64,000 bases of DNA, taken from sequence record NC_010583.1. One strand, written 5' to 3'. Both the position numbers and the translations under genes were made by a program. The notes under the pieces were generated by a model, which saw only the letters and a list, made by a program, of their open reading frames with translations, did not search any database and was not told the origin of the DNA. Positions 1 to 64,000 of this stretch are shown piece after piece (within the stretch, counting starts at the first letter, position 1; the number at the start of each line of letters is the position of its first letter). This stretch comes from Escherichia phage Eps7.

Positions 1-106
1 TGTTATCGTTACACACCGTGACTATTTTATTTTTATTGTTAGGCAACTTTTAATTTGTCGATGAATTGTTGCGGAGTGGTACTATATTCCGCGCGTTCTT
101 CCTCGG

Positions 107-772
107 TCATACCTTCCCAACACATTTTAAACGTTCGGCTAGGAATTGATAATCGTTATCATCATCTAACGATTCATCAATAAAGGTTTCACCGATCAAT
201 GTTACGCCGATTGATAGGATATCGTTAACGGCTTGAGCGTCCAGCGTTTTAAATCCAGCACTTGCCGCCGCTGATAATACACCTTTATGATCATCAATCA
301 TTGTAAAATCAGCGTTCGGGTATAGCTGTTTAAACAGTTCAAAGTAATAAGATTTATATACAGCGTCTTTGCTGTGATATATTTCGCTAACCTTATCCGC
401 TTCAAAGTATTTATGTAATGTATCGCGGGAAAATACGCGAATATTACTATTTCCGCGCCCTCGCAAGCCTTGTTTGCGTAAATAAAAATAATCGCTTTTA
501 GACATTAAGCGCGCGGTACAAATAATATTTAAAGTATTTGCATCATTCATACATTGGCGCATATATTCAACCAATGGCAATAAAGAATCTTGCATAATTA
601 AATCATGTTTGCAGGCTTCGCGGGAATACTTAACTAAATTTAAATTCCCATTATCATCAAAACAAGGCGCTACACGGTGCATTGAATTAATGATTGTCCC
701 GTCTAAATCCCAAATCATAACGCGGGAAATATGCGGAAAAGTGCGGGTAATATTCATGTTAACTTGATTCAT
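107..772 (-). CDS. dmp: HAD-family 5'-deoxyribonucleotidase (Dmp-like pre-early protein)
   Basis: 221-aa ORF with N-terminal HAD motif WDLDGT; first gene of a T5-type pre-early block. Confidence 0.6.
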   Translation of the reverse strand: MNQVNMNITRTFPHISRVMIWDLDGTIINSMHRVAPCFDDNGNLNLVKYSREACKHDLIMQDSLLPLVEYMRQCMNDANTLNIICTARLMSKSDYFYLRKQGLRGRGNSNIRVFSRDTLHKYFEADKVSEIYHSKDAVYKSYYFELFKQLYPNADFTMIDDHKGVLSAAASAGFKTLDAQAVNDILSIGVTLIGETFIDESLDDDNDYQFLAERLKCVGKV

Positions 773-855
773 TTATTTGTTTCTCCTGTTAAGGGTAGTT
801 AGTTCAATCTTGCCAGCTAATTATATTAGATTAGCTGGCAATGTTCAATTAACTG

Positions 856-1248
856 TTAGTTAGTGAGGCCATACGCTAGCGCGTCACCGATAAAGCTAAG
901 ATCTTCACCATGTACGCTAGAGCGAATCCCCGCGCAAGTGTAAACCATCGCGCTAGCTTCTGGATTGCAGACCGGACACGGCTTAACAACTGCAAACGCT
1001 AGACCGGATTTAAGCGCATCAATAATAATTGTTTGCACTGTCAAAGTATCAGCGTAAACGCCTTTTGCTTTCGTATGGCTTGCCACTTTGCCGGTATCAT
1101 AAGCAAAGGTAGTAACCTGCAAAGCGTCGTTATAATTCAGCAAATCAAAATTAACTTGCCCCGCCTCGACGTGATAACGTTCACCATTAGAATAAACTAG
1201 AACGATGGAAGAAGTAGCGCGATCAAAAGGAATGTTTTGGTTTTTCAT
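856..1248 (-). CDS. hypothetical pre-early protein
   Basis: 130-aa ORF in compact same-strand array; CPVC motif; no recognisable domain. Confidence 0.45.
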   Translation of the reverse strand: MKNQNIPFDRATSSIVLVYSNGERYHVEAGQVNFDLLNYNDALQVTTFAYDTGKVASHTKAKGVYADTLTVQTIIIDALKSGLAFAVVKPCPVCNPEASAMVYTCAGIRSSVHGEDLSFIGDALAYGLTN

Positions 1249-1280
1249 GTTTATGACTCCAGATTATTTAATTACGGGAT

Positions 1281-1559
1281 TTATTGAAAAAATACATTTA
1301 AAGATAAATCAGTTTTACGAAAATATGTTTCGTCGCCGTCTTTCCTTTCTTGATTAAGGTAATCGCCTGTCATTACCTGAATAGAATCTTTTCCGAAAAA
1401 GATCATATTTTCGCCAATATTACTATCCCATACGGCATACATTCCCGCGTACATTCCACGGGTAACTAAATAAACGCAACTATCAAAAGACATTTCAGAC
1501 CATGCAATATCTTCTAAACAATTGCTATCAGGGATAGATATATTAATTTTACTAGCCAT
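1281..1559 (-). CDS. hypothetical protein
   Basis: 92-aa ORF in same-strand array. Confidence 0.4.
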   Translation of the reverse strand: MASKINISIPDSNCLEDIAWSEMSFDSCVYLVTRGMYAGMYAVWDSNIGENMIFFGKDSIQVMTGDYLNQERKDGDETYFRKTDLSLNVFFQ

Positions 1560-1611
1560 TTAATAAACCTTTTATTAATGGCGGTATATTTCAACCGCCG
1601 ATTAAATTTAA

Positions 1612-3277
1612 TTATGCAAAGAATTTACCGTTTTTGAAGTCAATCAAAGTACGTTGCCCGTTTGCATAGGTAATTAAATGCGTTTGCGTCCAGCTTGACG
1701 CGCCCACGTTGTAGCCCATATCAAGCGACCCCGCCACGCCAGCGGTATAAACGCCGCCGTAAATGCTAGCCGTATGAGTATGACCAGTGTTAAGGCGTCC
1801 CAACTTTTTAAACTGCTTAGGATTGCCCCGACTGCCGTTAATGCCATTGTGACCATGTACGCCGCATTCAATGCCAGCGATTTTAAACGACTGGTCAGTA
1901 GTCAGGAAAATAGCGTTAAATTCGCAACCTGCGACACTACGCAAGGCGTAATCTAGCACGTTAAAAGTATCATCCTTTTCAGCAATAGCGGCGTATATAG
2001 CAGCGTTTAGACGGTGATACAATTCCGCGTTTGCGGGATCGTCTTTAATGTTAGCGTTACGATCATCTAACCAGCGGGATAAAGCTAAATCATGGTTAGA
2101 TTCAACAATGATTGTTTGAGAAAAATCACGCTCCATTGATTCTAATACGCGTCCAGTGTCGATAAGATCATCTAGAACCTTGTCACGTCCTGCGGCGTAC
2201 TGTTTAGCAAGGAATACACCACTAGCGCGGTTGTGATGGTTACGCGATGTAAAATCATGCACATCATGAATAAACTGATATTTAGGCTTGAGAATATCAA
2301 GCAAGCTGTTTTCACTAGCCCATGAAGCAACGGCGCATTCATCATCTAGTTTTTCGGCGTGAATATCGCCATATTGCAAGCCTAGAACATGATCGGACGT
2401 TTCAAAACATCCGGTGGGCATAGCGCAAACATTCAAATCATAGAACATTCCGCTTTCATCCATTGTTTCAAGCTGGCGGCAATAAAATTCTCCGTCGTCG
2501 TCAAATTCTACCAGCAAAGCACCGTAATTATGCAGCGCCTCGGCTTTTTGACCTGCTTTCTGCTGAATGTAGTTTTTAAGCGTAGCCGTTCCGGTTGAAT
2601 ACATACGGCGCACTACTTCACCTTTTAACGCTGGCACACTTTCAGCGGTAATTTTAGCGTGACCAATTGCCAGACCTTCAATATTAAAGCCGTGGCGGTT
2701 TCTGCGAATCCTGAAAGCGGATAGTCTGCCGTTGGTAACACGTTAATTTCAGCCATGAAAGCAAAACGGCGATTATTTAAAAATACGTTTTTCTCGCAAA
2801 TATATTTATTAAATGCGGGATCGTATTTAATGCCTTCGTTACCTTCTCCATTCTGGAAGCCGTTTTTATTGTAAATGAATTTACTAACCAGCAATTCACC
2901 GCCGATATATTCAGCGAATTTTTCCAGACTTGCTAAAAAGTTTTTATGCGGGAGGAAGTATTATTTTGAATCGACGTTAGAATAAAACGGCGACCGGATT
3001 TAACTTCCCACTGTTCCACGGTACTAGAAACAATCCCCGCCGCTTCTGGGCGATCATCATTTTTAATCGCCTTTTCAGCTTTTGCCGCTTTCGGTTTCGC
3101 TGGCTTGTTTGCTTCCAGCCAATCACAAATCGCGGTGGAATGTTTCGTTGTATCGTAAACAGCTTTTGAAATATCGTCGCAAACTTCTAATTTAGTAGCG
3201 CGCAAACGCTTACCATAGAAATTAAAATCAGCGGCCATTTTCAGAATTTGAGCTTGTTTTTCTGCGGAAATATTCAT
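1612..3277 (-). CDS. A1: A1-like pre-early protein with metallophosphoesterase domain; reading frame interrupted twice
   Basis: three consecutive same-strand ORFs (2933..3277, 2625..2894, 1612..2637) totalling ~545 aa; GVHGH and GHTHT phosphoesterase-like motifs in the C-terminal piece; ORF ends look out of frame. Confidence 0.55.
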
Positions 3278-3386
3278 AACTAATTCAACTCCTATAAAGG
3301 GATAAAGATTAAAGCTGGCAATATTGCCAAATATAACGCCTTGCCTGAAGTGAGGACAATTTAAAAGGCGTTATAATTTGCAACAT

Positions 3387-3611
3387 TTAATTAATCGGCA
3401 TTAAACTAGAACAAAAGCCAAATACAATGCCAATTGTAAGAAAGATAATTGACAGATATTTTTGAATGTTCGCGTTTTTGCGGAAATTATTTGCGGCGTA
3501 AACGTTATTAATTCCAATTATTGCCAGAATTGACCTCGTATAATTCAGAATAAAAGCGGCGGCAATAATAAATAAACCTAAAATAAACGCTTCGCTAGGA
3601 TAAAAGATCAA
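3387..3611 (-). CDS. small membrane protein (two predicted TM helices)
   Basis: 74-aa hydrophobic ORF. Confidence 0.4.
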   Translation of the reverse strand: MIFYPSEAFILGLFIIAAAFILNYTRSILAIIGINNVYAANNFRKNANIQKYLSIIFLTIGIVFGFCSSLMPIN

Positions 3612-3661
3612 GATTATTCTCCTTTAAGGGTTAGCGGGGAATATTCCCCGCTAGTTAAAAT

Positions 3662-4078
3662 TTATTCACCTGCGGCCTGTTTTACTTCCTCCGCTACGCC
3701 TAACAATTGCGCTACAGCTTCCAGCGTTTCAAGTTTAGCACTTTCAAGGCTTGCCAGATCGTCGGCATCTTTTACGATACCTGAATCAATAGCGTGTTTA
3801 GCGATGACGCGCACATAGTGAGCTTTACGGACACTAGACCCGCCGCCAACTTTACGCGGTTTATCGCTTTTCTGATAGGCTTTTGCACTGGTCAATTTAG
3901 AACGTACAGACACCGGACTTGCAGCGCCAACGGCGGCGGCAATTTCTTTCAAGCCGTCACTATTCGCAAACTCAATCCCGCTTTTAGCGACCATTTCAGA
4001 ATACATAGAAACAGCTTTTTCGGTGTTTTCTTCGTTCCAAGAGAATTTTGCGGTTTTTTCGGTTTTAACGTTAGACAT
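3662..4078 (-). CDS. hypothetical pre-early protein (possible A2-like DNA-binding protein)
   Basis: 138-aa ORF, Lys/Ala-rich, directly downstream of A1-like gene region; assignment by position only. Confidence 0.4.
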   Translation of the reverse strand: MSNVKTEKTAKFSWNEENTEKAVSMYSEMVAKSGIEFANSDGLKEIAAAVGAASPVSVRSKLTSAKAYQKSDKPRKVGGGSSVRKAHYVRVIAKHAIDSGIVKDADDLASLESAKLETLEAVAQLLGVAEEVKQAAGE

Positions 4079-4177
4079 AATTTAATACTCCATTCAATTA
4101 TTAATTAAGGGATTATGATTAACTAATGTTAATCCATATATTCCCCATATTTCAGGGGAATATAAAGTTAGCACTAA

Positions 4178-4429
4178 TTAGCTAATAGCTTGCCATTTAT
4201 CATCTTTCTGAATGATCTTTACAACGTCGCCGGATTTAACGCGAACATTATAAATTGGCTTGCCGTGGTTACTGCGTTCCGTTTCCGCATAGACCGCTTC
4301 AATTTTATCGAAAGGATCTAGCGCCGCACCTTTAATACGTTCGGCTTTTCCGGTTAATTCATCCGTTTTAGTAACGAAAGGAATAAATACAGATTGACCT
4401 ACTTTCGGCGCGGTAATAACGTTTTGCAT
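4178..4429 (-). CDS. hypothetical protein
   Basis: 83-aa ORF ending the minus-strand pre-early block. Confidence 0.4.
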   Translation of the reverse strand: MQNVITAPKVGQSVFIPFVTKTDELTGKAERIKGAALDPFDKIEAVYAETERSNHGKPIYNVRVKSGDVVKIIQKDDKWQAIS

Positions 4430-4563
4430 TTTTAATACTCCGGTTTATTGGGGATTATTCCACAATAGCGCCTCGATACTTTGAAACGCTATTAGATTAT
4501 AATCCGCTAGGAGTTAGCCTAAACATTACCGTTTTTCCAAATTGTTAAAGAGCAGTTACTACG

Positions 4564-4872
4564 GGGAACATCTTAAAACCTATCGGCTAGCGTGTCAAGC
4601 GTTTTTTAAACTTTTTTCGATTTGATGTGAGTTATATAAATCAATCATTATATTACGCCACACCATTTCCAGACCTTGCTGCTTACCTTTCTTGTATTGC
4701 TTGAATCTGTATTTTACAGATCGTTGCGCTACTGTCAACAAATTTTTTTGTTCTGCTATCTAATGCGCTAGCAGGTTTCGCACTAATCACTAAAGCGTTT
4801 TTTGATTTGATCATTATCGTCGATTCCTTATAATGTATAAGTTTACCGCCGATAGGCTTTAAGATGTTCCCT
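4564..4872. repeat. 24-bp inverted repeat pair (GGGAACATCTTAAAACCTATCGGC / reverse complement) separated by ~260 bp
   Basis: 4564-4587 and 4849-4872 are reverse complements with one mismatch; lies in 1.5-kb non-coding region. Confidence 0.7.
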
Positions 4873-5520
4873 AGTTTTTAAAGAGCATGGCGGTAAACTT
4901 CCCCGCCGTGTAATCTTGCGTTTCGTTTCCGTCCCGCCGTCCTACGAGATAAATAATAGCAAATTGAGCGAAAGAGACAAGCGTAATTTTGTAAAGAAGT
5001 GTAAAGACAAACGCCACCGCACCACGTCCAGCGGCGCACTAAATTTAATGAAACGGGCGCGCGAATAACACCAAAACAACCATTTTAGCAAGTAATTTTT
5101 TCATTTATATCTGCTCTAGGGTACTTGACAAAATCTAAAATCCTCGTGGTGAGGTTTTCTCGGTGTACCCCTTATGATTGCCTATCTTTTCCTTTGATGC
5201 GCTTAGAATCGCTTACAGAGCGTTTTAGACCCTGTTAATAACTTATACAAAAAGCAAAAAATGAAATTTAATGAGTTATCCACTTGATTTTTCAAAAAAG
5301 TATTTTCTGCTGTTATTTTTCATTGACAAATAAGTTTAGACGTGCATTGATTGGTTAGCAGACTAACAATCGCTAGGATGATAATCACGCTGGTGGATTG
5401 TAACAGCCGAAACAGTTAGCAGACTATTAATAATCTAAAAACCTATTAGCCAACTAACTATTTCATATTATATAATATACTTATAAATTAAAGAGAAATA
5501 ATAACTATAAGAAACTATCG

Positions 5521-5655
5521 GCTAAGTGAGAACCACTATCATTTAGGTTATTCACAAAGTTATCCACAGCACTTTTTGACTTGACACAATAAGCAACATT
5601 TTGGCGACTTATCCACAGACTTATATACAGGTTATCCTACTGTATAAATATACAG
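5521..5655. repeat. left arm of ~135-bp imperfect inverted repeat carrying DnaA-box-like 9-mers and a 7-bp-arm palindrome
   Basis: reverse complement of 9781-9914 aligns with 5521-5655; TTATTCACA, TTATCCACA x2 at 5548-5617; CTGTATAAATATACAG at 5640-5655. Confidence 0.7.
5548..5617 (+). promoter_or_regulatory. cluster of three DnaA-box-like sites (TTATNCACA)
   Basis: TTATTCACA 5548-5556, TTATCCACA 5560-5568 and 5609-5617. Confidence 0.5.
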
Positions 5656-5905
5656 GGTAGAATGGTAGCAGTAACAACCGCAATCAAATTTAAGCGGTCT
5701 AAAACGCGCTACACGGCGTTTTCTCACTGCTGCCCTTATTATAATAAAGCCTTGTGTACGCTTACAGAGAGCTAGAAATAGAAAAACGCGCGGCTATCAT
5801 AAAAACAAGCGTTAGGCAAGGAATAAAAAACCTTTTCTTTTTTCTTGCCCCTAACAAACAAATATCTATATCATTCACTCACCGATTAACGATGGAGACA
5901 AAGAA

Positions 5906-6907
5906 ATGTCTACTGTAAGAATTGCAGTACCAGCAAACGCAACTATTGTTAAAGGTAGTTTGCGCAACCTGCTAGATGGTAGTAGTGCGGCAAGTATTCA
6001 GCACACCGCCGCAATGGTTGAAAAAATTCACGAGGATATTTTAGATAATAATGATACTCATTATTCAGTCGATGATTTCACGCTATTACTAGACCAGACA
6101 AGGGCGCTAGTAATTTTCAACCGTGATTATCACATTTTCCGTAACAGTCGGGGAACTGATATTGATTTTATCATTGTTGGTTATAGTGAATCCAATAATG
6201 GTTACATTGCGCGATTATATAACGTGCAAGAAAAAGAGCAGGTAACAGCAACAAAAGTAAATAATATCCGGCTGGATAGTGTCGGATCGTTATTAAATAG
6301 TATCTGGCGTGAATTATCCTCAAGCTATAAAGGTGCGGATAGTGACGCAATCGAAACAACTGGCGTATTGTGTTTTGAAAAGTCAACGGGTAACATGTTG
6401 ATCCCTAACGATTATTTAGAGTATGGGAATGAATCAAACGTTGCAAATGCTGGATTTACACTTTTACCGCTTGACAATGTAACAAAACAGGCTGTACAAT
6501 CTCAAACTTCAAGCGCAAATGCGCAAACTACTGAAAATAAAGGAAATATTATGTCTAAAGTATCTTCTATCGTTGCCGCTAATAAATCCGCCGTTGTAAA
6601 CGCTGCTAAACTGGAAGCGGGTAAAATTGCACTGACTCAAATCACAAAAGTAGCGGCGAAAAAAGCGCCGTTTATGATTAAAGGTTATATCGATACGCCG
6701 ATTGGTCGTGTAGTGATTGCTAACCTGTTAAGCGTAGCAGTTGACCAGTACGCCCCGACTAATCAGAAAGCGAAAGCGATAGCAGGCGCGGCAATGGAAG
6801 CGGCAATGTTGGAAATGGTACAGAGTTTCAATATTGCTGAAATGATCGATGAAATGGTAAAAGGCATTGACATTTCTACCTTTACCCAAAACACCGAAAC
6901 AGAATAA
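5906..6907 (+). CDS. hypothetical protein
   Basis: 333-aa ORF with GGAGA RBS; first gene of plus-strand cassette. Confidence 0.6.
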   Translation: MSTVRIAVPANATIVKGSLRNLLDGSSAASIQHTAAMVEKIHEDILDNNDTHYSVDDFTLLLDQTRALVIFNRDYHIFRNSRGTDIDFIIVGYSESNNGYIARLYNVQEKEQVTATKVNNIRLDSVGSLLNSIWRELSSSYKGADSDAIETTGVLCFEKSTGNMLIPNDYLEYGNESNVANAGFTLLPLDNVTKQAVQSQTSSANAQTTENKGNIMSKVSSIVAANKSAVVNAAKLEAGKIALTQITKVAAKKAPFMIKGYIDTPIGRVVIANLLSVAVDQYAPTNQKAKAIAGAAMEAAMLEMVQSFNIAEMIDEMVKGIDISTFTQNTETE

Positions 6908-6915
6908 TAATTACT

Positions 6916-6938
6916 AGCGGGGATTATTCCCCGCTTTA
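6916..6938 (+). terminator. hairpin AGCGGGG-N6-CCCCGCT with short T tract
   Basis: stem-loop immediately after stop of 5906..6907. Confidence 0.4.
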
Positions 6939-6973
6939 CTATTTCCCTGTTAATTGTTAGGAGACTAGTTATT

Positions 6974-7282
6974 ATGCAACTAAATCAAATCATGTTAGCG
7001 CAATTAGCCGAAAAAATGCCGAATAGCCCACATGTTAATTATTCGGACAATCAAAGCAATATTCCTATATGGGAAAAGCAAGGCCGTCCCTTTTTATGGG
7101 AACATGTAGAAAGCGCGAATAATTATCATGCTTTCTTTGATCGTGGTTATGGCTGGCTATGTATTTTTGTAGACGAAACTTTGCTGGATTATGGAATGGA
7201 TGAAATAGTCCGTGATGACGTAATTTTCTTAAATAAAGGATTTTACAGTGTAGCAAATTCTCTTTATTTCCCCGCTAATTAA
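6974..7282 (+). CDS. hypothetical protein
   Basis: 102-aa ORF preceded by TAGGAG RBS. Confidence 0.5.
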   Translation: MQLNQIMLAQLAEKMPNSPHVNYSDNQSNIPIWEKQGRPFLWEHVESANNYHAFFDRGYGWLCIFVDETLLDYGMDEIVRDDVIFLNKGFYSVANSLYFPAN

Positions 7283-7295
7283 TAGGAGTCTAGTT

Positions 7296-7790
7296 ATGTC
7301 AGAAGAAAAATATGGCTTTTCTCTAGAAAGTGTGAATGAAGCTGAACACGATATGATCGTTTTAGTTGATTGTCATACTGGCTATTGCGGGGAGGGCTGG
7401 ACGGAGGAACATTTTGTTCCCGCTGGCTGTGATCTGGACGCTTTCGCAAACGAACACGCATATGATAATGCTTCTCGTTTCGGTAGCGATGGGGAAGAAG
7501 ATGAAGAAACAGGGGAATGGATTGAAAATGATAATGTATATGCGAGTCTTTATCATTATCAATTGAGTAAGTCCGGTACTTATGTAAACGGCGGCGATCC
7601 TATTAATACCATTATGAAACTAATTATTAAACACGGTGGCGCGGAAATAATTGGTAACAAGGCGTTATTATACGCAAACCGATTAAAACAGCTTGTTTAT
7701 ATTCCTAATAATTCCCGTTGGGATGAATATGCCGTTTTACAGAAAGAATTAAAACGCTGTTTCAACATTGAAGCATTAGAAATAGTCTGA
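7296..7790 (+). CDS. hypothetical acidic protein
   Basis: 164-aa ORF preceded by TAGGAG RBS. Confidence 0.55.
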   Translation: MSEEKYGFSLESVNEAEHDMIVLVDCHTGYCGEGWTEEHFVPAGCDLDAFANEHAYDNASRFGSDGEEDEETGEWIENDNVYASLYHYQLSKSGTYVNGGDPINTIMKLIIKHGGAEIIGNKALLYANRLKQLVYIPNNSRWDEYAVLQKELKRCFNIEALEIV

Positions 7791-7806
7791 TGTAAAGTTT
7801 TGTAAA

Positions 7807-7833
7807 GGTCGCCTATTATGGCGGCCTTTTTTG
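7807..7833 (+). terminator. rho-independent terminator-like hairpin plus T6
   Basis: GGTCGCC-loop-GGCGGCC followed by TTTTTTG. Confidence 0.55.
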
Positions 7834-7897
7834 TTATAATGCCTTTACACCGAAACGGTGGATTGAAAATTTTCCCTGATTTCTAGGAGGCGTTAAA

Positions 7898-8125
7898 ATG
7901 GTACATTCATCATCTTCTGCAATTTTTAATGGTATGGAATGGGTATCCGTTCCCGCTATTATCAGCGTTATGGTTTCTGAATTTGGGATTGGTAAAACTT
8001 ATATCACCATTCAGGAACTTTATGACAATGACAAGATTGACCAGCAAACGGCGGGCTTTTTGCTGGATGAATTAAAAGCTAACCACTGTACCAAAAAGCA
8101 AGCGGCAAAAATTGTTTTAATGTAA
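7898..8125 (+). CDS. hypothetical protein
   Basis: 75-aa ORF with CTAGGAGG RBS. Confidence 0.45.
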   Translation: MVHSSSSAIFNGMEWVSVPAIISVMVSEFGIGKTYITIQELYDNDKIDQQTAGFLLDELKANHCTKKQAAKIVLM

Positions 8126-8171
8126 TTATTAAAGGGGATATATTATCCCCTAATTTCTAGGAGCTAATAAA

Positions 8172-8321
8172 ATGGTTATTTTTAGATCTATTCTGGCTAG
8201 TATCTTGGGCGCTATTTTATCGCTGTTTGTAATAGCTTTCGGCGTTCACGTGGTTATTATTGGAGCAGGTATCGCGGGGTTTTCTTACTTGTTAGGCTGT
8301 ATGACTGGTAAAGGGGAATAA
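8172..8321 (+). CDS. small membrane peptide (49 aa)
   Basis: ORF below track threshold; CTAGGAGC RBS; hydrophobic. Confidence 0.4.
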   Translation: MVIFRSILASILGAILSLFVIAFGVHVVIIGAGIAGFSYLLGCMTGKGE

Positions 8322-8324
8322 AAA

Positions 8325-8537
8325 ATGTTAAAGAATATTTCCCTTGCCCGTTCTAAAGGTTTTAAGCTGGTGGATGTTAACACGTTTGAGCGTCCAGATT
8401 GTAAAATCGAATATGTAGCACGCAACAAAAACGCTTTCCGTGTTACTGAAAAGAAATTTGACAAGCGCGGAAATTTGGTAGCCGAAACGGTTAAACACTT
8501 TGCCACCTTTTACGCTGCTTTTCGTGGGGTATTATGA
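8325..8537 (+). CDS. hypothetical protein
   Basis: 70-aa ORF. Confidence 0.45.
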   Translation: MLKNISLARSKGFKLVDVNTFERPDCKIEYVARNKNAFRVTEKKFDKRGNLVAETVKHFATFYAAFRGVL

Positions 8538-8658
8538 AAACTTTATTTTCTATTTTGCTCGGTGCTGCTGGTGGCTTTATTGCTACCTACTTAAAGTGAT
8601 CCTGCACTGTTAGGAGTTTATTCGATTTGTTTTGGCTATTTGCTAGGGAGGTTGGCAG

Positions 8659-9003
8659 ATGGTAATTTATGAGGGCAATCGCTTTATTACTAATTGCCGT
8701 CCGGCATTATTAGCAAACTATTTAAATCAGCTTTCACCAGTTTATAAAGGCGTAGTTAATATCTATGAGGGCAAAGCACATTATAAAATTTCTGCCGTTG
8801 TCGCCCGTGAACTAGCGTTTCAATTTTTAACTTTTGGGTCTTGTGACGTTCAGGTTATGGGGGAAGCGTTAATAGCGGAAAATGAAAATGAATTTATTGA
8901 CATTTTCCGCAAAGTATGTACGGAGCGCCTGATTATGAAAGGCGCGTATATTCAATCAACCGCTGAAAGTATTGAAACAGCGTTTCGAAAGGTGGCGCAA
9001 TGA
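8659..9003 (+). CDS. hypothetical protein
   Basis: 114-aa ORF with GGGAGG RBS. Confidence 0.55.
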   Translation: MVIYEGNRFITNCRPALLANYLNQLSPVYKGVVNIYEGKAHYKISAVVARELAFQFLTFGSCDVQVMGEALIAENENEFIDIFRKVCTERLIMKGAYIQSTAESIETAFRKVAQ

Positions 9004-9200
9004 CTAAAGATGAAGCACTAGAAAAAATGAAACAAGGTTTCAAAGTTAGTAATCAATATTTTACTAGCGATGAATTTTTGTACATGAAAGAAAACGGCGT
9101 GATCATGTCAGAAGATGGTTACAATTTTAATGATTGGTTTTTCAATATTCGCAAGGGTGAGGAATGGAAGCTAGACGGTTGGAGCGTCTACCGTGAATAG
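9000..9200 (+). CDS. hypothetical protein
   Basis: 66-aa ORF, ATGA overlap with upstream gene. Confidence 0.5.
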   Translation: MTKDEALEKMKQGFKVSNQYFTSDEFLYMKENGVIMSEDGYNFNDWFFNIRKGEEWKLDGWSVYRE

Positions 9201-9326
9201 CTGGTGGCGTAAAACGCAAAGTCACAAATCTAATAATACCGCTGGGAAACATTCCCAGCGTTTACGATTTGGTAATGGCTTTACAATGATATTGATAATC
9301 ATTCTCATTCTAGGAGCGATGGCGTT

Positions 9327-9422
9327 ATGAGACTATATATTTTCGTGGGTAATATTAAGCCTGCTAATGATCCCAACGGTGGCGACAATATCCGCCGCTA
9401 TTTTCAACAATACATCTATTAA
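9327..9422 (+). CDS. small hypothetical peptide (31 aa)
   Basis: ORF below track threshold preceded by CTAGGAGCG RBS. Confidence 0.3.
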   Translation: MRLYIFVGNIKPANDPNGGDNIRRYFQQYIY

Positions 9423-9437
9423 TAACGGGGCGTTACT

Positions 9438-9632
9438 ATGAGTGATAAAATTGTTATTAGTAAAACTAGTGTTACCGTGGATACATTCTATGTAGAAGAT
9501 ACAAAAGAAAACCGCGCAATTTGTGAGAATCAAGAGTATGACAAACTTATATATGATGAGTATGGTTACTACACTAATCTAGTAGATTCCTACGGTGAAA
9601 GCGTAGAGTTCTCCCATCAAATACCGGACTAA
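9438..9632 (+). CDS. hypothetical protein
   Basis: 64-aa ORF; last gene of plus-strand cassette. Confidence 0.5.
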   Translation: MSDKIVISKTSVTVDTFYVEDTKENRAICENQEYDKLIYDEYGYYTNLVDSYGESVEFSHQIPD

Positions 9633-9638
9633 TAATAA

Positions 9639-9668
9639 CGGGGCGCAACTATCGGCCCCGCCTTTTCT
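9639..9668 (+). terminator. GC-rich hairpin followed by T-rich tract
   Basis: CGGGGC-loop-GCCCCG then CCTTTTCT after last cassette gene. Confidence 0.5.
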
Positions 9669-9780
9669 GGCCTTCCTCAAATTTCCCATTATTAAAATAC
9701 CTCCTCCAAAAATAAACGCGTTAGGATGCGTTACAGAGCGTTTTAGAGCTATATTAGAGTTATTCACCACGCAGGAATAC

Positions 9781-9914
9781 TGTATAAATATACAGTAGAA
9801 TAACCTGTTGATAAGTCTGTTGATAACGCCTCAAAATCACTAGGATTTTGTCAAGTCAAATCGTGCTGTTAATAAACCTGTGGATAACTTAAATAACAGT
9901 GTTTCTCACTTCGC
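9781..9914. repeat. right arm of ~135-bp imperfect inverted repeat (DnaA-box-like sites, palindrome)
   Basis: CTGTATAAATATACAG 9781-9796; TGTTGATAA x2 (9807-9827) and TGTGGATAA 9879-9887; reverse complement matches 5521-5655. Confidence 0.7.
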
Positions 9915-10100
9915 TTTCTAAATGCGACTCATTCTCATTATGCGACTCATTCGTACTCAACTCTGTAAAGGATAACCATTCTCATTCCGCTTTCTAAGTG
10001 TGAATCATTATCATTCGCATTCAACTTCTCAAATGCGAATCAATCTCATTATCATTCGCATTTCGGCAGGCAGGGCATTTTCATTTTGCCCTGCGCTTTT

Positions 10101-10698
10101 GTGCAAATCCGACATTTGCCCCCACGGATTACGTGCCAGCGTGCATGTGCGAATCCGACAATTTTGTGTGTGAAACCGATGGGAAATATTTTTTATATGT
10201 GCGAATCCGACAATGAATTTTCCTAAAAACTCCAGCAATCAGCAACTGCGATGCAATCCAGCTGGATTCACTAGAGTATGTGCAAATCCGACATGAGTTT
10301 ATTTGTGCAAAACCGACAAGATTTTTGTGACTTCGATGAGAGGGTGTGTGATTGTGTGGGTTTGGGGAGAAGTGCGAATCCGACGAGGTTTTTGGGAGGA
10401 ACTATGGAGGGTGCAGCTGTAGTGGTGCTTCAGCACCGGTTTGCTGCGTTTTTGGGGATAATGTGGGATGTTTTGGCTAGAATTGAGATTAGTGGAGATA
10501 AAGCGAAATTTTTATTAGCAAAATGGGGCAAAATCGCTTGACAAGTGAAAATTCCTGTGGCTCCAAAAACTCAGGCAATCAAGGGCCTTCGGCCCGAAAT
10601 AATGCTGCTATTTTCAGGAGAGTATGTGTTCATGAAAACTTAGGCAATTGTGCAAATCCGACCATAAATTTCTAGAAACACAATGTGCAAATCCGACA
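10101..10698. repeat. dispersed array of about 8 copies of 14-bp motif GTGC(A/G)AATCCGACA
   Basis: copies at 10101, 10147, 10199, 10280, 10305 (variant), 10372 (variant), 10650, 10685; irregular spacing; non-coding. Confidence 0.75.
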
Positions 10699-10741
10699 GT
10701 AATTTCCAGAAATGTGTTTTCAAAAAAATGTTGTCTAGAAA

Positions 10742-10814
10742 TAACCGCCCTCCCTATAACCGCCCTGTATAGGAAACCGCCCTAGGATATCTATAGTAGG
10801 TGAGAAACTGCCCT
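10742..10814. repeat. short direct repeats AACCGCCCT x3 plus AACTGCCCT
   Basis: 10742-10750, 10758-10766, 10775-10783, 10806-10814. Confidence 0.6.
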
Positions 10815-11232
10815 AGAATGCGTGAGAAACAGATTTAAAGTTTGATGTAAACTCTAGAGTTAGTGCTCAACTATTCCTAGAAACTTAGGAGTCTAGAGGA
10901 AAGTGTTGTGCCATCCTAGCAGATGAGCGGCAACAGGTGTATCATCTTGAACATAAATATTGCCTTTAAATATTTATAAGGTAAATAAAAGTAAATATAC
11001 CCCCATTTCATGAGAGTTAGCCCCTCTAGGCGCGTGCGATTTGATACATCCTCCTGAGTCTCGGGGAGGAAGAACAATTGACGAGAACCTGCAAGCAGAA
11101 CCGTCATCAAGTGTTTTCCTACGAGGAATGATGTAAATCTACGGCCTAGAGGTAAAAACAAGTTGATGTTTTTAATCTATGAGATTATTATAACATGCAG
11201 CTCAAATAATGTCAAGAAGATTTTATTAACAT

Positions 11233-12267
11233 TTATACATCGTGATTGACTTTGAGTATGACTCCCTTCGATGCCATGAAAAGGAATGTTGCTAAGTAAG
11301 ATGACTCGGAGTTTAGCGCAGAATAATCTACACTTCCTCTAGGTCTAGTTTCTTGTTTAGTGTCAAGAATTGTTGATATATCAAACTTAACAAAGTTAGC
11401 AATCTTTCTAGCTTGCTCGGGATCACGTAAGAGTTCATAATGCGCTGCATTTAGAATATTAGTGGATTCAATTACATCATCATTAATTATACTTAGATGA
11501 ACCTGCGCAAGTATCGAGACAATCCCTAGCTTTAACTCAGATACAGAAGAATAAGGTGGTTCTACTTTCTTTGTAAGTCTAGGAAGATGATCATATTTAC
11601 ATTGTTTTTGTGGAATCATCAGAATGTTGGGATAACATTCTAAACATGACTTTGCATTTCCTTCTTTAAAATGTGGGAGTTCTTTATCAGCAAAGACATG
11701 GAATGAATCTGCTGAGAATCCTTTAATAGTAGGGTCAACAGTTTGAATCAGACGACGTAGACTAATGTATGAAGGAGCTAATGTAACTTCTTCTGCATCT
11801 TTATTATACTTGGGCTGTCCACTAGCATTAATATATGCAGGATAAAACTCTGCACAAAATGCTATTGCATGTGCCTCTAACTCATTAAGCTGAGAAACAC
11901 ATTTTCCATTACAAGCTCTAGCTAATTTAATAATCTCTGCTAAATTCTTTTTTTATACTCATATATAATCATCCGGTCTGGGTTTAAGTTCTGTTATTGA
12001 TTTTGCTGAGGGCTCTAACTTAATCCATGTAAATCCTAGCTGTTCTGATAGGTGAGAGATATTTCTAGGTGTTATCTTTATATCTGGAGGTAATTTAAAT
12101 ACTAGGTCTTTAAGTAACTTCATATCATCTGAACCAATGAAGAGAATATACTGCATTTCATCTCTTAGTTCATATTCAGATTCACTCAGGGAGCTAACAC
12201 CAGCAGTAAATTTATTGAGTTGGGCCACTTTGCAGCGACCCACGGTAAACTGAGTAATTATATCCAT
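11233..12267 (-). CDS. hypothetical protein(s); coding continuous 11233-11952 but no canonical start, upstream ORF 11959..12267 ends 6 nt before an A7 run
   Basis: ORFs 11233..11619 and 11959..12267 with an open stop-free frame between them; possible indel at homopolymer 11946-11952. Confidence 0.4.
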
Positions 12268-12878
12268 TAACGACCTCTAGCCTTATCTGCATCAATAGCT
12301 TCGAATACTTTCGTTAACATTTCTTCAAGCTCTCCATCTTTGCTAGGGTTGCTCAGATGAATAGTATATGAGTTCCTAGAAACTCCGGAGTCTTCCTGTG
12401 CTCCGCGATCTTTAGCAAAACTCATCATTGTAACACCAGCTTTGTTCCACTCATCTACGTTAGACGCTTCCCCAAACTTATATGACTGTGTACTATTTAC
12501 TATACCACCACACTTAATATTGTGCATATCCGACATTAATCTTTTATCAGAATTATTTAACATCGTGATTGGTCCAGACTGCCACGGATCTCGAATAGTC
12601 ACTGGAGTACTAGGGCGGTTCACCTCAGTCTTCACAAGTTTGTATCCAGCATCGATTAGTGAATTAATCAGATTATCAGCCGGGATGCGAGCCGTGCCAA
12701 AGATCTTACGAGCATTCATAAGTTTAGCCTGAAACTCTTTGCAAGCCTGAAGATCAATGTGCAAAAACGACAGCTGCATAGATTTAAACTGTACTGTAGC
12801 AGTCAGATCTTTAAAGCTGTAATCCCATGTATCGAGTTCATGATCTGCAACTACTTTAATGGTTTGTTGTGTAAACAT
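12267..12878 (-). CDS. hypothetical protein
   Basis: 203-aa ORF. Confidence 0.5.
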   Translation of the reverse strand: MFTQQTIKVVADHELDTWDYSFKDLTATVQFKSMQLSFLHIDLQACKEFQAKLMNARKIFGTARIPADNLINSLIDAGYKLVKTEVNRPSTPVTIRDPWQSGPITMLNNSDKRLMSDMHNIKCGGIVNSTQSYKFGEASNVDEWNKAGVTMMSFAKDRGAQEDSGVSRNSYTIHLSNPSKDGELEEMLTKVFEAIDADKARGR

Positions 12879-13063
12879 TATCTATTCTCCAGTTTATCTA
12901 ACAGCTTACGAGCTGCGATATTGTGTTGTTTAATTTCTCTGTTAAGAATCTCGTTCTCACAGTTTAACTCTAGATTCTTAGTATTAAGACGACTGCAGAT
13001 CAGTATCAAGCCTAGAATAGTTAAGAGGGATACGCCAAGTATTATTAGTAATAAGGTTTCCAT
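12878..13063 (-). CDS. small membrane protein (N-terminal TM, coiled-coil tail)
   Basis: 61-aa ORF; resembles neighbouring 13063..13296. Confidence 0.45.
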   Translation of the reverse strand: METLLLIILGVSLLTILGLILICSRLNTKNLELNCENEILNREIKQHNIAARKLLDKLENR

Positions 13064-13296
13064 TATTTGATTCCCATGTAACGTTTAAGATAAACAATGA
13101 AGTCTTCCGCTGTATGTTCTAGGCTACCTTGAGCCACGAATAACTTGAGAGACTCACGTTGTAATTTAAGAGTAGCTATCTCGCCACGTAACTTCACGTT
13201 ATCGTCAATAATCTTATTAGCTTCACGAGTCTTGTGCACAGCAGTGTTAATGGCAAAGACTAATACGATTGCTAAGATAATTAATACATATTCCAT
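13063..13296 (-). CDS. small membrane protein (N-terminal TM, coiled-coil tail)
   Basis: 77-aa ORF; similar architecture to 12878..13063. Confidence 0.45.
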   Translation of the reverse strand: MEYVLIILAIVLVFAINTAVHKTREANKIIDDNVKLRGEIATLKLQRESLKLFVAQGSLEHTAEDFIVYLKRYMGIK

Positions 13297-14067
13297 TAGT
13301 TACTCCATATTAGCATCCAGCTCTTGTCGAACGTGGCTGCTCTATTAATTAATTCGCCCATGGAGACGTTATTGTCGTCTATGGCTTCTTGTATAAACTC
13401 TTTACCAAAATCATCCAGTAGGTATTCTGTACCATTTATAATAATCTTATACAGGGTTGGGACTAAAGGATGTTGATGATTAAGTGGGTTCTCATTAACA
13501 GTTATCTCATTCCTTCCCCACGTCGTCTTGAACAGTTTGTGGGAGAGTAGAGCTAATGGGTTTGACCAGACTACGTACTCCATCTTTCTTTAACTCCTGT
13601 TTTAACTTTTGATCTTTATTATACCAAATTATGTGCTCGCCGTCAACTACAAATTTGTGGAAAGGTGCCGGTACGGTGTACACTCCATATTCTGTTAAGC
13701 GTGTCACAACTTTATGAGCACACAATCGGCAACCATGTCCTTCTAAGTGAGACCGTGCAGTTTGCAAGAAGTAACCATCGTGATCTGGACAATAGATCTC
13801 AACCTGCTGTTGCATCGTTCTATATTTAACTCTTTCATACCCAAAGAACTTACCATGTGCTTCAACAGCTCTTCTGATAAAGATAAGATTAAGTGCATCC
13901 TGTTGAAAGTCTGGATGAAGTTGTTTGAGCTTAGTTCTATTAATAGATCCATTTGATTTAGTGAATCTATTTATGGGGAATTGTAATGCTTCCTCATAAA
14001 GTAATTCGTTTATTTTATCTCTCATGCTAAATAGTCTCACAGTTAAGATAGAAGCATTCGTAAGCAT
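13296..14067 (-). CDS. hypothetical Cys/His-rich protein (possible zinc-binding nuclease-like), two overlapping frames
   Basis: ORFs 13507..14067 and 13296..13583 overlap; motif CPDHDGYF...HLEGHGCRLC. Confidence 0.35.
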
Positions 14068-14230
14068 ACTCCGTATATTCTTTATCTTGTAATAGATAGT
14101 TAGCCTGATCTTCTGGTACTCCAGCAGCTAATAATTGTTGTTTATTAGGCTTTTCAGCGAATACCTTTACGAAGTACATTCCCTCTTGATTGTACTCATT
14201 TATATCTCTAGTAAGAACATATACTTGCAT
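14027..14230 (-). CDS. hypothetical protein
   Basis: 67-aa ORF. Confidence 0.4.
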   Translation of the reverse strand: MQVYVLTRDINEYNQEGMYFVKVFAEKPNKQQLLAAGVPEDQANYLLQDKEYTEYAYECFYLNCETI

Positions 14231-14286
14231 TTGTAATTTCCTTGATACACGAAAGGCCAGAACAATTAAGTCCTGGCCTCTAGAAA

Positions 14287-14709
14287 TTAGGTAGCGTCAA
14301 TGCTCACTAAATCCGTTATAAATTCACCTGATTCCATAGGGATAGAGATCGCAGGATCACATTCACAGGAGGTTATCCATTCGTCCCATTTACTATCAAG
14401 TAAAGAGATAAAGCTATCAGGACTTCCTCTTTCTTTATACCTAGCTAAATATTCTTCTTTTAGCTCTCGTTCTGGATAAAGCAGAATAAAATCTATTCCA
14501 GCAGCATGAAGGGCATCCCGTACTTCTTTATGGCTAGAAACTAAGATCAGTTTACCTTCTTCTATAGCTTGTGAAATGTGCTCAATATAGTTCGCTGGAA
14601 AGTTATCCTTCGGGAACTTAGAAGAATCTGAATCTAGTACACGTGGAAAACACCTAGTAAAGTAAGTCTTACCACACCCTGGAAAAGCAGATATAACGTT
14701 AAATTGCAT
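14287..14709 (-). CDS. P-loop NTPase / nucleotide kinase-like protein
   Basis: 140-aa ORF with Walker A AFPGCGKT near N-terminus. Confidence 0.5.
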   Translation of the reverse strand: MQFNVISAFPGCGKTYFTRCFPRVLDSDSSKFPKDNFPANYIEHISQAIEEGKLILVSSHKEVRDALHAAGIDFILLYPERELKEEYLARYKERGSPDSFISLLDSKWDEWITSCECDPAISIPMESGEFITDLVSIDAT

Positions 14710-14719
14710 AATTATTTCC

Positions 14720-15082
14720 TTAGTGAAGTTGCTTGCCGTTTAAGGCCATATCAGCAGTTTCTAGAAGAGATTCAGTAATCTCACGAGATACTGAATACTC
14801 ATTAATTGCATGGCGACGTTTATAAGCATAGGCATTAACAACCAGATCTACAGCACCAAGAACATCTTGAACAGTAACTTCTTCACCATTATCAATCTCT
14901 TCCTGAGTAATGTCCATTAACTGGCCAACTGCCATTAAGAGACCAATAAGATCTGCTGTTTCACCTGCAACGATTGGGTCAACATGGTCTGTAGTAAGAT
15001 CGAAGGCATGATTAACAATATCTCGACCTTCTAGAGTACCTTCCTCAATCCGCTTCTCCAACTGCTTCATCTGCTCTAGCAC
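14720..15082 (-). CDS. hypothetical acidic protein
   Basis: 120-aa ORF. Confidence 0.45.
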   Translation of the reverse strand: MLEQMKQLEKRIEEGTLEGRDIVNHAFDLTTDHVDPIVAGETADLIGLLMAVGQLMDITQEEIDNGEEVTVQDVLGAVDLVVNAYAYKRRHAINEYSVSREITESLLETADMALNGKQLH

Positions 15083-15513
15083 TGGATTTTTTCTTTTGTG
15101 TCATGATAAAGATTTCCTGTATCAGTTGGAAGGAATGCCGATTGTGCCTTCGGCGGATGTTGTTTTGCAATCCAGTTGAGGATCAGTACACGGCTAGGAA
15201 CGATATCAGTATTATACCAGAAGTCATGAACCCAATGTCGTGCATCTTCGAACTTACCGAATTTATATGCTTTCTTAAACAATTCAAAACCAAAACAGTC
15301 AGGTGCAAAATCTACATCACGATAAGGAATTACCTTAGAACCTGTGAGATCTTGGATAGCTGCATTAATTTCTGTGTGGGAGTATTTCGACTCATGGAAT
15401 GTATTGAAGAAGCGATAATTGAAGCGTCCATTTGTTTCGACAAACAACTGAATGAATAAATCATTAAATTGTCCATCAAACCAGTAATTCTGTAATCTTT
15501 GCAGTGCTGTCAT
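15076..15513 (-). CDS. hypothetical protein
   Basis: 145-aa ORF. Confidence 0.5.
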   Translation of the reverse strand: MTALQRLQNYWFDGQFNDLFIQLFVETNGRFNYRFFNTFHESKYSHTEINAAIQDLTGSKVIPYRDVDFAPDCFGFELFKKAYKFGKFEDARHWVHDFWYNTDIVPSRVLILNWIAKQHPPKAQSAFLPTDTGNLYHDTKEKIQC

Positions 15514-15710
15514 TTACGAACTCCATTAATTGCTGCGATAACGCCTTCATACATGAAGGGAAGAACTTGTGAAACGTGGAAATCTTGAATTGTCCAGCCC
15601 GCTTCTTGATACATAATGTTAATGATTGCACAACTTAACATAAAAGCGGGTAGAATTATAAAGTAATCCCACGTTGCTTTCTGCAAGTTAGGGTTATAAA
15701 AATTAATCAT
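15510..15710 (-). CDS. small membrane protein
   Basis: 66-aa hydrophobic ORF. Confidence 0.4.
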   Translation of the reverse strand: MINFYNPNLQKATWDYFIILPAFMLSCAIINIMYQEAGWTIQDFHVSQVLPFMYEGVIAAINGVRK

Positions 15711-15810
15711 CTATTTTTAAGTCTCCGTATTACTTTGGCCTGCTCAACGATTATGAAAATGGCAACCACTAAACCGAAGATTAGGATTGCCATAACAGTT
15801 GTTAAATCAA

Positions 15811-16143
15811 TCAAGGTAGACGCCAAACGTAATGGGCTGTCCAAAGTGTTTCTGGTTCATCGTCATGATGCATCACTAAGGACTCTGGAGAATAACTATT
15901 AGCTAGTTCTTTACGAACCATCTCACGTTCTTCACCAGTTTCAATATTTTTAACAATCACTTTCATATTAAGAGGAGTTAACTCAGAAAGCGGTCGCCAT
16001 AAATCTTCCAGATCTGTTTTAGTTTTATTCTGGATAGATTGAAGGACTTCTAGTGTCTGGGGGTCTACGTTAATAAACCCACGTTCAGTAACAAAACCTA
16101 GAAACTCGTCCAGCAGGGTTAATTCACTAAAATTAAGCTTCAT
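15811..16143 (-). CDS. hypothetical protein
   Basis: 110-aa ORF. Confidence 0.5.
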   Translation of the reverse strand: MKLNFSELTLLDEFLGFVTERGFINVDPQTLEVLQSIQNKTKTDLEDLWRPLSELTPLNMKVIVKNIETGEEREMVRKELANSYSPESLVMHHDDEPETLWTAHYVWRLP

Positions 16144-16378
16144 CTTTCAGAATATCCTCGATCATGTCAGAAGATTGCTGTAGTTCGTCTACAATGCGTT
16201 TAACGTCAGTTTTTGTCACTTTACCAGCCAACATCGTGAACAGCATTGCAACGATGATGATAGGAACTGGCAGAACAAACAGTGCTACTTTACCAACGTT
16301 CTTCGGGGTCCAGGTATGATACTTAGTAACCAGAACACCAACAATAACCAGATAAAAAGCTAAGATAATTAACATCAT
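16133..16378 (-). CDS. small membrane protein
   Basis: 81-aa ORF with TM segments. Confidence 0.45.
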   Translation of the reverse strand: MMLIILAFYLVIVGVLVTKYHTWTPKNVGKVALFVLPVPIIIVAMLFTMLAGKVTKTDVKRIVDELQQSSDMIEDILKDEA

Positions 16379-16656
16379 TTCTTAATCTCCGTGATTACCT
16401 GAGCGCGCAGGACTTTAATAGGAAGTTTAGTGTTACCAACAAGAGTTTCAATATTCGTTAGCTTTTCTTTAAGAAGATCTGAACGTCTTTGCGTGTCCTC
16501 AATATCTTTCTCAGCAGCTATATACTTTTCCCATAGTGCATTGTTGGTGGCCTTCATTGCTTCCATATTTTTATTAGCATTAATAATACCAATGATTCCA
16601 CCAATTGCTGCTAAAGTCGTGAGAACCAGTAATCCAATTAAAATTTCTGTAATCAT
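16375..16656 (-). CDS. membrane-anchored coiled-coil protein
   Basis: 93-aa ORF, N-terminal TM. Confidence 0.45.
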   Translation of the reverse strand: MITEILIGLLVLTTLAAIGGIIGIINANKNMEAMKATNNALWEKYIAAEKDIEDTQRRSDLLKEKLTNIETLVGNTKLPIKVLRAQVITEIKK

Positions 16657-17060
16657 TTAAATACTCCATTAGCACACCACATGGATGGTGGGACTTCTTC
16701 TACATTTCCATAAAATTTGATCTTAAATAAGACACTACCTTTATTTTGGCAGAAAATCTTTCCTTCCTCTACCATAATTTTTGCTTGATTTGTGTCACCA
16801 GATCTTAAAACATCTATTACTGTAACCCCTGTAAATCTGGAGAATTGTTCATCAGCATATTCACCTTGTTGACGGTGTCTCTGCTCCATTTCCATGGCTG
16901 CTTTCTTTGCCTCTTCCCATTTATCCTTATGCTGAGTTGGGGCTTCCTTAACTTCTACTTTATCACGCTGGTTAAGCATGAAATCGGTAACACCGAGTGT
17001 GATAGCTAGAGAGACTAGGGCATTCAGCCCTAGTACAAGTAAGAATTTTCCGTTAGTCAT
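16653..17060 (-). CDS. membrane-anchored protein
   Basis: 135-aa ORF, N-terminal TM. Confidence 0.5.
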   Translation of the reverse strand: MTNGKFLLVLGLNALVSLAITLGVTDFMLNQRDKVEVKEAPTQHKDKWEEAKKAAMEMEQRHRQQGEYADEQFSRFTGVTVIDVLRSGDTNQAKIMVEEGKIFCQNKGSVLFKIKFYGNVEEVPPSMWCANGVFK

Positions 17061-17311
17061 TATTTCTTACCTTTTAGTTGCTTAACTTCACGCTCAAAAG
17101 ATGCTGCACGACGTTCGGCGGTTGCCTGATGCTCTTTCGCAAAACGTACTTCCTGTTTAGCGAGGTTGAATGCCATAGCATTCTTGTTCAGAGAATCATA
17201 CATCTTTTTCATTGCCGGAATAGACATCTTCATGAGCTGACCTTCAAAACCCTGCATATCGAGGAGAATTGCCAGAACGTTAGCCATTTCAGTTTTAGTC
17301 ATGTTTTCCAT
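17060..17311 (-). CDS. hypothetical protein
   Basis: 83-aa ORF 35 nt downstream of promoter -10. Confidence 0.5.
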   Translation of the reverse strand: MENMTKTEMANVLAILLDMQGFEGQLMKMSIPAMKKMYDSLNKNAMAFNLAKQEVRFAKEHQATAERRAASFEREVKQLKGKK

Positions 17312-17345
17312 TAGAATTTCCTCTCTCTCATTAATTTATGAACTT

Positions 17346-17375
17346 ATTATACAGAATTTTAAAGACTAAAAGCAA
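17346..17375 (-). promoter_or_regulatory. sigma70-type early promoter (-35 TTGCTT, -10 TATAAT on minus strand)
   Basis: plus-strand ATTATA 17346-17351 and AAGCAA 17370-17375, 18-bp spacer, A/T-rich upstream. Confidence 0.6.
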
Positions 17376-17392
17376 CTGAATTTTTTAATTAC

Positions 17393-17824
17393 TTACCAAT
17401 CGTTAATGAAACCTGAGAACTCAGAAGCAAATACTAGCTCAAATTTCTCAGCAATTTCAGGGTGATCTTTACAGATCAGTTCAATGCACTTCTCAGGTTC
17501 CATACCATCTTCCTCAGGATCACCGTAATACTTGTCCCAAAGATCATCAGGAATAACTTGCTCAGCTAGATCTTGGAAGTTCACTAACTGATAGCGTGGA
17601 GTATCCTCATTAATAAAGATCTCATGCAATTCCTCAGATACTTCTCCCTTATAATCGGAAATTAGCAGAGCATTGCAAGCAAAACATTCCCACATCATCA
17701 AACGCTCAGAAATCGGGTTCGATTTGTCTTGAACATAGGACTGAAAGACTGCCTTAAAAGTAGCTTTAACTTGCTCAAACTTATCTGCTGTTGCGATTAA
17801 AAGTGCTTTATCAATCTTTTGCAT
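17393..17824 (-). CDS. hypothetical protein
   Basis: 143-aa ORF. Confidence 0.5.
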   Translation of the reverse strand: MQKIDKALLIATADKFEQVKATFKAVFQSYVQDKSNPISERLMMWECFACNALLISDYKGEVSEELHEIFINEDTPRYQLVNFQDLAEQVIPDDLWDKYYGDPEEDGMEPEKCIELICKDHPEIAEKFELVFASEFSGFINDW

Positions 17825-17854
17825 TTTGATTCCTTCTCATCTAATTATAAAGTA

Positions 17855-17883
17855 ATTATACAGAAAACTAAGCATTTTAGCAA
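17855..17883 (-). promoter_or_regulatory. sigma70-type early promoter (-35 TTGCTA, -10 TATAAT)
   Basis: ATTATA 17855-17860, TAGCAA 17878-17883, 17-bp spacer. Confidence 0.6.
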
Positions 17884-17987
17884 ATGTAAAGTTTTAAAAT
17901 AAAAGGCCTAAGCCTAGGCCCGTAAAGAAAGAGATAAGAACTACTATCCCTATTGCTATAAATATCTCACGAGCCATGCCATCAAAA

Positions 17988-18503
17988 TCAAACATTGATA
18001 TCTCCCCTCAATACCGCTGCCACATCTTCATCGATTTGGAGTACTTCACCAGTAGTACAGTTAACCACTTTATCATAGCTTGTGAATTTGCCAGACACAA
18101 TATCCTCTAGAGGAATAGGAGTCTTGCTCATCTCAAAAGAGACGTTGATATAACGTGGGTCACGCACAGAATTAGTATGCACATGTCCGTGAATGTTTAG
18201 CCTACCACGAAGTTCTGCTTCATGCAATGGACAATGTGACAGCCAAAACTTCTTGCCACCACCTGTTTGCTTACCTAGAGCCTGAATATCATCATAAACG
18301 TCTATAAGATCTTTAATATGCAGACCCTGACGCTCAGCATCGTGGTTTCCCATAATTAGTTGGTTAGGCACGTTGTGGATAACCGACTTCAACTTGGCCA
18401 ACCCTTCTCGCCCCACGGCACTATCTCCTAGCAGCACAAGTTTTGTACGCTTGCCAATGTGCTTGGACAAAGTATCTAGGATATACTCATCGTGCTCTTT
18501 CAT
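17988..18503 (-). CDS. calcineurin-like metallophosphoesterase
   Basis: 171-aa ORF with GDSAVGRE, GNHD and GHVH motifs. Confidence 0.6.
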   Translation of the reverse strand: MKEHDEYILDTLSKHIGKRTKLVLLGDSAVGREGLAKLKSVIHNVPNQLIMGNHDAERQGLHIKDLIDVYDDIQALGKQTGGGKKFWLSHCPLHEAELRGRLNIHGHVHTNSVRDPRYINVSFEMSKTPIPLEDIVSGKFTSYDKVVNCTTGEVLQIDEDVAAVLRGDINV

Positions 18504-18576
18504 GTTCTTAAACCAGGGGCGAAAACGAAGAATCCCTGGGTGGTCTAAGTGGAGTTCACTCCAGAATTTAACTTCA

Positions 18577-18783
18577 TTATTTATTCCTTACACATGTGGA
18601 TATAATAGTATAACTATCGTAGAATATACCTTTTGTGAGTCCAATTTGAATACTGGAATAATCTAGCTCACCTCCAGCTACATCACATAAGTGTTTTGTA
18701 TCTTCTGCAGTAAATCTCATATTATCGTCGTAAGAATCACATCCAGCTAACAGCAATGTAGATAAGAATACCAGCTTTTTCAT
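18577..18783 (-). CDS. small lipoprotein
   Basis: 68-aa ORF with lipobox-like signal MKKLVFLSTLLLAGC. Confidence 0.5.
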   Translation of the reverse strand: MKKLVFLSTLLLAGCDSYDDNMRFTAEDTKHLCDVAGGELDYSSIQIGLTKGIFYDSYTIISTCVRNK

Positions 18784-19082
18784 TAATACCTCTTTTTAGT
18801 TAACCAATACATATGGTGCTCATATTGATAGCGATTCCACTTATCTTTAAATTCATCCATATGATTAAAGATATGTTTGGCTAAATCGTTAGCATTCTCT
18901 AGTGTTTTAGCGTAAAGTTTTACTGGTTCGCCATTCTCATACGAGATAATAATAAAGAGCCTATTATCTTCTTCAAATGCGGGGGATATAGATCGTATCC
19001 CCTCAACATCAATAAAGCCAGCCCAGCCTAGAGACTCAAAGTTACAATACTTAGTAATTGTTGGTATAATAGGTTTTTCCAT
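18783..19082 (-). CDS. hypothetical protein
   Basis: 99-aa ORF. Confidence 0.5.
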   Translation of the reverse strand: MEKPIIPTITKYCNFESLGWAGFIDVEGIRSISPAFEEDNRLFIIISYENGEPVKLYAKTLENANDLAKHIFNHMDEFKDKWNRYQYEHHMYWLTKKRY

Positions 19083-19960
19083 TACAGAATCCTCTGTACA
19101 CCACAGCTATCATTTTTATCTGTGGTAAATGTCATGATCTTACCGGCTTCATCATTAACTTGCGCAACCGTCAACTGCCCGTTGAAAACACCGCCAGTAT
19201 CGAGATAAACACGGTTCTTATACAGAATTGGGTAAGGAACACCAGTGTGTCCGTGGAATACGAAATCCACATTCTCAACTTCTGGTACTTCCACAGTCAA
19301 TTCATCTTTAAATCCCGCATAACGCTGGAAGTATGGATGCTCCGCACCTTGTTTAGACAGATGAAAACCAATTTCTTGAATTACATCACGATCCCATAGA
19401 TACGGCTCAATGTAATAGCTAGGATGATCATTAGGATCATTTTCACTTGCAGCGATATGATCAATAATATCATCCCAATTAGGTGTATGTACATCGAATC
19501 CAGCATCTTTATACTGAAACGGTATTCCGCCATGAACAACACCGTATTTCTTGCCACGATGGAGTACGGTCATGAATACAGGCATTTTAGCTGCCATATC
19601 TTCTGCGATACCTTTAATTGTATCGGTATCCATATCATTCATTGCCCACATCCCTCCATTATACATCCAGTTGGCATAGTCACCCGCAATCATAAACTGA
19701 TCATGGTTGCCACGAACGCTACGGAAGCGTGGGTTATATAAGAATTTGGCTAGGACCTGTAAGTTCTGCGGGCCACGGTCAATTAAGTCGCCAACACAGA
19801 CAACATAGTCACGCTTTTCTTTATATCCTGCTAGTTTAAGAGCATCTTCCAGCATATCATTACAGCCGTGAATATCTCCTACGAAGAACAGGTTAACATC
19901 GTCTGGTACTACTAACATTTCGTGCAGGTTAAATTCTTTTTTCATTATCGAGTCATCCAA
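19082..19960 (-). CDS. serine/threonine protein phosphatase (PPP family, lambda-phosphatase-like)
   Basis: 292-aa ORF with GDIHG, GDLIDRG and GNHD motifs. Confidence 0.8.
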   Translation of the reverse strand: MDDSIMKKEFNLHEMLVVPDDVNLFFVGDIHGCNDMLEDALKLAGYKEKRDYVVCVGDLIDRGPQNLQVLAKFLYNPRFRSVRGNHDQFMIAGDYANWMYNGGMWAMNDMDTDTIKGIAEDMAAKMPVFMTVLHRGKKYGVVHGGIPFQYKDAGFDVHTPNWDDIIDHIAASENDPNDHPSYYIEPYLWDRDVIQEIGFHLSKQGAEHPYFQRYAGFKDELTVEVPEVENVDFVFHGHTGVPYPILYKNRVYLDTGGVFNGQLTVAQVNDEAGKIMTFTTDKNDSCGVQRIL

Positions 19961-20325
19961 TTAGTGTGTTTTTCAGCTTCTGTATCATTTGGCTCAAAGA
20001 CAACGTGACAGTCTACTACTTCCCAGAAAGATTGACGGATGATAGCATTTTGTTCTGCAATATCCAATCCTTCCCATTCTTCAAGTGTTTCTAGATCTGT
20101 ATCAACTTCGGTATCACAGCCCACCAGCCCCAAAGTAACAACAATAGTAACACGGCCTTCACGTTCTTCGGGATAAACTTCAGCATATTCCCAAGCAGCC
20201 TGTTCAACATAGTATTCTTGCTCCGATTTAGACAAAGAGTTATACTTTTCTTCTGTGATTCCCATCTCTACAGCACGAGTACCACAGACCACGTTGTTAT
20301 GTATTATAAGATATGCGTAATTCAA
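19945..20325 (-). CDS. hypothetical acidic protein
   Basis: 126-aa ORF 32 nt downstream of promoter. Confidence 0.5.
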   Translation of the reverse strand: MNYAYLIIHNNVVCGTRAVEMGITEEKYNSLSKSEQEYYVEQAAWEYAEVYPEEREGRVTIVVTLGLVGCDTEVDTDLETLEEWEGLDIAEQNAIIRQSFWEVVDCHVVFEPNDTEAEKHTNWMTR

Positions 20326-20356
20326 TGTGATACTCCCCTCATCAATTTATACATAT

Positions 20357-20386
20357 ATTATATCAAAATTTTTAGTCAGAAAGCAA
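20357..20386 (-). promoter_or_regulatory. sigma70-type early promoter
   Basis: ATTATA 20357-20362, AAGCAA 20381-20386, 18-bp spacer. Confidence 0.6.
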
Positions 20387-20390
20387 GTAA

Positions 20391-20419
20391 TAAAAAACCC
20401 AGATCAGCTAAGATCTGGG
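20391..20419 (-). terminator. rho-independent terminator
   Basis: CCCAGATC-AGCTAA-GATCTGGG stem-loop followed on minus strand by T6. Confidence 0.65.
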
Positions 20420-20428
20420 TTAGATTTA

Positions 20429-20719
20429 TTAATCTTCTGGATTATCTTCCAGGAAGTTTTTGATTGCGTCATGCATAGTTTCTTTACGAAGTTGACGACC
20501 AATCAGAATGTGGTTGGCTTCCACACGACCATTAGGGAGACGATCTGCTAGAACTACTACAGGAACCTGACGAACGCCAAATTTCTGCATAAGTTCTGCA
20601 TTATCAGTCTCTTTATGAACTTCTAGACTGTAGTCCTGTACTACTTTATCGAATACAGGCTCGAACATTTTGCACGGATTGCAGGTAGATCCCTTTAATA
20701 GATATACTAATTTACTCAT
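20429..20719 (-). CDS. thioredoxin/glutaredoxin-like protein
   Basis: 96-aa ORF with CNPC redox motif near N-terminus. Confidence 0.6.
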   Translation of the reverse strand: MSKLVYLLKGSTCNPCKMFEPVFDKVVQDYSLEVHKETDNAELMQKFGVRQVPVVVLADRLPNGRVEANHILIGRQLRKETMHDAIKNFLEDNPED

Positions 20720-21122
20720 GTTTATTAACGGCCTCCAAAAATGCCTTCATTACTTTTACTGTTGCAGTGCTAAGATCTAAGGTAGCACCTAAGCACTCAG
20801 ATACAGCAGCCTGATAAGGGGCTTTTAGCCTGCCTTCCGGTACTTGTACTTTCTTATAGGTTTTCTTTTTGACTTTATCCAGCATCGTTTCAAGAACATT
20901 GAGAGGCAACTTCTGACCTTCAATATTCACGCCAAGCTCTTCCATTAGCATGGTATTTAAGTCAATACGAGTAAGTTTCTTGCCCTTGCTAGACATACGA
21001 ATTCCCGCCTTTTTCTCAAGTTTTGCACGCTCTGGTGAATCGAGGTCACGTAATGCGATGTTCAATTCATACGGAGCCATATTGTAATGGTTAGCCATCT
21101 GAGTGTAGTAACGATCTGACAT
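20712..21122 (-). CDS. hypothetical protein
   Basis: 136-aa ORF. Confidence 0.5.
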   Translation of the reverse strand: MSDRYYTQMANHYNMAPYELNIALRDLDSPERAKLEKKAGIRMSSKGKKLTRIDLNTMLMEELGVNIEGQKLPLNVLETMLDKVKKKTYKKVQVPEGRLKAPYQAAVSECLGATLDLSTATVKVMKAFLEAVNKHE

Positions 21123-21203
21123 TTGTGAAACTCCTCTGATTCAATTTATACAAATATTATATAAAAATTTACAGCGGACAGAGAAGTCAACTACTTTTTT
21201 ATA

Positions 21204-21620
21204 TTAATGTGCTTGATGTGGGAATCTCTTCCTAACTAGGTACATTGTTATTGGATATATTGAATACATAAGTATAGGGGAGAAAAGGGTGAAATAAGCC
21301 GTGACTCCCCCAGCTAACATCAGTGGTATCAATGCTAGAGTAAGGGCCATAAGAATCATACCGAATGAGACAGCCAGGGCTACTGTTATGCAGTTCTCTA
21401 ACTCCATCCAAAGCCAACAATATTTCGTATTTCTCTGGCAGTTGCATTTGCAAACGCCGAATGTGCCCATAATTATATACTCTAGCCCATGAACGACTTT
21501 CTTTAATGTGTCATTTTGGGTAACTAGTGCGACAACCGTAAGAATTATCATTAAAATGAAAACTACTAGGCTTATCTTCCATATTCCTAGTAACATCATG
21601 GTGAATAGTTCTGCAAACAT
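21204..21620 (-). CDS. multi-pass membrane protein
   Basis: 138-aa ORF with several hydrophobic segments. Confidence 0.5.
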   Translation of the reverse strand: MFAELFTMMLLGIWKISLVVFILMIILTVVALVTQNDTLKKVVHGLEYIIMGTFGVCKCNCQRNTKYCWLWMELENCITVALAVSFGMILMALTLALIPLMLAGGVTAYFTLFSPILMYSIYPITMYLVRKRFPHQAH

Positions 21621-21695
21621 GGCTTTCTCCTATCATTAAGTTTTTAAAGCCCCCTTTGCTTTAAAAGGCGGGAATTACCCCACCTTGATTTATTA

Positions 21696-22110
21696 TCAGA
21701 CTAATTCTACGTGACCACCGTCGTAAGTACCACGATCGATCTCATCATGATAATCACCAGAACTATTCCAGTCGGCACCAAAACGAAGTTTGACACCAAG
21801 TTCCTTACCAGCTTGTTCAAAAGCCTTCTTAACAGCCCAAAATGCTTCCAGATCTTTCCAATCAATCTTACCATTAATATATGGTGCAAAATCGATAGCG
21901 TCTCCAGTTACATGCTTACTTTTGCTAGGGTCTTTCAAAAATGAAGTACCATTAGCAATGTTTTGGGCACTTTGTGCTACTGTACGAATACCTTGTACGA
22001 TTGTGAAATCATATGGGGATAGTTCTAAAGCCCTACGAGCTACCTTTTGTAGCTCGGGCTTAACAGTTGCTAATTGTTTTTCGTCTTATTTTACCTAAAT
22101 TAAAACTCAT
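21696..22110 (-). CDS. lys: endolysin, L-alanyl-D-glutamate peptidase type; apparent +1 frameshift near 5' end
   Basis: C-terminal 80 aa (HVTGDAIDFAPY...GGHVELV) plus upstream out-of-frame start MSFNLGK; matches recalled T5 endolysin; ATGA overlap with upstream gene. Confidence 0.7.
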
Positions 22111-22761
22111 ATAGATCTACCTAATGATCTTTGCTGCGGTGAGCAAAGCTTTGTTAAGTACTCCTTAAATTGTTCCGAGTCAGCTGTATCTACGGGTTTA
22201 TCCTTCCAGGCAATACCTATGTATCCAGCATAGATATTATTTAGGTTGAAATACGGACAAGTATAGACGTAATTAAAAGTAACGTTCTTAAACGCGGGTA
22301 TATTTGACCCCATATATTTATTTACTTTTACACTTAAATCCGAAGCGTAGTTAAAGCCTTCCAGGTGACGTCTATAAAGTTCAGACGTCTTGTTTACTGC
22401 TTTATCGGCCAAGTCAGCCCTATCCAATTGCGCATTGCTTTCCCATGCAATAATGTTCGAATAATCGTTTATAGCATCGGGTTTATACTTGACTACAAAA
22501 ACAGCATCCGCACCCGTCTGAGAGAAAAGAACCATGCTCTTTTCTCGTGCTACATTAGGAAAGTTATCTATCCTTTGGGTTTGAACATCCTGTAAAACCG
22601 CAGACGTGAGAAGTCTTTAAAAATGACATCACCTCGCTAGTGTTACTTACAAACAAGAAAATAATGACAGCAACTAAGATAGTTAGCAGACGTTTTAGTA
22701 GCGAAGCTGGATCTTTCGCTTCTTGGAGCAGTACCGTTAATAGTTGTAGAAACTTTTCCAC
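22107..22761 (-). CDS. putative holin, frame interrupted
   Basis: ORFs 22564..22761 (N-terminal TM) and 22107..22535 with frame continuity across 22565-22616; coupled to endolysin start. Confidence 0.5.
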
Positions 22762-22785
22762 TTGTAACCTCCTCTAACCATTACC

Positions 22786-22814
22786 ATTATACTAATTCTA
22801 GAGGAAAATTACAA
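22786..22814 (-). promoter_or_regulatory. sigma70-type promoter (-35 TTGTAA, -10 TATAAT) upstream of holin-endolysin
   Basis: ATTATA 22786-22791, TTACAA 22809-22814, 17-bp spacer. Confidence 0.5.
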
Positions 22815-22872
22815 CGTGTTTTTAAAGATCACTTCTGGAGCATAATTTTTTGTCGTTGTCAAGAAGAATTTT

Positions 22873-22908
22873 AGGCAAAAGAAAAGCCAGAGTCGTTAAA
22901 CTCTGGCT
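22873..22908 (-). terminator. rho-independent terminator
   Basis: AGCCAGAG-loop-CTCTGGCT followed on minus strand by T-rich run. Confidence 0.6.
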
Positions 22909-22917
22909 TAAAACTAC

Positions 22918-23517
22918 TTACACTTCTCCATGTTCTTCTGGATGCGGAGCTTGAGCTTTACTATATTGCTCTTTGCGATAATTCGCCAAAATTTCAATAC
23001 GCTTATTGATTTCTTTACTGTTGAGGTAGATATTCTTATTCTCTTTTACCATGTCCTCGATCTCGTCAATAGAGAAGAACGGGAAGTAAACATCGAGCAT
23101 CATATCTTCTACAAACTGGTTGTAAGATTCATAGGCTTTCTTGATTTCTTGACCTTTCTCACAGAATCCGCCAGAGAACGTATGTCCCATAAGCGTAGCA
23201 TGTGGATGTACAACCCAACCGTGGCAAGACAGGAAGATTGTGCAGTAAGCAGAAGCACTAGGACCGAGCAGGTGTCCAATAACCGTTCCACGACAGTTAG
23301 CGATTAGGTTAGATAGTTGTGCAGCAGTATCAACGTAACCACCAGGCCCATTAATCATCAGATTAATTTCATCATCTTCACCAGCCTGCATCAGTATCAT
23401 GGATAGGTCACGATACTCATCCGGTGAGCCTAATTCTTCATCAAAGAAAAAGGTATATTCGTTAGATTGGCGAACAGTGTGAAACAGGTTAGTCTTTTCT
23501 TCTTTCTTATTAGTCAT
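22918..23517 (-). CDS. ClpP-like serine peptidase family protein
   Basis: 199-aa ORF with INGPGG...GHLLGPSASAY pattern resembling ClpP. Confidence 0.55.
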   Translation of the reverse strand: MTNKKEEKTNLFHTVRQSNEYTFFFDEELGSPDEYRDLSMILMQAGEDDEINLMINGPGGYVDTAAQLSNLIANCRGTVIGHLLGPSASAYCTIFLSCHGWVVHPHATLMGHTFSGGFCEKGQEIKKAYESYNQFVEDMMLDVYFPFFSIDEIEDMVKENKNIYLNSKEINKRIEILANYRKEQYSKAQAPHPEEHGEV

Positions 23518-23529
23518 AGTGATCCTTAA

Positions 23530-24282
23530 TTATCCAACTAGTGGTTCTAGCTCTAAGTCACAGAAGTGGTACACATCGGTACGAAGTGCATCAAGTCCGT
23601 TGAAGGTATTCTCAAATTTATGAGAAATGTATTTTTCAGGAATACCGCTTTCAGACGGATGATCTGTCTCGATGCGATACTTATTAGTAATACCAGATTC
23701 AACCTTAATAAGCATGGAATCCATATCTAGAGTATTGGTTTCCATGATTAGCTCTCCCTCATTGGGGAAACGCACATCGGTAACGATTGCGACGTCTGGG
23801 TCGTCTTTATCGATGGATTGCTCCAGAATTATGAGCCAAATGCGTTCATGCACCAGCTGCCTTCCTAACTCAGTACCTACAAGCTGTAGCATTTTTCTTG
23901 GGGAGATAAATACGCTATACAGCGCATCATCAGCTTGCCCAATTAACTGCTGAGGATCAAGGTATTTTCCTTCAAAAATCGGCCAAACGTACGAGAAGTC
24001 CTCAAACTTATCGATACCATACTTAAACCATACGTCTCTAGCTCGCTCCAATTGAGATTGTGTGACTGTAAACCATTGGTCAATCTCTTTTCCCCTGCGC
24101 TCTCCCAGAAACTCTGGAGTTACCCCGAGGATTACGGATGCAAGTTCGTAAACGGGTTTAGCAAAACTGTAACGACGGGATAAACACGTTGGGAACGTGT
24201 CATTACACCAGTCAATCATTAATTCTGCAACGGTATCTTTTCCCGCACCAGCCTCACCATGTAAACCGACTAATACTGACAT
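23530..24282 (-). CDS. deoxynucleoside monophosphate kinase-like P-loop protein
   Basis: 250-aa ORF with N-terminal GEAGAGKDT Walker A, similar in layout to phage dNMP kinases. Confidence 0.6.
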   Translation of the reverse strand: MSVLVGLHGEAGAGKDTVAELMIDWCNDTFPTCLSRRYSFAKPVYELASVILGVTPEFLGERRGKEIDQWFTVTQSQLERARDVWFKYGIDKFEDFSYVWPIFEGKYLDPQQLIGQADDALYSVFISPRKMLQLVGTELGRQLVHERIWLIILEQSIDKDDPDVAIVTDVRFPNEGELIMETNTLDMDSMLIKVESGITNKYRIETDHPSESGIPEKYISHKFENTFNGLDALRTDVYHFCDLELEPLVG

Positions 24283-24635
24283 TAATCTTTCCTATTTGTA
24301 ATGGGTGGATAGTAAACTAAGCAACGTTTTTCTTGTAAATCTTGACGATAGAAGCAAACCATACCGGTCAGTCGTGAAATGTAAGAGTAAACTGCTTCCT
24401 CGCATTTTGCTTTTGCATTCCAATCTTTGTAAGGTACAACAACTACTACGCCATCTTCACCATTTGTAGCTAATTTCTTTTCGAATTTGAAATCAAAGCT
24501 ACACGGCTGAAGTCCTTTAGGCCAGTCAACATGAGCTTGTTTTAACTCATGGGATGGCTCCGGTTTTATTTCTTCTGCACAGCCTGTGATTGTGATTGCG
24601 GCTGCGAGCAGTACTCCAAGTTTCCAGTTAAACAC
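24282..24635 (-). CDS. lipoprotein (candidate outer-membrane spanin subunit)
   Basis: 117-aa ORF with lipobox ITGC; overlaps upstream TM/coiled-coil gene. Confidence 0.45.
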   Translation of the reverse strand: MFNWKLGVLLAAAITITGCAEEIKPEPSHELKQAHVDWPKGLQPCSFDFKFEKKLATNGEDGVVVVVPYKDWNAKAKCEEAVYSYISRLTGMVCFYRQDLQEKRCLVYYPPITNRKD

Positions 24636-25015
24636 GCTAATCTTTCCTCGAACTCTTTATTCTGCTTTTTAGCAATTAATGTTACCAATCCAGGCTTTGC
24701 AGCGATAACATCTTGACGACTAAGAGCTTTATCTAACTGCTTAATCTTTTTGTCTAGATCTGCTTGCGAAATATTATTCATTGTGAAATACTGGTTCATT
24801 CGAGTCTCACGAAGTTCACTCTCAGTTTTCACTTTATTAAGAGAAGTCTCTAGAGTGGAGATCTTTTTAGTCGCAACTGCAAGATCTCCCGCTAAAGTTT
24901 CAACCTTATTTACTAAATGATAAGCACCGAATCCGATACCTATCGCAAGACCAGCTCCCAGGATATACCACTTACCTTGCCATATTCCTGAAAGAAGTTT
25001 TTGTATCAAATCCAT
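24566..25015 (-). CDS. N-terminal TM coiled-coil protein (candidate inner-membrane spanin subunit)
   Basis: 149-aa ORF; TM helix then heptad-rich region; 3' end overlaps lipoprotein gene. Confidence 0.45.
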   Translation of the reverse strand: MDLIQKLLSGIWQGKWYILGAGLAIGIGFGAYHLVNKVETLAGDLAVATKKISTLETSLNKVKTESELRETRMNQYFTMNNISQADLDKKIKQLDKALSRQDVIAAKPGLVTLIAKKQNKEFEERLACLTGNLEYCSQPQSQSQAVQKK

Positions 25016-25670
25016 GTGCTGCTAACCTGTCTTTATCTGATACGGTAATCATATCAGGCTCACCAGTTCCTAGTACACCGAAGATATACTGTTCGAGAAC
25101 TTGGTGTAAACGGTATAAGTTACTTTCAATTTCCTGCCACGGAATACCTGACTGATGGAAACGAATGTTTGTCTGAATTACGAAGTTACGAACATCATCG
25201 TTATCGTTCTTCTTAATACCTTTCACATATGCAATTGGTACGCGCAGTTCAGATAAGATACGTTCTGCTTTAGGTTTTGCTTCAACCAACATATCTCGCA
25301 TGGTTTCACGAACATCACCACGATTCTTGTCTAGTAAGTAAGAACGGGCATGTAATCCCATTTCTTCCATTTTATCAAATACAGCATCGATGTTGAACGT
25401 TTTGAAACTGAATGCCGGATGCCAGCAGGACAGCTCATGTAACCAGTAAACTTCACCTGCAATAAACAGCGGATTTACTGAGTATTCGAAATCACCACGG
25501 AAGGATAAGGAACCTTCACGAAACACCTGACGATTATGAACAATATTCTTTTCTACATCGTCGGTTACTTTTACTAGCAGCTCTTCAGTTTTACGCTCCC
25601 AGACACGATCTGGATCAAATAAACTATTCTGCAAATCGTATACATCATTGAACTTTGAAATGATTCTCAT
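24972..25670 (-). CDS. hypothetical protein
   Basis: 232-aa ORF 32 nt downstream of promoter. Confidence 0.55.
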   Translation of the reverse strand: MRIISKFNDVYDLQNSLFDPDRVWERKTEELLVKVTDDVEKNIVHNRQVFREGSLSFRGDFEYSVNPLFIAGEVYWLHELSCWHPAFSFKTFNIDAVFDKMEEMGLHARSYLLDKNRGDVRETMRDMLVEAKPKAERILSELRVPIAYVKGIKKNDNDDVRNFVIQTNIRFHQSGIPWQEIESNLYRLHQVLEQYIFGVLGTGEPDMITVSDKDRLAAHGFDTKTSFRNMAR

Positions 25671-25701
25671 AAATTATCCTTTTGCCTCAATCTATAAACA
25701 T

Positions 25702-25730
25702 ATTATATAATACTTGTGGCGTCTGAGCAA
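25702..25730 (-). promoter_or_regulatory. sigma70-type early promoter
   Basis: ATTATA 25702-25707, GAGCAA 25725-25730, 17-bp spacer. Confidence 0.55.
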
Positions 25731-25816
25731 CTGAAATTTTATTACAAAAAATAGCCCAGCCTGCAATTTTGCGACTGGGCTTTGTCATTATTATTCTTGC
25801 TAGGAGGTGATTATCA

Positions 25817-26206
25817 TCACTCTTGTTTACTTAATTCTCTAGCACGACGTAGCGATCCAGCGGTTCTCCATAGTTTAATGTCGTCAATAACTTCTTTGTA
25901 AGGAGCAATAGTAAGACCTAGCGGTCCTGCTACCAACAGTCCAAAGAAACCAATTACACGCATGTATAGCAAGCATTCTTTGGGAGTCATTGACTGGACA
26001 GCCTGCCTTTCCTCATCACTGTCGAACTCGTATTCTTGATCGTCTAAACGTAGGTACTTAATAAACCATTCAGCAGAATATTCATCCAGATGACTAATAA
26101 CTGCAATAGCATAGCCTAAACCAATAATAAACCATGCTGCTACAATGAATAAAATAAAGCTCATGATATCTCCAGTTAAAGTTGAGGTCCGCGACCAACT
26201 CACCAC
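25817..26206 (-). CDS. membrane protein
   Basis: 129-aa ORF with TM segments. Confidence 0.5.
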   Translation of the reverse strand: MVSWSRTSTLTGDIMSFILFIVAAWFIIGLGYAIAVISHLDEYSAEWFIKYLRLDDQEYEFDSDEERQAVQSMTPKECLLYMRVIGFFGLLVAGPLGLTIAPYKEVIDDIKLWRTAGSLRRARELSKQE

Positions 26207-26280
26207 TTACCGCACTAAGGGGCACGACTCCCTTATCCGTAACAGTTGCAGGTGACGCAACTCGGTCCTACGCGAGTTCT

Positions 26281-26565
26281 TTACTTGCTCTGCATTTCAG
26301 CACGGAATTTTTTCATCTTACGAGTTTTACGGAAGAAGAAATAAGTAGCTACTGGCCCGAACAAGGTGTCCATAATAAGCATACCTGACATGATGAATTT
26401 GAACATCTTTTCATCGTCAAATTCTGCTAATTCTGGTGGACGATATTTGTTTATAACATAAAGAATAACATCTTTATTTTTAGAGATATACAGATCATCA
26501 ATCAGACTGTAAATCGCGACAACTGCACCAATAACAAACCACAAAGCAAATGGAGAGATAATCAT
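26281..26565 (-). CDS. small membrane protein
   Basis: 94-aa ORF. Confidence 0.45.
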   Translation of the reverse strand: MIISPFALWFVIGAVVAIYSLIDDLYISKNKDVILYVINKYRPPELAEFDDEKMFKFIMSGMLIMDTLFGPVATYFFFRKTRKMKKFRAEMQSK

Positions 26566-26855
26566 TTAAGATCCTTTTCATCAATTAGAATAGTAACAAA
26601 CAATGGTACACAACCTGGGCACAAATCTTTACCAAACTTTTCCATTACATCCCAAAGTGGTAAGGTAATCATATCATTCTTAACTCTAGGATCTGTATAC
26701 TCAGCTATTCGTTTATTTGCAAAATCAGTAGCTAAATCTGAGTTATGCTCGTAGCTATAATCAGTCCAGAATTTAGTATGATCATTTCTAAGATACTCTA
26801 GTACAGCATCAGTTGCTGGAATCTGAACTAGACTGTTGAGATTTAGCTCTTTCAC
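26562..26855 (-). CDS. hypothetical protein
   Basis: 97-aa ORF. Confidence 0.5.
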   Translation of the reverse strand: MKELNLNSLVQIPATDAVLEYLRNDHTKFWTDYSYEHNSDLATDFANKRIAEYTDPRVKNDMITLPLWDVMEKFGKDLCPGCVPLFVTILIDEKDLK

Positions 26856-27306
26856 GTTCTTCTCTCCGACGTTTGCGTTCCTTCATCATGTGGGCTGCTA
26901 CAACCTCATGATAGTAATCGTTAATGTTACCTTCAGGTAAGAAATGTTTAATCGTTTCTAGCTGACAGATAACACGGTAAAGATGTTTATTTGGCAAACA
27001 TAATTTCATGCCCATAACAAATCCAGAGAAACCTGGAACACTGAACGTGGGTTGGGCTTCTACGTTGCCCTCGGGATTGATACTAAGTTCAATCGAGATA
27101 CCCATTTTCATACTATAAAGCTGACAACCCTCACCATTACCAAATCTTGACCAAACAGTAAAGTCCTCATCGATTTGATCTTGGATTTCTTCAATTGCAA
27201 GTTTAATTCTAGGATCTAAATTAGTCATCTTCACCTTCAAAGTCGCAATCATAACGACAAGTAAACGAATCGGAATTGTTAGAATGTTGAGTAGTGATTT
27301 CACCAC
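26809..27306 (-). CDS. hypothetical protein
   Basis: 165-aa ORF. Confidence 0.5.
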   Translation of the reverse strand: MVKSLLNILTIPIRLLVVMIATLKVKMTNLDPRIKLAIEEIQDQIDEDFTVWSRFGNGEGCQLYSMKMGISIELSINPEGNVEAQPTFSVPGFSGFVMGMKLCLPNKHLYRVICQLETIKHFLPEGNINDYYHEVVAAHMMKERKRRREERERAKSQQSSSDSSN

Positions 27307-27520
27307 GTTTGCTAACAGTAACAGCCGGAGTAGAGAAGTTTTTATTAGTATAGATCTCTACTTTGCCATTACGTTCTTTAATATCACGCACTTTACCATA
27401 TTCGGTGGTAATACCGTTCTGCTGAACTTTAATATTACCATTTTTCATAGAAACTTTGGTGGATGCCAGAGAACCGAAACTAACTGCTGAAATTACTAGA
27501 GCAATAATAAGTTTACGCAT
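27221..27520 (-). CDS. secreted protein (signal peptide)
   Basis: 99-aa ORF with N-terminal signal-like MRKLIIALVISAVSFGSLAS. Confidence 0.5.
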   Translation of the reverse strand: MRKLIIALVISAVSFGSLASTKVSMKNGNIKVQQNGITTEYGKVRDIKERNGKVEIYTNKNFSTPAVTVSKRGEITTQHSNNSDSFTCRYDCDFEGEDD

Positions 27521-27794
27521 AATGCAACTCTCTTAGTTTATTCGTGATAGCCTGTAGTACGCCTTCTCGACTAGTATCTATAGTTACACCGATAGAGTCT
27601 CCAGTCACATACACTTTACACCTATTAGGGCCTTCACTAATTATTAATGCCACTGTAGTTATATTTATAGAACAGTCCTTATAATTAGAAGTTCTAAAGG
27701 TAACGAAAGGAGAACAGAAATTACTCATCTTCATCCTCCTCCTTACAGTCACGGCATACATCATAATCATTGAAAGAATGTTCGTGAGCTTCAC
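27513..27794 (-). CDS. hypothetical protein (start uncertain)
   Basis: 93-aa ORF; probable true start at internal Met near 27731. Confidence 0.35.
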   Translation of the reverse strand: MKLTNILSMIMMYAVTVRRRMKMSNFCSPFVTFRTSNYKDCSINITTVALIISEGPNRCKVYVTGDSIGVTIDTSREGVLQAITNKLRELHYA

Positions 27795-28002
27795 ACCACC
27801 AAGAACAAGAATCGCACAAGAAAATTTCTGTTTTCTCTATTGCCTGTCCAAGCAGTTCGTCTGCTTCATCTTCTGTGATTTTCAAACTACAAACATCAGC
27901 AATACGTTTAACAATCATTCTGCCTGCTTCATGATAGGACATACAAGTCCCAACAACATCATGCTCAAGAACATGGACAGCGCAGTCTAAGCGAGTTTTC
28001 AT
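27721..28002 (-). CDS. Cys-rich acidic protein
   Basis: 93-aa ORF with several CxxC pairs. Confidence 0.5.
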   Translation of the reverse strand: MKTRLDCAVHVLEHDVVGTCMSYHEAGRMIVKRIADVCSLKITEDEADELLGQAIEKTEIFLCDSCSWWCEAHEHSFNDYDVCRDCKEEDEDE

Positions 28003-28032
28003 TTCAAAGCCCTCTCATCAATTTATATAAAT

Positions 28033-28061
28033 ATTATACCAAGAAAAGAGGGTTTTAGCAA
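28033..28061 (-). promoter_or_regulatory. sigma70-type early promoter
   Basis: ATTATA 28033-28038, TAGCAA 28056-28061, 17-bp spacer. Confidence 0.6.
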
Positions 28062-28078
28062 ATGAATTATTTACGAAA

Positions 28079-28447
28079 TTAGTCGTAGCACCACCATAAT
28101 CCACGCTTACGCAGATCATGATCGCGATTATAGTCGTAATTTTCTGGATCTTTCATCACATGATGAAGTTCACGACGGTTTCCCTGACGAACCATTTTGT
28201 TAGAATGCCACTTAACGTTCCTACTAACAGAATCCCACCAGTGCCCATCTTTCTTCTCGTTACGGATGATATTTTCCTGAATCTCCTTCTCAATTTCATC
28301 CCAAGTTTTTAGCCCATGCTTCATTGGATCGAACTTGATAATACTTCCACTGTTTACCATCCCTATCCGTGTAGATATACGGAATACGGATATTAGTGCT
28401 ATGAAAGTTATAAGTAGAACGATGTGCATCACGCCAGTGACGATCAC
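28079..28447 (-). CDS. membrane-anchored protein
   Basis: 122-aa ORF with N-terminal TM. Confidence 0.5.
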   Translation of the reverse strand: MIVTGVMHIVLLITFIALISVFRISTRIGMVNSGSIIKFDPMKHGLKTWDEIEKEIQENIIRNEKKDGHWWDSVSRNVKWHSNKMVRQGNRRELHHVMKDPENYDYNRDHDLRKRGLWWCYD

Positions 28448-28533
28448 CAGATTGTTTACGATATGTACGGCTCATATTACCTCCATTAAGTCTTTTAAAT
28501 TAACTTAATGTGGACGAACTTCAAAATATAACA

Positions 28534-28719
28534 TTAGTAATTTCCGTTGTCGTTGTATACTACCCCACTGCTAGGGAGTTCTTCTACTGTCACATTCTCG
28601 AACTCTATAGAACTTCTATGGTTTCTAGCCAGTTCGATTGCTTCTTCCGCAGTTTCCGCAACAACAATAGCTGTACCACCTAACCACAGGCCGCTATAGT
28701 TCACTTTAAAAATTTTCAT
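28534..28719 (-). CDS. hypothetical protein
   Basis: 61-aa ORF. Confidence 0.4.
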   Translation of the reverse strand: MKIFKVNYSGLWLGGTAIVVAETAEEAIELARNHRSSIEFENVTVEELPSSGVVYNDNGNY

Positions 28720-28783
28720 TTCGAAAATCCTATATACAAGAAAACCCCAGACTACTTATTCAATAGCTGGGGTTTGTTATTAA

Positions 28784-29077
28784 TTAACCTTCACCGAAAC
28801 CTACGAAGCCATCAAATTCATCATTTGAAATACCTTCGCCATATCCGATAATCAGTTCAGTCGATTCCATCTTTTTAATCTCCGAGATTTTCATGCCTGC
28901 TTTACTATTCTTATAGTATTTGCGAGGATTCCCACACATCCAACAAGAACAGATGCAAGGAGTGGTAGTGATAATGCCTAACCGCTTAGGACTTTCTTCG
29001 TGTGGGAAGACTGTCCAATACTTCTTGCGATTGTTTTTCACACGTTGCCGATGATGGCGTCTTAATGCTCGATCCAC
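28784..29077 (-). CDS. Cys-rich hypothetical protein
   Basis: 97-aa ORF. Confidence 0.5.
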   Translation of the reverse strand: MDRALRRHHRQRVKNNRKKYWTVFPHEESPKRLGIITTTPCICSCWMCGNPRKYYKNSKAGMKISEIKKMESTELIIGYGEGISNDEFDGFVGFGEG

Positions 29078-29158
29078 ACATTTCTCCTAAAACTTGGGAG
29101 ATAAATGGAGTTTGCTCGACTACTTTGCGTAGCTGGGAGAAATCGTATCCAAACCCCA

Positions 29159-29527
29159 TTATATCGCCTGAGTAAATGTACGACTAATAACGTCGTTCTG
29201 TTGTTCACGCGTCAGTGCATTAAATCGAACAGCATAGCCAGAGACACGAATGGTCAACTGAGGGTATTTTTCAGGATGTTTCTGTGCATCCAAAAGCTGA
29301 TCACGACTTAACACATTGACATTTAGGTGCTGACCTCCCTCGACCTGAGGAATTACTTCAACATCTACGATGCGAAAGGCTTCAGGATCAAAGTGAGGTG
29401 TGATACCTTCTAGATCTTCAACTAGAACTTTTTGTTTAAGTTCACCATCTTTAGAGTATAATTGAATGATCTGATTGTCATGAACAAGGTTAATTACGCC
29501 GGATTTAAGGTTTTGGTACGCTTTCAT
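29159..29527 (-). CDS. hypothetical protein
   Basis: 122-aa ORF. Confidence 0.5.
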
Positions 29528-29710
29528 TAGATCTCCCTGATGTTAGAATTTGGCTCAGCTTTTTGTTAACCCAGAAGCAAGATAAAAACTGGGAGGCAGG
29601 CTGTTTATTAAGTGAATACCCGATAATCGCTCGTAGTCCGGCTTGTGGATTGATAGTCCCATTCAGTTTAATAAACACAGAGATCTGGCACAAAGGCCTG
29701 ATCTTATCTT

Positions 29711-29787
29711 TGGTAGTTAGTAGTGGATTTGAACCACTGTAGTCGCTCCGTATGAAGGAGGTGCATAACCTCTCTGCCAACTAACTA
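29711..29787 (-). tRNA. tRNA with anticodon CAT (Met or Ile-lysidine type)
   Basis: manual fold: acceptor TAGTTAG/CTAACTA, T-arm GGTTCAAATCC, anticodon loop TTCATAC, encoded CCA. Confidence 0.6.
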
Positions 29788-29883
29788 TTATGTTTTACTA
29801 GACTAAGTAAGTATTCTTTATACTCTTTAGACCAATTAGTCTTTTTTAAACTTTCCTGGACGCATAGTCTTACTTCCTAAATT

Positions 29884-29960
29884 TGGTACTCCGGGAGGGA
29901 TTTAAACCCCCGATCTCTCGGTTATCAGCCGAGTGCTTTAGATCGCTAAGCTACCGAAGC
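29884..29960 (-). tRNA. tRNA-Ile (GAT)
   Basis: manual fold: anticodon stem CTCGG/CCGAG, loop CTGATAA, T-loop TTTAAAT, encoded CCA. Confidence 0.6.
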
Positions 29961-29961
29961 A

Positions 29962-30165
29962 TTAACATTTAATTGCAGAACGTTTACCATTTCTAGGCGC
30001 ACCTGGAAGTCGTGCACGTTCTGCCATTCTTCGCTTAATCTTTGGGATATTTTCTAGTGTTTGTTCTTCAGGCTTAATACCTGAAACACTACACCACTGA
30101 TTACCATCCCATGCGGTAATGATCATAACACCATTACCCATAATCTTTTGTGAAGTAATTCTCAT
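29962..30165 (-). CDS. hypothetical protein
   Basis: 67-aa ORF. Confidence 0.4.
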   Translation of the reverse strand: MRITSQKIMGNGVMIITAWDGNQWCSVSGIKPEEQTLENIPKIKRRMAERARLPGAPRNGKRSAIKC

Positions 30166-30458
30166 TATAACAACTCGTCTAAGTAAGAGGTATACTGGTA
30201 TTTAGCTTCACCAGTTTTATCTACTTCGACTTCTGTTCTAGGTACTTTTCGTACCAGACCGTGAATCATCTTATATTGAATAGATTTAGATGGTTCGTGA
30301 TCTTTAGGAAAGACCTGCTTAACTGTAACTACTTTAAATCCCTCACGTGGTGTTAGTACAACAACTTGATCACCTTCTTTGATTTTCCAAGACTCAGGAA
30401 ATTCATAAGTGTAGCGTTGACCACCGGTAAGGAATATAACAGAAAGATAACGTTTCAT
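30165..30458 (-). CDS. hypothetical protein
   Basis: 97-aa ORF 32 nt downstream of promoter. Confidence 0.5.
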   Translation of the reverse strand: MKRYLSVIFLTGGQRYTYEFPESWKIKEGDQVVVLTPREGFKVVTVKQVFPKDHEPSKSIQYKMIHGLVRKVPRTEVEVDKTGEAKYQYTSYLDELL

Positions 30459-30489
30459 TTGGTTTTCCTCTCATTAATTTATATAAACA

Positions 30490-30518
30490 TTATATCAAGA
30501 AATAAGAGGAAAGGCAAA
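30490..30518 (-). promoter_or_regulatory. sigma70-type early promoter (-35 TTGCCT)
   Basis: ATTATA 30490-30495, AGGCAA 30513-30518, 17-bp spacer. Confidence 0.55.
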
Positions 30519-30533
30519 TGAATTTTTAAATTT

Positions 30534-30608
30534 GGTGCTCCCACCAGGAATCGAACCCGGTTCAGATGCTTACAAGGCAACTGCATCGCCAGCAATGCTT
30601 TAGGAGCA
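30534..30608 (-). tRNA. tRNA-Thr (TGT)
   Basis: manual fold: T-arm CCGGGTTCGATTCCTGG, anticodon loop CTTGTAA, encoded CCA. Confidence 0.6.
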
Positions 30609-30774
30609 ATAAACCCGTTATTTCAACGGGATTTCTTTTTCAAATACAGGAGACTTATCAGACATTACTGTCATAGCCAACTGCTGTAGAAATTCGAATG
30701 AGAGTTTTAAACGTTCTTCGCCCAACTCAACCTCAACGCGCTTCATTCGTTTATCTACCTTTATCTTTAGATTA

Positions 30775-30996
30775 TCAGCCATCTTCGGGTTCTCTTTGCT
30801 CAGCTATTGCTAGCCAGTCTGGTAAAAGAAACTTAGTACGAAATTCTTCATATGTTTCTTCCGGATGAAAGCTATAGCCTTGCTTTTCATCATTTAATAA
30901 AACCGAACCGTCTTCCTGCTCATAAGCTCGGTATGTTTCACCAATAATTAAAACTCGCCTATTAGGGTTTTTATTACGAAACTCAAAAACGTCCAT
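30775..30996 (-). CDS. hypothetical protein
   Basis: 73-aa ORF. Confidence 0.5.
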   Translation of the reverse strand: MDVFEFRNKNPNRRVLIIGETYRAYEQEDGSVLLNDEKQGYSFHPEETYEEFRTKFLLPDWLAIAEQREPEDG

Positions 30997-31011
30997 AACG
31001 TTTCCTTAAAT

Positions 31012-31086
31012 TGGTGCGGGATACGAGAGTCGAACTCGTGTCTACTGGTTGGAAGCCAGTTATTCTAGCCACTGAACTAATCACGC
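31012..31086 (-). tRNA. tRNA-Gly (TCC)
   Basis: manual fold: anticodon stem ACTGG/CCAGT, loop CTTCCAA, T-loop TTCGACT, CCA. Confidence 0.65.
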
Positions 31087-31092
31087 ATAAAT

Positions 31093-31168
31093 TGGCTGGA
31101 GAAGGAGGAATCGAACCTACCATTAACGGAGTCAAAGGCCGTTGTGCTAACCGTTACACTACTCTCCA
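31093..31168 (-). tRNA. tRNA-Gln (TTG)
   Basis: manual fold: U1-A72, discriminator G, anticodon loop CTTTGAC, T-loop TTCGATT, CCA. Confidence 0.6.
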
Positions 31169-31174
31169 AGTATT

Positions 31175-31250
31175 TGGCTGGGATGCCACGGATCGAACGT
31201 GGAACCTTCGGAGTCAGAGGCCGACGATCTGCCAATTGATCTACATCCCA
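31175..31250 (-). tRNA. tRNA-Gln (CTG)
   Basis: manual fold: U1-A72, discriminator G, anticodon loop CTCTGAC, D-stem GATC, CCA. Confidence 0.6.
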
Positions 31251-31258
31251 ATAATTTT

Positions 31259-31459
31259 TTATTCTTCAGGAACCGTGGCTATTGGATCTGGTTCTTCTAG
31301 ACGTTTACCATTATGATCGACACGAATAATGCCACAACCTTCACAGATTACAACAGCACCATAGCCTTCTTTAACTTCGGCTTCTGTAATCAGACCAGAT
31401 AAATCACCAGTATCTTTGCCCCACATATCAATAGAGCATTCTTTGCAGAAATCAGCCAT
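31259..31459 (-). CDS. zinc-ribbon-like small protein
   Basis: 66-aa ORF with CxxC...CxxC. Confidence 0.5.
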   Translation of the reverse strand: MADFCKECSIDMWGKDTGDLSGLITEAEVKEGYGAVVICEGCGIIRVDHNGKRLEEPDPIATVPEE

Positions 31460-31483
31460 ATTTTATTTCCTATTTAAGTTAAT

Positions 31484-31558
31484 TGGTGCATCCTCAGGGA
31501 ATCGAACCCCGATCGTAAAGTTCGTAGCTTTACATTCTTTCCGTTGAAATAAGGACGC
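31484..31558 (-). tRNA. tRNA-Arg (ACG)
   Basis: manual fold: anticodon stem TAAAG/CTTTA, loop CTACGAA, T-loop TTCGATT, CCA. Confidence 0.6.
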
Positions 31559-31564
31559 AATATT

Positions 31565-31641
31565 TGGGGTGGCTAGTGGAATTCGAATCCACATAGGCCT
31601 GATTCACAATCAGGATCATTAACCAATTATGATATAGCCAC
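31565..31641 (-). tRNA. tRNA-His (GTG)
   Basis: manual fold: anticodon stem CCTGA/TCAGG, loop TTGTGAA, T-loop TTCGAAT, CCA. Confidence 0.7.
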
Positions 31642-31960
31642 AATTGAAATCTCTAGTTATCCCTTTCGGAGGGGCTAAAGGGCGATACCCATTCTAAAGA
31701 CTTCAATTGTGGCGGCTCTCCGAAACTCATCACACTAACAACTAGTTGATTACTTCTGGATTCTCGCCCAGAAAATTCTCTAGAAAGGTGCACCGTTACT
31801 CTTTGAGCCATTAATGTATCAAGAAGCAGAAGGACTTGAACCTTCACGAGATAGACCATTTATCTCAGCCTCGTTTTCGGGTATCTTATGAGGAGTGGAT
31901 GTTCCCCTTACGCCCTTTAGGAAGCCCCGTCTACCGATTCCGGCATACTTCAAGAATTAT
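31642..31960 (-). other. unresolved tRNA-like / structured RNA region
   Basis: ORF-free; contains Leu-tRNA-like D-arm GGAATCGGTAGAC and a T-arm GAAGGTTCAAGTCCTTC without clean acceptor pairing or CCA. Confidence 0.3.
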
Positions 31961-32164
31961 TTAAAACTTGTAACCTTCGGGAACCTTATCCTTAACACCA
32001 ATATACTCAGCTTGGATGTAATAATCAGGTACATGATCTTTTGGCAGATTCTTGTTAGTATCATGAACCTCAGCTCTAGCTTCTTCTTCAGAATCAAAAC
32101 CACGATACCAGATTTCACCACCCCAGCCACGTTCACTTTCGGTATACTTAACAATGTGTTTCAT
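31961..32164 (-). CDS. hypothetical protein
   Basis: track ORF 31961..32215 trimmed to internal Met so it does not overlap tRNA. Confidence 0.4.
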   Translation of the reverse strand: MKHIVKYTESERGWGGEIWYRGFDSEEEARAEVHDTNKNLPKDHVPDYYIQAEYIGVKDKVPEGYKF

Positions 32165-32182
32165 AAGGTTTTCCTTATTAGT

Positions 32183-32272
32183 TGGAGGAAGGTAATGGAG
32201 TCGAACCATCACCATATCGCTACAGCGGGCAGGTTTTCAAGACCTGTTACATACCACTATGTCCTACCTTCC
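32183..32272 (-). tRNA. tRNA-Ser (TGA), long variable arm
   Basis: manual fold: acceptor GGAAGGT/ACCTTCC, anticodon stem CAGGT/ACCTG, loop CTTGAAA, CCA; 90 nt. Confidence 0.65.
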
Positions 32273-32279
32273 AGTTGTT

Positions 32280-32370
32280 TGGCGGAAGAAGAGAGATTCG
32301 AACTCTCAAGCCGTTTTACCAGTCAGCCACTTTCCAAGCGGTTTTCGTCACCTAATCGATTTGCTCTTCC
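32280..32370 (-). tRNA. tRNA, long-variable-arm class (anticodon unresolved, possibly Ser-GGA)
   Basis: perfect T-arm GAGAGTTCGAATCTCTC, acceptor GGAAGAG/TTCTTCC, CCA; 91 nt. Confidence 0.5.
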
Positions 32371-32544
32371 GTAGATCTCAGGATTAAATCATAAACTTCA
32401 TTAGCGGATACTGGAAGTATGAGATTATACATCTTTTGGTCATACCTCTGACCATACTCTATAAACACATACTCTTTAGTTAATGTATTAACAGCTAACC
32501 AGATATCAGTTATAGGAGTTTTCATCATGAGTTAATCCAATGTT

Positions 32545-32625
32545 TGGTAGGGATGGAGGGACTCGAACCCACACCCGAAGACTAGAATCTAAATCTAGCG
32601 CGTCTGCCAATTTCGCCACATCCCC
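32545..32625 (-). tRNA. tRNA-Leu (TAG)
   Basis: manual fold: anticodon stem CTAGA/TCTAG, loop TTTAGAT, extended variable region, CCA. Confidence 0.6.
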
Positions 32626-32632
32626 ATTTTAT

Positions 32633-32851
32633 TTAGTTAGAAATAAATAATAATCCCGCAACAATGGAACCTACGCCACTGAACACCATTATCAGCATAG
32701 CTTCTAAGCTGATAAAGCGGACAGTATATGGAGCGCCCCAAGAATAATCAGTAAAGAAAGTTTTCTTTTCTTTAGCTAAATCTTTAACAGTTCTAAAATA
32801 GATAGCTAGTGCTAAAGCTGCAAGAACTATAGAGGCTGCTAAGAATACCAT
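32633..32851 (-). CDS. small membrane protein
   Basis: 72-aa ORF with two hydrophobic segments. Confidence 0.45.
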   Translation of the reverse strand: MVFLAASIVLAALALAIYFRTVKDLAKEKKTFFTDYSWGAPYTVRFISLEAMLIMVFSGVGSIVAGLLFISN

Positions 32852-32870
32852 ATTATTTCCTTAATTTGTT

Positions 32871-32946
32871 TGGTGGAGTCACTCAGAATTGAACTGAGTT
32901 CCACTGCTTGCAAGGCAGTAAGTTTAACCAAATAACCTATGACCCC
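32871..32946 (-). tRNA. tRNA-Ala (TGC)
   Basis: manual fold: G3-U70 pair, anticodon stem ACTGC/GCAGT, loop CTTGCAA, CCA. Confidence 0.6.
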
Positions 32947-32952
32947 GAATTT

Positions 32953-33031
32953 TGGTGGAGAATAACGGAATCGAACCGTTCTGATGTCCTCGGTGCAAGC
33001 GAGGTGTCCACTCCATGCAGACCCATTCCCC
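32953..33031 (-). tRNA. tRNA with anticodon TGC (second Ala-like copy)
   Basis: manual fold: G3-U70, anticodon stem CCTCG/CGAGG, loop CTTGCAC, T-arm AACGGTTCGATTCCGTT, CCA. Confidence 0.5.
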
Positions 33032-33040
33032 AAAATTTAT

Positions 33041-33304
33041 TTATTCTCTATACATATCGAGAACAGTTGCTACAATCTGAGCTTCTAGCCTAGCAATATC
33101 TTTATTCACTATATCAGATTCTACTACTAAGTGATTATATATTGCTTCAGTTTTAGCAAGATCTACATCAGATAGTTTATTAAGACTATTATAATACTTA
33201 GCATTATTGCAACGTTTCTTCATATCGGAAACTCGTTTATGGAGTGTTCTTTGTTGATAACGTTGTGACATTAGTTTCTTAGCCATATCTTTCAGATCAA
33301 ACAT
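33041..33304 (-). CDS. hypothetical protein
   Basis: 87-aa ORF with AGGAAT RBS. Confidence 0.5.
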   Translation of the reverse strand: MFDLKDMAKKLMSQRYQQRTLHKRVSDMKKRCNNAKYYNSLNKLSDVDLAKTEAIYNHLVVESDIVNKDIARLEAQIVATVLDMYRE

Positions 33305-33548
33305 GGATATTCCTTCTAGTTTACTAAGGCTATTAGCTCGGTGTGCGTATTACCCTCAGACATTAGCCAGTAGAGGATAATCGCTCTTCACAAACCCGAT
33401 ACACTATTCAGTTGCCGCTGAATCTAGCGGACTAATCTAGAACTTCTCCCGAGTCGTAGGGATCGTGCTTTTTTGGCAGCCAGTCCTAGGTCGAGCTAAT
33501 ACCTTAGTGAACTTTGATGAGGATTTCTCCTCATCAATTTATATAAAT
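33305..33548 (-). ncRNA. candidate structured leader / small RNA
   Basis: 245-nt ORF-poor transcribed segment between promoter and next start codon; long-range complement TAAGGTATTAGCTCG vs CGAGCTAATAGCCTTA; local hairpins. Confidence 0.3.
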
Positions 33549-33577
33549 ATTATAACAAGAAATTAAGCATCAAGCAA
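33549..33577 (-). promoter_or_regulatory. sigma70-type early promoter
   Basis: ATTATA 33549-33554, AAGCAA 33572-33577, 17-bp spacer. Confidence 0.6.
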
Positions 33578-33929
33578 GTACATTTTTAGCGATTTCTTGT
33601 AGTTCCTTAACGTCGCTAACGAAAAGGTAATCAGAGCTTCCAGAGTGCATACTCTGCATAACCACACCACCATCCGGTGCATCTTCTTTCAGTGTGATAC
33701 CTAACCAGAACTCGGCAAAACTAGGTGTTACCTCACCTTGACTTGCCTTGAACACATCGCCTTCTGTGATCTCTTGACCAGTGGAGAGTCCCATGTATGG
33801 TACGTTCAGATCAATATCTTTGTAGAACTCAGCTAGATCTTGCTCGAAATCCCAACCTTTAGAGATAGCGAACTCCATTGTTACATGACCGAAATAGCCT
33901 TGAACCTTGCTTGATAATTGCATTTGCAA
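33570..33929 (-). CDS. hypothetical protein
   Basis: 119-aa ORF. Confidence 0.5.
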   Translation of the reverse strand: MQMQLSSKVQGYFGHVTMEFAISKGWDFEQDLAEFYKDIDLNVPYMGLSTGQEITEGDVFKASQGEVTPSFAEFWLGITLKEDAPDGGVVMQSMHSGSSDYLFVSDVKELQEIAKNVLA

Positions 33930-33948
33930 TTCCTTATTTTGAGTTAAT

Positions 33949-34022
33949 TGGTACTCGGTGATAGAATCGAACTATCGCAACCGCCGTGTAAAGACGGGGT
34001 TCTCCCATTAAACTAACCGAGC
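33949..34022 (-). tRNA. tRNA-Val (TAC)
   Basis: manual fold: T-arm GATAGTTCGATTCTATC, anticodon stem CCGTC/GGCGG, loop TTTACAC, CCA. Confidence 0.6.
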
Positions 34023-34026
34023 AATT

Positions 34027-34104
34027 TGGTGGATTGCCTGGGATTCGAACCCAGAACTGACGGATTAAAGGTCCGCTACTCTTATCCAGTTGAGCTAGCA
34101 ATCC
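34027..34104 (-). tRNA. tRNA-Lys (TTT)
   Basis: manual fold: anticodon stem GCGGA/TCCGT, loop CCTTTAA, T-arm CTGGGTTCGAATCCCAG, CCA. Confidence 0.6.
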
Positions 34105-34490
34105 AATTTTTCTACTAATAATTTAAAAGCATCTAGTACAGGTACTTCAAACCATTCTCCAGATACTCTATAATCTTTAAGAAGATTATGTAATTCTTTC
34201 TCTGTACGTCTTTTATCCGACGAAAATCTGAAATGGTATAGCTTGTAGTCTCTATTAGGTGAATAAGTTTGATAACTTGTTAACCTCTCATTCACATCTA
34301 TAGTCATACCTATTTTATACATGCCTGGCCATGCTGGATTACCAATTACATATACAAAACCTTCCGTTATAGGTATTTTATGCTCCCTTTTATACTTTAA
34401 GAGATTTAAGGCTGCCATTCGATAACAGAATCTAAACTCTGAAGTTTTTAACTTACCTTCTTTACCTGAAATTTCGTTATATTTGCTCAT
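34095..34490 (-). CDS. T5orf172-type (GIY-YIG-like) domain protein
   Basis: 131-aa ORF with YVIGNPAWPGMYKIGMT...RL...Y pattern; 3' end overlaps tRNA by ~10 nt. Confidence 0.5.
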   Translation of the reverse strand: MSKYNEISGKEGKLKTSEFRFCYRMAALNLLKYKREHKIPITEGFVYVIGNPAWPGMYKIGMTIDVNERLTSYQTYSPNRDYKLYHFRFSSDKRRTEKELHNLLKDYRVSGEWFEVPVLDAFKLLVEKLDC

Positions 34491-34744
34491 ATAAGCTCTT
34501 ATGAGCTTATCATCTATAATGAAGTTATCAGGAAGGTTTAAGGCAGCTAAAAACTTTATTAATTAGCATAGACTTCCTTAATAGAATAAACTTTTAAGTT
34601 AAGGTGATTAATACCAAATTCCGCCATCACTTCGTTTTCATCTTTACCGTAATGGGCTAGTGGATACTTCTTACGATCTTTGCTAGAACGTAGATCACTT
34701 ACTTTTAAACGAAATAATTTCATTTCGAAATCCTTCTATTAAAT

Positions 34745-34822
34745 TGGAAGCGGGTGCAGGAATCGAACCTACCTCTTTCTAGCTTATGAGACTAGCGATC
34801 TCTACCAGAGATCTAACCCGCA
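34745..34822 (-). tRNA. tRNA-Met (CAT), possibly initiator type
   Basis: manual fold: unpaired 1-72, anticodon loop CTCATAA, T-loop TTCGATT, CCA. Confidence 0.55.
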
Positions 34823-34828
34823 ATTGTT

Positions 34829-34907
34829 TGGTCTCCGTGGGAGGATTTGAACCCCCCGACCCTATCGCCCCAAACGAAACGCTCTGGCCAAACTGAGCTA
34901 CACGGAG
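34829..34907 (-). tRNA. tRNA-Pro (TGG)
   Basis: manual fold: acceptor CTCCGTG/CACGGAG, anticodon loop TTTGGGG, T-loop TTCAAAT, CCA. Confidence 0.55.
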
Positions 34908-34938
34908 AATATTCTTTGTTAACTCACTTTATAAATAT

Positions 34939-34967
34939 ATTATACAGAGAATTAAGCTAAATAGCAA
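34939..34967 (-). promoter_or_regulatory. sigma70-type early promoter upstream of tRNA pair
   Basis: ATTATA 34939-34944, TAGCAA 34962-34967, 17-bp spacer. Confidence 0.6.
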
Positions 34968-35212
34968 CTACATTTTTAATAAATTTACTTATTAGGTAAG
35001 TCACCGAGCTATCAACTCATGCTAGCGAAAGTTTGCGAGACCTTCTTTAAGTACTAGAACACACCCGCCGATGTGTCGGACTTACTTAATAAGTAAACTT
35101 TCGTTTACTTACACCTACCTGGTCGGGAGGATTTTCAGCGACTAGAACCGGCCGGAAACTCATCGCCTTGTTTATCTAGGAGTCCGTTCTCTAGGAAGCA
35201 GAAACCTAAATT

Positions 35213-35287
35213 TGGTGCGGTCGGAGGGAATCGAACCCTCAACTTCTGGTTGGCAACCAAAAAATTATACCTTTTAACTACGAACGC
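35213..35287 (-). tRNA. tRNA-Gly (GCC)
   Basis: manual fold: T-arm GAGGGTTCGATTCCCTC, anticodon stem TTTGG/CCAGA, loop TTGCCAA, CCA. Confidence 0.6.
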
Positions 35288-35302
35288 ATAATAAGTCAAT
35301 CT

Positions 35303-35440
35303 AGGCAGGACTTGAACCTGCTATCACTTGTGCGGATTTACGAGAACCATTCTTTCACTCGAATCGAACGAGCTTCTACCCTCGGCAAGCTGGTGTCCCC
35401 TCTCCACCACGCTAGAATGATAATTAATGCCTGCTCCTTT
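35303..35440 (-). other. unresolved tRNA-like region (two T-arm-like motifs, no encoded CCA)
   Basis: GCAGGTTCAAGTCCTGC and GCTCGTTCGATTCGAGT motifs; acceptor stems could not be paired by hand. Confidence 0.3.
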
Positions 35441-35500
35441 GAATCAAGAAGTCCACCCCGGACTTTGGGTCTTTGCAGTACATCACGCTGCTCTGATGTT

Positions 35501-35576
35501 TGGTACACCCACTAGGACTTGAACCTAGAACCCTCCGCTTAAGAGGCGGTAGCTCTAACCATTGAGCTATGGATGT
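35501..35576 (-). tRNA. tRNA-Lys (CTT)
   Basis: manual fold: T-arm CTAGGTTCAAGTCCTAG, anticodon loop CTCTTAA, CCA. Confidence 0.55.
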
Positions 35577-35652
35577 ATTATTATGTTTTGCAGTGCTCTA
35601 AATATAGACACTTCCCACGCGGTGGTTATCTATACCAGCGTCCTGCAAAAAT

Positions 35653-35729
35653 TGGCGCGACCGATGGGATTCGAACCCACATTTTCTCCCGTGACAGGGG
35701 AGTACCATTACCAAGCCAGCCCCGATCGC
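35653..35729 (-). tRNA. tRNA-Asp (GTC)
   Basis: manual fold: anticodon stem CTCCC/GGGAG, loop CTGTCAC, T-loop TTCGAAT, discriminator G, CCA. Confidence 0.65.
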
Positions 35730-36025
35730 ATAATTTATTTACTCAGTTTTGAGTTTTTCGATAGCTTCCTCAACCTCTTTTAGAGCTTCACGACGGGCAT
35801 TCTGTTGCTGCATATCTTGAATTAATGTCAGTTTTTGTTTTTAATTTCTTGATCCCAAACCTTAATATTATTAATCAGACTATCACGATCAGCTTCTAGT
35901 CGAGCAATTGCACGAGTTGTCATATCTATTTCCTCAGTTATTAATGAAAATGGTATCTGTGACTGAATTCAATATCAGTAATGATAGCTGGTTGGCTACC
36001 GGTTTACTTAACTCTACACAGAATA

Positions 36026-36108
36026 TGGCGGGCCGTGTAGGATTCGAACCTACGTTGTCTTTCGACATGGATTAACAGTCCACCGCCAAACCGCTTGGCT
36101 AACGACCC
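36026..36108 (-). tRNA. tRNA-Asn (GTT) with enlarged variable region
   Basis: manual fold: anticodon arm GTGGACTGTTAATCCAT, T-arm GTAGGTTCGAATCCTAC, CCA; 83 nt. Confidence 0.55.
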
Positions 36109-36115
36109 TAAAATT

Positions 36116-36191
36116 TGGACGACCGCATGAGATTCGAACTCACATAAGGAGGTTTTGCAGGCCTCCGCCTAAGCCATTCAGCCAACGGTCG
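36116..36191 (-). tRNA. tRNA-Cys (GCA)
   Basis: manual fold: anticodon loop CTGCAAA, discriminator U, T-loop TTCGAAT, CCA. Confidence 0.55.
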
Positions 36192-36369
36192 AGTTATCTT
36201 GCTTTTCGAGATTAGTAAACTCTAGATCTTTAGAATGTCCTATAGATCTAGCATAATAGCCATCTCCAGCATCATAGCCTGACTTACCACACTCACACAT
36301 CTTAAACTCTCTATAACGAGTGAAAATATGTTCAGAACCACAACACTTAAATTTAACTAACATTTTCAT
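36178..36369 (-). CDS. zinc-ribbon-like small protein
   Basis: 63-aa ORF with CC...CxC; 3' end overlaps tRNA by ~14 nt so stop may be misplaced. Confidence 0.4.
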   Translation of the reverse strand: MKMLVKFKCCGSEHIFTRYREFKMCECGKSGYDAGDGYYARSIGHSKDLEFTNLEKQDNSTVG

Positions 36370-36590
36370 TTAACACGCTCCGGTAAATCTTCGAGTTTAT
36401 ATTGAGTAGCCACATTAGCAGCATCTAGTAACAAACCCATATGTTTAAGAATCCTAGTGATAGCTTCGCCTTCTGCTTCTTCTACAAAAGTGCGTAGTTG
36501 AATGAAGTCAATACCACCATCCATACCAGAGAAAATGTTAAGTAAGCGAAGCATTACCAGCTTACGTTCTTTTAATTCTTGTTCTGCCAT
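36366..36590 (-). CDS. hypothetical protein
   Basis: track ORF 36366..36608 trimmed to Met 30 nt downstream of promoter -10. Confidence 0.5.
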   Translation of the reverse strand: MAEQELKERKLVMLRLLNIFSGMDGGIDFIQLRTFVEEAEGEAITRILKHMGLLLDAANVATQYKLEDLPERVK

Positions 36591-36619
36591 GTTGCTTCTC
36601 CAGTTCAATTTATGTAATA

Positions 36620-36648
36620 ATTATACAGAACTTTAAGGATTTAAGCAA
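36620..36648 (-). promoter_or_regulatory. sigma70-type early promoter
   Basis: ATTATA 36620-36625, AAGCAA 36643-36648, 17-bp spacer. Confidence 0.6.
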
Positions 36649-36928
36649 CTACATTTTTCAGAAATTTGATGCCTTTCTTTTTCTTCTTATACTTCCACGT
36701 TAATGGATTCTGTCGATTATGAACGCTTGAGATCTTTGTCTCGTCAAATTTCTTCAATACCATGTAATCACACGCCAACTGCTCTAGTGGAATGGTTTCT
36801 CCATCAAAAGCATAAACATAAGGCTGTTGACTAGCACGATAATGATAGACTTTGTTAACTCTACGTTTCAGCGACTTATCCGCGCAGTAAATAAAGAAGT
36901 TTTCAGGATGCATCAGCATCTCCTTCAA
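36641..36928 (-). CDS. hypothetical protein
   Basis: 95-aa ORF directly downstream of tRNA. Confidence 0.45.
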   Translation of the reverse strand: MKEMLMHPENFFIYCADKSLKRRVNKVYHYRASQQPYVYAFDGETIPLEQLACDYMVLKKFDETKISSVHNRQNPLTWKYKKKKKGIKFLKNVVA

Positions 36929-36930
36929 AT

Positions 36931-37005
36931 TGGTGCAACCTGTACGTAACGATCGTACCTCTTCTCCTTTTCAGGGAGACGCTAATCCATCTCAGCTAAA
37001 GTCGC
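36931..37005 (-). tRNA. tRNA-Phe (GAA)
   Basis: manual fold: anticodon stem TCTCC/GGAGA, loop CTGAAAA, CCA; atypical T-loop. Confidence 0.5.
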
Positions 37006-37011
37006 AAATAT

Positions 37012-37088
37012 TGGCAAACCTACTAGGACTCGAACCTAGACCGTACGGTTTTGGAGACCGACATGCTGTCCAGTAACACTCTAGGAAT
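37012..37088 (-). tRNA. tRNA-like, anticodon probably CCA (Trp); acceptor stem imperfect
   Basis: T-arm CTAGGTTCGAGTCCTAG, anticodon arm CGGTCTCCAAAACCG, CCA end; 5' acceptor pairs poorly. Confidence 0.4.
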
Positions 37089-37096
37089 GCAGAAAT

Positions 37097-37173
37097 TGGC
37101 GTCCTGTGCGGGGATCGAACCCGCAAATCCTACCTTGAAAGGGTAGTGACTTTACCAGTTTGTCTAACAGGAC
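37097..37173 (-). tRNA. tRNA-Glu (TTC)
   Basis: manual fold: acceptor GTCCTGT/ACAGGAC, anticodon stem CTACC/GGTAG, loop CTTTCAA, CCA. Confidence 0.7.
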
Positions 37174-37180
37174 TTAAATT

Positions 37181-37271
37181 TGGTGTTGGATGATGGAGTC
37201 GAACCACCCGAGACCCTTCCGAGTCGGCAGATTTACAGTCTGCTTCGCTACCTCTACGATACTAATCCAAC
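37181..37271 (-). tRNA. tRNA-Tyr (GTA), long variable arm
   Basis: manual fold: anticodon stem GCAGA/TCTGC, loop CTGTAAA, 91 nt, CCA. Confidence 0.65.
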
Positions 37272-37396
37272 ATATTTGAATGAAAAATAAGTCGGTTAAA
37301 CTCAAGGTGGAATATTTCAGGAAATCCTGACTTTACCCCTAAAAGCAACTCGCTTAGTTACTTCTCATTCAGATATGTTTTCCAAATTAGATAACT

Positions 37397-37426
37397 ATTA
37401 TATCAAGTTTTGAAGGACTGAGCAAG
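37397..37426 (-). promoter_or_regulatory. sigma70-type promoter overlapping a hairpin
   Basis: ATTATA 37397-37402, AGCAAG 37421-37426; inverted repeat CTGAGCAAG...CTTGCTCAG 37418-37450. Confidence 0.45.
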
Positions 37427-37461
37427 TCAAATTTTAAAGAACTTGCTCAGTGCTATATCAG

Positions 37462-37737
37462 TTACTCGAAGCTAGGAGTGACACTCAGTTTGAATGGAAG
37501 CTCGAACACTTCTTCATAATCATCATTGAGCGTAATTACACGACCTTCTAGCTTAGTCATGGTGATTTCGATATCAGCCTCTGCATCAGGAGCCATACCA
37601 GCTTCCACACATTTAGCTTTGACTTCCGGCAGAAGTTCTACATCGTAGAAATAAAGCCATTCAATCTCACCTTCCCAGCCACCCCAGGATTTACAAACAG
37701 CACTTTCAACACCAGTTGCAGTAACACGTTTTGACAT
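37462..37737 (-). CDS. hypothetical acidic protein
   Basis: 91-aa ORF 31 nt downstream of promoter. Confidence 0.5.
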   Translation of the reverse strand: MSKRVTATGVESAVCKSWGGWEGEIEWLYFYDVELLPEVKAKCVEAGMAPDAEADIEITMTKLEGRVITLNDDYEEVFELPFKLSVTPSFE

Positions 37738-37767
37738 TCGTTAACTCCTTCATCAATTTATATAACT

Positions 37768-37797
37768 ATTATAGCAGAAATCTTAAGTAAAAAGCAA
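37768..37797 (-). promoter_or_regulatory. sigma70-type early promoter
   Basis: ATTATA 37768-37773, AAGCAA 37792-37797, 18-bp spacer. Confidence 0.6.
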
Positions 37798-37827
37798 GTA
37801 CATTTTTAAAATTTCTGCTTGGAGGAG

Positions 37828-38034
37828 TTAAACTCCTGATTCTTCAGCCAGATCAAGCCCAACCAACGTGATTGCCATAATAGCCGCGCCATGTTCTTTC
37901 TCTCCTAGCTCTTTGGCTTGAGTGAGAATATTTAGGAACTGCTTTTGAAAATCTGCAACTTCTTCTGTCATGCCTGCTTCAGCAATAATTCCTTTCAGCA
38001 TAAAGCGTTGTGCCGTAATTTCAGGATTAGCCAT
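37828..38034 (-). CDS. hypothetical protein
   Basis: 68-aa ORF. Confidence 0.45.
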   Translation of the reverse strand: MANPEITAQRFMLKGIIAEAGMTEEVADFQKQFLNILTQAKELGEKEHGAAIMAITLVGLDLAEESGV

Positions 38035-38185
38035 TTATTATCTCCAGTTATTTAGAATGTAAGCCAAACTTAGGATCATAGCGATCGTAAGTCGTACCAT
38101 TAGTTGAAGCCTTGATGCTATGAAAACGACAGTACATAAATTTACGTAGTGCTTTCTTAATAGCTTTCATTTTATTTCCTTAATT

Positions 38186-38262
38186 TGGTAGGGGTGGTGG
38201 GATTCGAACCCACAAAACCTGAATTTTAAGTCCAGTACCTATGCCAATTCGATTACACCCCC
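38186..38262 (-). tRNA. tRNA with anticodon TAA (Leu-type) but short variable arm
   Basis: manual fold: T-arm GTGGGTTCGAATCCCAC, anticodon stem CTGGA/TTCAG, loop CTTAAAA, CCA; D-arm irregular. Confidence 0.45.
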
Positions 38263-38270
38263 ATGTAATC

Positions 38271-38608
38271 TTAGCGAATCTCTAAACCCTGGAAATATCG
38301 AGGGAATGGAGAGCCAACTTCAAAATTGATGCCCCAATTAAGTTCAACGAGTTCAGATTTATTAAGATCTAGGCCATTACCTTCAAAGATATAGCCGTAA
38401 ACCGCAGGGAACATAGCTGCTAGATCTTCCATATCGGAATGAGCATTGTGTTCTTCACGGAACTGCTCAACTCTTCAATAGAACTTTTCTAGGAGACTCA
38501 GGTACGATGAACGTTACCACATCAGTAGAATCATCGGTACGATACACCGTAGCTTGGAACAAGCCAACACCTAAAAGGTTTATTGCCGGAGTAGTAAAAA
38601 TATCCATC
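38271..38608 (-). CDS. hypothetical protein, frame interrupted near 38470
   Basis: two adjacent protein-like frames (MDIFTTPAINLL... and ...EQFREEHNAHSDMEDL...) each below track threshold. Confidence 0.35.
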
Positions 38609-38794
38609 TTAGCCTCGCTCAATGTCTAGACAAATTGCATATTCAGGGTTGATACCAGTACCTTTACATGTAGGACATTCCCATTCTCTACAGAAAATAT
38701 CCCCAGGTTCTGCATCATCCTGCCTACCACTACCATGACAGTCCTTACACCGACATTCTTCTAATGCTTTCTTCATTTCATAGAATCTAGACAT
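38609..38794 (-). CDS. zinc-finger-like small protein
   Basis: 61-aa ORF with CxxC...CxxC. Confidence 0.5.
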   Translation of the reverse strand: MSRFYEMKKALEECRCKDCHGSGRQDDAEPGDIFCREWECPTCKGTGINPEYAICLDIERG

Positions 38795-38811
38795 ATAGTC
38801 TCCTAGTTAAT

Positions 38812-38889
38812 TGGTGGCTCCCGGAGGATTCGAACCTACCTACCTTTCGCTTATGAGGCGACGGCTCATACCAAATGAGCTTGAGAACC
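38812..38889 (-). tRNA. tRNA with anticodon CAT (third CAT tRNA)
   Basis: manual fold: D-stem GCTC/GAGC, anticodon loop CTCATAA, T-loop TTCGAAT, CCA. Confidence 0.55.
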
Positions 38890-38894
38890 AAATT

Positions 38895-38988
38895 TGGAGG
38901 AAGATGCCAGATTCGAACTGGCACACCGTGTCTCCACAGCTACTGGCTGTTTAGCAAACAGCTCCCTTACCTTTAGGGTTAATCTTCC
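38895..38988 (-). tRNA. tRNA-Ser (GCT), long variable arm
   Basis: manual fold: acceptor GGAAGAT/ATCTTCC, anticodon loop TTGCTAA, T-arm GCCAGTTCGAATCTGGC, 94 nt, CCA. Confidence 0.6.
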
Positions 38989-39002
38989 GAATTTATGAAT
39001 AT

Positions 39003-39031
39003 ATTATACAGAAAATTTCGGCATTAAGCAA
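39003..39031 (-). promoter_or_regulatory. sigma70-type early promoter upstream of tRNA pair
   Basis: ATTATA 39003-39008, AAGCAA 39026-39031, 17-bp spacer. Confidence 0.6.
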
Positions 39032-39039
39032 GTGAAATT

Positions 39040-39336
39040 TTACTGAACATTGCACTGATATACTTGTTTGATACGTGTCACTGACTTCTTAGTTGGGTTG
39101 ATAGAAGAACCCTGCCACCAACGTGATTCTGAGCTGAGAACAGCCCCAGGAACAGCTTGTTCTTTTGGCAGAACAATATCAAAACACTGTTCACCCATAT
39201 TATCTTTAATGTGCGACCAAATGTCTAGAGTAAATCGTTCTAGCTTATTACAAACTTGAACTTGACAAAGTTCCTGTTGTGGAGCAGCAAATACAGAAGT
39301 AGATACTAGAGTCAATGCAAGTACAATGCGTTTCAT
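39040..39336 (-). CDS. secreted/periplasmic protein (signal peptide)
   Basis: track ORF trimmed to MKRIVLALTLVSTSVFA start; MREESNM prefix is a leader artefact. Confidence 0.5.
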   Translation of the reverse strand: MKRIVLALTLVSTSVFAAPQQELCQVQVCNKLERFTLDIWSHIKDNMGEQCFDIVLPKEQAVPGAVLSSESRWWQGSSINPTKKSVTRIKQVYQCNVQ

Positions 39337-39366
39337 ATTTGATTCCTCTCTCAAATTTATAAATAT

Positions 39367-39394
39367 ATTATACAGAAATTTTCTATATAAGCAA
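39367..39394 (-). promoter_or_regulatory. sigma70-type early promoter
   Basis: ATTATA 39367-39372, AAGCAA 39389-39394, 16-bp spacer. Confidence 0.55.
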
Positions 39395-39411
39395 GGTAAA
39401 AATTTATGTAT

Positions 39412-39434
39412 ATAGCCCTCTAAGCGAGGGCTAT
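39412..39434 (-). terminator. hairpin ATAGCCCTC-loop-GAGGGCTAT downstream of pnuC-like gene
   Basis: perfect 9-bp stem; T-rich tract is weak. Confidence 0.4.
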
Positions 39435-39441
39435 AACTACT

Positions 39442-40134
39442 TTATTTGTTAACGCGTACAAAGTATCCTTTATAGGCTCCCATAATAGAGTTACCTAAGA
39501 ATACTAGCCACATTGCTAGGATTGCATAAGATGCACCTGTAGATTGAGCAGTTACAAGCCAAATGTACACAGTACCAATGTTAATAGCAATCCAAATCAG
39601 CCATTGTTCAGCATATTGTTTGACCATAAGCCACATAGCAATCACACTACCTACCGCAGTAAATGCATCCAACATTGGGAATGGATCAGCCGTAGTAGCA
39701 AGGAAACTACCATAACCTAACGTGGCTACTGCTAAAATCCCTAGAGTCAGCAAAGCTTGAGCTTTTGTCAGAACTTTAGTTGGAACATCCGGCAGATTAC
39801 TTGGCTTATTTTTATGCCATAAGTACATTCCATAAAACTGCATAGGAACGTAGTATAGCAGGTTTAGTGCAGCGTTACCATAAAGATCTGCGTTTAAAGC
39901 TGTAATACCATATGTAAGAACACCCACTAAGCCCCAAATATAGTTGGAAACACGTCCTTTTGCAACCAGAATAACACAAACCACATTGGTTATTGCAGTA
40001 GCCCAATCTAGAGCTGTACCATTATAGTTTGCTAAACTAATAAAGGCGACTGCTATAAACAGCCACAGATATTCCAGAGGTTTCCAGTTTTTAAAGTCAT
40101 TTACGAGATAGTTAGTCATATTAAAACTCTCCAA
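39442..40134 (-). CDS. pnuC: PnuC-like nicotinamide riboside transporter
   Basis: 230-aa multi-TM ORF overlapping the end of the NadR-like gene; size and topology typical of PnuC. Confidence 0.55.
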   Translation of the reverse strand: MESFNMTNYLVNDFKNWKPLEYLWLFIAVAFISLANYNGTALDWATAITNVVCVILVAKGRVSNYIWGLVGVLTYGITALNADLYGNAALNLLYYVPMQFYGMYLWHKNKPSNLPDVPTKVLTKAQALLTLGILAVATLGYGSFLATTADPFPMLDAFTAVGSVIAMWLMVKQYAEQWLIWIAINIGTVYIWLVTAQSTGASYAILAMWLVFLGNSIMGAYKGYFVRVNK

Positions 40135-41176
40135 AGATAAAGTGATGAATCAGCCAGTCTACTGCGTTTACTGCTTCGTCCATACGAACTTTGTAGTCCG
40201 GAGAGTCGATGTAAACAGTACGCCCTTCAGGGAACTGATTTGGAAATTCTTTCTTCATCTGCTCGAACAGTTCAGAAGTAATTGAACGATCGGAGTTAAT
40301 ACGTAAACCATCATCTACCCACTTGACAGTAGGCGCTAGAACAATTACTAAATCGTAATGTTCTTCTTTTGCAATTGCTGTAACCACAGGGTTCTTACTA
40401 TGTTCATAAAGTCTGTGGTAGAACTCAGTAATAAAAGCATTTGTATCCACAAACATGATCTTATTTGCAGTACGTTTTGCTTCAAACTCTAGCTCTTTGT
40501 GTCTGAACGCAATTTTACTATAGTCTTCGCTGGTAAGCAGATTTTCGTTACCAACTAGATCAACTTCACAATACGTTCGGCCATATTCTTTTACCCACGA
40601 AGTGTTGTATAGCTTCGCAAGGTATTTTGTTAAAGTAGTCTTTCCTGAGCTTTCAGTCCCAATGATTACAACCTTACGCACGTAATCTTTACGAACTACG
40701 CTAGGAAGAAACTCCCAATACTTCATAAGATCATTACGAATCATTGTAGCTGAGATTGGAACACGAGTCCGATCAGAATCTACAATATAATGACCAAACT
40801 TCGGCAGATATTTCTTATATTCTGCATCATAGTCTAGTTCGCTAGAGAAAATGGTGATCTCAGGCAAATGTCCGTAATTTTCATTAAGGATTCTAGCATA
40901 TTCCGGCCAACCATTCGGATATTCAGGAATATCATCTTCAATAATGTACTCTACCGAAATGTGCTCAATATCCGCGTAAGTTTGTTCTAACCAACGAAGT
41001 CGATTCTTTAACTGTAATACTTCCTGATCACGTGTGTTCTGCTTATCCAGCCAACGATTATCATGACTAACTACAACAATAACTCGTTCACACATAGTTG
41101 CTGCTGTGTTTATTAGGTTAATATGACCACGCGTTAATGGCGCGAACTTACCAATTACTAGACCAGTCTTAATCAT
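40121..41176 (-). CDS. nadR: NadR-like bifunctional NMN adenylyltransferase / ribosylnicotinamide kinase
   Basis: N-terminal nucleotidyltransferase motif GKFAPLTRGHINLI and C-terminal Walker A GTESSGKTT; start trimmed to MIKTGLV. Confidence 0.65.
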   Translation of the reverse strand: MIKTGLVIGKFAPLTRGHINLINTAATMCERVIVVVSHDNRWLDKQNTRDQEVLQLKNRLRWLEQTYADIEHISVEYIIEDDIPEYPNGWPEYARILNENYGHLPEITIFSSELDYDAEYKKYLPKFGHYIVDSDRTRVPISATMIRNDLMKYWEFLPSVVRKDYVRKVVIIGTESSGKTTLTKYLAKLYNTSWVKEYGRTYCEVDLVGNENLLTSEDYSKIAFRHKELEFEAKRTANKIMFVDTNAFITEFYHRLYEHSKNPVVTAIAKEEHYDLVIVLAPTVKWVDDGLRINSDRSITSELFEQMKKEFPNQFPEGRTVYIDSPDYKVRMDEAVNAVDWLIHHFIFGEF

Positions 41177-41205
41177 ATTTGATTCCTCTCTCAAATTTAT
41201 AAATA

Positions 41206-41234
41206 TATTATACAGAGAATTTAGCGTTCAAGCA
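41206..41234 (-). promoter_or_regulatory. sigma70-type early promoter
   Basis: ATTATA 41206-41211, AAGCAA 41229-41234, 17-bp spacer. Confidence 0.6.
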
Positions 41235-41390
41235 ATCGAATTTTTAAACTTTTTAGTGGAAAAATCTCAAGGCATTTAGTGGTAGCACGTTGTTGCTACA
41301 ATAATAGTATATGTATTACTAAAGTAAATAAAGAATTAAATACTAAAGACCTTAGTTGAATAACTTATGGGCTTTTCTTTTGCCTTAAAT

Positions 41391-41427
41391 ACAGAAAAGC
41401 CCGCGCTCTCGGAGGAAACGCGGGCTT
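41391..41427 (-). terminator. rho-independent terminator
   Basis: AGCCCGCG-loop-CGCGGGCT stem followed on minus strand by TTTTCT. Confidence 0.65.
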
Positions 41428-41450
41428 GGTTCGAAGATTACGTGTAACTA

Positions 41451-42395
41451 TTACTTGTTACGCATATCCATGATCATTTGACCATCGTAGCCAGTACCAA
41501 CAACAGTCTGCGGTACACCACCTTGTATTTTTCAGCACGAAGCATTTCAAACTTCCAGCTGCTTCCAACGAATCATTTCAGGAGTAATGGTACGTTGCAG
41601 CGCGGCGTTAGCTTCAGCTTCTTTCTTAGCTGCGTACAGTTTAGCATCTGCGTCACGTTCGTTAGCTACTGCCATGTTTTCACGAGCAGAACGATCAGCT
41701 TCAGCTTGCTTAACTTTCTGCTGTGCTTCTTGTTCAACACGAGCCAATTCAGCTTTAGCGGCGTTAACTTGTTCTTCACGAACTTTTGTGTTTTGTACCT
41801 GTTCCATGATTACAGGTGGCAGAGTAATATCCTGAAGGAATACTTGCTTAACCGTGTAACCATAAGGACGCGCGTACTCTTCTACTTCTTGCTGAATAGC
41901 AGTTTGCAGTTGAGCCTGAATCTTAGCGTCGAACAGATCTTGTGCTTTTGGTACAGACTTACCAAACTCACGAATCGTAGATAGCATCTTCTCTTCAACG
42001 TACTTGTTCAGAGCTTGATCCTGAGTACCTGCGTTAACACGGTTCATAGGAGCTTTAGCACCATCAAACTGCAACATAACGGTAATGTCAACAGTGGACT
42101 TAAACTTATCCTGGCTAGGAACCTGAAGTTTATCCAGTTTCATGGAAATATCTTTCGTACTAAAAGTATCAAAAGAAGCAAATGGGTTAACAATATGGAA
42201 GCCTGGCAATACAGGATTAGGGCTAACTTTACCCAGGAAGGTTTGGGTCTTAACAGTACCATCCTGAACAACTGTGTAGGAATTGAGAGCCAGAATAAGA
42301 GCGCCAAGACCAACTACAGCACCAACACCCCAACGTTTGATAGTGCGAATTACTTTTTGCTCAGAAGTCAGTTCTTTAGTGTTTTTAGTAAACAT
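41451..42395 (-). CDS. SPFH/band-7 (stomatin/prohibitin-like) membrane protein, C-terminus frame-shifted
   Basis: 282-aa ORF with N-terminal TM and long Gln/Ala coiled-coil region; protein-like frame continues to stop near 41451. Confidence 0.5.
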
Positions 42396-42406
42396 ATATT
42401 TCCTTA

Positions 42407-42607
42407 TTATTTAGAAGAGTTAGCTACTACAGTTACTTTAGTTGCAGAAATAAACAGGCTAGCATCCACAGCAAATTCAGGAGCTTTGATATCTCCATTA
42501 TGAAATATGACTATACCGGAGACTACTTCAAATGCTAGTGCTGTAACATCGGTGGTATTTACTTGTGAATGTTCACCTACTACTTTTACTATATATCGTG
42601 TTTTCAC
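42407..42607 (-). CDS. hypothetical protein
   Basis: 66-aa ORF downstream of tRNA. Confidence 0.45.
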   Translation of the reverse strand: MKTRYIVKVVGEHSQVNTTDVTALAFEVVSGIVIFHNGDIKAPEFAVDASLFISATKVTVVANSSK

Positions 42608-42633
42608 TTTATTTTCCTAGCAGTTAATAAAAT

Positions 42634-42708
42634 TGGCCGAGGTGACAGGATTCGAACCTGCATAAAGGAATTTAGAAGACTCCTGCCTATCCCTTAGACT
42701 ACACCCCG
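42634..42708 (-). tRNA. tRNA-Arg (TCT)
   Basis: manual fold: acceptor CGGGGTG/CACCTCG, anticodon stem GGAGT/ATTCC, loop CTTCTAA, T-arm GCAGGTTCGAATCCTGT, CCA. Confidence 0.6.
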
Positions 42709-43805
42709 TTTAGGTATTTTTAAGAACTCTTATAAAAGCTCTTAAAGATACCCGACGGTAGGTAGGGTCAGCCCCCTCAGATTAAGCTCTGCAGCCCTTC
42801 CGTCAGACAATATCTTCCAGTTTAAGTCAGGGTGACTTTGTGGTTATGTTCTCCGTATGTGAAGAACTCGGTTAGGCTTAGGTCATGACTCCCAGCCTAC
42901 TGCTGCCACTCAACAGGAATTATCGCGAATTACCTGTACTATTGGGCACCATTAGTGACATCTCTCATGTCAGCGTTTCCCACTCTCATATTCACGCGGT
43001 CTGTTAGAATCGCACCTCCGATTTTCGATGCGAAGCTGGATGCCTAGTCTCAGGTTAAACGGGGCACACACTAGGCAGTGATCCCGAGTTCCGAGTTTGG
43101 TTGAGGCCGTCAGGTTTCCTCGTGGTTTAGCTGTTTCGATTCTAACCTAATACTGATCAGGTGGCGTACCTCCTGAACCGTCATAGTATGTACTCCAGCA
43201 GCGAATGCTTATCCGGTATAAGCCCGAGTTATCCGATTCTTTCCAGAAGGAGCAGTAAAGCTCAATGTCAGCCTGTGAGCATCTGGCAGTGTTATCACAT
43301 AAGTCAGTTCGACACCCCACATTTTAGTGCCTGGTAGATCCCGAATGAAGCCCTCAGTCGTTAGACCTCCATCATTCATCAAAGATTTACGCTACCCACT
43401 ATTCGATGGACAATCGCCGCATTGTGGTATACATACGTTTTCACTTGCATCCTAGACGGGTCAGCGTTGAAAGTTATATGGGTTTCTCAAGCCCAACCTT
43501 CAGTCTTCTACCCCTGGGACACGCACCGTATTTCACACTGTGCCTAGCTCCTGTTGAGACCCATCGTTTTGTATAAATTAGAGAAGAGTTTAGAGGAGAG
43601 GTTTCAGACGCCTCATTTTACAAGAAGTCTCGAACCTATATTCGTTACTCTAGTCACTTGGCCGGATATACCGGACTGGACTCGGAACTCTAACAGGTGA
43701 TCATTCTTAACCCACCGACTCTATTCAGTGTCAGAAGCTATCACTAGGTGAATCGCTAAAGCTCACTCAGCGTAATCGGCTCGCTGTTCTCTAATTTATG
43801 AATCT
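42709..43805 (-). other. ~1.1-kb ORF-free, G+C-elevated segment transcribed from an early promoter (candidate large non-coding RNA or foreign insert)
   Basis: no ORF of 60 codons or more in six frames; sampled G+C ~45-52 percent versus ~30-40 percent in flanks; promoter at 43806-43834 points into it. Confidence 0.4.
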
Positions 43806-43834
43806 ATTATACAGAATTTTGGAACGTTTAGCAA
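43806..43834 (-). promoter_or_regulatory. sigma70-type early promoter reading into the ORF-free segment
   Basis: ATTATA 43806-43811, TAGCAA 43829-43834, 17-bp spacer. Confidence 0.6.
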
Positions 43835-43842
43835 ATCAATTT

Positions 43843-44286
43843 TTAATTAAATTCGCCAGCAACCTGAGCAGCAATGCCACCATCGTAACGACCAGGAAAC
43901 TCTTCCTTAATCGCTTTCATCAGCATACCCTTTGTAATCCCAGGATTCAACTTAACTAATTCTGCAAAGTATTTGCGAATCTCAGAATCAGATAACTGAG
44001 GCGGCAGATACTGTTGTAGCCATTTGTTCAGTATATATTCATACTGAGCAGACTGCAAGCTATAATTATCAAGGTCTTGACCGTGAAGTTTAGCTTTTGT
44101 CTGATTAATGCTTTTCAGTTGAGCTTTTAGATAAGATACAAACTGTTCAGAAGTAATGAAGTCTTTATCAACACGCTGAAGATCTCCGATTATAGTCTGG
44201 TAGCTTTTAGCTACTTCTTTATCAGAACCATCAACCTTAGATTCCTGCAAAGCCCTACGCAAAACATCTAGAATATTCTCTTCCAT
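43843..44286 (-). CDS. GatB/YqeY-domain-like protein
   Basis: 147-aa ORF; recalled resemblance of C-terminal region to YqeY family; TAATG overlap with upstream small ORF. Confidence 0.45.
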   Translation of the reverse strand: MEENILDVLRRALQESKVDGSDKEVAKSYQTIIGDLQRVDKDFITSEQFVSYLKAQLKSINQTKAKLHGQDLDNYSLQSAQYEYILNKWLQQYLPPQLSDSEIRKYFAELVKLNPGITKGMLMKAIKEEFPGRYDGGIAAQVAGEFN

Positions 44287-44456
44287 TATTTAATTCCCAG
44301 TGCTTGGTTAAAAGATTGTTCTGTCATAACTGCCGAGACTTTAGCGAAATCAAACTTCTTAGGGTTTGTAGTAATTTCAGCAACGTTAGTAGTTTTAACT
44401 GTTTTCGTAGTACGGATACCACGAGTATTAACACCAATAATTACAACTGATTTCAT
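44286..44456 (-). CDS. small hypothetical protein (56 aa)
   Basis: ORF below track threshold, 32 nt downstream of promoter. Confidence 0.4.
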   Translation of the reverse strand: MKSVVIIGVNTRGIRTTKTVKTTNVAEITTNPKKFDFAKVSAVMTEQSFNQALGIK

Positions 44457-44487
44457 ATTTCGCTTCCTCTCATTAATTTATGAAAGT

Positions 44488-44516
44488 ATTATACAGAAAT
44501 TTAAGGCTTTAAGCAA
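44488..44516 (-). promoter_or_regulatory. sigma70-type early promoter
   Basis: ATTATA 44488-44493, AAGCAA 44511-44516, 17-bp spacer. Confidence 0.6.
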
Positions 44517-44524
44517 TCGAATTT

Positions 44525-44992
44525 TTAAGTTTTCTTAACCACAGGCTTGTAGAACGTATGGCCTTGAATCTTCGTTGTTTTCTTAAACTTCTTTGTCCAG
44601 TACGGTTTATCTTTACCACTATGGAAGTATAACGCTCCATGTGTTGGATCTTGTGGTAAATCAACGTAGTATATCACTCTAGCTAAATTCTTAGCAACTT
44701 GCCAAGCCTCATCGGTTTTATCAACTTTTGGTCTCTTGGCCACCCAAGAGAACTGGTTAGACTGATATACTACTTTACAGTAAGAATCAGGAAAGTACCA
44801 GAGTTAACACGGTTTTTTAGTAACCTGTGCAACTGCGATCATTCCTTTAGTGCCCTCACCTCGTGCTTCGAAGTAGATATTTTTTGCAATGCAATCAATC
44901 TGCTTTGAGTCGTAGGTCGCATGACTATTGAAGCTATAGGTTAGGGCAGCTATTAAAAGCAAAGCTGCCTTCATTTTATTTACTCCGGCCAA
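44525..44992 (-). CDS. SleB-like cell wall hydrolase with signal peptide, frame interrupted
   Basis: ORFs 44804..44992 (signal peptide, NIYFEARGE) and 44525..44743 (HGALYFHS); intervening frame reads VNSGTFPDSYCKVVYQSNQFSW. Confidence 0.5.
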
Positions 44993-45297
44993 TCGTACTC
45001 AATACGATTAGGGCTTTCTTGATACCCTTCGTCTAAGAGATCATTACGCATGGTCTCTTTAGCTACTGGGTTCGAGGTTACTAGTACCACTTTCTTGGGT
45101 CTCTGACCAAATTCTAGGAGTAAACGAAGAATTTGATAACCTTCCATACCATCTACAGCCAGATCGTTATCCATATAAACGAAATGACCTGTGGTATCGG
45201 TTTTATTCAGAAACTCAATAGCGGCTTCGGGGGTTCGAATGATAATGTCCATTCCATGAAGGTTACGTACATCATCAATCAGAATATGAAAAATCAT
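44980..45297 (-). CDS. receiver (REC/CheY-like) domain protein candidate
   Basis: 105-aa ORF with ILIDD ... YMDNDL ... VVLVTS ... K spacing resembling response-regulator receiver domains. Confidence 0.4.
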   Translation of the reverse strand: MIFHILIDDVRNLHGMDIIIRTPEAAIEFLNKTDTTGHFVYMDNDLAVDGMEGYQILRLLLEFGQRPKKVVLVTSNPVAKETMRNDLLDEGYQESPNRIEYDWPE

Positions 45298-45327
45298 AAT
45301 AGCCTCGTCTCATCAATTTAAAAATAT

Positions 45328-45356
45328 ATTATACAGAAAACTAAACTAATTAGCAA
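45328..45356 (-). promoter_or_regulatory. sigma70-type early promoter
   Basis: ATTATA 45328-45333, TAGCAA 45351-45356, 17-bp spacer. Confidence 0.6.
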
Positions 45357-45736
45357 ATACATTTTTAAATTGAGAGACTAGTAAACCGATAAACAGCCTA
45401 GAGGCGCCACAGGCCATATCTTATGAGCCATGTACCTTTGATCTAGGGTTTGAATCATCAACGAATACTTTGCATCTTTTAGCTTTAGAAGGTTAGAAGT
45501 TTGAGTTCTTTTAACTTTTCAGCTTTCATACTTGAGCGTTGATCTTTGAAGTTGTGTTGGTACTACCAACGACCGTTTTTACAGTTCAGCTTAAGAGGCT
45601 GGTGTAATAAACATAATCTCCAATAGATTATACTTTATAGTATGGTCAGCGGTCTTATTTAACCTCGTATTTCAACCGCTGCTGCGAGGTAAGATGCTTG
45701 GGCTTTCGTCTACCGATTTACTAGTCTTTTAAATTA

Positions 45737-46375
45737 TTACTCTACTTCGATGAAAGTAGAGGCGTTGGACTCAGACAGAACAAAGTCAACGTTAGTTGCA
45801 AAGTCCTGGTATTCTTCGTCGTGTTGCTTGATCAGCTTTTCTAGCTCCAGCGGATCGATCAGGAACGGAGTGTTCTTGAGTTCCAGCAGGTTAAGCTGCA
45901 TCTTAACTTCATCCTCGGAAGTCTTCTTGTCGCGGGTAGCCATGGTATCCTGCAGACGCTCATACTTGGCGTCAAACTGAGCCTTCTGAGTGTTAAACTT
46001 AACAGTAGCAGCATGGAACTGCTTACGCATGTTAGCCAGCAACTGAGCTTTGAGTTCCATAGAACGCTTAGCTTCGATTGCTTCCGCAACAGTCATAGAG
46101 CGAGAACCGATCTCTACAACAGTTTCAGCATTGCTCTTGATCAGCGCAGCTTTCAGCTGATCACGCTGGGACATCATATCCAGCAGAGACTGGAAATCAG
46201 TCTTAATACGAGTAGACAGAGCATCTACTTCGATTGCAGCGCCAACGACAACTTGGTTCTTGTCCTTACCTTCACCAACAGCGATCAAAAGCTGTTGTTC
46301 AGTAGCTTTACGGATTTTAGCTTCCAGAGACTTGATAGTTGCCAGAGCACGAGTTTTAGAGATACGAGTAGTCAT
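45737..46375 (-). CDS. coiled-coil hypothetical protein
   Basis: 212-aa ORF, G+C-richer than neighbours. Confidence 0.55.
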   Translation of the reverse strand: MTTRISKTRALATIKSLEAKIRKATEQQLLIAVGEGKDKNQVVVGAAIEVDALSTRIKTDFQSLLDMMSQRDQLKAALIKSNAETVVEIGSRSMTVAEAIEAKRSMELKAQLLANMRKQFHAATVKFNTQKAQFDAKYERLQDTMATRDKKTSEDEVKMQLNLLELKNTPFLIDPLELEKLIKQHDEEYQDFATNVDFVLSESNASTFIEVE

Positions 46376-46429
46376 TATTTGCTTCCTTATATGAAGTTTG
46401 AGATTTGAATTTGTTTTAAAAACGGTCTA

Positions 46430-46612
46430 TTACAGACCGATTGCCAGCATAGTGCGCAGAACAGTATCAGAACTGTTATCAATATTCGGATTGGCGCGAT
46501 TCAGCACGTTAAAGATTTTCTGGATGCCGGACTGACGCTCAGCCATACGACGCAGACCCAGGTTACGTTTTGCTACTTTACCATTTTTACGGACGTTTTT
46601 AGATACTGGCAT
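46430..46612 (-). CDS. small basic protein
   Basis: 60-aa ORF. Confidence 0.4.
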   Translation of the reverse strand: MPVSKNVRKNGKVAKRNLGLRRMAERQSGIQKIFNVLNRANPNIDNSSDTVLRTMLAIGL

Positions 46613-47385
46613 AATTATTTTCCTTTTGTTGTTCTCTCAAATTTATGAATATATTATACAGAATTTGGAGCTGAAAGCAAATCAAATTTTGATTTTTTTC
46701 GATCATGATGGCTACACAATAACTTTCAACTAAAGCATCGAATGCGGGATCATGTTTCACTGGATAGATTCCATAACGAATGGTATCCATCTTTTCCATT
46801 TTAGCTTTTGCCCAGCTAGCACCTTCGGCTTCTAGATCTTTATAGCTATAACCAGCTTGCATCCACTGATTACGGAAAGATCGAACGTTACCTAAGTTCC
46901 AGAATTTCCACGGAACTATTTCTTCATGGGTTCCGGCATGGAACGTATTTGCAGAGTAGATTGTCATATCAAACTCTGGGCCATTGCCGTAATACAGAGC
47001 ATTATCTCCTAGAGACAATTCCATAATGTTCTGAGCCATAGAGAAGGCAGCATAATTAGAGCCTACGTCATTAGTGCAGTGATGCTTACCATCACGGAAG
47101 GCAATCAGTTTAGGATTACGACCATTTAGAGCCTCCATAATATGGAGCGCAGATGGACTGTTTTTTAGCTTGATCCATCCAGAATGCAATAGTAGAGGCA
47201 GTTACCTTAGCACCCGCATTAAGCTGATCTTGAACGTCTAGAGTAACGAATACCAGATCAGGATCTTTATCAATTCCGTGCATCGCTACAAAAGCGAAAG
47301 AAGGCATTGCAATATGAGTAGTACCGCAATTTCCTGGAGTACCTAGAGATTCAATGTCCAGCATACCAAAGGGCTTGAATTTCAT
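46599..47385 (-). CDS. putative exonuclease-like protein, frame interrupted
   Basis: ORFs 47116..47385 (MLDIESLG acidic motif) and 46599..47189 overlap; 3' end of downstream piece runs into promoter. Confidence 0.4.
46653..46680 (-). promoter_or_regulatory. sigma70-type early promoter
   Basis: ATTATA 46653-46658, AAGCAA 46675-46680, 16-bp spacer. Confidence 0.55.
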
Positions 47386-47415
47386 AATTATGTCCTTTAT
47401 TGTTGTAGAAAACTA

Positions 47416-47628
47416 TTAAAGAGCTGTCTCTTTAATAGACTCCCACTGTTTGGGGTCTTTCAGAGGAAGTTCCTCTTCTTCAAACAGGTCTGTTCCATTT
47501 TCACTAACATCCCAGTTTTCTTCCATGATTTCTTCTAGAAGCTCATGTTTAGAAAGACGAGTGTAGTCTCTAGCAGACTTGTGAGTGCTAGCACGGTTAA
47601 AATCATTCTTTGCAACGAAGTTACGCAT
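47416..47628 (-). CDS. hypothetical protein
   Basis: 70-aa ORF. Confidence 0.45.
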   Translation of the reverse strand: MRNFVAKNDFNRASTHKSARDYTRLSKHELLEEIMEENWDVSENGTDLFEEEELPLKDPKQWESIKETAL

Positions 47629-47669
47629 AGTTTCTCCAAATAAGAGGGGCTTTCGCCCCCTGATTTAAA

Positions 47670-47885
47670 TTACTTGCCCAGCAGTTTAAGGATATTTTCC
47701 TTAATAGTTTGAGCAGATTTTTCACTCTTATTGGTTTCAGCCAGTTTCAGAGCGAGTTCTTCCTGCTGTTTCTGAATATCAGCAGCAGTTTTCTGGTCAG
47801 CTTCAATACGAGCTTGAAGTTCATCAGTAATAGTGGTAAAGGAAGCAACGATTTCAGTAACGGAACGTGGTTTCTTAGAGAACAT
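47670..47885 (-). CDS. coiled-coil small protein
   Basis: 71-aa ORF. Confidence 0.45.
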   Translation of the reverse strand: MFSKKPRSVTEIVASFTTITDELQARIEADQKTAADIQKQQEELALKLAETNKSEKSAQTIKENILKLLGK

Positions 47886-47946
47886 AAAAATATCCTTAAT
47901 TAGTCAGAGAAAGAGTTAGTATATGGGGCTTTCGCCCCATCAATCA

Positions 47947-48462
47947 TTACTTCGCTTTACGCTTACGAGTAGGTTTAGCGGATTTACGATCAGAAGCACC
48001 AGTAAACTTAATACCGATACCGTAGCACAGAGCGCGAACGTTGTCACGGCTATACTCTACACCGAAAATATTCGGTTTAACGGAGCCAAACTGTCCACGG
48101 GATTCACGCATTACGTCAGCCATTGGCTTACGCTTCTGATTGACTGCTTTTTCGTAGTCTTTCAGAGCCATACCGTTGCGGGCGAACATCTCAGCACCGC
48201 CGTTAAAGCTCAGAGTTACCGGTACAGACTTATGACCTTCACCCTTGATGAACACAACCTGCTTAGCAGTTGCGCGAGTAGAGTTCTTGGCCTTCGGCTT
48301 CTGGCGAACCGGAGCCGCAGACTTCAGGGCAGTCTGAGCCTGAGCATCAGTAGGATGCTTACGCAGATGACGTTCCAGACGAGCCTTACGATTGGCTTCG
48401 GTCTGAGCGAAAGTTTTAACTGCCGGAGCTGCCTGAGTTTTTGCGTTTTTCTGCTTAGCCAT
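47947..48462 (-). CDS. basic (Lys/Ala-rich) protein, possible nucleic-acid binding
   Basis: 171-aa ORF. Confidence 0.55.
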   Translation of the reverse strand: MAKQKNAKTQAAPAVKTFAQTEANRKARLERHLRKHPTDAQAQTALKSAAPVRQKPKAKNSTRATAKQVVFIKGEGHKSVPVTLSFNGGAEMFARNGMALKDYEKAVNQKRKPMADVMRESRGQFGSVKPNIFGVEYSRDNVRALCYGIGIKFTGASDRKSAKPTRKRKAK

Positions 48463-48500
48463 TATTTGTTTTCCTTTTTGTTGATCAATTTATGAGATAT

Positions 48501-48529
48501 ATTATACGAAATTTTGAAGCGTTTAGCAA
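48501..48529 (-). promoter_or_regulatory. sigma70-type early promoter
   Basis: ATTATA 48501-48506, TAGCAA 48524-48529, 17-bp spacer. Confidence 0.6.
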
Positions 48530-48545
48530 ATGAATTTTTTAAAAA

Positions 48546-48824
48546 TTATCTGCCGATCATCTTAGCTTGTTCCTCACTGGAAACGTACTGATAACCACCC
48601 TTATTGTATGCAGGAGCAGTACACAGTTTCTTACGCTCAATTTCTTCTTGAGCCTTGCGTTCCCTTTCGGCTAACTCTTCATCTAGGTAAATTAGACGTT
48701 GCTCCGGAGGTGGTGGAAGCCTAGTTTCTGGCTCACCAATATTTGCCTTTCTGATCTGACGCGGAGATTGTGCGCGTTTTCTCAAAGGTTTAAATCCTAA
48801 TGAATTTGAGTTGTAAATTCGCAT
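48546..48824 (-). CDS. hypothetical protein
   Basis: 92-aa ORF. Confidence 0.5.
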   Translation of the reverse strand: MRIYNSNSLGFKPLRKRAQSPRQIRKANIGEPETRLPPPPEQRLIYLDEELAERERKAQEEIERKKLCTAPAYNKGGYQYVSSEEQAKMIGR

Positions 48825-48851
48825 AAAGCCCTCCTCACTTTCAATACGAAT

Positions 48852-48880
48852 ATTATACTAAATTAGAGGGCTTTAAGCAA
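48852..48880 (-). promoter_or_regulatory. sigma70-type early promoter
   Basis: ATTATA 48852-48857, AAGCAA 48875-48880, 17-bp spacer. Confidence 0.6.
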
Positions 48881-48900
48881 GTGAATTTTTAATTTATTTA

Positions 48901-49389
48901 TTACATCTCAGCAAGTTCTTGCTCAGTAATTACAGTATTGCATAGAGCATCAACTTCTTCATTACCACGAATACCTGAGTGACCTTTAACCTTAACAAAG
49001 GTTGGATTGGTATCATGGAAGTTAATATACTGTTGAGTTAGTTTAAATGCTTCTTGCCAGAGTTCTAGATTAAGAGGAGTTTCACCATCTCCCTTCTTCC
49101 AGCCTTTCTTCTGCCAAGACCACATCCAGCTTTCCATACCATTTTTGCAGTAAGCAGAATCAGTGTAGATAATTACTGGACGATTATCTTTCTTAGTAGA
49201 CCAACGAAGAACTTCTACAATTGCAGTAAGTTCCATTTCGTTATTAGTAGTTTTAGGGCTGAAGCCAGATTTAGAGCCAATACGATCATCATTATCATTA
49301 TAGACAACGAATCCCCACGCACCTAAACCAGGATTGCCTTTACATGCACCATCTGTATATATGTGGAAAACCGACATTATTTGCTCCAA
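48901..49389 (-). CDS. rnhA: ribonuclease HI
   Basis: 162-aa ORF with YTDGAC.GNPG, TNN.MEL, DS.Y and HSG..GNE.VD motifs. Confidence 0.8.
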   Translation of the reverse strand: MEQIMSVFHIYTDGACKGNPGLGAWGFVVYNDNDDRIGSKSGFSPKTTNNEMELTAIVEVLRWSTKKDNRPVIIYTDSAYCKNGMESWMWSWQKKGWKKGDGETPLNLELWQEAFKLTQQYINFHDTNPTFVKVKGHSGIRGNEEVDALCNTVITEQELAEM

Positions 49390-49646
49390 TCAATTTCAAG
49401 CCAAAAACCTTCACGCTGTTCATACTTAGCTTCTACAACATAACCTAGTTTGCTAAGTTTTTGCATGACGCTATTTCTAGCGTTTTCTGAGTATTCAGTT
49501 AATCCCTGGATGTGACAGTTAAATTCTTTATCTTTAATAGCTTTGTCAATCTCTACGGCAATAAGTGATTCTAGGTCAATTACTTCCTTTTTAATGCTAG
49601 CAATAGTATTTTGTTTTGCTTCTAAAGCAGATAAAAGAATAGACAT
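49377..49646 (-). CDS. hypothetical protein
   Basis: 89-aa ORF. Confidence 0.5.
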   Translation of the reverse strand: MSILLSALEAKQNTIASIKKEVIDLESLIAVEIDKAIKDKEFNCHIQGLTEYSENARNSVMQKLSKLGYVVEAKYEQREGFWLEIDWSK

Positions 49647-49648
49647 AT

Positions 49649-50227
49649 TTATTCTCCAATTACTAAAACATCATGTTGGGAAGATACACCACACATATAA
49701 TCTGCACAATGCGTAAAAGCCAGATCAATGATTTCAAATATATCATCTACATCTAAATCTGTGGCTCGACAATCCGCAATAGCTAAACCTGTACGAATAC
49801 TGGAAAGTACATCTTCTCCTCCACAGCCTACACCGGCATATTCAACTTCTAGAATAGAAGCATTAGATTGGAAAATAAAGATTCTTCCTTTGTAGAGCAT
49901 AATAAATTGTCCCAGATTAGGTTCAGCATATTTTTCATTTTTCTTTTCGCCAAAATCTTTCTGGTTAAACATATCACGTAATTTAGGTACTATTTCCGTA
50001 TATAAATATTTATCATCGGAAATATCTGCTAAACGTGGTGGTACAGTAAAGCTATGCTCTAGTAATTGTCCCATGTAGAAGGAACTAGTGTATCCGAAGT
50101 ACAAATCATCAGAGATTTTGAATACTTTCGGATTTTTAACCAGCAGTTTCGTATAGCCATTAGAACCCATACGATCACCAGCTAAGTATACTTTATCTTT
50201 ATATTTAAATGCTACTATGGCTGTCAT
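49649..50227 (-). CDS. Ntn-hydrolase (HslV/proteasome-like) family protein candidate
   Basis: 192-aa ORF starting MTAIVAFKYKDKVYLAGDRMGSNG, resembling HslV N-terminus. Confidence 0.45.
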   Translation of the reverse strand: MTAIVAFKYKDKVYLAGDRMGSNGYTKLLVKNPKVFKISDDLYFGYTSSFYMGQLLEHSFTVPPRLADISDDKYLYTEIVPKLRDMFNQKDFGEKKNEKYAEPNLGQFIMLYKGRIFIFQSNASILEVEYAGVGCGGEDVLSSIRTGLAIADCRATDLDVDDIFEIIDLAFTHCADYMCGVSSQHDVLVIGE

Positions 50228-50257
50228 TATTAAATCCTTCTGTCAAATTAGAAGTAT

Positions 50258-50286
50258 ATTATATTTGAATTTCACTCAGTAAGCAA
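50258..50286 (-). promoter_or_regulatory. sigma70-type early promoter
   Basis: ATTATA 50258-50263, AAGCAA 50281-50286, 17-bp spacer. Confidence 0.6.
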
Positions 50287-50325
50287 ATGAAATTTAAATA
50301 TAATAGCCCCGAAGGGCTATTTGAA

Positions 50326-50679
50326 TTAGATTATAATCAAGATTATTAGGGCGTATGTCAGATAATGCAGTAACTGATCAAATCCTAAAGCTATCCAAAA
50401 CTTAGCATCGCTTATAGCATATTTACAGCGTTGTGCTTTCCAATAATCTATAATAAAGTGTAGAATTAATTCCATAATAGCTAAAGCTATAGACATTCCT
50501 GGTGATGTGAATAGGATTAGAATTGCAAATGTTAATCCAGCATGTACTAGCGAATGGGTTAATAATGGAAGTTTCCACCCTATTTTATGCGTCTTTCTTA
50601 GCATATATGGTGTTTGGAGTGGATAATCGGCCATAAAATGTTTTAGAAAGAATATGACAAATAATAGTATAATTAACAT
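50326..50679 (-). CDS. multi-pass membrane protein
   Basis: 117-aa hydrophobic ORF. Confidence 0.45.
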   Translation of the reverse strand: MLIILLFVIFFLKHFMADYPLQTPYMLRKTHKIGWKLPLLTHSLVHAGLTFAILILFTSPGMSIALAIMELILHFIIDYWKAQRCKYAISDAKFWIALGFDQLLHYLTYALIILIII

Positions 50680-50682
50680 ATG

Positions 50683-51537
50683 TTACACCGTAAATGGATA
50701 TGCAATAGCAGGATGGTGTTCATAGCCACGAACAGTAAAATCATCCTTACTTACCCACGTTAATACATCATCCAAAGTTCTAATATTTGGATTGATTTCT
50801 AAAGTAGGAGGTGCAAAAGGTTCACGATCGAATTGCTTGTGCTCCATCAGAACATTATACTGATCTTCATAGATATGAAGATTAATAATCTTTTGACGAG
50901 CAATACCTGGCTTAAGACCTGTAATCTGTGCCATAATAGCTAGAAGTGCATAGCATTGCACCATATTAAATACTTGGCCCAGCAAGAAATCATTAGACCT
51001 CTGGAAAGAGTTTAGGTATAGTGTATCACCTAAAATAGAGAATTGATGGGTATGCATACACGGACGTAGGCATCCTTTACGAAATTCCCCACGGGTTCCA
51101 AAAGTTAAAATTTCTCCACGATCGTCAATCCCTCTTTTCAAATTATGATAGACTTTGGCTAACTGATCAAATACCATACCATCAGAATTAGTCCAATGAC
51201 GTCCTTGAACACCATAGACTCGTCCCATATCATCCTCGCCTTTACGGAATGGATTACCTAGCCAGGCAATATTTTCATTTGCATTAGCATTCCATGTATT
51301 AACACCAATAGCGCGGAATTGTGCTGCTGAGTCGTACCCACGGAGATATCCGATCATTTCCATTATTGCTTGTTTAGCAAATGCTTTACGAGTAGTTACT
51401 AGCGGCAGTTCTCCTGCTCCTACGTTAAAGGTAAAGTCTGCATCAATAATGGTTAGGCAACGAACCCCTGTTCTAGGATTCGTTACCCATACACCCTCTT
51501 CAAGAATACGTTTTCCAGTTTCAATATATTGCTTCAT
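50683..51537 (-). CDS. thyA: thymidylate synthase
   Basis: 284-aa ORF with catalytic-Cys region [10 protein letters not shown]; adjacent to DHFR and RNR genes. Confidence 0.8.
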
Positions 51538-52062
51538 TTAAATATCACCAATTCTTGTAAGAATGAAAGCGTTTTATCTGCATTCTGTCCTGCCACATAG
51601 TCCATTCTAGTTGCCATTGAATTATAAGTAATATGATGATGCAGATGTACATCAGCAGATAATGGTGTGGCTGAAGTAATAGTAGAGATATACGCCATAT
51701 CTAGATGATTTTTTGACATACATTTCAAGAAGCAGAGTTGCTCCCCCTAATACTACAGTTACCTCTTCCTTGAGAAAATCAGGCAGACGGTATCCAATGT
51801 TGCTTATGCGTGTAGCTGATCTTATAGAGTTCGGTAGTGGTCTATTTGCATAAATAAATAGGTCAGAATCTCCTAGTATTCTTTTTTGCAGAGTCTCAGG
51901 GAATGCTAACCAAGTTCCTGCTCCTACAATAATATTGTCAGGTGCCAGAGAATCCAATGTAGCATAGAAGATATCTAGTTCTTCTTTGAAAGAACCCCAG
52001 GGGAGCTTACCATTGAGGCCGAACTCCCCATTCGGCCCAGTTGCATAGATTGCTGCTATCAT
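51534..52062 (-). CDS. dihydrofolate reductase, frame interrupted near 51700
   Basis: N-terminal MIAAI...GKLPW DHFR motif; two overlapping frames 51652..52062 and 51534..51728. Confidence 0.6.
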
Positions 52063-53207
52063 TAGAACATATCCTCAAATTCGTTGCCAAGATCTTTCAG
52101 AGTATCAGCAGATGTTTCTGTTACTTGACCTACACGATACGCTGCGCCAATCTGAATCTCTTGCGGAGCAGGTTGTAAAGATGTAGTATCCAACCAGTTC
52201 ATAATCCACGGAATAGGGTTCTTAGTAATTACAGGTAAGTGGCTTGGCCATTCTACACCAATGTGCATAAATGCGTTACGTCCTACAAAGTAAAGGTATT
52301 CTTCAAGCAGTTCTGCGTTCAAACCAATCAGACTGCGGCCTTTAAAGATAAAGTGGCCCCATTCAATCTCAGTTTTCAGAGTTTTTAGGAGTTGTGTTGG
52401 TGCTTTAGCTAATGCTTCATCTACCAGATCTTTATCAAATTGCTGGAACATAATCTGGATGATAGCTTTAGACATTTGAGTATGTAGAGCTTCATCTTTA
52501 GCGATTAATTGCAGGTTCTTAGCAATACCTTGCAGAATATCGTTCTCTGCTAGAGCAAAGGTACATGCAAAGGATGCGTAGAACTGCATTGCTTCCAGAC
52601 CGTAGATTGCAAAGTAAGCATCTAACAGCTTAGCCTGAGTTTCACGTTTAACTTCAGGGAACTCAGTTTCTGGATAAGTATTATCACCACGATGATCACG
52701 TACTGCAAGGAAATACTGACCTAACAGATACAATTCATCAAACAGTTCAACAGAATCTGCGATACGTGCAAATGCTTCTTGGTTTTTAGTTACAGAATCA
52801 ATAAATTCTGCTGGATCAGTCAGAACGTTACGAATAATATTACTATACGCACGGCTGTGCAGATCTTCGAAGTAGCTCCACTGCTTGAGCATACCCTCCA
52901 ATTCAGGACGGCTTACAAGCGGCATAATAGCTGCTTCAGGAGCACGGCTAATGAAAGAATCTGTTTGGGTCTGCCATGCTAAGTTCAGGAGAGTAATTTC
53001 CTGAATATCACGCGGAAGGTTTGGCCATTGTTTCTTATCGGCTTCCAGACTGATTTCAGTTTCAGTCCAAAATTGAGAACGTTGCAGAAGTGCTAGACGC
53101 TCAAGTTCAGGATGTGCTACACGAACGTAATCTGCGATACCAAGAGAATCGCCCAGGAAAAGGTCAGCGTTAGTATGATCCCAATTCAGGTTTAGTAAAG
53201 TAGTCAT
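52062..53207 (-). CDS. nrdB: ribonucleotide reductase small subunit
   Basis: 381-aa ORF with ferritin-like DEALH region; sits between DHFR and nrdA. Confidence 0.75.
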   Translation of the reverse strand: MTTLLNLNWDHTNADLFLGDSLGIADYVRVAHPELERLALLQRSQFWTETEISLEADKKQWPNLPRDIQEITLLNLAWQTQTDSFISRAPEAAIMPLVSRPELEGMLKQWSYFEDLHSRAYSNIIRNVLTDPAEFIDSVTKNQEAFARIADSVELFDELYLLGQYFLAVRDHRGDNTYPETEFPEVKRETQAKLLDAYFAIYGLEAMQFYASFACTFALAENDILQGIAKNLQLIAKDEALHTQMSKAIIQIMFQQFDKDLVDEALAKAPTQLLKTLKTEIEWGHFIFKGRSLIGLNAELLEEYLYFVGRNAFMHIGVEWPSHLPVITKNPIPWIMNWLDTTSLQPAPQEIQIGAAYRVGQVTETSADTLKDLGNEFEDMF

Positions 53208-53238
53208 TGATTTTCCTCTTTCTCACTATTTCAGGAAT

Positions 53239-53267
53239 ATTATAGCAAATCTGGTAGCGATTAGCAA
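53239..53267 (-). promoter_or_regulatory. sigma70-type early promoter upstream of nrdB
   Basis: ATTATA 53239-53244, TAGCAA 53262-53267, 17-bp spacer. Confidence 0.6.
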
Positions 53268-53273
53268 GTAAAA

Positions 53274-53756
53274 TTATAAACTATCAAGCTCCAATAGTTT
53301 AGCATCGCGCCATTCTATAGCATCCTCTAATTCTTTAAATGTTTTAGTATGTTTTACACCTTTCCTAGCTATTTGGACTTGATAAGATCCACTTGCTTTT
53401 TGGTGTATATTTTTAATACCTAACTTATTGTCCTTATGTGCTCCAACGTTCTTTCCATTACTAAATCTGTTAGAGGCTAGTAAATTAATTGCTCTATTAT
53501 CATGACGTATTCTATTATCATGATCTACTTCTTTTGGGATGTACCCATGCGTAATATAGAATGCTAGGATATGTGCGTAGTATTTTGTACCTCTTACCTG
53601 CATTACTATGTATCCTGAGCATTTTTCCAAAGAGCCTGCCTCTTTGCCTGCAAACTTAGTATTAAATGATTTATCTTCTCTAGGTTTGTGGGTAAAGATT
53701 CCGGTTTCTGGATTATAGTCAAATAACTCAGCTATTTCTTTGTATTTTTCTTCCAT
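53274..53756 (-). CDS. HNH homing endonuclease
   Basis: 160-aa ORF with HNH motif EVDHDNRIRHDNRAINL; located between nrdA and nrdB. Confidence 0.7.
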   Translation of the reverse strand: MEEKYKEIAELFDYNPETGIFTHKPREDKSFNTKFAGKEAGSLEKCSGYIVMQVRGTKYYAHILAFYITHGYIPKEVDHDNRIRHDNRAINLLASNRFSNGKNVGAHKDNKLGIKNIHQKASGSYQVQIARKGVKHTKTFKELEDAIEWRDAKLLELDSL

Positions 53757-53811
53757 AATCTAAAATTACAGCCATTATAGGCCTAATAAAGGGGCTTTCG
53801 CCCCTTATTTA

Positions 53812-56204
53812 TTATAATTGACAACCACCAGATGCGCATCCAGCAGCAGCTTCCTCTCCTGCACCTCCACCATTTTCAGTGTTGAAGTTTGCATAATAAA
53901 AGGTTTTCCAACCGTACTTAACAGCAGTCATAAAGTCACGAACTACTACTGGGCCGGGAATGATTTCATTCTCGAACTTGGTGTAGTCATAGTACATATT
54001 CGTACTGATAGACTGGCTGAAGAATTTCTGCATGGTTGCTACCCATTTGATCCACTCGATACGATCTACATCATAAGCCAGTTTATAGCTCATTAATGTA
54101 TCCCAATCAGTTGCACCTGGAGCAATTGCAATTACTTTATTAACTGCACTACCCTTGATAGATACGATCTTACGGGGCGGTTCGATAGAGTTAGTAACAC
54201 CTAGCAGTACAGAGGAACTTTCACCTGGCATCTGAGCAGTCAGAACAGAGTTGCGCATACCATATTTCAGAATATCTGCACGCAGAGATTCCCAATCCAT
54301 TTCTAGACCTACAGTTACCAGTTCATCAACAGTTTTCTTGTACGTGTCGATTACCAGAGTTCCTTGCGAAGGCTTAGTACGATTAAACCAGTCACATGCA
54401 CCTTGTTCTTTAGCCAGACGTACAGAGGCTTTATGTAGGAAGTAGGACAGCTTTTCAGCTTCACGGTGAATCCAGTTACGTGCTTCAACACCTTCGTAAG
54501 CCAAACCTTCTGCTGCCATTGCACCTGCTGCGTTCATCAGACCAATACCAACGTTACGACGTTTCTTAGCCGTGTACTTCCATAGTTGGGAATGGGTAAT
54601 CCTGAATCTCGATGATTGTATCAACGAATTTCAGAAGGATGTAGCAAGTTTTCTCCCATTCAGCCAGAGATTCCATGCGGCCTAGTACAACACCACCTAA
54701 GTTACACAGAGATACTTCACCAATATCTTCTGGACGCATATCGTCTAACTGATCTTGGGTTTTATACAGTTCCGTAACGTGATGGAATGGACGGGTGGCT
54801 GAGTAATTCAACACAAAAGGGTTGGTCATACGAATCGGGTCAAGGAAGTTACCATGACGGTTAGATTCACCAATGTGATGAGCATACATACGCCCTGTTT
54901 CCATACGGATACGTAACCAAGTATCTAGGATTTCTTTTGCAGAGATTCTAGGAGCTGCTGGAATTGTTTTTCCTTCGTGGTCGATCTTTGTAAGAGAAGC
55001 CACACGTTTCTCCGCTGCCACGTAGATTTCTTCAAACTTAGCCTCATCTTCACCATAAAACGCTTCATGAACTTCTGGTGCGTAGAAGTAGGACATTAGC
55101 GTAATATCTTCGTTTTTCAGGTAACGTTTTAACAGAAGGTTGTTAAAGCTCAGAGAATAATCCATCTTATCGATTTTATTCTCGTCTGTAGCACGTTGCT
55201 GCTTAACCTGCATCAACTGAATGATTTCAGGATCGAAGTATGGATAAGACACAGTAGCAGAACCGCCACGGGTTTGCTGAGTGTTAGCTTTTACTGATCG
55301 GTCAATGTGTCGATAATATGGCAGTTTTCCGGAATGCGGGAATGCCCCATTTCGCACCGGATCAGCAATTGATCGGCTTTCAAGATGATACCCGATTCCC
55401 GCTCTGGCTGCGACCATTTTGAAGACGATGTGCTCGGCTGTGTCGATTGAATCCAGCGTGTCAGTGGAATCCACGAGACAGCAACTAGCAAATCCACGGT
55501 CACTAGAGCGCAGGCCAACCAGTGGCGGCGTAGGAACGTTGATTTTGTGGAGCGACATTGCATTGTAGAGGTCGATTGCATCTAGGATTGTCCAGTTAGG
55601 TTGAGATAACATCGCCATTGCCATACCCATGTAGGCAAACTGCGGGGTTTCATAAATTTCACCAGTTGCAATATTACGACGAGAATACTTGTCGAAGAAC
55701 TGTTTCAGTCCACCACTGGTGAATAAACGATCGCGATCATGATCAATAACTTGGTTCAGAGCGTCAAACTGATCATCGCTAATCCATGCACTCATGTCTT
55801 CCCAGCGCCAACACGAACCATATGATCGTGGAAGAAACGCAGAGAAGGGGTTCAAAGGAATCATATAGGCGTTTACGCATCTGCGCAAGACGTAATTCCT
55901 TTGCTACAGTATCATATGCTGGGTTGTCTTTGATAAGACCTTCAGCGGCTTTAATTAACACATCTTGGAGGGTATCGGAATCTACAACACCTTTTGGTAG
56001 ATTTTTCTGGGCAGACATAACGACGGCAGACCAACTTACGTCAGTTGCTTTACATGCCCATGCAGCCCAATCATTGAGTTTTTCAGGAGCAAAGTCCTGA
56101 ACAGTACCGTCACGTTTAATTACTTTTTCAATACTATGGCTCATTGGGGTTTCCTTTTTGTAGTTATCAGGATTTAGGAAATATTCTACTTTGTTTTGGG
56201 TCAT
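53812..56204 (-). CDS. nrdA: ribonucleotide reductase large subunit, frame interrupted twice
   Basis: three consecutive ORFs (55779..56204 with ATP-cone VIKRDGT, 54566..55888, 53812..54624 ending in Cys-rich tail); breaks near 55800-55880 and 54570-54620. Confidence 0.75.
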
Positions 56205-56267
56205 TATGCAAGTACAATTTTACAGATAAAAAGAGCCCGGATATTTTCATACCCAGGCTCGTCTGTC

Positions 56268-56510
56268 TTACCATTTAAGTTTATCGGTTATATCAATTAG
56301 CTTCTGTTGTATTTCTCGGTTGAAGAGAATATCTACAGAAGTACTTAGTTCATTATAGTTGAAAGGCCGATTTGGATTAGAGGCTACAATTTTCCACGCT
56401 AGGGTAGTCTTAGGACTTTCTTCCCCTTCCTTACGTGTAATCATGTTAGCAGCACTCAGTGAAGTACGGTGGATCTTAGTTTTGCGGTGCAGATGTACGA
56501 CGTTTCCCAT
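56268..56510 (-). CDS. hypothetical protein
   Basis: 80-aa ORF. Confidence 0.45.
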   Translation of the reverse strand: MGNVVHLHRKTKIHRTSLSAANMITRKEGEESPKTTLAWKIVASNPNRPFNYNELSTSVDILFNREIQQKLIDITDKLKW

Positions 56511-56511
56511 A

Positions 56512-56845
56512 TTACACCTTCCCCATATCCTTAAAGATATCGTAGAATGCTTTAGACTCCGGTGAGCGAACGTTGTCGATCAGTTCGATCATAGAGAAAG
56601 GAGAGTTTTCGTACTTCTCATAGACTTCCATAAGAAGTGCTAGACCTGAATCACCCTTGATGTCTTTCTGAGCTATATCCCCACAGATAATTAAACGACA
56701 ATCTTGTCCTACACGAGTCAGGAGACAGATCATTGCTTCAACGGAGATATTCTGAGCTTCATCGACAATTACATAGGAGTTGTTGAATGTTGCCACGCTT
56801 TCTTGAACCATTGCGGTTCTCTCTTTTTTGACGTGCTTTTCCCAT
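56512..56845 (-). CDS. PhoH-like P-loop ATPase fragment (Walker B only)
   Basis: VIVDEAQN and CGDIAQKD motifs; probable start MGKARQKRE upstream with frame shift at an A6 run. Confidence 0.45.
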
Positions 56846-56918
56846 AAATAACACTCCTATAGTGTACTTCGCTAACAGAGGATCAACAAAAAGATCTTGT
56901 TTATCAACTTACAAATAT

Positions 56919-56947
56919 ATTATACCAATATATGCGGGAGAAAGCAA
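56919..56947 (-). promoter_or_regulatory. sigma70-type early promoter
   Basis: ATTATA 56919-56924, AAGCAA 56942-56947, 17-bp spacer. Confidence 0.55.
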
Positions 56948-57138
56948 CTACAATTTTAAATAAGCCTATGATATTGCATTTAAATAAAAAATTTGCTTGC
57001 TTTTATTGGGAGATGTATGGTACTAGATAATCATTTTATATCGCGTACACGGGCGCGTGATTATACTATTTTTAATAGAGGTTGGCAAATAAAATTTTTT
57101 GACCCAGATCAATTTACAGAATGTTATAGTAAAATATT

Positions 57139-57168
57139 GTTGACATCCGCCTTCGAATGAGTTATAAT
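57139..57168 (+). promoter_or_regulatory. consensus sigma70 promoter (TTGACA-17-TATAAT) upstream of nrdD
   Basis: TTGACA 57139-57144, TATAAT 57163-57168; GGAGG RBS before ATG 57198. Confidence 0.65.
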
Positions 57169-57197
57169 AGTAGTCTTAGTTAGAGAAGGAGGGTATA

Positions 57198-59072
57198 ATG
57201 AATCGCAATGAAGAACTAAAATATAAAGGAATGCAGTCCTTAATTCGAAACTGCAAAGAAATTATCGAAGGTTCAGCAGATGAAGAGCTGCTGTTTAATA
57301 ATGCCAATAAACCCTCAGAACGTTTCCCTACACAAAGGGATATGCTTGCAGGGGAATTGAGTAAATATCTGATTCTGGAAGAAATGCCAATACAGATTCG
57401 AAATGCTCACATGATTGGTGATATTCACTTCCATGATGCTGATTACGCTGCGTTAGGTATGACTAACTGTTGCCTGGTTGCTTTGGAAGATATGTTGAAG
57501 AATGGTATGAAGGTTGGTAATGCTGAAATCAGTACACCAAACTCTATTACTACTGCGGCTGCTATTACAGCTCAGATTATCACTCAAGTTAGCTCCCATC
57601 AGTATGGTGGTACTTCTGTAGACCGATTAGATGAAGTATTGGCTCCTTATGTTCGTAAGTCTTACGATAAGAATCATGCGTTTGCAAAGCGTTGGACTAA
57701 GGATGAAGCCAAAGCATCTGTAATGGCTACGGAAATGACTGAGAAAGAAGTGTACGATGCCTGTCAAGGTCTAGAATATGAAATCAATACGATGTTCAAC
57801 TCTAATGGTCAGAGTCCATTTATTACCTTTGGGTTTGGTCTAGGAACTTCTTGGGAAGCACGTCTTGTACAGAAAGCAATCCTAGAAGTGCGTATGGATG
57901 GTTTGGGTATCAATAAACGTACTGCTATCTTCCCTAAACTGGTATTTGTTCTGCGAGATGGCGTAAACATGAAGCCTGGAGATGTCAACTACGATATCAA
58001 GAAGTTGGCTATGAAGTGTACTGCCGAACGTATGTATCCTGACTATATCAGCTATGATAAGGTTGTAGAAGTTACGGGAGACTACAAAGTCTCTATGGGC
58101 TGTCGTTCATTCCTGGCTGCTGCGGAAGATGGTGAAACTTCTGGTCGTAACAACTTAGGCGTTGTTTCCGTAAACCTTCCTCGAATCGCTATCGAAGCGG
58201 AAGGAAATATTGATCTATTCTTCGATCTGCTTGAGCTGCGTGTGGATACCGCGTTAAAAGCATTGGAGTGGAGAGTTGATCGCTTAAAATACATTCAAGC
58301 TAACGCTGCGCCCATCCTCTATATGTCAGGAGCCTTTGGATTACGTCTGGGGCCAGATGAATATGTATTTGATCATTTCTACAAGCGTGCTTCTGTATCC
58401 CTAGGATATATTGGCTGCCACGAAATGTTGCAGCTCATGTTTGGTAAAGATGTTGATACAATGTCTGAGTCTTGTATCAAGTTCGTTCAACGTGTGTTAC
58501 AATACATGCGTGATCGTGCTGATCAGAAGAAGGAAGAGACTCAATTAGGGTATAGTCTGTATGCTACACCATCTGAATCTCTATGTGATCGCTTCTGTCG
58601 TCTAGATCGTGAGTATTTCCCAGAGCATGAAGATATTCTGGCTAAAGGATATTACACTAACTCTCATCACCTTGATGTGGAGCGTAAGGTTGCTCCAAAT
58701 GTGAAGTTTGATTATGAGTCTAACTTTACTCCTATTGCTTCTGGTGGGTGCATTTCCTATGTGGAATTACCCGATATGAAACGATTCCCAGATGCGCTGG
58801 AATGGGTTATTAACTATGCTGCAAGTAAGGTTCATTACTTCGGTATTAATACTCCAGTAGACTCCTGTGGGGAATGTGGGTTCTTGGGTGAGACTATAGC
58901 TTCTGAGGATGGTTTCAAATGCCCTATTTGTGGCAACCATGACCCTGAGACTCTTGAGGTAACTCGTCGAGTTTGTGGATATCTTGGAAATCCAGGTGCT
59001 CGTCCGTTTAACCCAGGCAAACAGCATGAGGTAATGGGTCGAGTGAAACATCAGGACATTCGCGCTAAATAA
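57198..59072 (+). CDS. nrdD: anaerobic ribonucleoside-triphosphate reductase
   Basis: 624-aa ORF ending with glycine-radical motif RVCGYLG and CPICG zinc-ribbon. Confidence 0.8.
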   Translation: MNRNEELKYKGMQSLIRNCKEIIEGSADEELLFNNANKPSERFPTQRDMLAGELSKYLILEEMPIQIRNAHMIGDIHFHDADYAALGMTNCCLVALEDMLKNGMKVGNAEISTPNSITTAAAITAQIITQVSSHQYGGTSVDRLDEVLAPYVRKSYDKNHAFAKRWTKDEAKASVMATEMTEKEVYDACQGLEYEINTMFNSNGQSPFITFGFGLGTSWEARLVQKAILEVRMDGLGINKRTAIFPKLVFVLRDGVNMKPGDVNYDIKKLAMKCTAERMYPDYISYDKVVEVTGDYKVSMGCRSFLAAAEDGETSGRNNLGVVSVNLPRIAIEAEGNIDLFFDLLELRVDTALKALEWRVDRLKYIQANAAPILYMSGAFGLRLGPDEYVFDHFYKRASVSLGYIGCHEMLQLMFGKDVDTMSESCIKFVQRVLQYMRDRADQKKEETQLGYSLYATPSESLCDRFCRLDREYFPEHEDILAKGYYTNSHHLDVERKVAPNVKFDYESNFTPIASGGCISYVELPDMKRFPDALEWVINYAASKVHYFGINTPVDSCGECGFLGETIASEDGFKCPICGNHDPETLEVTRRVCGYLGNPGARPFNPGKQHEVMGRVKHQDIRAK

Positions 59073-59079
59073 TGAATCA

Positions 59080-59113
59080 GCCAGATCGCTAGTCGATCTG
59101 GCTTTTATTTTAT
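59080..59113 (+). terminator. rho-independent terminator after nrdD
   Basis: AGCCAGATCG-CTAGT-CGATCTGGCT followed by TTTTATTTT. Confidence 0.7.
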
Positions 59114-59141
59114 TTGCTTTCGAGCTAAAACTTATGTATAA

Positions 59142-59453
59142 TTGATTTATAAATTTGAGAGGAGAAAGACTATGAGCAAATTGCTTCCGAAAGTAGATGT
59201 TTCCCATCTTGGAGAGCCTAGTGAAGAACGTAAGGCTCTTGATTGGCTAGGTGGATTTGATTATCGTCGTGTTGTTGCAACATGGAATACTGGTAAGGTT
59301 AAAAAATTTCGTGTGCATTATGTTGGCAAAGATAAGTGGCTCTGGATCGATTATGAAGAATCGAAGGGATCTACTAAGGCTGTAAAAGTCTATCGTATGA
59401 ATGGGTATTATTATGCTCATTGTGATAAGAATGAATTTACAGTACAGAACTAA
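59142..59453 (+). CDS. hypothetical protein
   Basis: 103-aa ORF with GAGAGG RBS; lacks CxxxCxxC so not an NrdG activase. Confidence 0.5.
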   Translation: MIYKFERRKTMSKLLPKVDVSHLGEPSEERKALDWLGGFDYRRVVATWNTGKVKKFRVHYVGKDKWLWIDYEESKGSTKAVKVYRMNGYYYAHCDKNEFTVQN

Positions 59454-59462
59454 GGAACAAGA

Positions 59463-59666
59463 ATGAAGAACGTAAGACATCTTAAATATCGCTTAATTTA
59501 CAACGGACGTATGGAAACAGAAGATCTAGCTCAGCTAGCGATCAATTCAGATGAAGTTACGGTTCGTGCTTTATCTATTGAGAAGCTGCGTGCTTCTTAC
59601 GAAAATCGTATTATGGAACTGGAGGAGAAACTGTATGGACTTCTTGAATCAGAATCTAAAAAATAA
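59463..59666 (+). CDS. hypothetical protein
   Basis: 67-aa ORF. Confidence 0.45.
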   Translation: MKNVRHLKYRLIYNGRMETEDLAQLAINSDEVTVRALSIEKLRASYENRIMELEEKLYGLLESESKK

Positions 59667-59829
59667 TCTAGAAAACATGCTTATGGAGCAGTGGAACTCT
59701 GGGTATAATGCTGGGGTGGCTACTTGTATTGCGGGGTTGGATATGCTTATTAAGCAAGAAAAGGTACGTCCAGAAGAAGCAATTCTACTCCAAAATATCA
59801 TCGAAGGATTCAAGCAAGGAATCGTATAA
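59635..59829 (+). CDS. hypothetical protein
   Basis: track ORF 59551..59829 trimmed to Met after GGAGGAG RBS. Confidence 0.45.
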   Translation: MDFLNQNLKNNLENMLMEQWNSGYNAGVATCIAGLDMLIKQEKVRPEEAILLQNIIEGFKQGIV

Positions 59830-60643
59830 TGCGTAGACTAATCGTTGTTAGTGGTGCAGGTTTGAGTGTAGATAGTGGTGTTCGTGCTTTCCGTACTGAT
59901 ACTGCTAGTGGTAAAGCGTTGTGGGATGATTATGACCTAGAAGAGGTATGTAATATTCATGCCTTTCGTGGTAATTTTACCATAAAACTCATATGTTTTA
60001 CAACAAACGTCGTGAAGAGTTACAAACTGTTGAACCTAACCTAGCTCATTTGCGTATTGGTGAATGGTATAAACGGTATCCAAATCAAGTGGTAAACCTT
60101 ACTACCAATGTTGATGATCTAATCGAACGTGCTGGAGTGCCGAGAGAAGATATACTCCATATTCATGGATATCTGAAAGAAATTATTGTAGAGCATGCGT
60201 TCGACCAGACACGTGATGTTATTGATATTGGGTATAGTTCTATTGATCCAGATGACTTTGATTGGGTTAAACCTAACGTTATCTTCTTTGGTGAGGTTGC
60301 TCCTGCCTATAAAACAATGTATGAGGTTTTTGATGGTATCACCAGTCATGATATGATCATCATTGTTGGGTGCTCTAACCAAGTAATTAACTTCTACTGG
60401 GAGCTATTTCCTGTTCTGAATCTTACTGCTGCAAAACTTATGGTAGTTAACTATTACGATAGTGCAGTAGCTATGGAACCAGGCTATCAGGGCATGACTC
60501 GTAGTGAAATGTATCAGTTAGAAGAACGTGGTATTCCTTACTGGAGTAAAGGTGCTGTGGATGCCTTTAGTGATCCCGATTTTATTGCTCGTGTGGAAGC
60601 TCATCTAGAAGGTAAACCCTATGTTCAACAAAAGCATGTGTGA
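59829..60643 (+). CDS. Sir2-family (sirtuin-like) protein, frame interrupted near 60000
   Basis: N-terminal VVSGAGLSVDSGVRAFR and downstream TTNVDDL...HIHG resemble sirtuin motifs; two overlapping frames. Confidence 0.5.
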
Positions 60644-60803
60644 TCTTTTAGTGTGGCCGGATGGTAGTTGGTGCTACCGTTTCGAATTTGCTACCGATGA
60701 TTTCTCATGGAAGAGTGATGATTTCTGTGTTATCTATGAAGATACAGCAGAATGGAAAGAGTTCCTTATTAAGGAGGGAGAATATGGTGAAGAAGATTTT
60801 TAA
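60621..60803 (+). CDS. small acidic protein
   Basis: 60-aa ORF. Confidence 0.4.
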   Translation: MFNKSMCDLLVWPDGSWCYRFEFATDDFSWKSDDFCVIYEDTAEWKEFLIKEGEYGEEDF

Positions 60804-60969
60804 GGGTATCTGGAAAGGTCTAGTATGGTTTGTCAACCTAATCGGTATGATTACCATTTATTCTCTGTTCCTATCTGTTATGTGGGGTAAAGGTGAATTG
60901 AAGGTTCCAGTTCCTTTTACTGATGAAGTTAAAGTCTGGACGTGGGATGCTACTGGTGGAAATAAGTAA
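60784..60969 (+). CDS. small membrane protein
   Basis: track ORF 60661..60969 trimmed to Met after AGGAGGGAG RBS. Confidence 0.45.
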   Translation: MVKKIFKGIWKGLVWFVNLIGMITIYSLFLSVMWGKGELKVPVPFTDEVKVWTWDATGGNK

Positions 60970-61462
60970 TACTCCTATAATTTTCCTGGATATTGATGGG
61001 GTGCTCAATTCGAGCATCTCTCACCATCATGCTCCAGATAGTGAAAAGCTATTCTTTGGTAGTGATTGGGTTTATAAGCCATTACTCCAGGCTTTTCAGA
61101 ACTTCCTTAAACCTTCTCCAATAATGATTGTTGGGGTATCTTCATGGTTTTCTGTACGAAACGAGATGGAGAACGTCCAGAGTATGACCGGGCTCGGTTT
61201 GATCGATCGTTTTCTTGGTACAACAGATTTTACTGGTGGCGGTTTATCTCGTGGTAATTCTGTCTTACGTTTCGTAGAAAAACATAAGCTCAAGCATTGG
61301 TGCGTCCTAGATGATGCTGGTGCTATGATGTATCAATTTCCTACTGTTATTGTAAATGGCAGGACTGGAATAAACCTTCAAGATTTAAATGCTATCAGCT
61401 ATATGCTGGAGTTTAGTCCAGATCTTGAAATGTGTAAGGCTCTTCAGAAACTCAAGGTGTAA
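60947..61462 (+). CDS. HAD-like hydrolase
   Basis: FLDIDGVLN motif near N-terminus; start chosen to avoid overlap. Confidence 0.5.
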   Translation: MLLVEISNTPIIFLDIDGVLNSSISHHHAPDSEKLFFGSDWVYKPLLQAFQNFLKPSPIMIVGVSSWFSVRNEMENVQSMTGLGLIDRFLGTTDFTGGGLSRGNSVLRFVEKHKLKHWCVLDDAGAMMYQFPTVIVNGRTGINLQDLNAISYMLEFSPDLEMCKALQKLKV

Positions 61463-61464
61463 AT

Positions 61465-61893
61465 ATGTTCGATAATCTTTTCATGAAAGAGGTAAACCCT
61501 ATGCTCCTCAACTTCTGGCGATCTCTCCCTGATGGTATGTATAATGAAACCATCAATCTGCTCAAGATTTGGTGTGAGAATAACGATATCTTCTTATCCT
61601 TTAAAGGCCCACTAGAGGAAGCTCCGTGTATTGGAGTTAGCGTGGATTTAGGGGAGGGAGTAGAAGAGATTGTAGACTGGAAAGAACTAGATGAAATGGG
61701 TCTGGTTTTTGCCTTGAACCATAAGCTGTTTATGCCTGCAAATCACCGTCTTATTGTAAACTATCGCACTGGTGAAGCTCCTGCTTTCCAGGTAAATGAA
61801 CGGGAGGGCTGGTCATATTCGCCCGAAGAAGTAAATGAGGGGATTCAGAAACTTCGTCGTTTCGGGTATATGATCCCAGGTTTAACTGCTTAA
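61465..61893 (+). CDS. hypothetical protein (tandem paralog A)
   Basis: 142-aa ORF; shares W.EL..MGL..ALN...F.P......R...TGE. ... PGL pattern with next gene. Confidence 0.5.
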   Translation: MFDNLFMKEVNPMLLNFWRSLPDGMYNETINLLKIWCENNDIFLSFKGPLEEAPCIGVSVDLGEGVEEIVDWKELDEMGLVFALNHKLFMPANHRLIVNYRTGEAPAFQVNEREGWSYSPEEVNEGIQKLRRFGYMIPGLTA

Positions 61894-61902
61894 GGAGGCA
61901 GA

Positions 61903-62298
61903 ATGGAACAAGTATTTTGGCGTCAGATAGATCCTAGTTTGGTAGAGCGTGCTGAGGGGCTCCTTGCACGTTGGTTGGGGGTTGACAAGGTTAGTGTAAC
62001 ATTTCCGTTTACTTCTGTAACAGACCCTAGTGTAGGTGTCTTTGTGGACGAAGATGAAGATGATGGTTGGGAAGCTGACTGGAATGAATTGTCCAGTATG
62101 GGCTTGATTGTTGCCCTCAACTTCTCTATATTCCACCCACGTGGTTTAGCTATTACACGTGATCCCGAAACCGGTGAATCCCCTTATCTTTTGCAAGTAG
62201 AAGATGATATTTGGGAGTACACCGAAGATATTCTCGAAGAAGCTAAAGGTCAATTAAATCGCATTGGGATCTATGTTCCAGGCCTAAATGATGATTGA
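61903..62298 (+). CDS. hypothetical protein (tandem paralog B)
   Basis: 131-aa ORF similar to 61465..61893. Confidence 0.5.
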   Translation: MEQVFWRQIDPSLVERAEGLLARWLGVDKVSVTFPFTSVTDPSVGVFVDEDEDDGWEADWNELSSMGLIVALNFSIFHPRGLAITRDPETGESPYLLQVEDDIWEYTEDILEEAKGQLNRIGIYVPGLNDD

Positions 62299-62322
62299 TT
62301 TTCATTAGTCCAATCCTGATTA

Positions 62323-62349
62323 CCGAGTCATTTTGGCTCGGTTTTCTCT
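62323..62349 (+). terminator. rho-independent terminator
   Basis: CCGAG-loop-CTCGG followed by TTTTCTCTG. Confidence 0.55.
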
Positions 62350-62390
62350 GTGCTCAAAGACACTGATAGCACCTTACGGAAAAATTTTAC

Positions 62391-62419
62391 TTGCAGGATG
62401 GTCAAAATCTTGATATAAT
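62391..62419 (+). promoter_or_regulatory. sigma70-type promoter (TTGCAG-17-TATAAT) on plus strand
   Basis: TTGCAG 62391-62396, TATAAT 62414-62419, A-rich upstream. Confidence 0.5.
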
Positions 62420-62916
62420 ATTTATATTGAATTGAGAGACATTAGTAAAAATTGATTTTGCTAATTTTTCTTGTTTACAATCCGCAATACGGAACAGTTA
62501 GGCTGCCCCATTAAGGGTTGTTTTAACTATTACTAGTGTTTATACTGCATTAGTTAATTATCAATTAAGTGATCTGCGTACCCTGAATTCGGAAAGGTAA
62601 ATCCAAACCGTGCATATTTAGCTCGTTATATAGGCAGAGCTTTATATGGGGGTGCGAACGAAAAGAGCAGCGAATGGTGACACGTCCAGTAGCCACCTAC
62701 CAATAGGATAGTGAGGGCAATCAGAATCGGCTTAGCGGCCAATGACCTAGGTTCTGATCTGGATAAGAGTTAAGAGAGCGCAGCACTGAGGTATGATAAC
62801 TTATTCATACTGCTTGATGATGATTAATGTTTGTGTAAATGGTAGTAATAGTTGTTCTATTCTTTTGAATAGTCCTAAAGAAAGATATTCGAATAACCAA
62901 CATAGGAGTATTGTTG

Positions 62917-64000
62917 TGTTCTCAATCCTACAAGGTCACGCAGGATTTTCCAGAGATAAAGCTACTGGCATCTGGAAAGAGATCAAAGTGGAAGATTACA
63001 CCTTTGCAAAGCGATTCTCTAAAGAGCATCCAGAAGGTAAACCAGCTTCCATGCCCTTCAAATTTGATGTACTTGAAGAACTTGACCCGCAAAACCTTGC
63101 TGAAATGTTACCTATCATGCGTCGTCTTACCAAAGACCCGCATATTGTAGCTATTCGTGGTAAATGTTTAGCCCCAAAAGATAATGTGCGTCGTACCAGG
63201 GGAAACTTTAACGTATCCAATCCTAGTCATATTATTGCTATGGACGTGGATGGTATTGTAGATACTGGTGGCTATGACAAGTTTAATCTTGTTGGCATGG
63301 CACGTCATATTATTAAGATGTTGAATAGTATTAGTGAGGATATGTTTCCTCTTGATGCAGGGTTTATTGCCCATGCATCGTCTTCGGCTGGATTAAAACC
63401 AGGTATCCGAATGCACTTAATGCTAGAATCTAATGTCAAGGTAACGCAGGGACAGTTAAAGTTCTTATTTACATCTATCAATGATAGTAGTAAGCAAAAG
63501 TACGGCTTTGATATTGCTGACTTAGCTTATTATTCTTCTGTTCAGCTTCACTATTTCGCAGATCCCTTATTTGATGATGGTATAGTCGATCCGTTTAAAG
63601 CGGAGAATAAACCACGTCTTGTGTATGTTAAGGGTTCGAAGGTAAATCTACCTAATAACCTAGTTGACTTTGAAACAACTAGAGGTGAGTTTAAAGAAGA
63701 GTTCTACTCCTTACTTGACCAAATTAAAGGCAAGAAGGCTGCATCTGATAAAGTGGAAGAAACCATCAGCGAACTAGAAGAAGCTGAGGATGGAGTGTAC
63801 CTGCGTATTATTCCAAAACTTTATCACAGAGCGTTAGAAGATGGTGTTGACTTTACGTGGTTAGAACGTGAAATTAAACCAGCTTTATCTGAGTATATTG
63901 CGACTAAAGATAATAGTCGTAATATTCAAGATTACTTTAATAACGGTCGTAAGCAGGCTCTCAAAGCCTTTGTAAATAACTCCAAACGTGAGATTCCACC
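62917..64000 (+). CDS. partial ORF running off window end; possible replication (primase-like) protein
   Basis: GTG start after AGGAG RBS; open frame of ~360 codons to window end; function guessed from position only. Confidence 0.4.

What the first reader, a model, noticed from the sequence alone, without database searches (positions are those of the whole stretch)
31642..31960. Unresolved tRNA-like / structured element between tRNA-His and the next ORF
This ORF-free 320 bp contains a D-arm-like sequence (GCCGGAATCGGTAGACGGGG, very like bacterial tRNA-Leu D-arms) and a good T-arm (GAAGGTTCAAGTCCTTC), but they are about 100 nt apart and no CCA end is present. It may be a tRNA with an insertion or intron, a degenerate tRNA, or a stable small RNA.
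Basis: seen in the sequence. Interest (0 to 1): 0.5.

Follow-up and report, generated by a model that had tools for sequence, protein, structure and literature searches.

The report
T5-type tRNA-like stable RNA genes
The 320-base gap holds three small non-coding RNA genes already annotated in phage T5 (a tRNA look-alike called RNA1, then RNA I and an RNA III-type hairpin); their existence is not new, but nobody knows what they do.

Summary
On the minus strand, 31955-31819 folds into a tRNA-like cloverleaf. It has a leucine-tRNA-type D arm, a canonical T arm and a long variable arm. A 48-nt structured insert replaces the anticodon loop. The terminal helix is sealed, with two adjacent U·U mismatches and no CCA. 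Twelve of 37 base pairs show compensatory changes across T5-like phages.

It is not unresolved. It is the orthologue of rna1 ("tRNA-like stable RNA with unknown functions") annotated in T5 (AY543070) and Salmonella phage 5 (AJ604531). It occurs in 491 phage records.

The rest of the interval holds two more genes:
- RNA I (31809-31710), a rod-like RNA ending in an encoded GCCA.
- A 64-68-nt hairpin (31709-31642) in the hypervariable RNA III slot, abutting tRNA-His.

It is not a decodable tRNA, an intron-containing tRNA, a tmRNA or a coding region. Function is unknown. A natural variant lacks RNA1, and a viable T5 deletion mutant appears to lack all three RNAs. My best guess, by inference only, is a non-decoding tRNA mimic or scaffold matured by host tRNA-processing enzymes, perhaps a decoy for tRNA-directed host factors.

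Verdict: already known, modest interest. A separate unannotated pseudoknotted tRNA-like family in other phages was noticed in passing.

The parts
31810..31954 (-). RNA1 (rna1) orthologue: tRNA-like stable RNA, 145 nt by homology with the annotated T5 and phage 5 genes. The helix-closed core is 31955-31819.
   Evidence: 81-89% identical over its full length to annotated rna1 of phage 5 and T5. Model R1 scores 168 bits. The structure is supported by covariation.
31819..31955 (-). Terminal (acceptor-like) helix of RNA1. The strands are 31955-31946 and 31828-31819: UC-UU-GAAGUA / UGCUUC-UU-GA. That is 6 bp, then two adjacent U·U mismatches, then 2 bp. No CCA follows.
   Evidence: Four pairs change on both sides (GAAGUA/UGCUUC versus GGAAUA/UGUUCC). 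The Klebsiella-phage copy has an 11-bp helix with one G·G mismatch (read from the L030 row).
31927..31943 (-). D arm of RNA1: CCG-GAAUCGGUAGA-CGG, of the class II tRNA-Leu type, preceded by U8 and G9. A14, G18, G19 and A21 are present.
   Evidence: Read from the sequence. It is invariant in T5-like phages, so it has no covariation support. The best-scoring ordinary tRNA for model R1 in the window is tRNA-Leu(tag), 34 bits.
31868..31925 (-). Extended anticodon arm of RNA1. A 5-bp stem (31925-31921 with 31872-31868) encloses a 48-nt insert (31920-31873).
   Evidence: Pairs at columns 32:89 and 35:86 change on both sides: GCUUC/GAGGC, GCUGC/GCGGC, ACUGC/GCGGU.
31889..31908 (-). Apical hairpin of the insert. 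Its 8-nt loop ACAUCCAC (31902-31895) is invariant in all but one sequence. It is flanked by a 3-bp helix (31915-31913 with 31881-31879).
   Evidence: Four of 6 stem pairs change on both sides. The flanking helix switches between A-U and G-C. The loop is identical in 19 of 20 sequences.
31847..31867 (-). Long variable arm of RNA1: a 7-bp stem with the conserved loop AAUGGUC.
   Evidence: A-U changes to U-A at column pair 94:106, and U·G changes to U-A at 90:110.
31829..31845 (-). T arm of RNA1: GAAGG-UUCAAGU-CCUUC. U54, U55, C56, A58 and the G53-C61 pair are present.
   Evidence: Read from the sequence. The stem is invariant and the loop varies only at non-critical positions.
31710..31809 (-). 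RNA I (rnaI) allele, 100 nt. The stem GGCUC.../...GAGCC is followed by G and an encoded CCA. The RNA is rod-like. Its ends match T5 RNA I, but its core is replaced.
   Evidence: Annotated rnaI in AJ604531 and AY543070. The 5' 20 nt and 3' 27 nt are shared with the T5 type, and the middle is non-homologous. Both alleles fold alike. U-A changes to C-G in the terminal stem of the Klebsiella-phage copy.
31642..31709 (-). Hairpin in the RNA III slot (homology-based RNA III limits 31705-31643). It links the CCA of RNA I to the 5' end of tRNA-His. It is 64-68 nt here, against 106 nt in T5.
   Evidence: MFE -23.5 kcal/mol, z = -3.8. Four non-homologous versions (28 to about 130 nt) occupy this slot in relatives. 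All are closed by the same AAUUGAR/YUCAAUU stem, with compensatory changes.
31565..31641 (-). tRNA-His(gtg), the downstream neighbour. It sets the 3' boundary of the RNA III-slot hairpin.
   Evidence: ARAGORN, and Rfam tRNA at 59.9 bits.

Best explanation
The interval is the T5-type 'stable RNA' gene cluster. Three non-coding RNAs are transcribed on the minus strand as part of the polycistronic tRNA/ORF transcript and are cut out of it.

(1) RNA1 is a derivative of a class II, leucine-type tRNA.
- It keeps the tRNA elbow (D arm and T arm with the tertiary-contact nucleotides), a long variable arm and a 5-bp anticodon stem.
- Its anticodon loop is replaced by a conserved 48-nt helical extension. 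This ends in an 8-nt loop that is invariant in all but one sequence.
- Its acceptor end is a sealed 10-bp helix with two adjacent U·U mismatches and no CCA.
- It therefore cannot decode and, as encoded, cannot be charged. It is a tRNA mimic, or a tRNA scaffold carrying a module.

(2) RNA I is a rod-like RNA whose 5-bp terminal stem is followed by G-CCA. That is a tRNA-like 3' end, suited to RNase P and exonuclease maturation.

(3) The RNA III slot is a hairpin spacer. Its closing stem brings the CCA of RNA I next to the 5' end of tRNA-His. Its distal part is freely exchanged between phages.

Shown here: identity, structure, conservation and non-coding nature.

Inferred: maturation by host tRNA enzymes (RNase P at the 5' ends of RNA I and tRNA-His, then 3' trimming), and function. 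As the most likely function of RNA1, I suggest that it occupies a host factor that recognises the tRNA body or the class II variable arm. That factor could be a defence nuclease or a tRNA-processing or modification enzyme, with RNA1 acting as decoy or competitor rather than in translation. I put that part at about 0.2-0.3. The overall confidence of 0.75 refers to identity, structure and the non-decoding tRNA-mimic nature.
For: Homology and synteny with annotated genes:
- AJ604531 annotates RNA1 ('tRNA-like RNA with unknown functions'), RNA I and RNA III between ORF trn 2.14 and tRNA-His.
- AY543070 annotates rna1 at 30501-30644 ('tRNA-like stable RNA with unknown functions'), plus rnaI and rnaIII.

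Structure: 37 pairs, 98.6% of cells paired, 12 pairs changed on both sides, and none of 500 shuffles reaching the observed value on four of five measures. RNAalifold agrees.

tRNA-Leu likeness: among ordinary tRNAs, tRNA-Leu scores best with model R1.

CCA: RNA1 has none, while all 29 tRNAs and RNA I encode it.

Transcription: no promoter-like or terminator-like excess in 31200-33100. In phage 5 the cluster lies between annotated promoters P13b and P11.

RNA I: two alleles share a shape.

RNA III slot: the conserved closing stem persists across non-homologous fillings.

Precedent for the functional guess: retron-Eco7 and Septu cleave the variable loop of class II tRNA-Tyr, T5 tRNA-Tyr resists this cleavage, and phage tRNA may act 'as a decoy or supplement' (PMC13096335). 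T5 tRNA-Lys neutralises PARIS (PMC11464382).
Against: - There is no experimental function, and none could be found in the searchable literature.
- The RNAs look dispensable. The viable T5 mutant T5-123 has a deletion (29191-32442) that appears to cover the locus (PMC11464382; coordinates; which T5 reference the paper numbers from was not checked). A natural relative (L023) lacks RNA1 and its upstream ORF.
- The D stem and T stem never vary in T5-like phages, so these two helices rest on tRNA analogy only.
- Single-sequence folding energy of RNA1 is not exceptional (z = -0.8).
- The 5' and 3' ends of the mature RNAs come from database annotation. They were not verified here.
- Nothing ties RNA1 to any particular defence system.
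Confidence: 0.75

Rival explanations
1. These are relics or by-products. RNA1 is a decayed tRNA gene, and RNA I and RNA III are merely stable spacer fragments left by tRNA processing. None has a function of its own. At most they serve as cleavage or punctuation signals.
For: The RNAs look dispensable, from the T5-123 deletion and the natural loss in L023. The RNA III slot is filled with unrelated sequences of 28 to about 130 nt, and the RNA I core is swapped between alleles. That pattern is what one expects of weakly constrained spacers. Ordinary tRNAs sit immediately downstream.
Against: RNA1 is retained full-length in 491 records. Compensatory changes occur in the insert helices, not only in the tRNA-like part. 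The 8-nt and 7-nt loops are invariant in all but one sequence. A decaying pseudogene would not preserve these. RNA I keeps its encoded CCA and terminal stem through a compensatory change.
Confidence: 0.15
2. RNA1 is a base-pairing regulatory RNA. The tRNA-like body only supplies processing and stability. The conserved loops (ACAUCCAC, AAUGGUC) pair with a host or phage RNA target.
For: The loops are invariant in all but one sequence while the stems beneath them covary. The architecture matches the engineered 'tRNA scaffold' design, in which a cargo RNA replaces the anticodon loop (from my own knowledge, not checked here).
Against: No target was identified. The loops give only 7-8 nt of complementarity, which is expected by chance in any genome. 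The two loops can pair with each other over only 3 bp (read from the sequence).
Confidence: 0.12
3. RNA1 is a real tRNA gene interrupted by an intron-like insert. The insert is removed, and CCA is added, to give a functional tRNA-Leu-like adaptor.
For: It has a leucine-type D arm, a canonical T arm, a long variable arm and a 5-bp anticodon stem. Some phage tRNAs lacking encoded CCA are known to be completed by the host enzyme (from my own knowledge of T4).
Against: - The insert is 48 nt, and no intron or ribozyme family scores in the interval even at E<=10.
- The residues flanking the insert differ between phages (CUAAA...GAAAAC, CUAAA...CAUAAA, CGAAU...UAAAA) and give no conserved 7-nt loop or U33.
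- Position 73 would be U. E. coli LeuRS needs A73 (from my own knowledge).
- The terminal helix is extended past position 1:72.
- The window already has tRNA-Leu(tag) and tRNA-Leu(taa).
- The insert's own helices and loop are conserved, which fits a functional module.
Confidence: 0.03
4. The region encodes small proteins, as several GenBank records annotate ('hypothetical protein' over the match).
For: The minus strand carries mechanical ORFs of 68 aa (31653-31859) and 44 aa (31819-31953). Some records annotate CDS here.
Against: The 68-aa ORF is truncated to 38 aa in phage 5. It starts inside the variable-arm loop of RNA1 and runs across three RNA genes, whose lengths differ by 7 nt (RNA I) and by tens of nt (RNA III) between phages. 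The 44-aa frame persists in phage 5, but it lies entirely inside RNA1. The substitution pattern there is compensatory for helices.
Confidence: 0.01

Closest known systems
Phage T5 / BF23 / Salmonella phage 5 stable RNAs rna1, rnaI, rnaIII (GenBank AY543070, AJ604531)
   Same: Same position (after a small ORF downstream of tRNA-Ser, and immediately upstream of tRNA-His). Same order and same strand. RNA1 is 81-89% identical over its full length and has the same covarying structure. RNA I has the same ends, including the GCCA tail.
   Different: The window carries the Epseptimavirus-type RNA I allele: 100 nt, with a non-homologous core. In place of the 106-nt T5 RNA III it has a 64-nt hairpin that shares only the closing stem.
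Phage T4 species 1 RNA (rnaC) and species 2 RNA (rnaD)
   Same: Both are small stable RNAs of unknown function encoded in a phage tRNA cluster (PMC3014915, PMC9697503). rnaC has a canonical T arm, a long variable-type hairpin, a long arm in place of the anticodon arm, an acceptor-like helix with two adjacent U·U mismatches, and no CCA. rnaD ends in an encoded ACCA, as RNA I ends in GCCA.
   Different: No detectable sequence homology: model R1 scores rnaC at 10 bits, on the T arm only. The rnaC fold shows no D arm. The gene order is reversed (rnaD then rnaC). The U·U pairs sit in the middle of the helix, not at its 1:72 end.
Canonical class II tRNA-Leu
   Same: D arm (3-bp stem, loop GAAUCGGUAGA), U8, G18 and G19, T loop UUCAAGU, a long variable arm and a 5-bp anticodon stem. 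tRNA-Leu is the best-scoring ordinary tRNA for the RNA1 model.
   Different: No 7-nt anticodon loop or anticodon. No CCA. U rather than A at position 73. The terminal helix has 10 positions, with mismatches at 1:72 and -1:73. ARAGORN does not call it, and the Rfam tRNA model gives no hit even at E<=10.
Unannotated ~160-nt pseudoknotted tRNA-like RNAs of other phages
   Same: Nearly the same D-arm 21-mer (UGCCGGAAYYGGUAKACGGGR). Same order of helices: long sealed terminal helix without CCA, D arm, short anticodon-type stem, internal hairpin, variable-arm hairpin, T arm. They lie inside or near tRNA arrays.
   Different: Those RNAs have a covarying pseudoknot between the insert and a 17-nt variable-arm loop, plus conserved insert motifs that RNA1 lacks. 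A model of that family scores RNA1 at 39-47 bits, no better than a true tRNA-Leu at 47.5 bits.
tmRNA and bacterial Y RNA-like YrlA (other tRNA mimics)
   Same: Non-decoding RNAs that imitate part of the tRNA shape.
   Different: tmRNA: ARAGORN finds none, there is no tag reading frame, no G3·U70 and no CCA. YrlA: its ends lie on the anticodon side and it carries a Ro-binding stem (from my own knowledge; see 10.1101/312249, listed). RNA1 has its ends at the acceptor side. Rfam gives no hit.

Membership tests
T5-type rna1 (tRNA-like stable RNA) | Full-length sequence homology to the annotated gene | tested here: met
   88.7% identity to phage 5 RNA1 over 141 nt and 81.4% to T5 over 145 nt. AY543070 lists rna1 under the BLAST match.
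T5-type rna1 (tRNA-like stable RNA) | Synteny: small ORF, then rna1, rnaI, rnaIII and tRNA-His, all on one strand | tested here: met
   Window order is ORF 31961-32215, RNA1, RNA I, hairpin, tRNA-His 31565-31641. The annotated order is the same.
T5-type rna1 (tRNA-like stable RNA) | Shared secondary structure | tested here: met
   One structure fits 20 distinct sequences, with 98.6% of cells paired and 12 pairs changed on both sides. Model R1 scores the window copy at 168 bits.
T5-type rna1 (tRNA-like stable RNA) | Accumulates as a discrete stable RNA in infected cells | not testable with these tools
   Stated only in the notes of the database records. No RNA data are available here.
T5-type rnaI | Terminal stem GGCUC/GAGCC followed by R-CCA, directly downstream of rna1 | tested here: met
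   Window 31809-31710. The ends are identical to the T5 type. A compensatory U-A to C-G change occurs in L030.
T5-type rnaI | Homology of the central approximately 60 nt | tested here: not met
   Only query positions 79-105 align with T5 and phage 5. The window has a different core allele, shared with L002, L004, L005, L006, L016 and L030.
T5-type rnaIII | Sequence homology to the 106-nt RNA III | tested here: not met
   No BLAST match of phage 5 RNA III to the window-type loci L002 and L004. Only the closing stem CAAUUGAA/UUCAAUUG is shared.
Canonical tRNA (Rfam RF00005 / ARAGORN) | Detection by tRNA models | tested here: not met
   No ARAGORN call and no RF00005 hit in 31642-31960, even at E<=10.
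Canonical tRNA (Rfam RF00005 / ARAGORN) | Seven-nt anticodon loop with U33 and an anticodon | tested here: not met
   The 5-bp stem encloses 48 nt. The flanking residues are not conserved as a loop.
Canonical tRNA (Rfam RF00005 / ARAGORN) | Seven-bp acceptor stem with a single-stranded N73-CCA | tested here: not met
   The helix continues past 1:72 (U·U, U·U, C-G, U-A) and no CCA follows. All 29 tRNAs of the window encode CCA.
Canonical tRNA (Rfam RF00005 / ARAGORN) | D arm and T arm with elbow nucleotides (U8, A14, G18, G19, U54, U55, C56, A58, G53-C61) | tested here: met
   All are present in the sequence at 31945-31927 and 31845-31829. The stems are invariant, so covariation neither supports nor contradicts them.
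tRNA interrupted by a group I or other self-splicing intron | An intron or ribozyme core in the anticodon loop | tested here: not met
   The insert is only 48 nt, and no intron or ribozyme family scores at E<=10.
tmRNA | tRNA-Ala-like ends with G3·U70 and CCA, plus a tag reading frame | tested here: not met
   ARAGORN reports no tmRNA. The acceptor helix is GAAGUA/UGCUUC with no G3·U70 and no CCA.
T4 species 1 RNA (rnaC) | Sequence or model-detectable homology | tested here: not met
   Model R1 with filters off scores 10.2 bits, on the rnaC T-arm region only. The resemblance is architectural only.
~160-nt pseudoknotted phage tRNA-like family (A5) | Pseudoknot between the segment 3' of the internal hairpin and the variable-arm loop | tested here: not met
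   The RNA1 variable loop (AAUGGUC) has at most 3 complementary bases in the insert. Those bases are already used by a covarying helix.
~160-nt pseudoknotted phage tRNA-like family (A5) | Family model score above that of ordinary tRNAs | tested here: inconclusive
   Model R2 scores RNA1 copies at 38-47 bits. A true tRNA-Leu scores 47.5 and the window's tRNA-Leu genes 34-35.

The most novel reading that the evidence does not exclude
RNA1 may belong to a broad, unrecognised class of phage-encoded class II tRNA mimics. The other candidates are T4 species 1 RNA and the unannotated pseudoknotted RNAs of about 160 nt in cyanophage S-CRM01, Pseudomonas phage GP100 and large uncultured phages. The shared features are a sealed acceptor helix, no CCA, a preserved elbow and variable arm, and a rebuilt anticodon arm. 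The proposed role is to titrate or inhibit host tRNA-directed immunity or tRNA-processing enzymes. One example would be the nucleases that cut the variable arm of class II tRNAs, as retron-Eco7/PtuAB and Septu do.
Probability: 0.15. Interest if true: 0.75.

Novelty: already known. Interest (0 to 1): 0.35.

Why it matters
As a gene, this is ordinary. It re-finds RNAs that have been annotated in the T5 reference genome for about two decades.

It matters in three ways.

First, annotation. Most modern T5-like genome records leave these about 320 bp blank or call spurious 'hypothetical proteins' over them. A covariance model would fix that.

Second, an old open question. The function of the T5 stable RNAs, and of the architecturally similar T4 RNAC and RNAD, remains unknown. 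That question is now testable, because host defences aimed at tRNAs, including the variable arm of class II tRNAs, have been identified. T5 is a main model for viral tRNA counter-defence.

Third, the covariation-supported structure produced here tells an experimenter which loops and helices to mutate. The key features are the sealed acceptor helix, the intact elbow, the long variable arm and the near-invariant 8-nt apical loop.

Tried and rejected
- Rfam 15, at gathering scores and at E<=10, gave no family in the interval. ARAGORN gave no tRNA or tmRNA.
- An intron-containing tRNA, a group I intron, a small self-cleaving ribozyme, tmRNA and YrlA were each considered and rejected. The reasons are in the membership table.
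- Single-sequence folding was uninformative for RNA1 and RNA I (z = -0.8 each). Only comparative analysis resolved the structures.
- The loop of the RNA III-slot hairpin in the window contains CCUCC, which resembles the ribosome's anti-Shine-Dalgarno sequence. The closest relatives have CCUAC, so this idea was dropped.
- A kissing interaction between the two conserved RNA1 loops offers only 3 bp. Both loops are invariant, so it cannot be tested.
- Complementarity of ACAUCCAC to host rRNA or tRNA was considered. I did not pursue it, because 7-8-nt matches are expected by chance.
- Membership of RNA1 in the pseudoknotted ~160-nt family was not demonstrated. Model R2 scores it no better than a real tRNA-Leu.
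- A wider pattern scan for that family gave mostly chance hits. Only three of them, one of which was S-CRM01 itself, were confirmed by the model.
- A scan anchored on the RNA1 loop plus a T loop returned many unrelated tRNAs. Model R1 found RNA1 only in T5-like phages, and none in the distant T5 relatives L031-L042.
- The literature searches on function found no study of these RNAs. One of eight searches failed on a term that was too short.
- The protein search tools were not used, because the region is non-coding.
Full report
**What the window is.** The window carries 29 tRNA genes on the minus strand between 29.7 and 42.7 kb. The interval is nearly identical to Salmonella and Escherichia T5-like phages of the family Demerecviridae; for example it is 99.1% identical to Salmonella phage SLAM_phiST45. 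The finding, 31642-31960, is the gap between tRNA-His (31565-31641) and the stop codon of a small ORF (31961-32215).

**Checking the observation.** On the minus strand the quoted D-arm-like string lies at 31944-31925 and the T-arm string at 31845-31829. No CCA follows. Every one of the 29 tRNAs in the window does encode CCA. ARAGORN, the Rfam tRNA model and all other Rfam families give nothing here, even at E<=10.

**What it is.** A BLAST search of the interval against phage records found 503 records. One of them, AJ604531 ('Bacteriophage 5 tRNA gene region'), annotates three misc_RNA genes at the homologous place:
- RNA1, 145 nt, 'tRNA-like RNA with unknown functions'
- RNA I, 107 nt, 'stable RNA'
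- RNA III, 106 nt, 'stable RNA', followed directly by tRNA-His

The T5 reference record AY543070 annotates the same three genes: rna1 at 30501-30644 ('tRNA-like stable RNA with unknown functions'), rnaI and rnaIII. The interval is therefore three genes, not one element:
- RNA1, 31954-31810
- RNA I, 31809-31710
- a hairpin in the RNA III slot, 31709-31642

**Structure of RNA1.** I aligned 20 distinct RNA1 sequences from T5-like phages (A1) and tested a structure read from three of them. All seven helices hold:
- 98.6% of cells are paired.
- 12 of 37 pairs change on both sides.
- None of 500 column shuffles reached the observed value on four of the five measures. The count of further pair types was not above the shuffles.
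- Sliding the partners by 1-3 columns drops pairing to 38-51%.

RNAalifold predicts the same helices on its own. The exception is the D arm, for which it prefers a local hairpin that covariation cannot distinguish.

The molecule is a class II tRNA cloverleaf with two alterations.

First, the 5-bp anticodon stem is GCUUC/GAGGC. It becomes GCUGC/GCGGC in phage 5 and ACUGC/GCGGU in T5. This stem does not close a 7-nt loop. Instead it encloses 48 nt that form:
- an internal loop;
- a 3-bp helix (A-U switching to G-C);
- a second internal loop;
- a 5-6-bp hairpin whose stem changes freely (GGGGA/UCCUC, CUAGGA/UCCUAG, GCAGA/UCUGC and others).

The 8-nt loop of that hairpin, ACAUCCAC, is the same in 19 of 20 sequences.

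Second, the acceptor end is a sealed helix: six pairs, two U·U mismatches exactly at positions 1:72 and -1:73, then C-G and U-A. There is no CCA. The Klebsiella-phage copy has an 11-bp helix with one G·G mismatch (read from the L030 row).

The remaining parts are standard. The nucleotides that build the tRNA elbow are all present: U8, A14, G18, G19, U54, U55, C56, A58 and G53-C61. The 7-bp variable arm has a conserved loop, AAUGGUC.

Among ordinary tRNAs, the RNA1 model scores tRNA-Leu best: 34 bits for the window's tRNA-Leu(tag), 34 bits for T4 tRNA-Leu and 35 bits for a metagenomic tRNA-Leu. RNA1 copies themselves score 134-170 bits. RNA1 is thus a leucine-type tRNA derivative that cannot decode and, as encoded, cannot be charged.

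**RNA I and the RNA III slot.** RNA I begins GGCUC and ends GAGCC-G-CCA. That is a 5-bp terminal stem with an encoded tRNA-like 3' end. It exists as two alleles with the same ends and unrelated cores: 107 nt in T5 and phage 5, and 100 nt in the window and other Epseptimavirus-like and Klebsiella phages. Both alleles fold into the same rod: terminal stem, a 3-bp AAC/GUU helix, then a long irregular hairpin. The terminal stem shows a compensatory U-A to C-G change in the Klebsiella-phage copy.

The segment between the CCA of RNA I and tRNA-His is hypervariable. It is about 106 nt in T5, 64 nt in the window, 28 nt in L016 and about 130 nt in L006, and these versions share no sequence similarity. 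All are closed by the same stem, AAUUGAR/YUCAAUU, with compensatory changes. The window's version folds at -23.5 kcal/mol with z = -3.8. Its distal part looks unconstrained. The constant feature is the stem that brings the 3' end of RNA I next to the 5' end of tRNA-His.

**Not coding.** The 68-aa ORF starts in the variable-arm loop of RNA1 and runs across all three genes. It is cut to 38 aa in phage 5. It cannot survive the 7-nt length difference in RNA I or the tens-of-nt differences in RNA III. The 44-aa frame persists in phage 5, but it lies entirely inside the covarying RNA1 structure. Several GenBank records nevertheless annotate 'hypothetical protein' here.

**Expression and biogenesis (inferred).** The simple consensus scans find no excess of promoter-like or terminator-like sites in 31200-33100. 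In phage 5 the whole stretch lies between annotated promoters P13b and P11. The RNAs are therefore most likely cut from the polycistronic tRNA/ORF transcript. RNase P would act at the 5' ends of RNA I and tRNA-His, with endonucleolytic and exonucleolytic trimming elsewhere. I could not test this.

**Distribution and dispensability.** RNA1 is present at >=80% coverage in 491 phage records, from Salmonella, Escherichia, Klebsiella and other hosts. Model R1 finds none in more distant T5 relatives (L031-L042). In Klebsiella phages, RNA1 sits elsewhere in the tRNA region, away from RNA I, so the genes are independent modules. One relative (L023) lacks RNA1 and its upstream ORF; there tRNA-Ser is followed directly by RNA I. 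The viable T5 mutant T5-123 carries a deletion of 29191-32442. That range appears to cover all three genes at 30284-30644, although I did not check which T5 reference the paper numbers from (PMC11464382). The RNAs are conserved but not essential in the laboratory.

**Function.** No function is on record. The database notes say 'unknown functions', and my literature searches found no study of these RNAs.

The closest analogue is the phage T4 pair. rnaC (species 1) has a T arm, a long variable-type hairpin, a long arm in place of the anticodon arm, an acceptor-like helix with two adjacent U·U mismatches, and no CCA. rnaD (species 2) ends in an encoded ACCA. Their roles are also unknown (PMC3014915, PMC9697503). 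No sequence homology to RNA1 is detectable.

My preferred reading is that RNA1 is a non-decoding tRNA mimic, or a tRNA scaffold that presents a conserved module. The intact elbow and class II variable arm, the sealed 3' end, and conserved loops on covarying stems all point to recognition by something that binds the tRNA body. Retron-Eco7 and Septu cleave the variable loop of class II tRNA-Tyr, and T5's own tRNA-Tyr resists that cleavage. PARIS is neutralised by T5 tRNA-Lys (PMC13096335, PMC11464382). A decoy or competitor role is therefore plausible, but it is inference only, at about 0.2-0.3.

The rivals are scored separately: relic or by-product, base-pairing regulator, spliced functional tRNA, and small proteins.

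**A lead outside the finding.** I scanned viral contigs for the RNA1 D-arm 21-mer. The scan turned up RNAs of about 160 nt in unrelated, mostly large phages. BLAST with one of them found further copies in Synechococcus phage S-CRM01 and Pseudomonas phage GP100. None is annotated, none is called by ARAGORN, and none matches Rfam 15. They share:
- a long sealed terminal helix without CCA;
- the leucine-type D arm, with a compensatory CCG/CGG to CCC/GGG change;
- a short anticodon-type stem;
- a covarying hairpin with a conserved loop;
- a variable-arm hairpin whose 17-nt loop forms a covarying pseudoknot with the insert;
- a T arm.

Across 40 pairs, 93.9% of cells are paired, 31 pairs change on both sides, and none of 500 shuffles reached the observed values. 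A model of this family scores RNA1 at 38-47 bits. That is no better than a true tRNA-Leu with the same D arm, at 47.5 bits. Common ancestry beyond a leucine-tRNA origin is therefore not shown. The plan, however, is strikingly parallel.

**Verdict.** The feature is real, the structure is well supported, and the gene is already known and annotated in T5. It is a useful correction for annotation and a well-defined target for experiments, but not a new kind of element.

Noticed in passing
L129 878-1044 (+); L117 13875-14059 (+); L136 about 1486-1645 (S-CRM01, NC_015569 about 135445-135600); L137 about 990-1150 (GP100, LT986460); also L126, L128, L130, L132-L135, L144, L150: An unannotated family of tRNA-like RNAs of about 160 nt in unrelated phages, often inside tRNA arrays. 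Each has a sealed terminal helix without CCA and a tRNA-Leu-type D arm. A structured insert forms a covarying pseudoknot with a 17-nt variable-arm loop. Of 40 pairs, 31 change on both sides. Neither Rfam 15 nor ARAGORN detects them.
   Followed up: partly
window 32280-32370 (-): A tRNA-Ser(GGA)-like gene, 94.5% identical to the annotated tRNA-Ser2 of phage 5. ARAGORN misses it and it falls below Rfam thresholds (tRNA-Sec model 22.5 bits). The homologue is flagged as a pseudogene in AY587007. AY543070 notes that it does not work as a suppressor when its anticodon is changed.
   Followed up: partly
window 33388-33501 (-): A partial homologue (95.6% over 113 of 172 nt) of 'RNA 2H', another stable RNA of unknown function annotated in phage 5.
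   Followed up: no
L125 2409-2547 (-) and 2553-2672 (-) (phage T4 rnaC, rnaD): T4 species 1 RNA folds (z = -4.6) into an acceptor-like helix with two adjacent U·U mismatches, a long arm, a long variable-type hairpin and a canonical T arm, without CCA. T4 species 2 ends in an encoded ACCA. This parallels the T5 pair of RNA1 and RNA I, with no detectable sequence homology.
   Followed up: partly
L098 4115-4228 (+): Another tRNA-like RNA that ARAGORN does not call, in a metagenomic phage tRNA array. It has a 7-bp acceptor stem without CCA, an anticodon stem extended by a 6-bp hairpin, and a consensus-like promoter (TTGACA-17-TATAAT) just upstream.
   Followed up: no
L117 11234-11702 (+): A GOLLD RNA (Rfam RF02032, 168.5 bits) on the same uncultured-phage contig that carries one of the pseudoknotted tRNA-like RNAs.
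   Followed up: no
window 31641-31642 (-): The tRNA-His gene has U, not G, at position -1, opposite C73. The T5 and phage 5 records annotate the tRNA as 78 nt, including that U. How the -1 residue that HisRS normally needs is supplied is not clear from the sequence.
   Followed up: no
L023 about 1780-1880; L006 1961-2082: Natural rearrangements of the cluster. L023 lacks RNA1 and the upstream ORF, so tRNA-Ser is followed directly by RNA I. L006 has an extra 122 nt between RNA1 and RNA I and a different RNA III-slot filling of about 130 nt.
   Followed up: partly

What the first reader, a model, noticed from the sequence alone, without database searches (positions are those of the whole stretch)
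33305..33548. Promoter-proximal structured leader (candidate small RNA)
The promoter at 33549-33577 is ~245 nt from the next start codon, whereas other promoters are ~30 nt from theirs. The intervening sequence has a 15-nt long-range complement (TAAGGTATTAGCTCG with CGAGCTAATAGCCTTA), local hairpins (GATGAGGA-GAAA-TCCTCATC; CCGCT-GAATCT-AGCGG) and only a 12-codon ORF. T5 is reported to encode small stable RNAs in its tRNA region; this is a candidate.
Basis: partly seen in the sequence, partly recalled or inferred. Interest (0 to 1): 0.5.

Follow-up and report, generated by a model that had tools for sequence, protein, structure and literature searches.

The report
Phage T5 stable RNA "RNA2H" ortholog
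The long "leader" behind this promoter is the counterpart of RNA2H, a roughly 172-nt stable RNA of unknown function already annotated in phage T5; its fold is strongly conserved among T5-like phages, so it is a real RNA gene but not a new one.

Summary
A consensus-type T5 early promoter lies at 33549-33577 on the minus strand. It is followed by about 245 nt with no ORF longer than 15 codons, and that stretch folds far better than shuffles (z = -5.3).

The element is not new. It is the ortholog of misc_RNA "rna2H" ("stable RNA with unknown functions", 172 nt), which sits behind "promoter P13b" in the T5 record AY543070.1 and in the phage 5 record AJ604531.1.

About 500 phage records carry it, in three genera: Tequintavirus, Epseptimavirus and the Klebsiella genus Sugarlandvirus. 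Across 40 distinct sequences, 98% of predicted pair cells are paired, against 26-44% in slid controls, and 25 pairs show compensatory changes. The fold is a 22-bp closing helix P1 around a junction with four supported helices (P2/Px, P3, P4, P5). G·U pairs identify the minus strand as the RNA strand.

The promoter-plus-RNA unit keeps its place while the flanking genes change, so it is a self-contained RNA gene and not a gene-specific leader. The T5-annotated mature ends map inside P1 with a 2-bp stagger, which suggests excision by RNase III. This step is inferred, not shown. T5 RNAIV shares the same outer stem.

Function remains unknown. There is no Rfam family, no tRNA likeness and no E. coli homolog. 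Deletion mutants of the T5 tRNA region remain viable.

Novelty: already known. Interest: modest.

The parts
33549..33577 (-). Promoter, ortholog of T5 early promoter P13b: -35 TTGCTT (33577-33572), 17-nt spacer with TGn, -10 TATAAT (33554-33549). Start site expected near 33542.
   Evidence: Sequence read. The aligned stretch is annotated 'promoter P13b' in AJ604531.1 and AY543070.1. It is conserved in every relative examined, including Klebsiella phages.
33514..33537 (-). P0, a 5'-proximal hairpin UUGAUGAGGAGAAAUCCUCAUCAA. It is a variable, optional part of the primary transcript and lies outside the annotated mature RNA.
   Evidence: It is 24 nt in the window and T5, about 118 nt in phage 5, bombadil and Tennessee, and absent in Klebsiella phages. 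The expanded form is not notably structured (z = -0.86).
33318..33513 (-). Whole P1-enclosed structured element: the precursor form of the RNA2H ortholog, 196 nt.
   Evidence: CM R1 hit at 33317-33514, 226.5 bits, E = 3.5e-65, the only full-length, high-scoring match in the window. blastn finds it in 504 phage records.
33328..33501 (-). Mature RNA2H ortholog, 174 nt. Ends are transferred from the T5 and phage 5 annotation: 5'-UAUUAGCUCG ... CGAGCUAAUAGCC-3'.
   Evidence: T5 rna2H lies at 31808-31979 of AY543070.1, and phage 5 rna2H at 4021-4192 of AJ604531.1. They were mapped through alignments A1-A3. The ends were not measured here.
33492..33513 (-). P1 5' strand. The outer 12 nt (33513-33502) lie outside the annotated mature RNA.
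   Evidence: 7 of 22 P1 pairs show compensatory changes, including pairs outside the mature ends; 98.9% of cells are paired.
33318..33340 (-). P1 3' strand, with an invariant bulged G (33330). The annotated 3' end follows CC at 33328.
33481..33486 (-). P2 5' strand GGACUG. It pairs with UAGUCC at 33434-33429, which lies in the loop of Px.
   Evidence: 4 of 6 pairs are compensatory between coliphage and Klebsiella versions, plus an independent C-G to U-A change (with a U-G intermediate) within Klebsiella phages. 100% of cells are paired.
33447..33462 (-). P3, a variable hairpin: UCCC-UACGACUC-GGGA here, and a 40-45 nt extended hairpin in other lineages.
   Evidence: 2 of 4 core pairs are compensatory.
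33423..33441 (-). Px hairpin: UCUAG / CUAGA with a 9-nt loop AUUAGUCCG that contains the P2 3' strand. This gives either a loop-strand pseudoknot or alternative pairings.
   Evidence: 3 of 5 pairs are compensatory, in phage bobsandoy and in the Klebsiella clade. Steric feasibility was not established.
33392..33413 (-). P4 hairpin with a 10-nt loop AAUAGUGUAU (33408-33399). AGUGUAU is invariant in all 40 distinct sequences.
33345..33384 (-). P5, a long arm. The window carries the 'type A' version (loop GGCUAAU), shared with Klebsiella phages. T5 carries an unrelated sequence with the same pairing.
   Evidence: 7 of 11 pairs are compensatory. The blast match to T5 RNA2H stops at nt 113, where the arm differs.
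33302..33317 (-). Unpaired AGAAGGAAUAUCCAUG: ribosome-binding site and start codon of the downstream 87-aa ORF, immediately after P1. There is no terminator between the RNA and the ORF.

Best explanation
The stretch is the ortholog of phage T5 RNA2H. It is a self-contained gene for a structured, non-coding stable RNA on the minus strand, transcribed by host sigma-70 RNA polymerase from its own strong early promoter (the P13b ortholog).

The primary transcript starts near 33542. It contains a dispensable 5' hairpin (P0) and then an element in which 5' and 3' flanks form a 22-bp duplex (P1). P1 closes a multi-helix junction holding a domain with P2/Px and P3, the P4 hairpin with an invariant AGUGUAU loop, and the long modular arm P5. 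There is no terminator, so transcription continues into the downstream ORF and the tRNA-Ala genes.

The roughly 174-nt RNA is inferred to be cut out by a double-strand-specific nuclease, most probably host RNase III, cleaving P1 with a 2-bp stagger in the way rRNA precursors are cut. That would leave a 10-bp terminal helix, which could explain why the RNA is stable, and it would also free the downstream mRNA/tRNA precursor.

What the RNA does afterwards is not known. The most likely class of function is an accessory, condition-dependent trans-acting RNA, such as a protein-binding or decoy RNA used in host takeover or counter-defence. A gene-specific regulator is less likely.

Shown here: identity with RNA2H, the conserved promoter, the covariation-supported fold, the strand, and the lack of coding potential. 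Inferred: the mature ends (taken from annotation), RNase III as the processing enzyme, and any trans function.
For: Identity: the blastn match in AJ604531.1 falls on misc_RNA rna2H, and the promoter aligns to 'promoter P13b'. T5 record AY543070.1 has the same two features. T5 RNA2H matches window 33501-33388 at 94.7% identity.

Fold: on the MAFFT alignment A3 (21 sequences), 97.0% of pair cells are paired versus 27-43% in slid controls, and 24 pairs change on both sides versus 0-5. On the model-based alignment A5 (40 distinct sequences), the figures are 98.2% versus 26-44%, and 25 pairs.

Strand: 10% of paired cells are G·U, and four positions are nearly invariant G·U. These would be A/C mismatches on the other strand.

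Self-contained gene: the promoter and RNA are conserved together while neighbours differ. Upstream is a 119-aa ORF, tRNA-Val, tRNA-Lys or tRNA-Glu. Downstream is the 87-aa ORF, tRNA-Ala or another ORF.

Processing: pairs of P1 outside the annotated mature ends covary (7-219, 8-218), so the precursor duplex itself is under selection. The annotated ends leave G + CC as a 3' overhang opposite GG, a 2-bp stagger. T5 RNAIV has the same outer-stem sequence and its annotated 5' end at the same 13-nt offset, and the window contains an RNAIV-like copy at 34982-35099.

Not coding: no ORF above 15 codons, and relatives carry indels that are not multiples of three.
Against: No transcript data were available here. 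'Stable RNA' and the 172-nt ends rest on GenBank annotation, and I could not read the primary evidence behind it: literature searches found no open paper describing RNA2H.

The covariation comes mostly from two deep clades (coliphage/Salmonella phages versus Klebsiella Sugarlandvirus) plus arm swaps, so the number of independent events is small.

P2 and Px overlap sterically. In Klebsiella phages a 5-nt loop would be fully paired, so the two helices may be alternatives rather than a pseudoknot.

RNase III was not tested. RNAIV's annotated 3' end gives a 1-nt rather than a 2-nt overhang.

Dispensability: the T5 deletions 30661-38625 and 29191-32442 would remove RNA2H (AY543070.1 coordinates 31808-31979, assuming both coordinate sets use the same T5 reference, which was not checked). 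The mutants are viable (PMC11464382). Phage FFH1 has naturally lost P2-P4 while keeping P1.

In the retron Eco2/Eco7 rescue screen with fragments of the tRNA-rich region, only the tRNA-Tyr fragment and the ORF75 fragment rescued (PMC11555353).
Confidence: 0.8

Rival explanations
1. It is mainly a cis-acting processing and stability cassette. P1 is an RNase III site that separates the promoter-proximal RNA from the downstream tRNA-Ala or ORF transcript and sets its 5' end. The excised body is a by-product with no function of its own.
For: Phage FFH1 retains the promoter, P0 and a complete P1 but has lost P2-P4 and half of P5. The same outer stem is reused around RNAIV. The outer P1 pairs covary. 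The RNA is dispensable in the laboratory (PMC11464382).
Against: The body is conserved across three genera, with compensatory changes in P2, Px, P3 and P5 and invariant loop and junction nucleotides (AGUGUAU, CCAAAAA.CAC, UUUG.GA). P5 was replaced by an unrelated sequence that preserves the same pairing. Selection on internal structure is not expected for a by-product.
Confidence: 0.12
2. It is a cis-regulatory leader, such as a riboswitch, attenuator or thermosensor, that controls the downstream 87-aa ORF.
For: It lies between a promoter and the next start codon, is highly structured and has no terminator.
Against: The downstream gene is not constant: tRNA-Ala in T5, phage 5, bobsandoy and Klebsiella phages, and different ORFs in bombadil and GlastoCabaret. 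There is no expression platform: the RBS at 33316-33310 is unpaired and there is no terminator or antiterminator alternative. No Rfam riboswitch or leader family matches, even at E up to 10.
Confidence: 0.04
3. It is a decayed tRNA gene, a tRNA dimer, or a tRNA-like RNA, like the neighbouring T5 RNAs annotated as tRNA-like (RNA1, RNA2, RNA3).
For: It lies in a tRNA array. It has a four-way-junction topology with paired 5' and 3' ends and a 3' tail GCC.
Against: ARAGORN and the Rfam tRNA model find nothing there, although they find 29 and 27 tRNAs in the window. There is no T-loop-like GUUCGAAUC motif, unlike T5 RNA2. There is no sequence similarity to any other T5 stable RNA. Arm lengths do not fit a cloverleaf.
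Confidence: 0.03
4. It encodes a small protein, on one strand or the other, as some GenBank records annotate.
For: Gene callers placed 'hypothetical protein' CDSs over it in several records. A 33-aa GTG ORF exists on the plus strand at 33465-33566.
Against: The substitution pattern is compensatory base-pair exchange rather than codon-wise change. Indels of 1, 22-25 and other non-multiple-of-3 lengths occur among close relatives. The minus-strand ORFs are 15 codons or fewer. The annotated CDSs differ in strand and frame between records.
Confidence: 0.01

Closest known systems
Phage T5 RNA2H (misc_RNA rna2H in GenBank AY543070.1 and AJ604531.1)
   Same: Orthologous sequence, the same promoter (P13b) and the same place in the tRNA array upstream of tRNA-Ala. 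P1, P2, Px, P3 and P4 are also the same.
   Different: The window's P5 arm is a different sequence version (loop GGCUAAU, shared with Klebsiella phages) with the same pairing. An 87-aa ORF is inserted between the RNA and tRNA-Ala. There is one extra A in the A-run.
Phage T5 RNAIV (annotated stable RNA of unknown function)
   Same: It has the same architecture: a long closing duplex whose outer part has nearly the same sequence (AAGUUyACU.A / U.AGUAAAyUU), with the annotated mature 5' end 13 nt into the stem.
   Different: The body is unrelated and shorter (103 nt). It lies about 1 kb upstream, before promoter P13a, and has no dedicated promoter annotated directly upstream.
RNase III excision of rRNAs from stems formed by their flanks, and T7 early-mRNA RNase III sites (established knowledge, not tested here)
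   Same: A duplex of 20 bp or more is formed by sequences flanking the mature RNA. The staggered ends lie inside it, and downstream RNA is released by the same cut.
   Different: Cleavage by RNase III has not been shown for RNA2H. The product is a 170-nt RNA of unknown function.
Phage T4 small stable RNAs (species 1 and 2, rnaC/rnaD) in the T4 tRNA cluster (from my own knowledge)
   Same: They are phage-encoded stable RNAs embedded in a tRNA gene cluster, co-transcribed and processed with the tRNAs. Their function is unknown after decades, and they are dispensable in the laboratory.
   Different: No sequence or structural relationship was tested or is expected. The phage family is different.
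GOLLD and ROOL, large structured RNAs often found next to tRNAs in phages and prophages (Rfam families)
   Same: They share the genomic context (phage tRNA arrays), are elaborately structured and have no known function.
   Different: They are 3-4 times larger. No Rfam match was found at the gathering threshold for the window or at permissive E-values for the region.

Membership tests
T5 RNA2H (annotated stable RNA) | Sequence homology to the annotated rna2H locus | tested here: met
   T5 RNA2H nt 1-113 match window 33501-33388 at 94.7% identity. The CM built on the family scores the window at 226.5 bits. The blast hit falls on the rna2H feature.
T5 RNA2H (annotated stable RNA) | Promoter P13b directly upstream, and a position in the tRNA array ahead of tRNA-Ala | tested here: met
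   The promoter aligns base for base. tRNA-Ala genes follow at 33031-32871, after an inserted 87-aa ORF.
T5 RNA2H (annotated stable RNA) | Shared secondary structure | tested here: met
   97-98% of pair cells are paired across the family, with 24-25 pairs showing compensatory change.
T5 RNA2H (annotated stable RNA) | Accumulates as a discrete stable RNA of about 172 nt in infected cells | not testable with these tools
   Known only from the wording of the GenBank annotation. No open paper or RNA-seq data were found.
RNase III-excised RNA | Duplex of about two helical turns formed by the flanks of the mature RNA | tested here: met
   P1 has 22 bp, with one mismatch and one bulge. Its outer part is maintained by covariation.
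RNase III-excised RNA | Mature ends inside the duplex with a 2-nt 3' overhang | tested here: inconclusive
   The annotated ends give a 2-bp stagger (GG opposite CC, plus the bulged G) for RNA2H. RNAIV's annotated ends give 1 nt. The ends come from annotation and were not measured.
RNase III-excised RNA | Cleavage depends on RNase III | not testable with these tools
   This needs an rnc mutant host or an in vitro cleavage assay.
tRNA / tRNA-like RNA | Cloverleaf detectable by tRNA models; T-loop motif | tested here: not met
   ARAGORN and Rfam RF00005 report nothing between 33031 and 33949. There is no GUUCGAAUC-type loop.
Riboswitch / cis-regulatory leader | Match to a known aptamer family | tested here: not met
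   There is no Rfam hit above chance in the window or in 7 relatives.
Riboswitch / cis-regulatory leader | Expression platform (terminator or RBS sequestration) and a constant regulated gene | tested here: not met
   There is no terminator on the minus strand and the RBS is unpaired. The downstream gene varies among relatives.
Hfq-type base-pairing sRNA | Rho-independent terminator with a U tail at the 3' end | tested here: not met
   There is no terminator-like site on the minus strand in 32500-34500. The 3' end lies inside a duplex.

The most novel reading that the evidence does not exclude
RNA2H, and RNAIV with its shared processing stem, may represent an unclassified family of phage ncRNAs that are cut out of early transcripts by RNase III. 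Their conserved core (the P2/Px loop-strand pseudoknot and the invariant AGUGUAU loop) would bind or decoy a host factor or defence nuclease. That would make it an RNA-based host-takeover or counter-defence device carried next to the counter-defence tRNAs in the tRNA-rich region. The swappable P5 and P3 arms would then reflect adaptation to different hosts.
Probability: 0.15. Interest if true: 0.65.

Novelty: already known. Interest (0 to 1): 0.3.

Why it matters
T5 and T4 have been known for decades to make small stable RNAs alongside their tRNAs, and none has an assigned function. The tRNA-rich region of T5-like phages has recently been shown to hold counter-defence functions: tRNA-Lys against PARIS, and tRNA-Tyr and ORF75 against retrons.

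This work adds no new element. It does give RNA2H a covariation-supported structure and defined conserved loops. It also identifies a probable processing mechanism shared with RNAIV, a natural deletion variant in phage FFH1, and a covariance model that could seed an Rfam family. Together these make targeted mutants (body versus P1) and partner searches straightforward.

It also flags spurious CDS annotations laid over this RNA in several phage genome records.

Tried and rejected
- Rfam, at gathering thresholds on the whole window and at E up to 10 on the region and on 7 relatives: only tRNAs and chance snoRNA-like hits.
- ARAGORN: no tRNA or tmRNA in the region.
- Similarity to the other T5 stable RNAs (RNAI, III, IV, 1, 2, 3, X): none beyond 9-13-nt chance words. 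The name '2H' therefore does not reflect detectable homology to RNA2.
- Second copy in the window: none.
- Host homolog: no match in 5,426 complete E. coli genomes with blastn at word size 11.
- More distant relatives: CM R1 found nothing in the tRNA-Ala regions of Pectobacterium phage DU_PP_V or Aeromonas phage LAh_9. Two IMG/VR pattern scans and one metagenome scan returned only T5-type and Klebsiella-type copies among chance matches.
- Single-sequence MFE helices: CUAGGACU/AGUUCUAG and CCGCU/AGCGG were rejected because they are not maintained in relatives.
- Target search for the invariant P4 loop: 3 complementary sites in the window versus 1.8 expected, one of them being the locus itself.
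- Expanded P0 of phage 5: not significantly structured.
- Literature: no open-access paper mentions RNA2H, a T5 transcriptome, or RNase III processing of T5 RNAs.
- Tentative 3-bp helix P6 (33477-33475 with 33416-33414): it has one compensatory change, which is too little to accept.

Full report
**Context.** The window comes from a T5-like phage (Demerecviridae). Over 33000-33950 the closest records are Escherichia phage GreteKellenberger (97.3% identity) and Salmonella phage STG2 (96.8%). The finding lies in the minus-strand tRNA array, which holds 29 tRNA genes. It sits between a 119-aa ORF (33570-33929, PHROG 7572, unknown function) and an 87-aa ORF (33041-33304, no PHROG match). Two tRNA-Ala genes follow the 87-aa ORF.

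**Checking the observation.** All coordinates here are on the minus strand.
- The next start codon is at 33304, 245 nt further on.
- No minus-strand ORF in between exceeds 15 codons.
- The 244-nt stretch folds at -85.1 kcal/mol, against -58.6 +/- 5.0 for dinucleotide shuffles (z = -5.28). The other strand folds equally well, so folding energy does not identify the strand.
- The long-range complement is part of a 22-bp helix (33513-33492 with 33340-33318).
- The GAUGAGGA hairpin is real (33537-33514).
- The CCGCU/AGCGG hairpin exists here but is broken by an A/C mismatch in almost all relatives.

**Identity.** A blastn search of the 244 nt finds the element in 504 phage records, and 394 of them cover at least 80% of it. 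One hit is AJ604531.1 ("Bacteriophage 5 tRNA gene region"). It annotates the matching stretch as misc_RNA rna2H, "RNA 2H, stable RNA with unknown functions" (172 nt), preceded by "promoter P13b" and followed by tRNA-Ala. The complete T5 genome AY543070.1 carries the same features: rna2H at 31808-31979 and promoter P13b at 32001-32075. The window's promoter aligns base for base with P13b. T5 RNA2H nucleotides 1-113 match window 33501-33388 at 94.7% identity. Transferring the annotated ends gives a mature RNA at 33501-33328, 174 nt. I found no open-access paper that describes it, and Rfam has no family for it.

**Structure.** I collected non-redundant copies from several sources: Tequintavirus, Epseptimavirus and Klebsiella Sugarlandvirus records, plus viral and metagenomic contigs. 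RNAalifold on 21 sequences disagreed with part of the single-sequence MFE fold.

I tested an explicit structure on the MAFFT alignment. It gave 97.0% paired cells versus 27-43% when the partners are slid by 1-3 columns, and 24 pairs with changes on both sides versus 0-5. I then built a covariance model (R1, 213 positions) and used it to align 42 copies, 40 of them distinct. On that alignment 98.2% of cells are paired versus 26-44% in the slid controls, and 25 pairs change on both sides.

The supported helices are:
- **P1**: 22 bp, with 7 compensatory pairs, some of them outside the mature ends.
- **P2**: GGACUG/UAGUCC, with 4 of 6 pairs compensatory, plus an independent C-G to U-A change within Klebsiella phages.
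- **P3**: a variable hairpin, 16 nt here and 40-45 nt in other lineages.
- **Px**: UCUAG/CUAGA, with 3 compensatory pairs. Its loop contains the 3' strand of P2.
- **P4**: its 10-nt loop carries the invariant AGUGUAU.
- **P5**: 7 of 11 pairs compensatory.

P5 exists in two unrelated sequence versions that pair identically. The window shares its version with the Klebsiella phages, not with T5.

P2 and Px together would form a loop-strand pseudoknot. In Klebsiella phages the loop would be only 5 nt and fully paired, so the two helices may instead be alternative states. I leave this open.

G·U pairs make up 10% of paired cells, and four positions are nearly invariant G·U. These would be A/C mismatches in a plus-strand transcript, so the minus strand is the RNA strand.

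One caveat applies throughout. Most of the covariation comes from two deep clades and from arm replacements, so the number of independent events is small.

**A gene, not a leader.** The promoter and the RNA travel together while their neighbours change:
- Upstream: the 119-aa ORF (window, 9-29, bobsandoy), tRNA-Val (T5), tRNA-Lys (phage 5) or tRNA-Glu (Klebsiella phages).
- Downstream: the 87-aa ORF (window, 9-29, Tennessee), tRNA-Ala directly (T5, phage 5, bobsandoy, SB10, Klebsiella Roth49) or other ORFs (bombadil, GlastoCabaret).

There is no terminator on the minus strand, and the ribosome-binding site after P1 is unpaired. These points argue against a riboswitch or attenuator for the 87-aa ORF. 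The 5' hairpin P0 is 24 nt, about 118 nt, or absent, depending on the phage, so it is not a core part.

**How the RNA is probably made (inference).** Transcription must read through into the downstream genes, so the RNA has to be cut out. Three observations point to a double-strand-specific cut in P1:
- The annotated mature ends lie inside P1. The 5' end follows GG, and the 3' end follows the CC that pairs with that GG. This is a 2-bp stagger, as RNase III leaves.
- The 12 outer base pairs, which are not part of the mature RNA, are nevertheless maintained by compensatory change.
- Weak secondary hits of the model turned out to be the reverse complement of T5 RNAIV. Its closing stem has almost the same outer sequence (AAGUUUACUUAUU / AAUAAGUAAAUUU), and its annotated 5' end lies at the same 13-nt offset.

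The window holds an RNAIV-like element with that stem at 34982-35099.

The design resembles rRNA excision from flank-formed stems. It was not tested, and RNAIV's annotated 3' end fits slightly less well, giving a 1-nt overhang.

**Function.** It is unknown, and I could not narrow it much.
- The RNA is not tRNA-like.
- It has no relative among the other T5 stable RNAs, no second copy in the window and no E. coli homolog.
- Its invariant loop has no enriched complementary sites in the window.
- The family seems confined to Markadamsvirinae and Sugarlandvirus. It was not found near tRNA-Ala in a Pectobacterium demerecvirus or an Aeromonas phage. Collection scans returned only the two known types.
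- It is dispensable in the laboratory. The viable T5 deletions 30661-38625 and 29191-32442 would remove it, assuming those coordinates use the same T5 reference as AY543070.1, which I did not check (PMC11464382).
- In a screen of tRNA-rich-region fragments against retrons Eco2 and Eco7, only the tRNA-Tyr fragment and the ORF75 fragment rescued (PMC11555353).
- Phage FFH1 has naturally lost P2-P4 while keeping the promoter, P0 and an intact P1.

The FFH1 deletion keeps alive the rival view that the important part is the processing stem. Against that rival stand the conservation of the body across three genera and the structure-preserving replacement of P5.

**Verdict.** The element is the already-annotated T5 RNA2H with its promoter P13b: a real, structurally conserved, non-coding RNA gene, probably excised by RNase III, with unknown and non-essential function. 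It is known rather than novel. The new contributions are a tested secondary structure, the processing stem shared with RNAIV, the modular arms and the natural deletion variant.

Noticed in passing
window 34982-35099 (minus strand): An RNAIV-like element. It is a 118-nt structure closed by a long stem whose outer sequence (AGUUUACUUAUUA / UAAUAAGUAAAUU) nearly matches the outer part of RNA2H's P1. Fold z = -4.0. It aligns only partly with T5 RNAIV (35029-35080).
   Followed up: partly
window 31810-31954, 35295-35419, 35951-36023, 42709-43320 (minus strand): Orthologs of other T5-annotated RNAs of unknown function: RNA1, RNA2, RNA3, and parts of the 719-nt 'RNAX' upstream of tRNA-Arg. RNAI and RNAIII have no match in the window. 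None of these has an Rfam family at the gathering threshold.
   Followed up: partly
L182 (Escherichia phage FFH1, NC_024139.1) 690-805: A natural internal deletion of RNA2H. The promoter, P0 and the full P1 stem are kept, but P2-P4 and the 5' half of P5 are gone, leaving a hairpin directly upstream of tRNA-Ala.
   Followed up: yes
alignments A3/A5; window 33345-33384 and 33447-33462: Modular arm exchange. P5 occurs in two unrelated sequence versions (loop UYGAA in T5, loop GGCUAAU in the window and Klebsiella phages) with the same pairing. P3 is either a 16-nt hairpin or a 40-45-nt extended one. The combinations are mosaic among phages.
   Followed up: partly
L128 579-677; L004 1049-1237; L130 288-437: Several GenBank phage records annotate 'hypothetical protein' CDSs across the RNA2H locus, on either strand. 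Given the covariation and the indels, these look like gene-caller artefacts.
   Followed up: partly
window 33041-33304 (minus strand): The 87-aa ORF downstream of the RNA is named 'Rho-associated, coiled-coil containing protein kinase 2' in many relatives. It has no PHROG match, and the name looks like a spurious transfer. The ORF is absent at this position in T5, where tRNA-Ala follows the RNA directly.
   Followed up: partly
window 33514-33547 (plus strand): Read on the plus strand, the P0 hairpin is followed by TTTATATAAA and scores as the only terminator-like site in 32500-34500. No plus-strand gene is nearby, so it may be incidental, or it may stop antisense transcription.
   Followed up: no
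window 32871-33031 (minus strand): There are two tandem tRNA-Ala(UGC) genes, where T5 has a single tRNA-Ala followed directly by tRNA-Leu.
   Followed up: no

What the first reader, a model, noticed from the sequence alone, without database searches (positions are those of the whole stretch)
34981..35210. Palindrome-rich non-coding stretch downstream of tRNA-Gly(GCC)
TTTACTTATTAGGTAAGT (34984-35001) and its near-perfect reverse complement (35080-35098) can form a long stem enclosing ~80 nt. Further local inverted repeats follow. No ORF is present. Candidate processing site, terminator or small RNA within the tRNA transcription unit.
Basis: seen in the sequence. Interest (0 to 1): 0.35.

Follow-up and report, generated by a model that had tools for sequence, protein, structure and literature searches.

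The report
Phage T5 "RNA IV" stable-RNA gene
The palindrome is the processing stem of a small cloverleaf-shaped non-coding RNA already annotated in phage T5 as "RNA IV, function unknown"; it is real and conserved, but not a new kind of element.

Summary
The window comes from a T5-like phage (Demerecviridae) whose 29 tRNA genes all lie on the minus strand.

**Observation.** The inverted repeat is real: arms 34981-35002 and 35079-35100 match at 20 of 22 positions, against at most 17 of 22 in 200 shuffles.

**Identity.** It is not a bare hairpin or a terminator. Window 34981-35101 (minus strand) is the ortholog of T5 rnaIV (NC_005859, T5s05, "stable RNA with unknown functions"). It sits in the same place, just upstream of the P13a-type promoter that drives tRNA-Pro and tRNA-Met.

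**Structure.** The RNA folds into a four-helix cloverleaf. Across 22 distinct sequences 99.5% of cells are paired, and 10 pairs show compensatory changes. Two loops are conserved: CUCGCAA (invariant) and GGCG (one GGUG variant). G·U pairs assign it to the minus strand. A model built only from T5-type sequences finds it as the single hit in the 64 kb window (58 bits).

**Processing.** The T5 mature ends map to 35087 and 34993, inside the 22-bp stem at a conserved mismatch. This suggests excision by an RNase III-type cut, which is inferred and not shown.

**Rest of the finding.** 35102-35212 is a separate conserved spacer that arrived with tRNA-Gly(GCC). Its folding is unremarkable.

**Function.** It remains unknown. 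The RNA is dispensable and has no Rfam family.

The parts
34981..35101 (-). RNA IV gene with its precursor stem, the ortholog of T5 rnaIV (T5s05)
   Evidence: blastn to NC_005859 32825-32954: 76% identity over 122 nt, E 5e-12, lying under the features 'rnaIV | promoter'. Covariance model R1 scores 101 bits. Alone, the minus strand folds to -39.6 kcal/mol with z = -5.0 as a cloverleaf.
34993..35087 (-). Predicted mature ~95-nt RNA IV-like RNA, by transfer of the annotated T5 ends
   Evidence: Model R2 was built from T5-type bodies only, with no window sequence and no outer arms. It gives one hit in the 64 kb window, at exactly 34993-35087 (-), 58.1 bits, E 4e-14, full length. The T5 ends are alignment columns 15 and 117.
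35088..35100 (-). 5' arm of the 13-bp outer (precursor) stem; pairs with 34981-34993
   Evidence: The arm is nearly invariant in 22 distinct sequences. The three changes seen are not compensated.
34981..34993 (-). 3' arm of the outer stem. Its distal AAATTT overlaps the A+T-rich upstream part of the next promoter.
   Evidence: The promoter repeat family reaches about 34986-34991.
35079..35085 (-). P1 5' strand (terminal helix of the mature RNA); pairs with 34996-35002
   Evidence: One compensatory pair. U·G pairs in T5-type sequences become U:A or C:G in other sequences.
35058..35077 (-). P2 hairpin: 8 bp, with the GGCG loop at 35066-35069
   Evidence: Window ACACA/UGUGU against T5 AUAGA/UCUAU gives two compensatory pairs. 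Single-sided changes stay paired.
35022..35057 (-). P3 composite hairpin (5 bp, an asymmetric bulge, then 6-8 bp), with the invariant 7-nt loop CUCGCAA at 35033-35039
   Evidence: three compensatory pairs. The loop is identical in all 22 sequences.
35005..35019 (-). P4 hairpin (4 bp, variable 7-nt loop)
   Evidence: All four pairs show changes on both sides.
35089..35112 (-). Hairpin D, GUAAGUAAAC-GAAA-GUUUACUUAU. It uses the 5' arm of the outer stem and so competes with that stem.
   Evidence: I7; -9.9 kcal/mol. Relatives change it only to wobble pairs, and GAAA to GGAA, so it stays a GNRA loop. It is absent from T5.
35113..35212 (-). Conserved non-coding spacer that follows tRNA-Gly(GCC); not part of RNA IV
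   Evidence: Present in 179 phage records and at least 99% identical in 108 of them. It is an insertion relative to T5 and phiR2-01. Three predicted hairpins, z = -0.3. No Rfam, tRNA or T5-RNA match.
35213..35287 (-). tRNA-Gly(GCC) with encoded CCA, immediately upstream in the same transcript
34939..34967 (-). T5-type sigma-70 promoter (TTGCTA, 17-nt spacer, TATAAT), homolog of T5 P13a; drives tRNA-Pro and tRNA-Met
   Evidence: Annotated as a promoter in AKFV33 and T5. Belongs to a repeat family found across the window.
35295..35419 (-). Homolog of T5 RNA2 ('tRNA-like stable RNA'), the upstream neighbour of RNA IV in T5
   Evidence: blastn: 89.6% identity over 125 nt. T5 annotation.

Best explanation
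The inverted repeat belongs to a gene for a small structured non-coding RNA, the ortholog of phage T5 RNA IV, read from the minus strand like the surrounding tRNAs.

**Transcription (inferred).** It is the last element of a polycistronic tRNA transcript that starts at a T5-type promoter near 36.6 kb. That transcript runs through tRNA-Cys, tRNA-Asn, RNA3, tRNA-Asp, tRNA-Lys, RNA2, tRNA-Gly(GCC) and the spacer.

**Fold (shown).** The body folds into a four-helix cloverleaf (P1-P4). Its 5' and 3' flanks pair for a further 13 bp. Together these give a ~22-bp coaxial stem with one conserved mismatch.

**Processing (inferred).** A host double-strand-specific cut, most likely by RNase III, is made at that mismatch, possibly followed by slight 3' trimming. 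This would release a ~95-nt RNA (35087->34993). Its paired ends and compact fold would make it as stable as a tRNA.

**Action (inferred).** It probably acts in trans through its two conserved loops, GGCG and CUCGCAA. The partner and the function are not known.

**What is shown:** homology, synteny, strand and conserved structure. **What is inferred:** transcription unit, processing enzyme, mature ends in this phage, and any activity.
For: **Homology and synteny**
- T5 RefSeq annotates rnaIV (T5s05, 103 nt, 'stable RNA with unknown functions') between RNA2 and promoter P13a. The window shows the same order.

**Independent detection**
- Model R2 was built without the window sequence and without the invariant arms. 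It finds 34993-35087 (-) as the only hit in 64 kb, at 58.1 bits and E 4e-14.

**Structure**
- RNAalifold recovers a cloverleaf.
- 99.5% of 1031 cells are paired, and 10 pairs carry changes on both sides. None of 500 shuffles reaches the observed value on any of the five measures. Slid controls give 39-54% paired and 0-2 such pairs.
- The element folded alone has z = -5.0.

**Strand**
- There are 181 G·U cells. The opposite strand would be only 82% paired.

**Selection**
- The window's RNA body is 67-72% identical to relatives whose flanks are 97-100% identical. All helices and both conserved loops are nevertheless kept.

**Processing**
- The T5 ends lie at alignment columns 15 and 117, next to the spot where exactly one of two adjacent pairs is non-canonical in all 22 sequences.
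- T5 RNAIII and RNA2H likewise have annotated ends inside longer precursor stems, with 3' overhangs of 2 nt and 3 nt (the latter counting one bulged G).
[quoted passage not shown] 48 of PMC4810235). I read only the title.
Against: - There are no expression data for this phage. Even for T5 I have only the GenBank annotation, not the primary papers.
- Most compensatory changes come from one divergent lineage, the window's own. The counted alignment was also fitted to the structure (caveat).
- The outer stem never covaries. The three changes seen in it (2 sequences at pair 6:125, 1 at pair 14:117) are uncompensated, so its pairing is supported only by complementarity.
- The T5 3' end gives a 1-nt overhang rather than 2 nt.
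- In the 241-nt precursor context, the minimum-energy fold uses hairpin D and a different long-range pairing (-70.8 kcal/mol) rather than outer stem plus cloverleaf (-66.4 kcal/mol).
- The RNA is dispensable. T5Mos (deletion 30661-38625) is viable (PMC11464382). Phage beppo lacks the whole block.
Confidence: 0.8

Rival explanations
1. The long stem is an intrinsic terminator, or a 3'-end-protecting structure, that closes the upstream tRNA transcription unit just before the strong P13a-type promoter. Under this reading the stable RNA is merely what remains.
For: - The element sits at the very end of a transcription unit, directly upstream of the next promoter, both here and in T5.
- The stem is flanked by AAA on the 5' side and UUUAUU on the 3' side.
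- No other minus-strand terminator is predicted in 34000-36200.
Against: - The stem is A+U-rich and closes a 76-nt multibranched body, unlike canonical terminators. The scan does not call it.
- The element is equally conserved in Enterobacter phage KKP_3711, where no promoter follows and tRNA-Thr lies downstream.
- Selection on internal helices and loops is not needed for termination.
Confidence: 0.12
2. RNA IV is a functionless by-product. It would be a decayed tRNA or a spacer that accumulates only because it folds tightly, with no activity of its own.
For: - It is dispensable in the laboratory (T5Mos deletion, PMC11464382) and lost in phage beppo.
- It has a cloverleaf shape and lies among tRNAs and 'tRNA-like' RNAs.
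- No function has been assigned in the T5 annotation.
Against: - Two loops are conserved across alleles that differ at about 30% of body positions, while the stems change by compensation. That pattern indicates purifying selection on the RNA.
- There is no tRNA signal: ARAGORN finds nothing and Rfam tRNA gives no hit at E <= 10.
Confidence: 0.2
3. The inverted repeat works at the DNA level, either instead of or in addition to the RNA role. It could be a recombination or homing-endonuclease boundary, or a cruciform, that lets the segment between the arms be exchanged as a cassette.
For: - The arms are nearly invariant without covariation, while the body between them exists in two discrete allele classes set in otherwise near-identical flanks.
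- The neighbourhood is mosaic. HNH and T5orf172 genes, and the tRNA-Gly module bounded by ACTTATTA repeats, all lie nearby.
Against: - There is only one copy per genome and no copy elsewhere.
- The annotated T5 RNA ends lie within the arms.
- The G·U pair at 4:127 would be an A·C mismatch in the other DNA strand.
- No nuclease site is known here.
Confidence: 0.1
4. The region encodes a small protein, as some GenBank records annotate ('hypothetical protein').
For: A few records place a hypothetical CDS under the match. A 25-aa ORF and a 54-aa ORF exist on the minus strand.
Against: - The 54-aa ORF starts at TTG inside tRNA-Gly and has no Pfam match.
- Relatives differ by indels of 2, 5 and 36 nt.
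- The substitution pattern is pair-preserving, not codon-like.
Confidence: 0.02

Closest known systems
Phage T5 RNA IV (gene rnaIV, locus T5s05, NC_005859 32838-32940)
   Same: - Same position: after RNA2 and before promoter P13a, tRNA-Pro and tRNA-fMet.
- Same strand and same cloverleaf fold.
- Same outer-stem arms and identical GGCG and CUCGCAA loops.
   Different: - The body is only ~70-76% identical and 8 nt shorter, with compensatory changes in every helix.
- A tRNA-Gly(GCC)+spacer module and hairpin D are inserted upstream.
- The stem mismatch is shifted by one pair.
Other T5 stable RNAs of unknown function (RNAIII, RNA2H, RNAI)
   Same: They are co-transcribed with tRNAs and their 5' and 3' ends are paired. 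RNAIII and RNA2H also have mature ends inside longer precursor stems.
   Different: No sequence or model similarity: R1 finds nothing else in the T5 loci or in the window. RNAI ends in GCCA like a tRNA, whereas RNA IV does not.
Phage T4 'species 1 / species 2' stable RNAs (rnaC, rnaD) in the T4 tRNA cluster (from my own knowledge; not tested here)
   Same: Small stable RNAs processed from a phage tRNA operon, with function still unknown and dispensable for growth.
   Different: They belong to an unrelated phage family. No homology was tested or is expected.
tRNA / tRNA-like RNAs
   Same: - Four-way junction.
- A 7-9-bp terminal helix joining the two ends.
- A 7-nt loop (C-U-NNN-A-A) shaped like an anticodon loop.
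   Different: - The arms have the wrong lengths: 8 bp with a tetraloop, and 5+8 bp.
- There are no conserved T-loop or D-loop residues and no 3' CCA.
- A linker separates P4 from P1.
- Neither ARAGORN nor Rfam finds a tRNA match.
RNase III processing stems (rRNA operon stems, T7 early-mRNA sites; from my own knowledge)
   Same: A duplex of about two helical turns (~22 bp) formed by sequences flanking a stable RNA, with an internal imperfection at the place where the mature ends lie.
   Different: Cleavage has not been demonstrated. The T5 annotation gives a 1-nt overhang rather than 2 nt.

Membership tests
T5 RNA IV (rnaIV) family | Sequence homology to T5 rnaIV | tested here: met
   blastn: 76.3% identity over 122 nt, E 5e-12, to NC_005859 32825-32954. 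blastn with the mature T5 RNA: 81% identity over 53 nt.
T5 RNA IV (rnaIV) family | Matches a structure-and-sequence model built from other members only | tested here: met
   R2 (20 T5-type bodies, RNAalifold structure, no window sequence, no outer arms) gives a single full-length hit at 34993-35087 (-), 58.1 bits, E 4e-14.
T5 RNA IV (rnaIV) family | Conserved genomic position and strand: minus strand, directly upstream of the P13a-type promoter and tRNA-Pro/tRNA-Met, downstream of RNA2 | tested here: met
   The only difference is the tRNA-Gly+spacer insertion between RNA2 and RNA IV.
T5 RNA IV (rnaIV) family | Accumulates as a discrete stable RNA in infected cells | not testable with these tools
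   Only the T5 GenBank annotation ('stable RNA') is available. I found no expression data for this phage (literature searches).
tRNA | Recognised by tRNA detectors (ARAGORN; Rfam RF00005) | tested here: not met
   No call at 34981-35101 among the 29 tRNAs found. No RF00005 hit there even at E <= 10.
tRNA | Canonical arm lengths, conserved T-loop, and a 3' CCA or discriminator | tested here: not met
   P2 is 8 bp with a tetraloop. P3 is 5+8 bp. The P4 loop is variable (UUGAUAG, UUGGUAG, CUUGAAC ...). The 3' end is ...CCUA here and ...CACA in T5.
Rho-independent terminator | Short G+C-rich hairpin with a small loop, immediately followed by a U-run | tested here: not met
   The consensus scan finds no minus-strand terminator in 34000-36200. 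The stem is A+U-rich and encloses 76 nt. Only UUUAUU follows.
RNase III substrate | About 20 bp or more of near-continuous duplex around the cleavage sites | tested here: met
   13 bp, then one pair plus one mismatch, then 7-9 bp, stacked coaxially.
RNase III substrate | Cleavage by RNase III leaving 2-nt 3' overhangs | not testable with these tools
   The annotated T5 ends give a 1-nt overhang for RNA IV, 2 nt for RNAIII, and 3 nt (including one bulged G) for RNA2H. There are no enzymatic data.
Any curated Rfam family | Score at or above a family's gathering threshold | tested here: not met
   Only tRNAs pass in the window. The sub-threshold hits near the region (S774, IRE_I) have E of 0.3-1.8 and look like chance.

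The most novel reading that the evidence does not exclude
RNA IV is an active trans-acting phage RNA. One version is a tRNA-shaped decoy or sponge that uses its invariant anticodon-like CUCGCAA loop to occupy a host tRNA-directed nuclease, modification enzyme or defence sensor.

The two sharply different body alleles, kept between invariant arms, would then reflect an arms race and cassette exchange. Several true tRNAs of the T5 cluster neutralise defence systems that cleave tRNAs: tRNA-Lys, -Thr and -Asn against PARIS, and tRNA-Tyr against the PtuAB toxin of retron Eco7 (PMC11464382, PMC12409363).
Probability: 0.12. Interest if true: 0.7.

Novelty: new member of a known kind. Interest (0 to 1): 0.3.

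Why it matters
RNA IV and its sister RNAs are annotated as stable RNAs in the T5 reference genome. They still have no function, no Rfam family, and no annotation in the several hundred related phage genomes I looked at.

This analysis adds four things:
- a covariation-supported cloverleaf model;
- the strand;
- a likely processing scheme;
- the observation that the RNA body exists as two very different, structure-preserving alleles between invariant arms.

That gives annotators a usable model and gives experimenters defined loops and stems to mutate. Since T5 tRNAs have been shown to counter tRNA-cleaving defence systems, the co-transcribed orphan RNAs are reasonable candidates for a similar role. 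None of this changes the verdict that the element is a known kind of thing.

Tried and rejected
- **Rfam.** The gathering-threshold scan of the whole window returned only tRNAs. The E <= 10 scan of 34700-35800 gave nothing credible over the element; the S774 and IRE_I hits are chance-level.
- **tRNA or tmRNA detection.** ARAGORN found none here.
- **Terminator scan.** No minus-strand site.
- **Coding potential.** Only tiny ORFs, one of them overlapping tRNA-Gly, with no Pfam match.
- **Multi-copy or MITE-like element.** Models R1 and R2 and blastn find one copy per genome. The 'second places' in other phage records are copies of the promoter, not of the element.
- **Paralogy with other T5 stable RNAs.** No R1 hits in the T5 loci that hold RNAI, RNAIII, RNA1, RNA2H, RNA2 and RNA3.
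- **Bacterial or wider homologs.**
  - A structured pattern found only T5-like isolates in IMG/VR.
  - It found one contig among 185,579 species genomes, which the model rejects. This is about the number expected by chance, by my estimate.
  - A first 14-mer scan returned mostly chance matches.
- **Spacer 35102-35212 as a T5 stable RNA or degenerate tRNA.** No similarity to any T5 RNA, and z = -0.3.
- **Literature.** Six full-text searches found no paper on RNA IV function or on T5 small-RNA transcriptomics. Reading four candidate papers likewise gave nothing on RNA IV itself; one search supplied only the McClain 1979 reference. A seventh search call failed with an error. The primary papers behind the T5 annotation are not in the library.

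Full report
**Context.** The window carries 29 tRNA genes, all on the minus strand. The 305-nt interval 34908-35212 matches 449 phage records, all T5-like Demerecviridae; the best matches are Salmonella phage SB13 and Escherichia phage PSa2 at 98.7%. On the minus strand the order is tRNA-Gly(GCC) 35287->35213, the region of the finding, then tRNA-Pro 34907->34829 and tRNA-Met.

**Check of the observation.** The repeat finder gives arms 34981-35002 and 35079-35100: 22 nt, 91% complementary, 76 nt apart. The best 22-nt inverted repeat scores 20/22, against 13-17/22 in 200 dinucleotide-preserving shuffles of the interval. No ORF longer than 54 aa overlaps the region. The 54-aa ORF starts at TTG inside tRNA-Gly and has no Pfam match.

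**What flanks it.** Positions 34924-34979 belong to a repeat family scattered over the window, always in the same orientation. On the minus strand they read TTGCTA, a 17-nt spacer, then TATAAT, at 34967-34939. The homologous sequences are annotated as promoters in AKFV33 and as promoter P13a in T5. The inverted repeat therefore lies at the end of one transcription unit, immediately upstream of the promoter of the next.

**Identity.**
- A search with 34980-35101 alone finds 404 phage records. In the T5 reference genome the match lies under 'rnaIV: RNAIV'.
- T5 annotates rnaIV (T5s05, 32838-32940, minus strand, 103 nt) as 'stable RNA with unknown functions'. It lies between RNA2 ('tRNA-like stable RNA') and promoter P13a, which is followed by T5.066, tRNA-Pro and tRNA-fMet.
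- The window also has homologs of T5 RNA2 (35419-35295), RNA3, RNA2H, RNA1 and the ends of RNAI, so the synteny is complete.
- The one difference is an insertion. Relative to T5 and phiR2-01, a module made of tRNA-Gly(GCC) plus ~110 nt sits between RNA2 and RNA IV.

**Structure.** I collected 22 distinct sequences, from the window, T5, AKFV33, BF23-like, Epseptimavirus, Klebsiella, Yersinia and Enterobacter phages. RNAalifold returns a four-helix cloverleaf closed by a long stem. Its parts, in window coordinates, are:
- outer stem 35088-35100 with 34981-34993;
- P1 35079-35085 with 34996-35002;
- P2 hairpin 35058-35077, loop GGCG;
- P3 composite hairpin 35022-35057, loop CUCGCAA;
- P4 hairpin 35005-35019.

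On a model-based alignment, 99.5% of 1031 cells are standard pairs. Ten pairs carry changes on both sides, and none of 500 shuffles reaches the observed value on any measure. Sliding the 3' partners by 1-3 columns drops pairing to 39-54%, with 0-2 such pairs. The caveats are that the alignment was fitted to the structure and that most double changes come from the window's own lineage.

As an independent test I built model R2 from 20 T5-type bodies only. It contains no window sequence and no outer arms, and its structure was derived by RNAalifold. It finds one hit in the whole window, 34993-35087 on the minus strand, full length, 58.1 bits, E 4e-14. Folded alone, the minus-strand element gives -39.6 kcal/mol with z = -5.0, and the minimum-energy fold is the same cloverleaf.

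**Strand.** The structure contains 181 G·U cells. Nine pairs have G·U or U·G as their commonest form. On the plus strand the same structure would be only 82% paired. The RNA is therefore read from the tRNA strand.

**Selection.** The CUCGCAA loop is invariant in all 22 sequences. The GGCG loop has one GGUG variant. Compared with Wa28, JNwz02 or chee158, the window is 97-100% identical on both sides but only 67-72% identical across 35000-35080, which is the RNA body. GenBank phages fall into two discrete classes: 30 records of the window type and 366 of the T5 type. A body that differs this much while keeping every helix and both conserved loops argues for a functional RNA. It also points to import of a diverged allele between the invariant arms.

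**Processing (inferred).** The T5 mature ends correspond to alignment columns 15 and 117, which are window positions 35087 and 34993. They lie inside the long stem, where exactly one of two adjacent pairs is non-canonical in all 22 sequences: A·C in T5-type sequences and in the window, A·G or A·A in the others.

The stem as a whole is about two helical turns long: 13 bp, then one pair plus one mismatch, then 7-9 bp. T5 RNAIII and RNA2H show the same design. Their annotated ends also sit inside longer precursor stems, with 3' overhangs of 2 nt and of 3 nt (the latter counting one bulged G). This is the geometry expected of RNase III. A review's reference list carries a 1979 paper whose title links RNase III to T4 tRNA synthesis (ref. 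48 of PMC4810235); I read only the title. The RNA IV overhang in T5 is 1 nt, not 2, and no enzymology is available, so I rate this step at about 0.5.

**The rest of the finding.**
- Positions 35102-35212 are not part of RNA IV. This spacer occurs in 179 records and is at least 99% identical in 108 of them.
- It has three predicted hairpins but is no more stable than shuffled sequence (z = -0.3). It matches no T5 RNA, tRNA or Rfam family.
- Its last hairpin (35089-35112, GNRA loop) is supported by wobble-only changes in relatives. It uses the 5' arm of the RNA IV outer stem, so the two structures compete.
- In the 241-nt context, the fold with this hairpin is 4.4 kcal/mol better than outer stem plus cloverleaf.
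- T5 lacks this hairpin. I do not know whether the competition means anything.

**Distribution and dispensability.** The models find one copy per genome and no paralog. A structured pattern finds only T5-like isolates in IMG/VR, plus one match among the bacterial and archaeal species genomes that the model rejects. T5Mos, with deletion 30661-38625, lacks rnaIV and grows (PMC11464382). Phage beppo lacks the whole block from tRNA-Pro to RNA2. RNA IV is therefore accessory.

**Comparison and verdict.**
- It is a member of the T5 RNA IV family: homology, an independent model match, position and strand are all met, and expression cannot be tested here.
- It is not a tRNA. The detectors, arm lengths, T-loop and CCA all fail.
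- It is not a canonical terminator.
- It belongs to no Rfam family.
- It resembles the orphan stable RNAs of the T4 and T5 tRNA clusters.

Function remains unknown. The most novel reading my evidence leaves open is a tRNA-shaped decoy directed at host tRNA-targeting factors, which I put at about 0.12. The finding is real and correctly flagged as a possible small RNA. It is an ortholog of something already annotated, so interest is modest.

Noticed in passing
window 35000-35080 against flanks 34880-34960 and 35120-35560: A sharp divergence island. The RNA IV body is only 67-72% identical to Wa28, JNwz02 and chee158, while both flanks are 97-100% identical. GenBank phages split into two discrete allele classes (30 records against 366). 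This suggests cassette-like replacement between the invariant stem arms.
   Followed up: partly
window 35213-35299 and 35087-35112: The tRNA-Gly(GCC)+spacer module is an insertion relative to T5 and phiR2-01. It is bounded by near-identical direct repeats, TAATAAGTCAA at 35289-35299 and TAATAAGTAAA at 35087-35097. Neighbouring modules share a CACCAAAT junction.
   Followed up: partly
window 35295-35419 (-): Homolog of T5 RNA2 ('tRNA-like stable RNA', 89.6% identity). It has a clear T-arm (GCAGGTTCAAGTCCTGC) and a paired acceptor-like end, but ARAGORN and Rfam do not call it. Only a tmRNA T-arm fragment hit appears, at E 1.8.
   Followed up: partly
window 31710-31954, 33388-33501, 35951-36023 (-): Unannotated homologs of T5 RNA1 (31954-31810), the ends of RNAI (31809-31710), RNA2H (33501-33388) and RNA3 (36023-35951).
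   Followed up: no
T5 loci L087 2785-2890 and L072 1484-1655: T5 RNAIII and RNA2H also have annotated ends inside longer precursor stems, with 3' overhangs of 2 nt and of 3 nt (counting one bulged G). This suggests a common RNase III-type maturation for several T5 stable RNAs.
   Followed up: partly
window 34095-34490 (-): A 131-aa ORF between tRNA-Lys(TTT) and tRNA-Met carries a T5orf172/MUG113 domain (E 2.6e-18). This is a likely mobile nuclease-type gene of the sort that makes this tRNA region mosaic.
   Followed up: partly
window 17335-59173, many sites (e.g. 33534, 36605, 37753, 41196, 45313): A family of ~55-nt T5-type promoter sequences. All but one of the longer blastn matches (59173-59111, reversed) have the same orientation, matching 34924-34979 on the minus strand. 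It accounts for the 'second place' hits in other phage records.
   Followed up: partly
window 35577-35652: The spacer between tRNA-Asp and tRNA-Lys(CTT) has an 8-nt inverted repeat (TTTTGCAG ... CTGCAAAA) enclosing ~50 nt. Only a chance-level miRNA-family hit covers it. In AKFV33 a small ORF occupies this position.
   Followed up: no
L074 (Salmonella phage Seabear), between tRNA-Gly and the spacer: An extra ~95-nt unannotated tRNA-like insert (GGAGAAG ... GCAGGTTCGACTCCTGT CTCTCCA CACCA) that is absent from the window.
   Followed up: no
L104 (Salmonella phage beppo) 1082-1322: tRNA-Met is followed directly by tRNA-Lys and tRNA-Asp. The whole block of tRNA-Pro, promoter, RNA IV, spacer, tRNA-Gly and RNA2 is missing, so it is a natural deletion.
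   Followed up: yes
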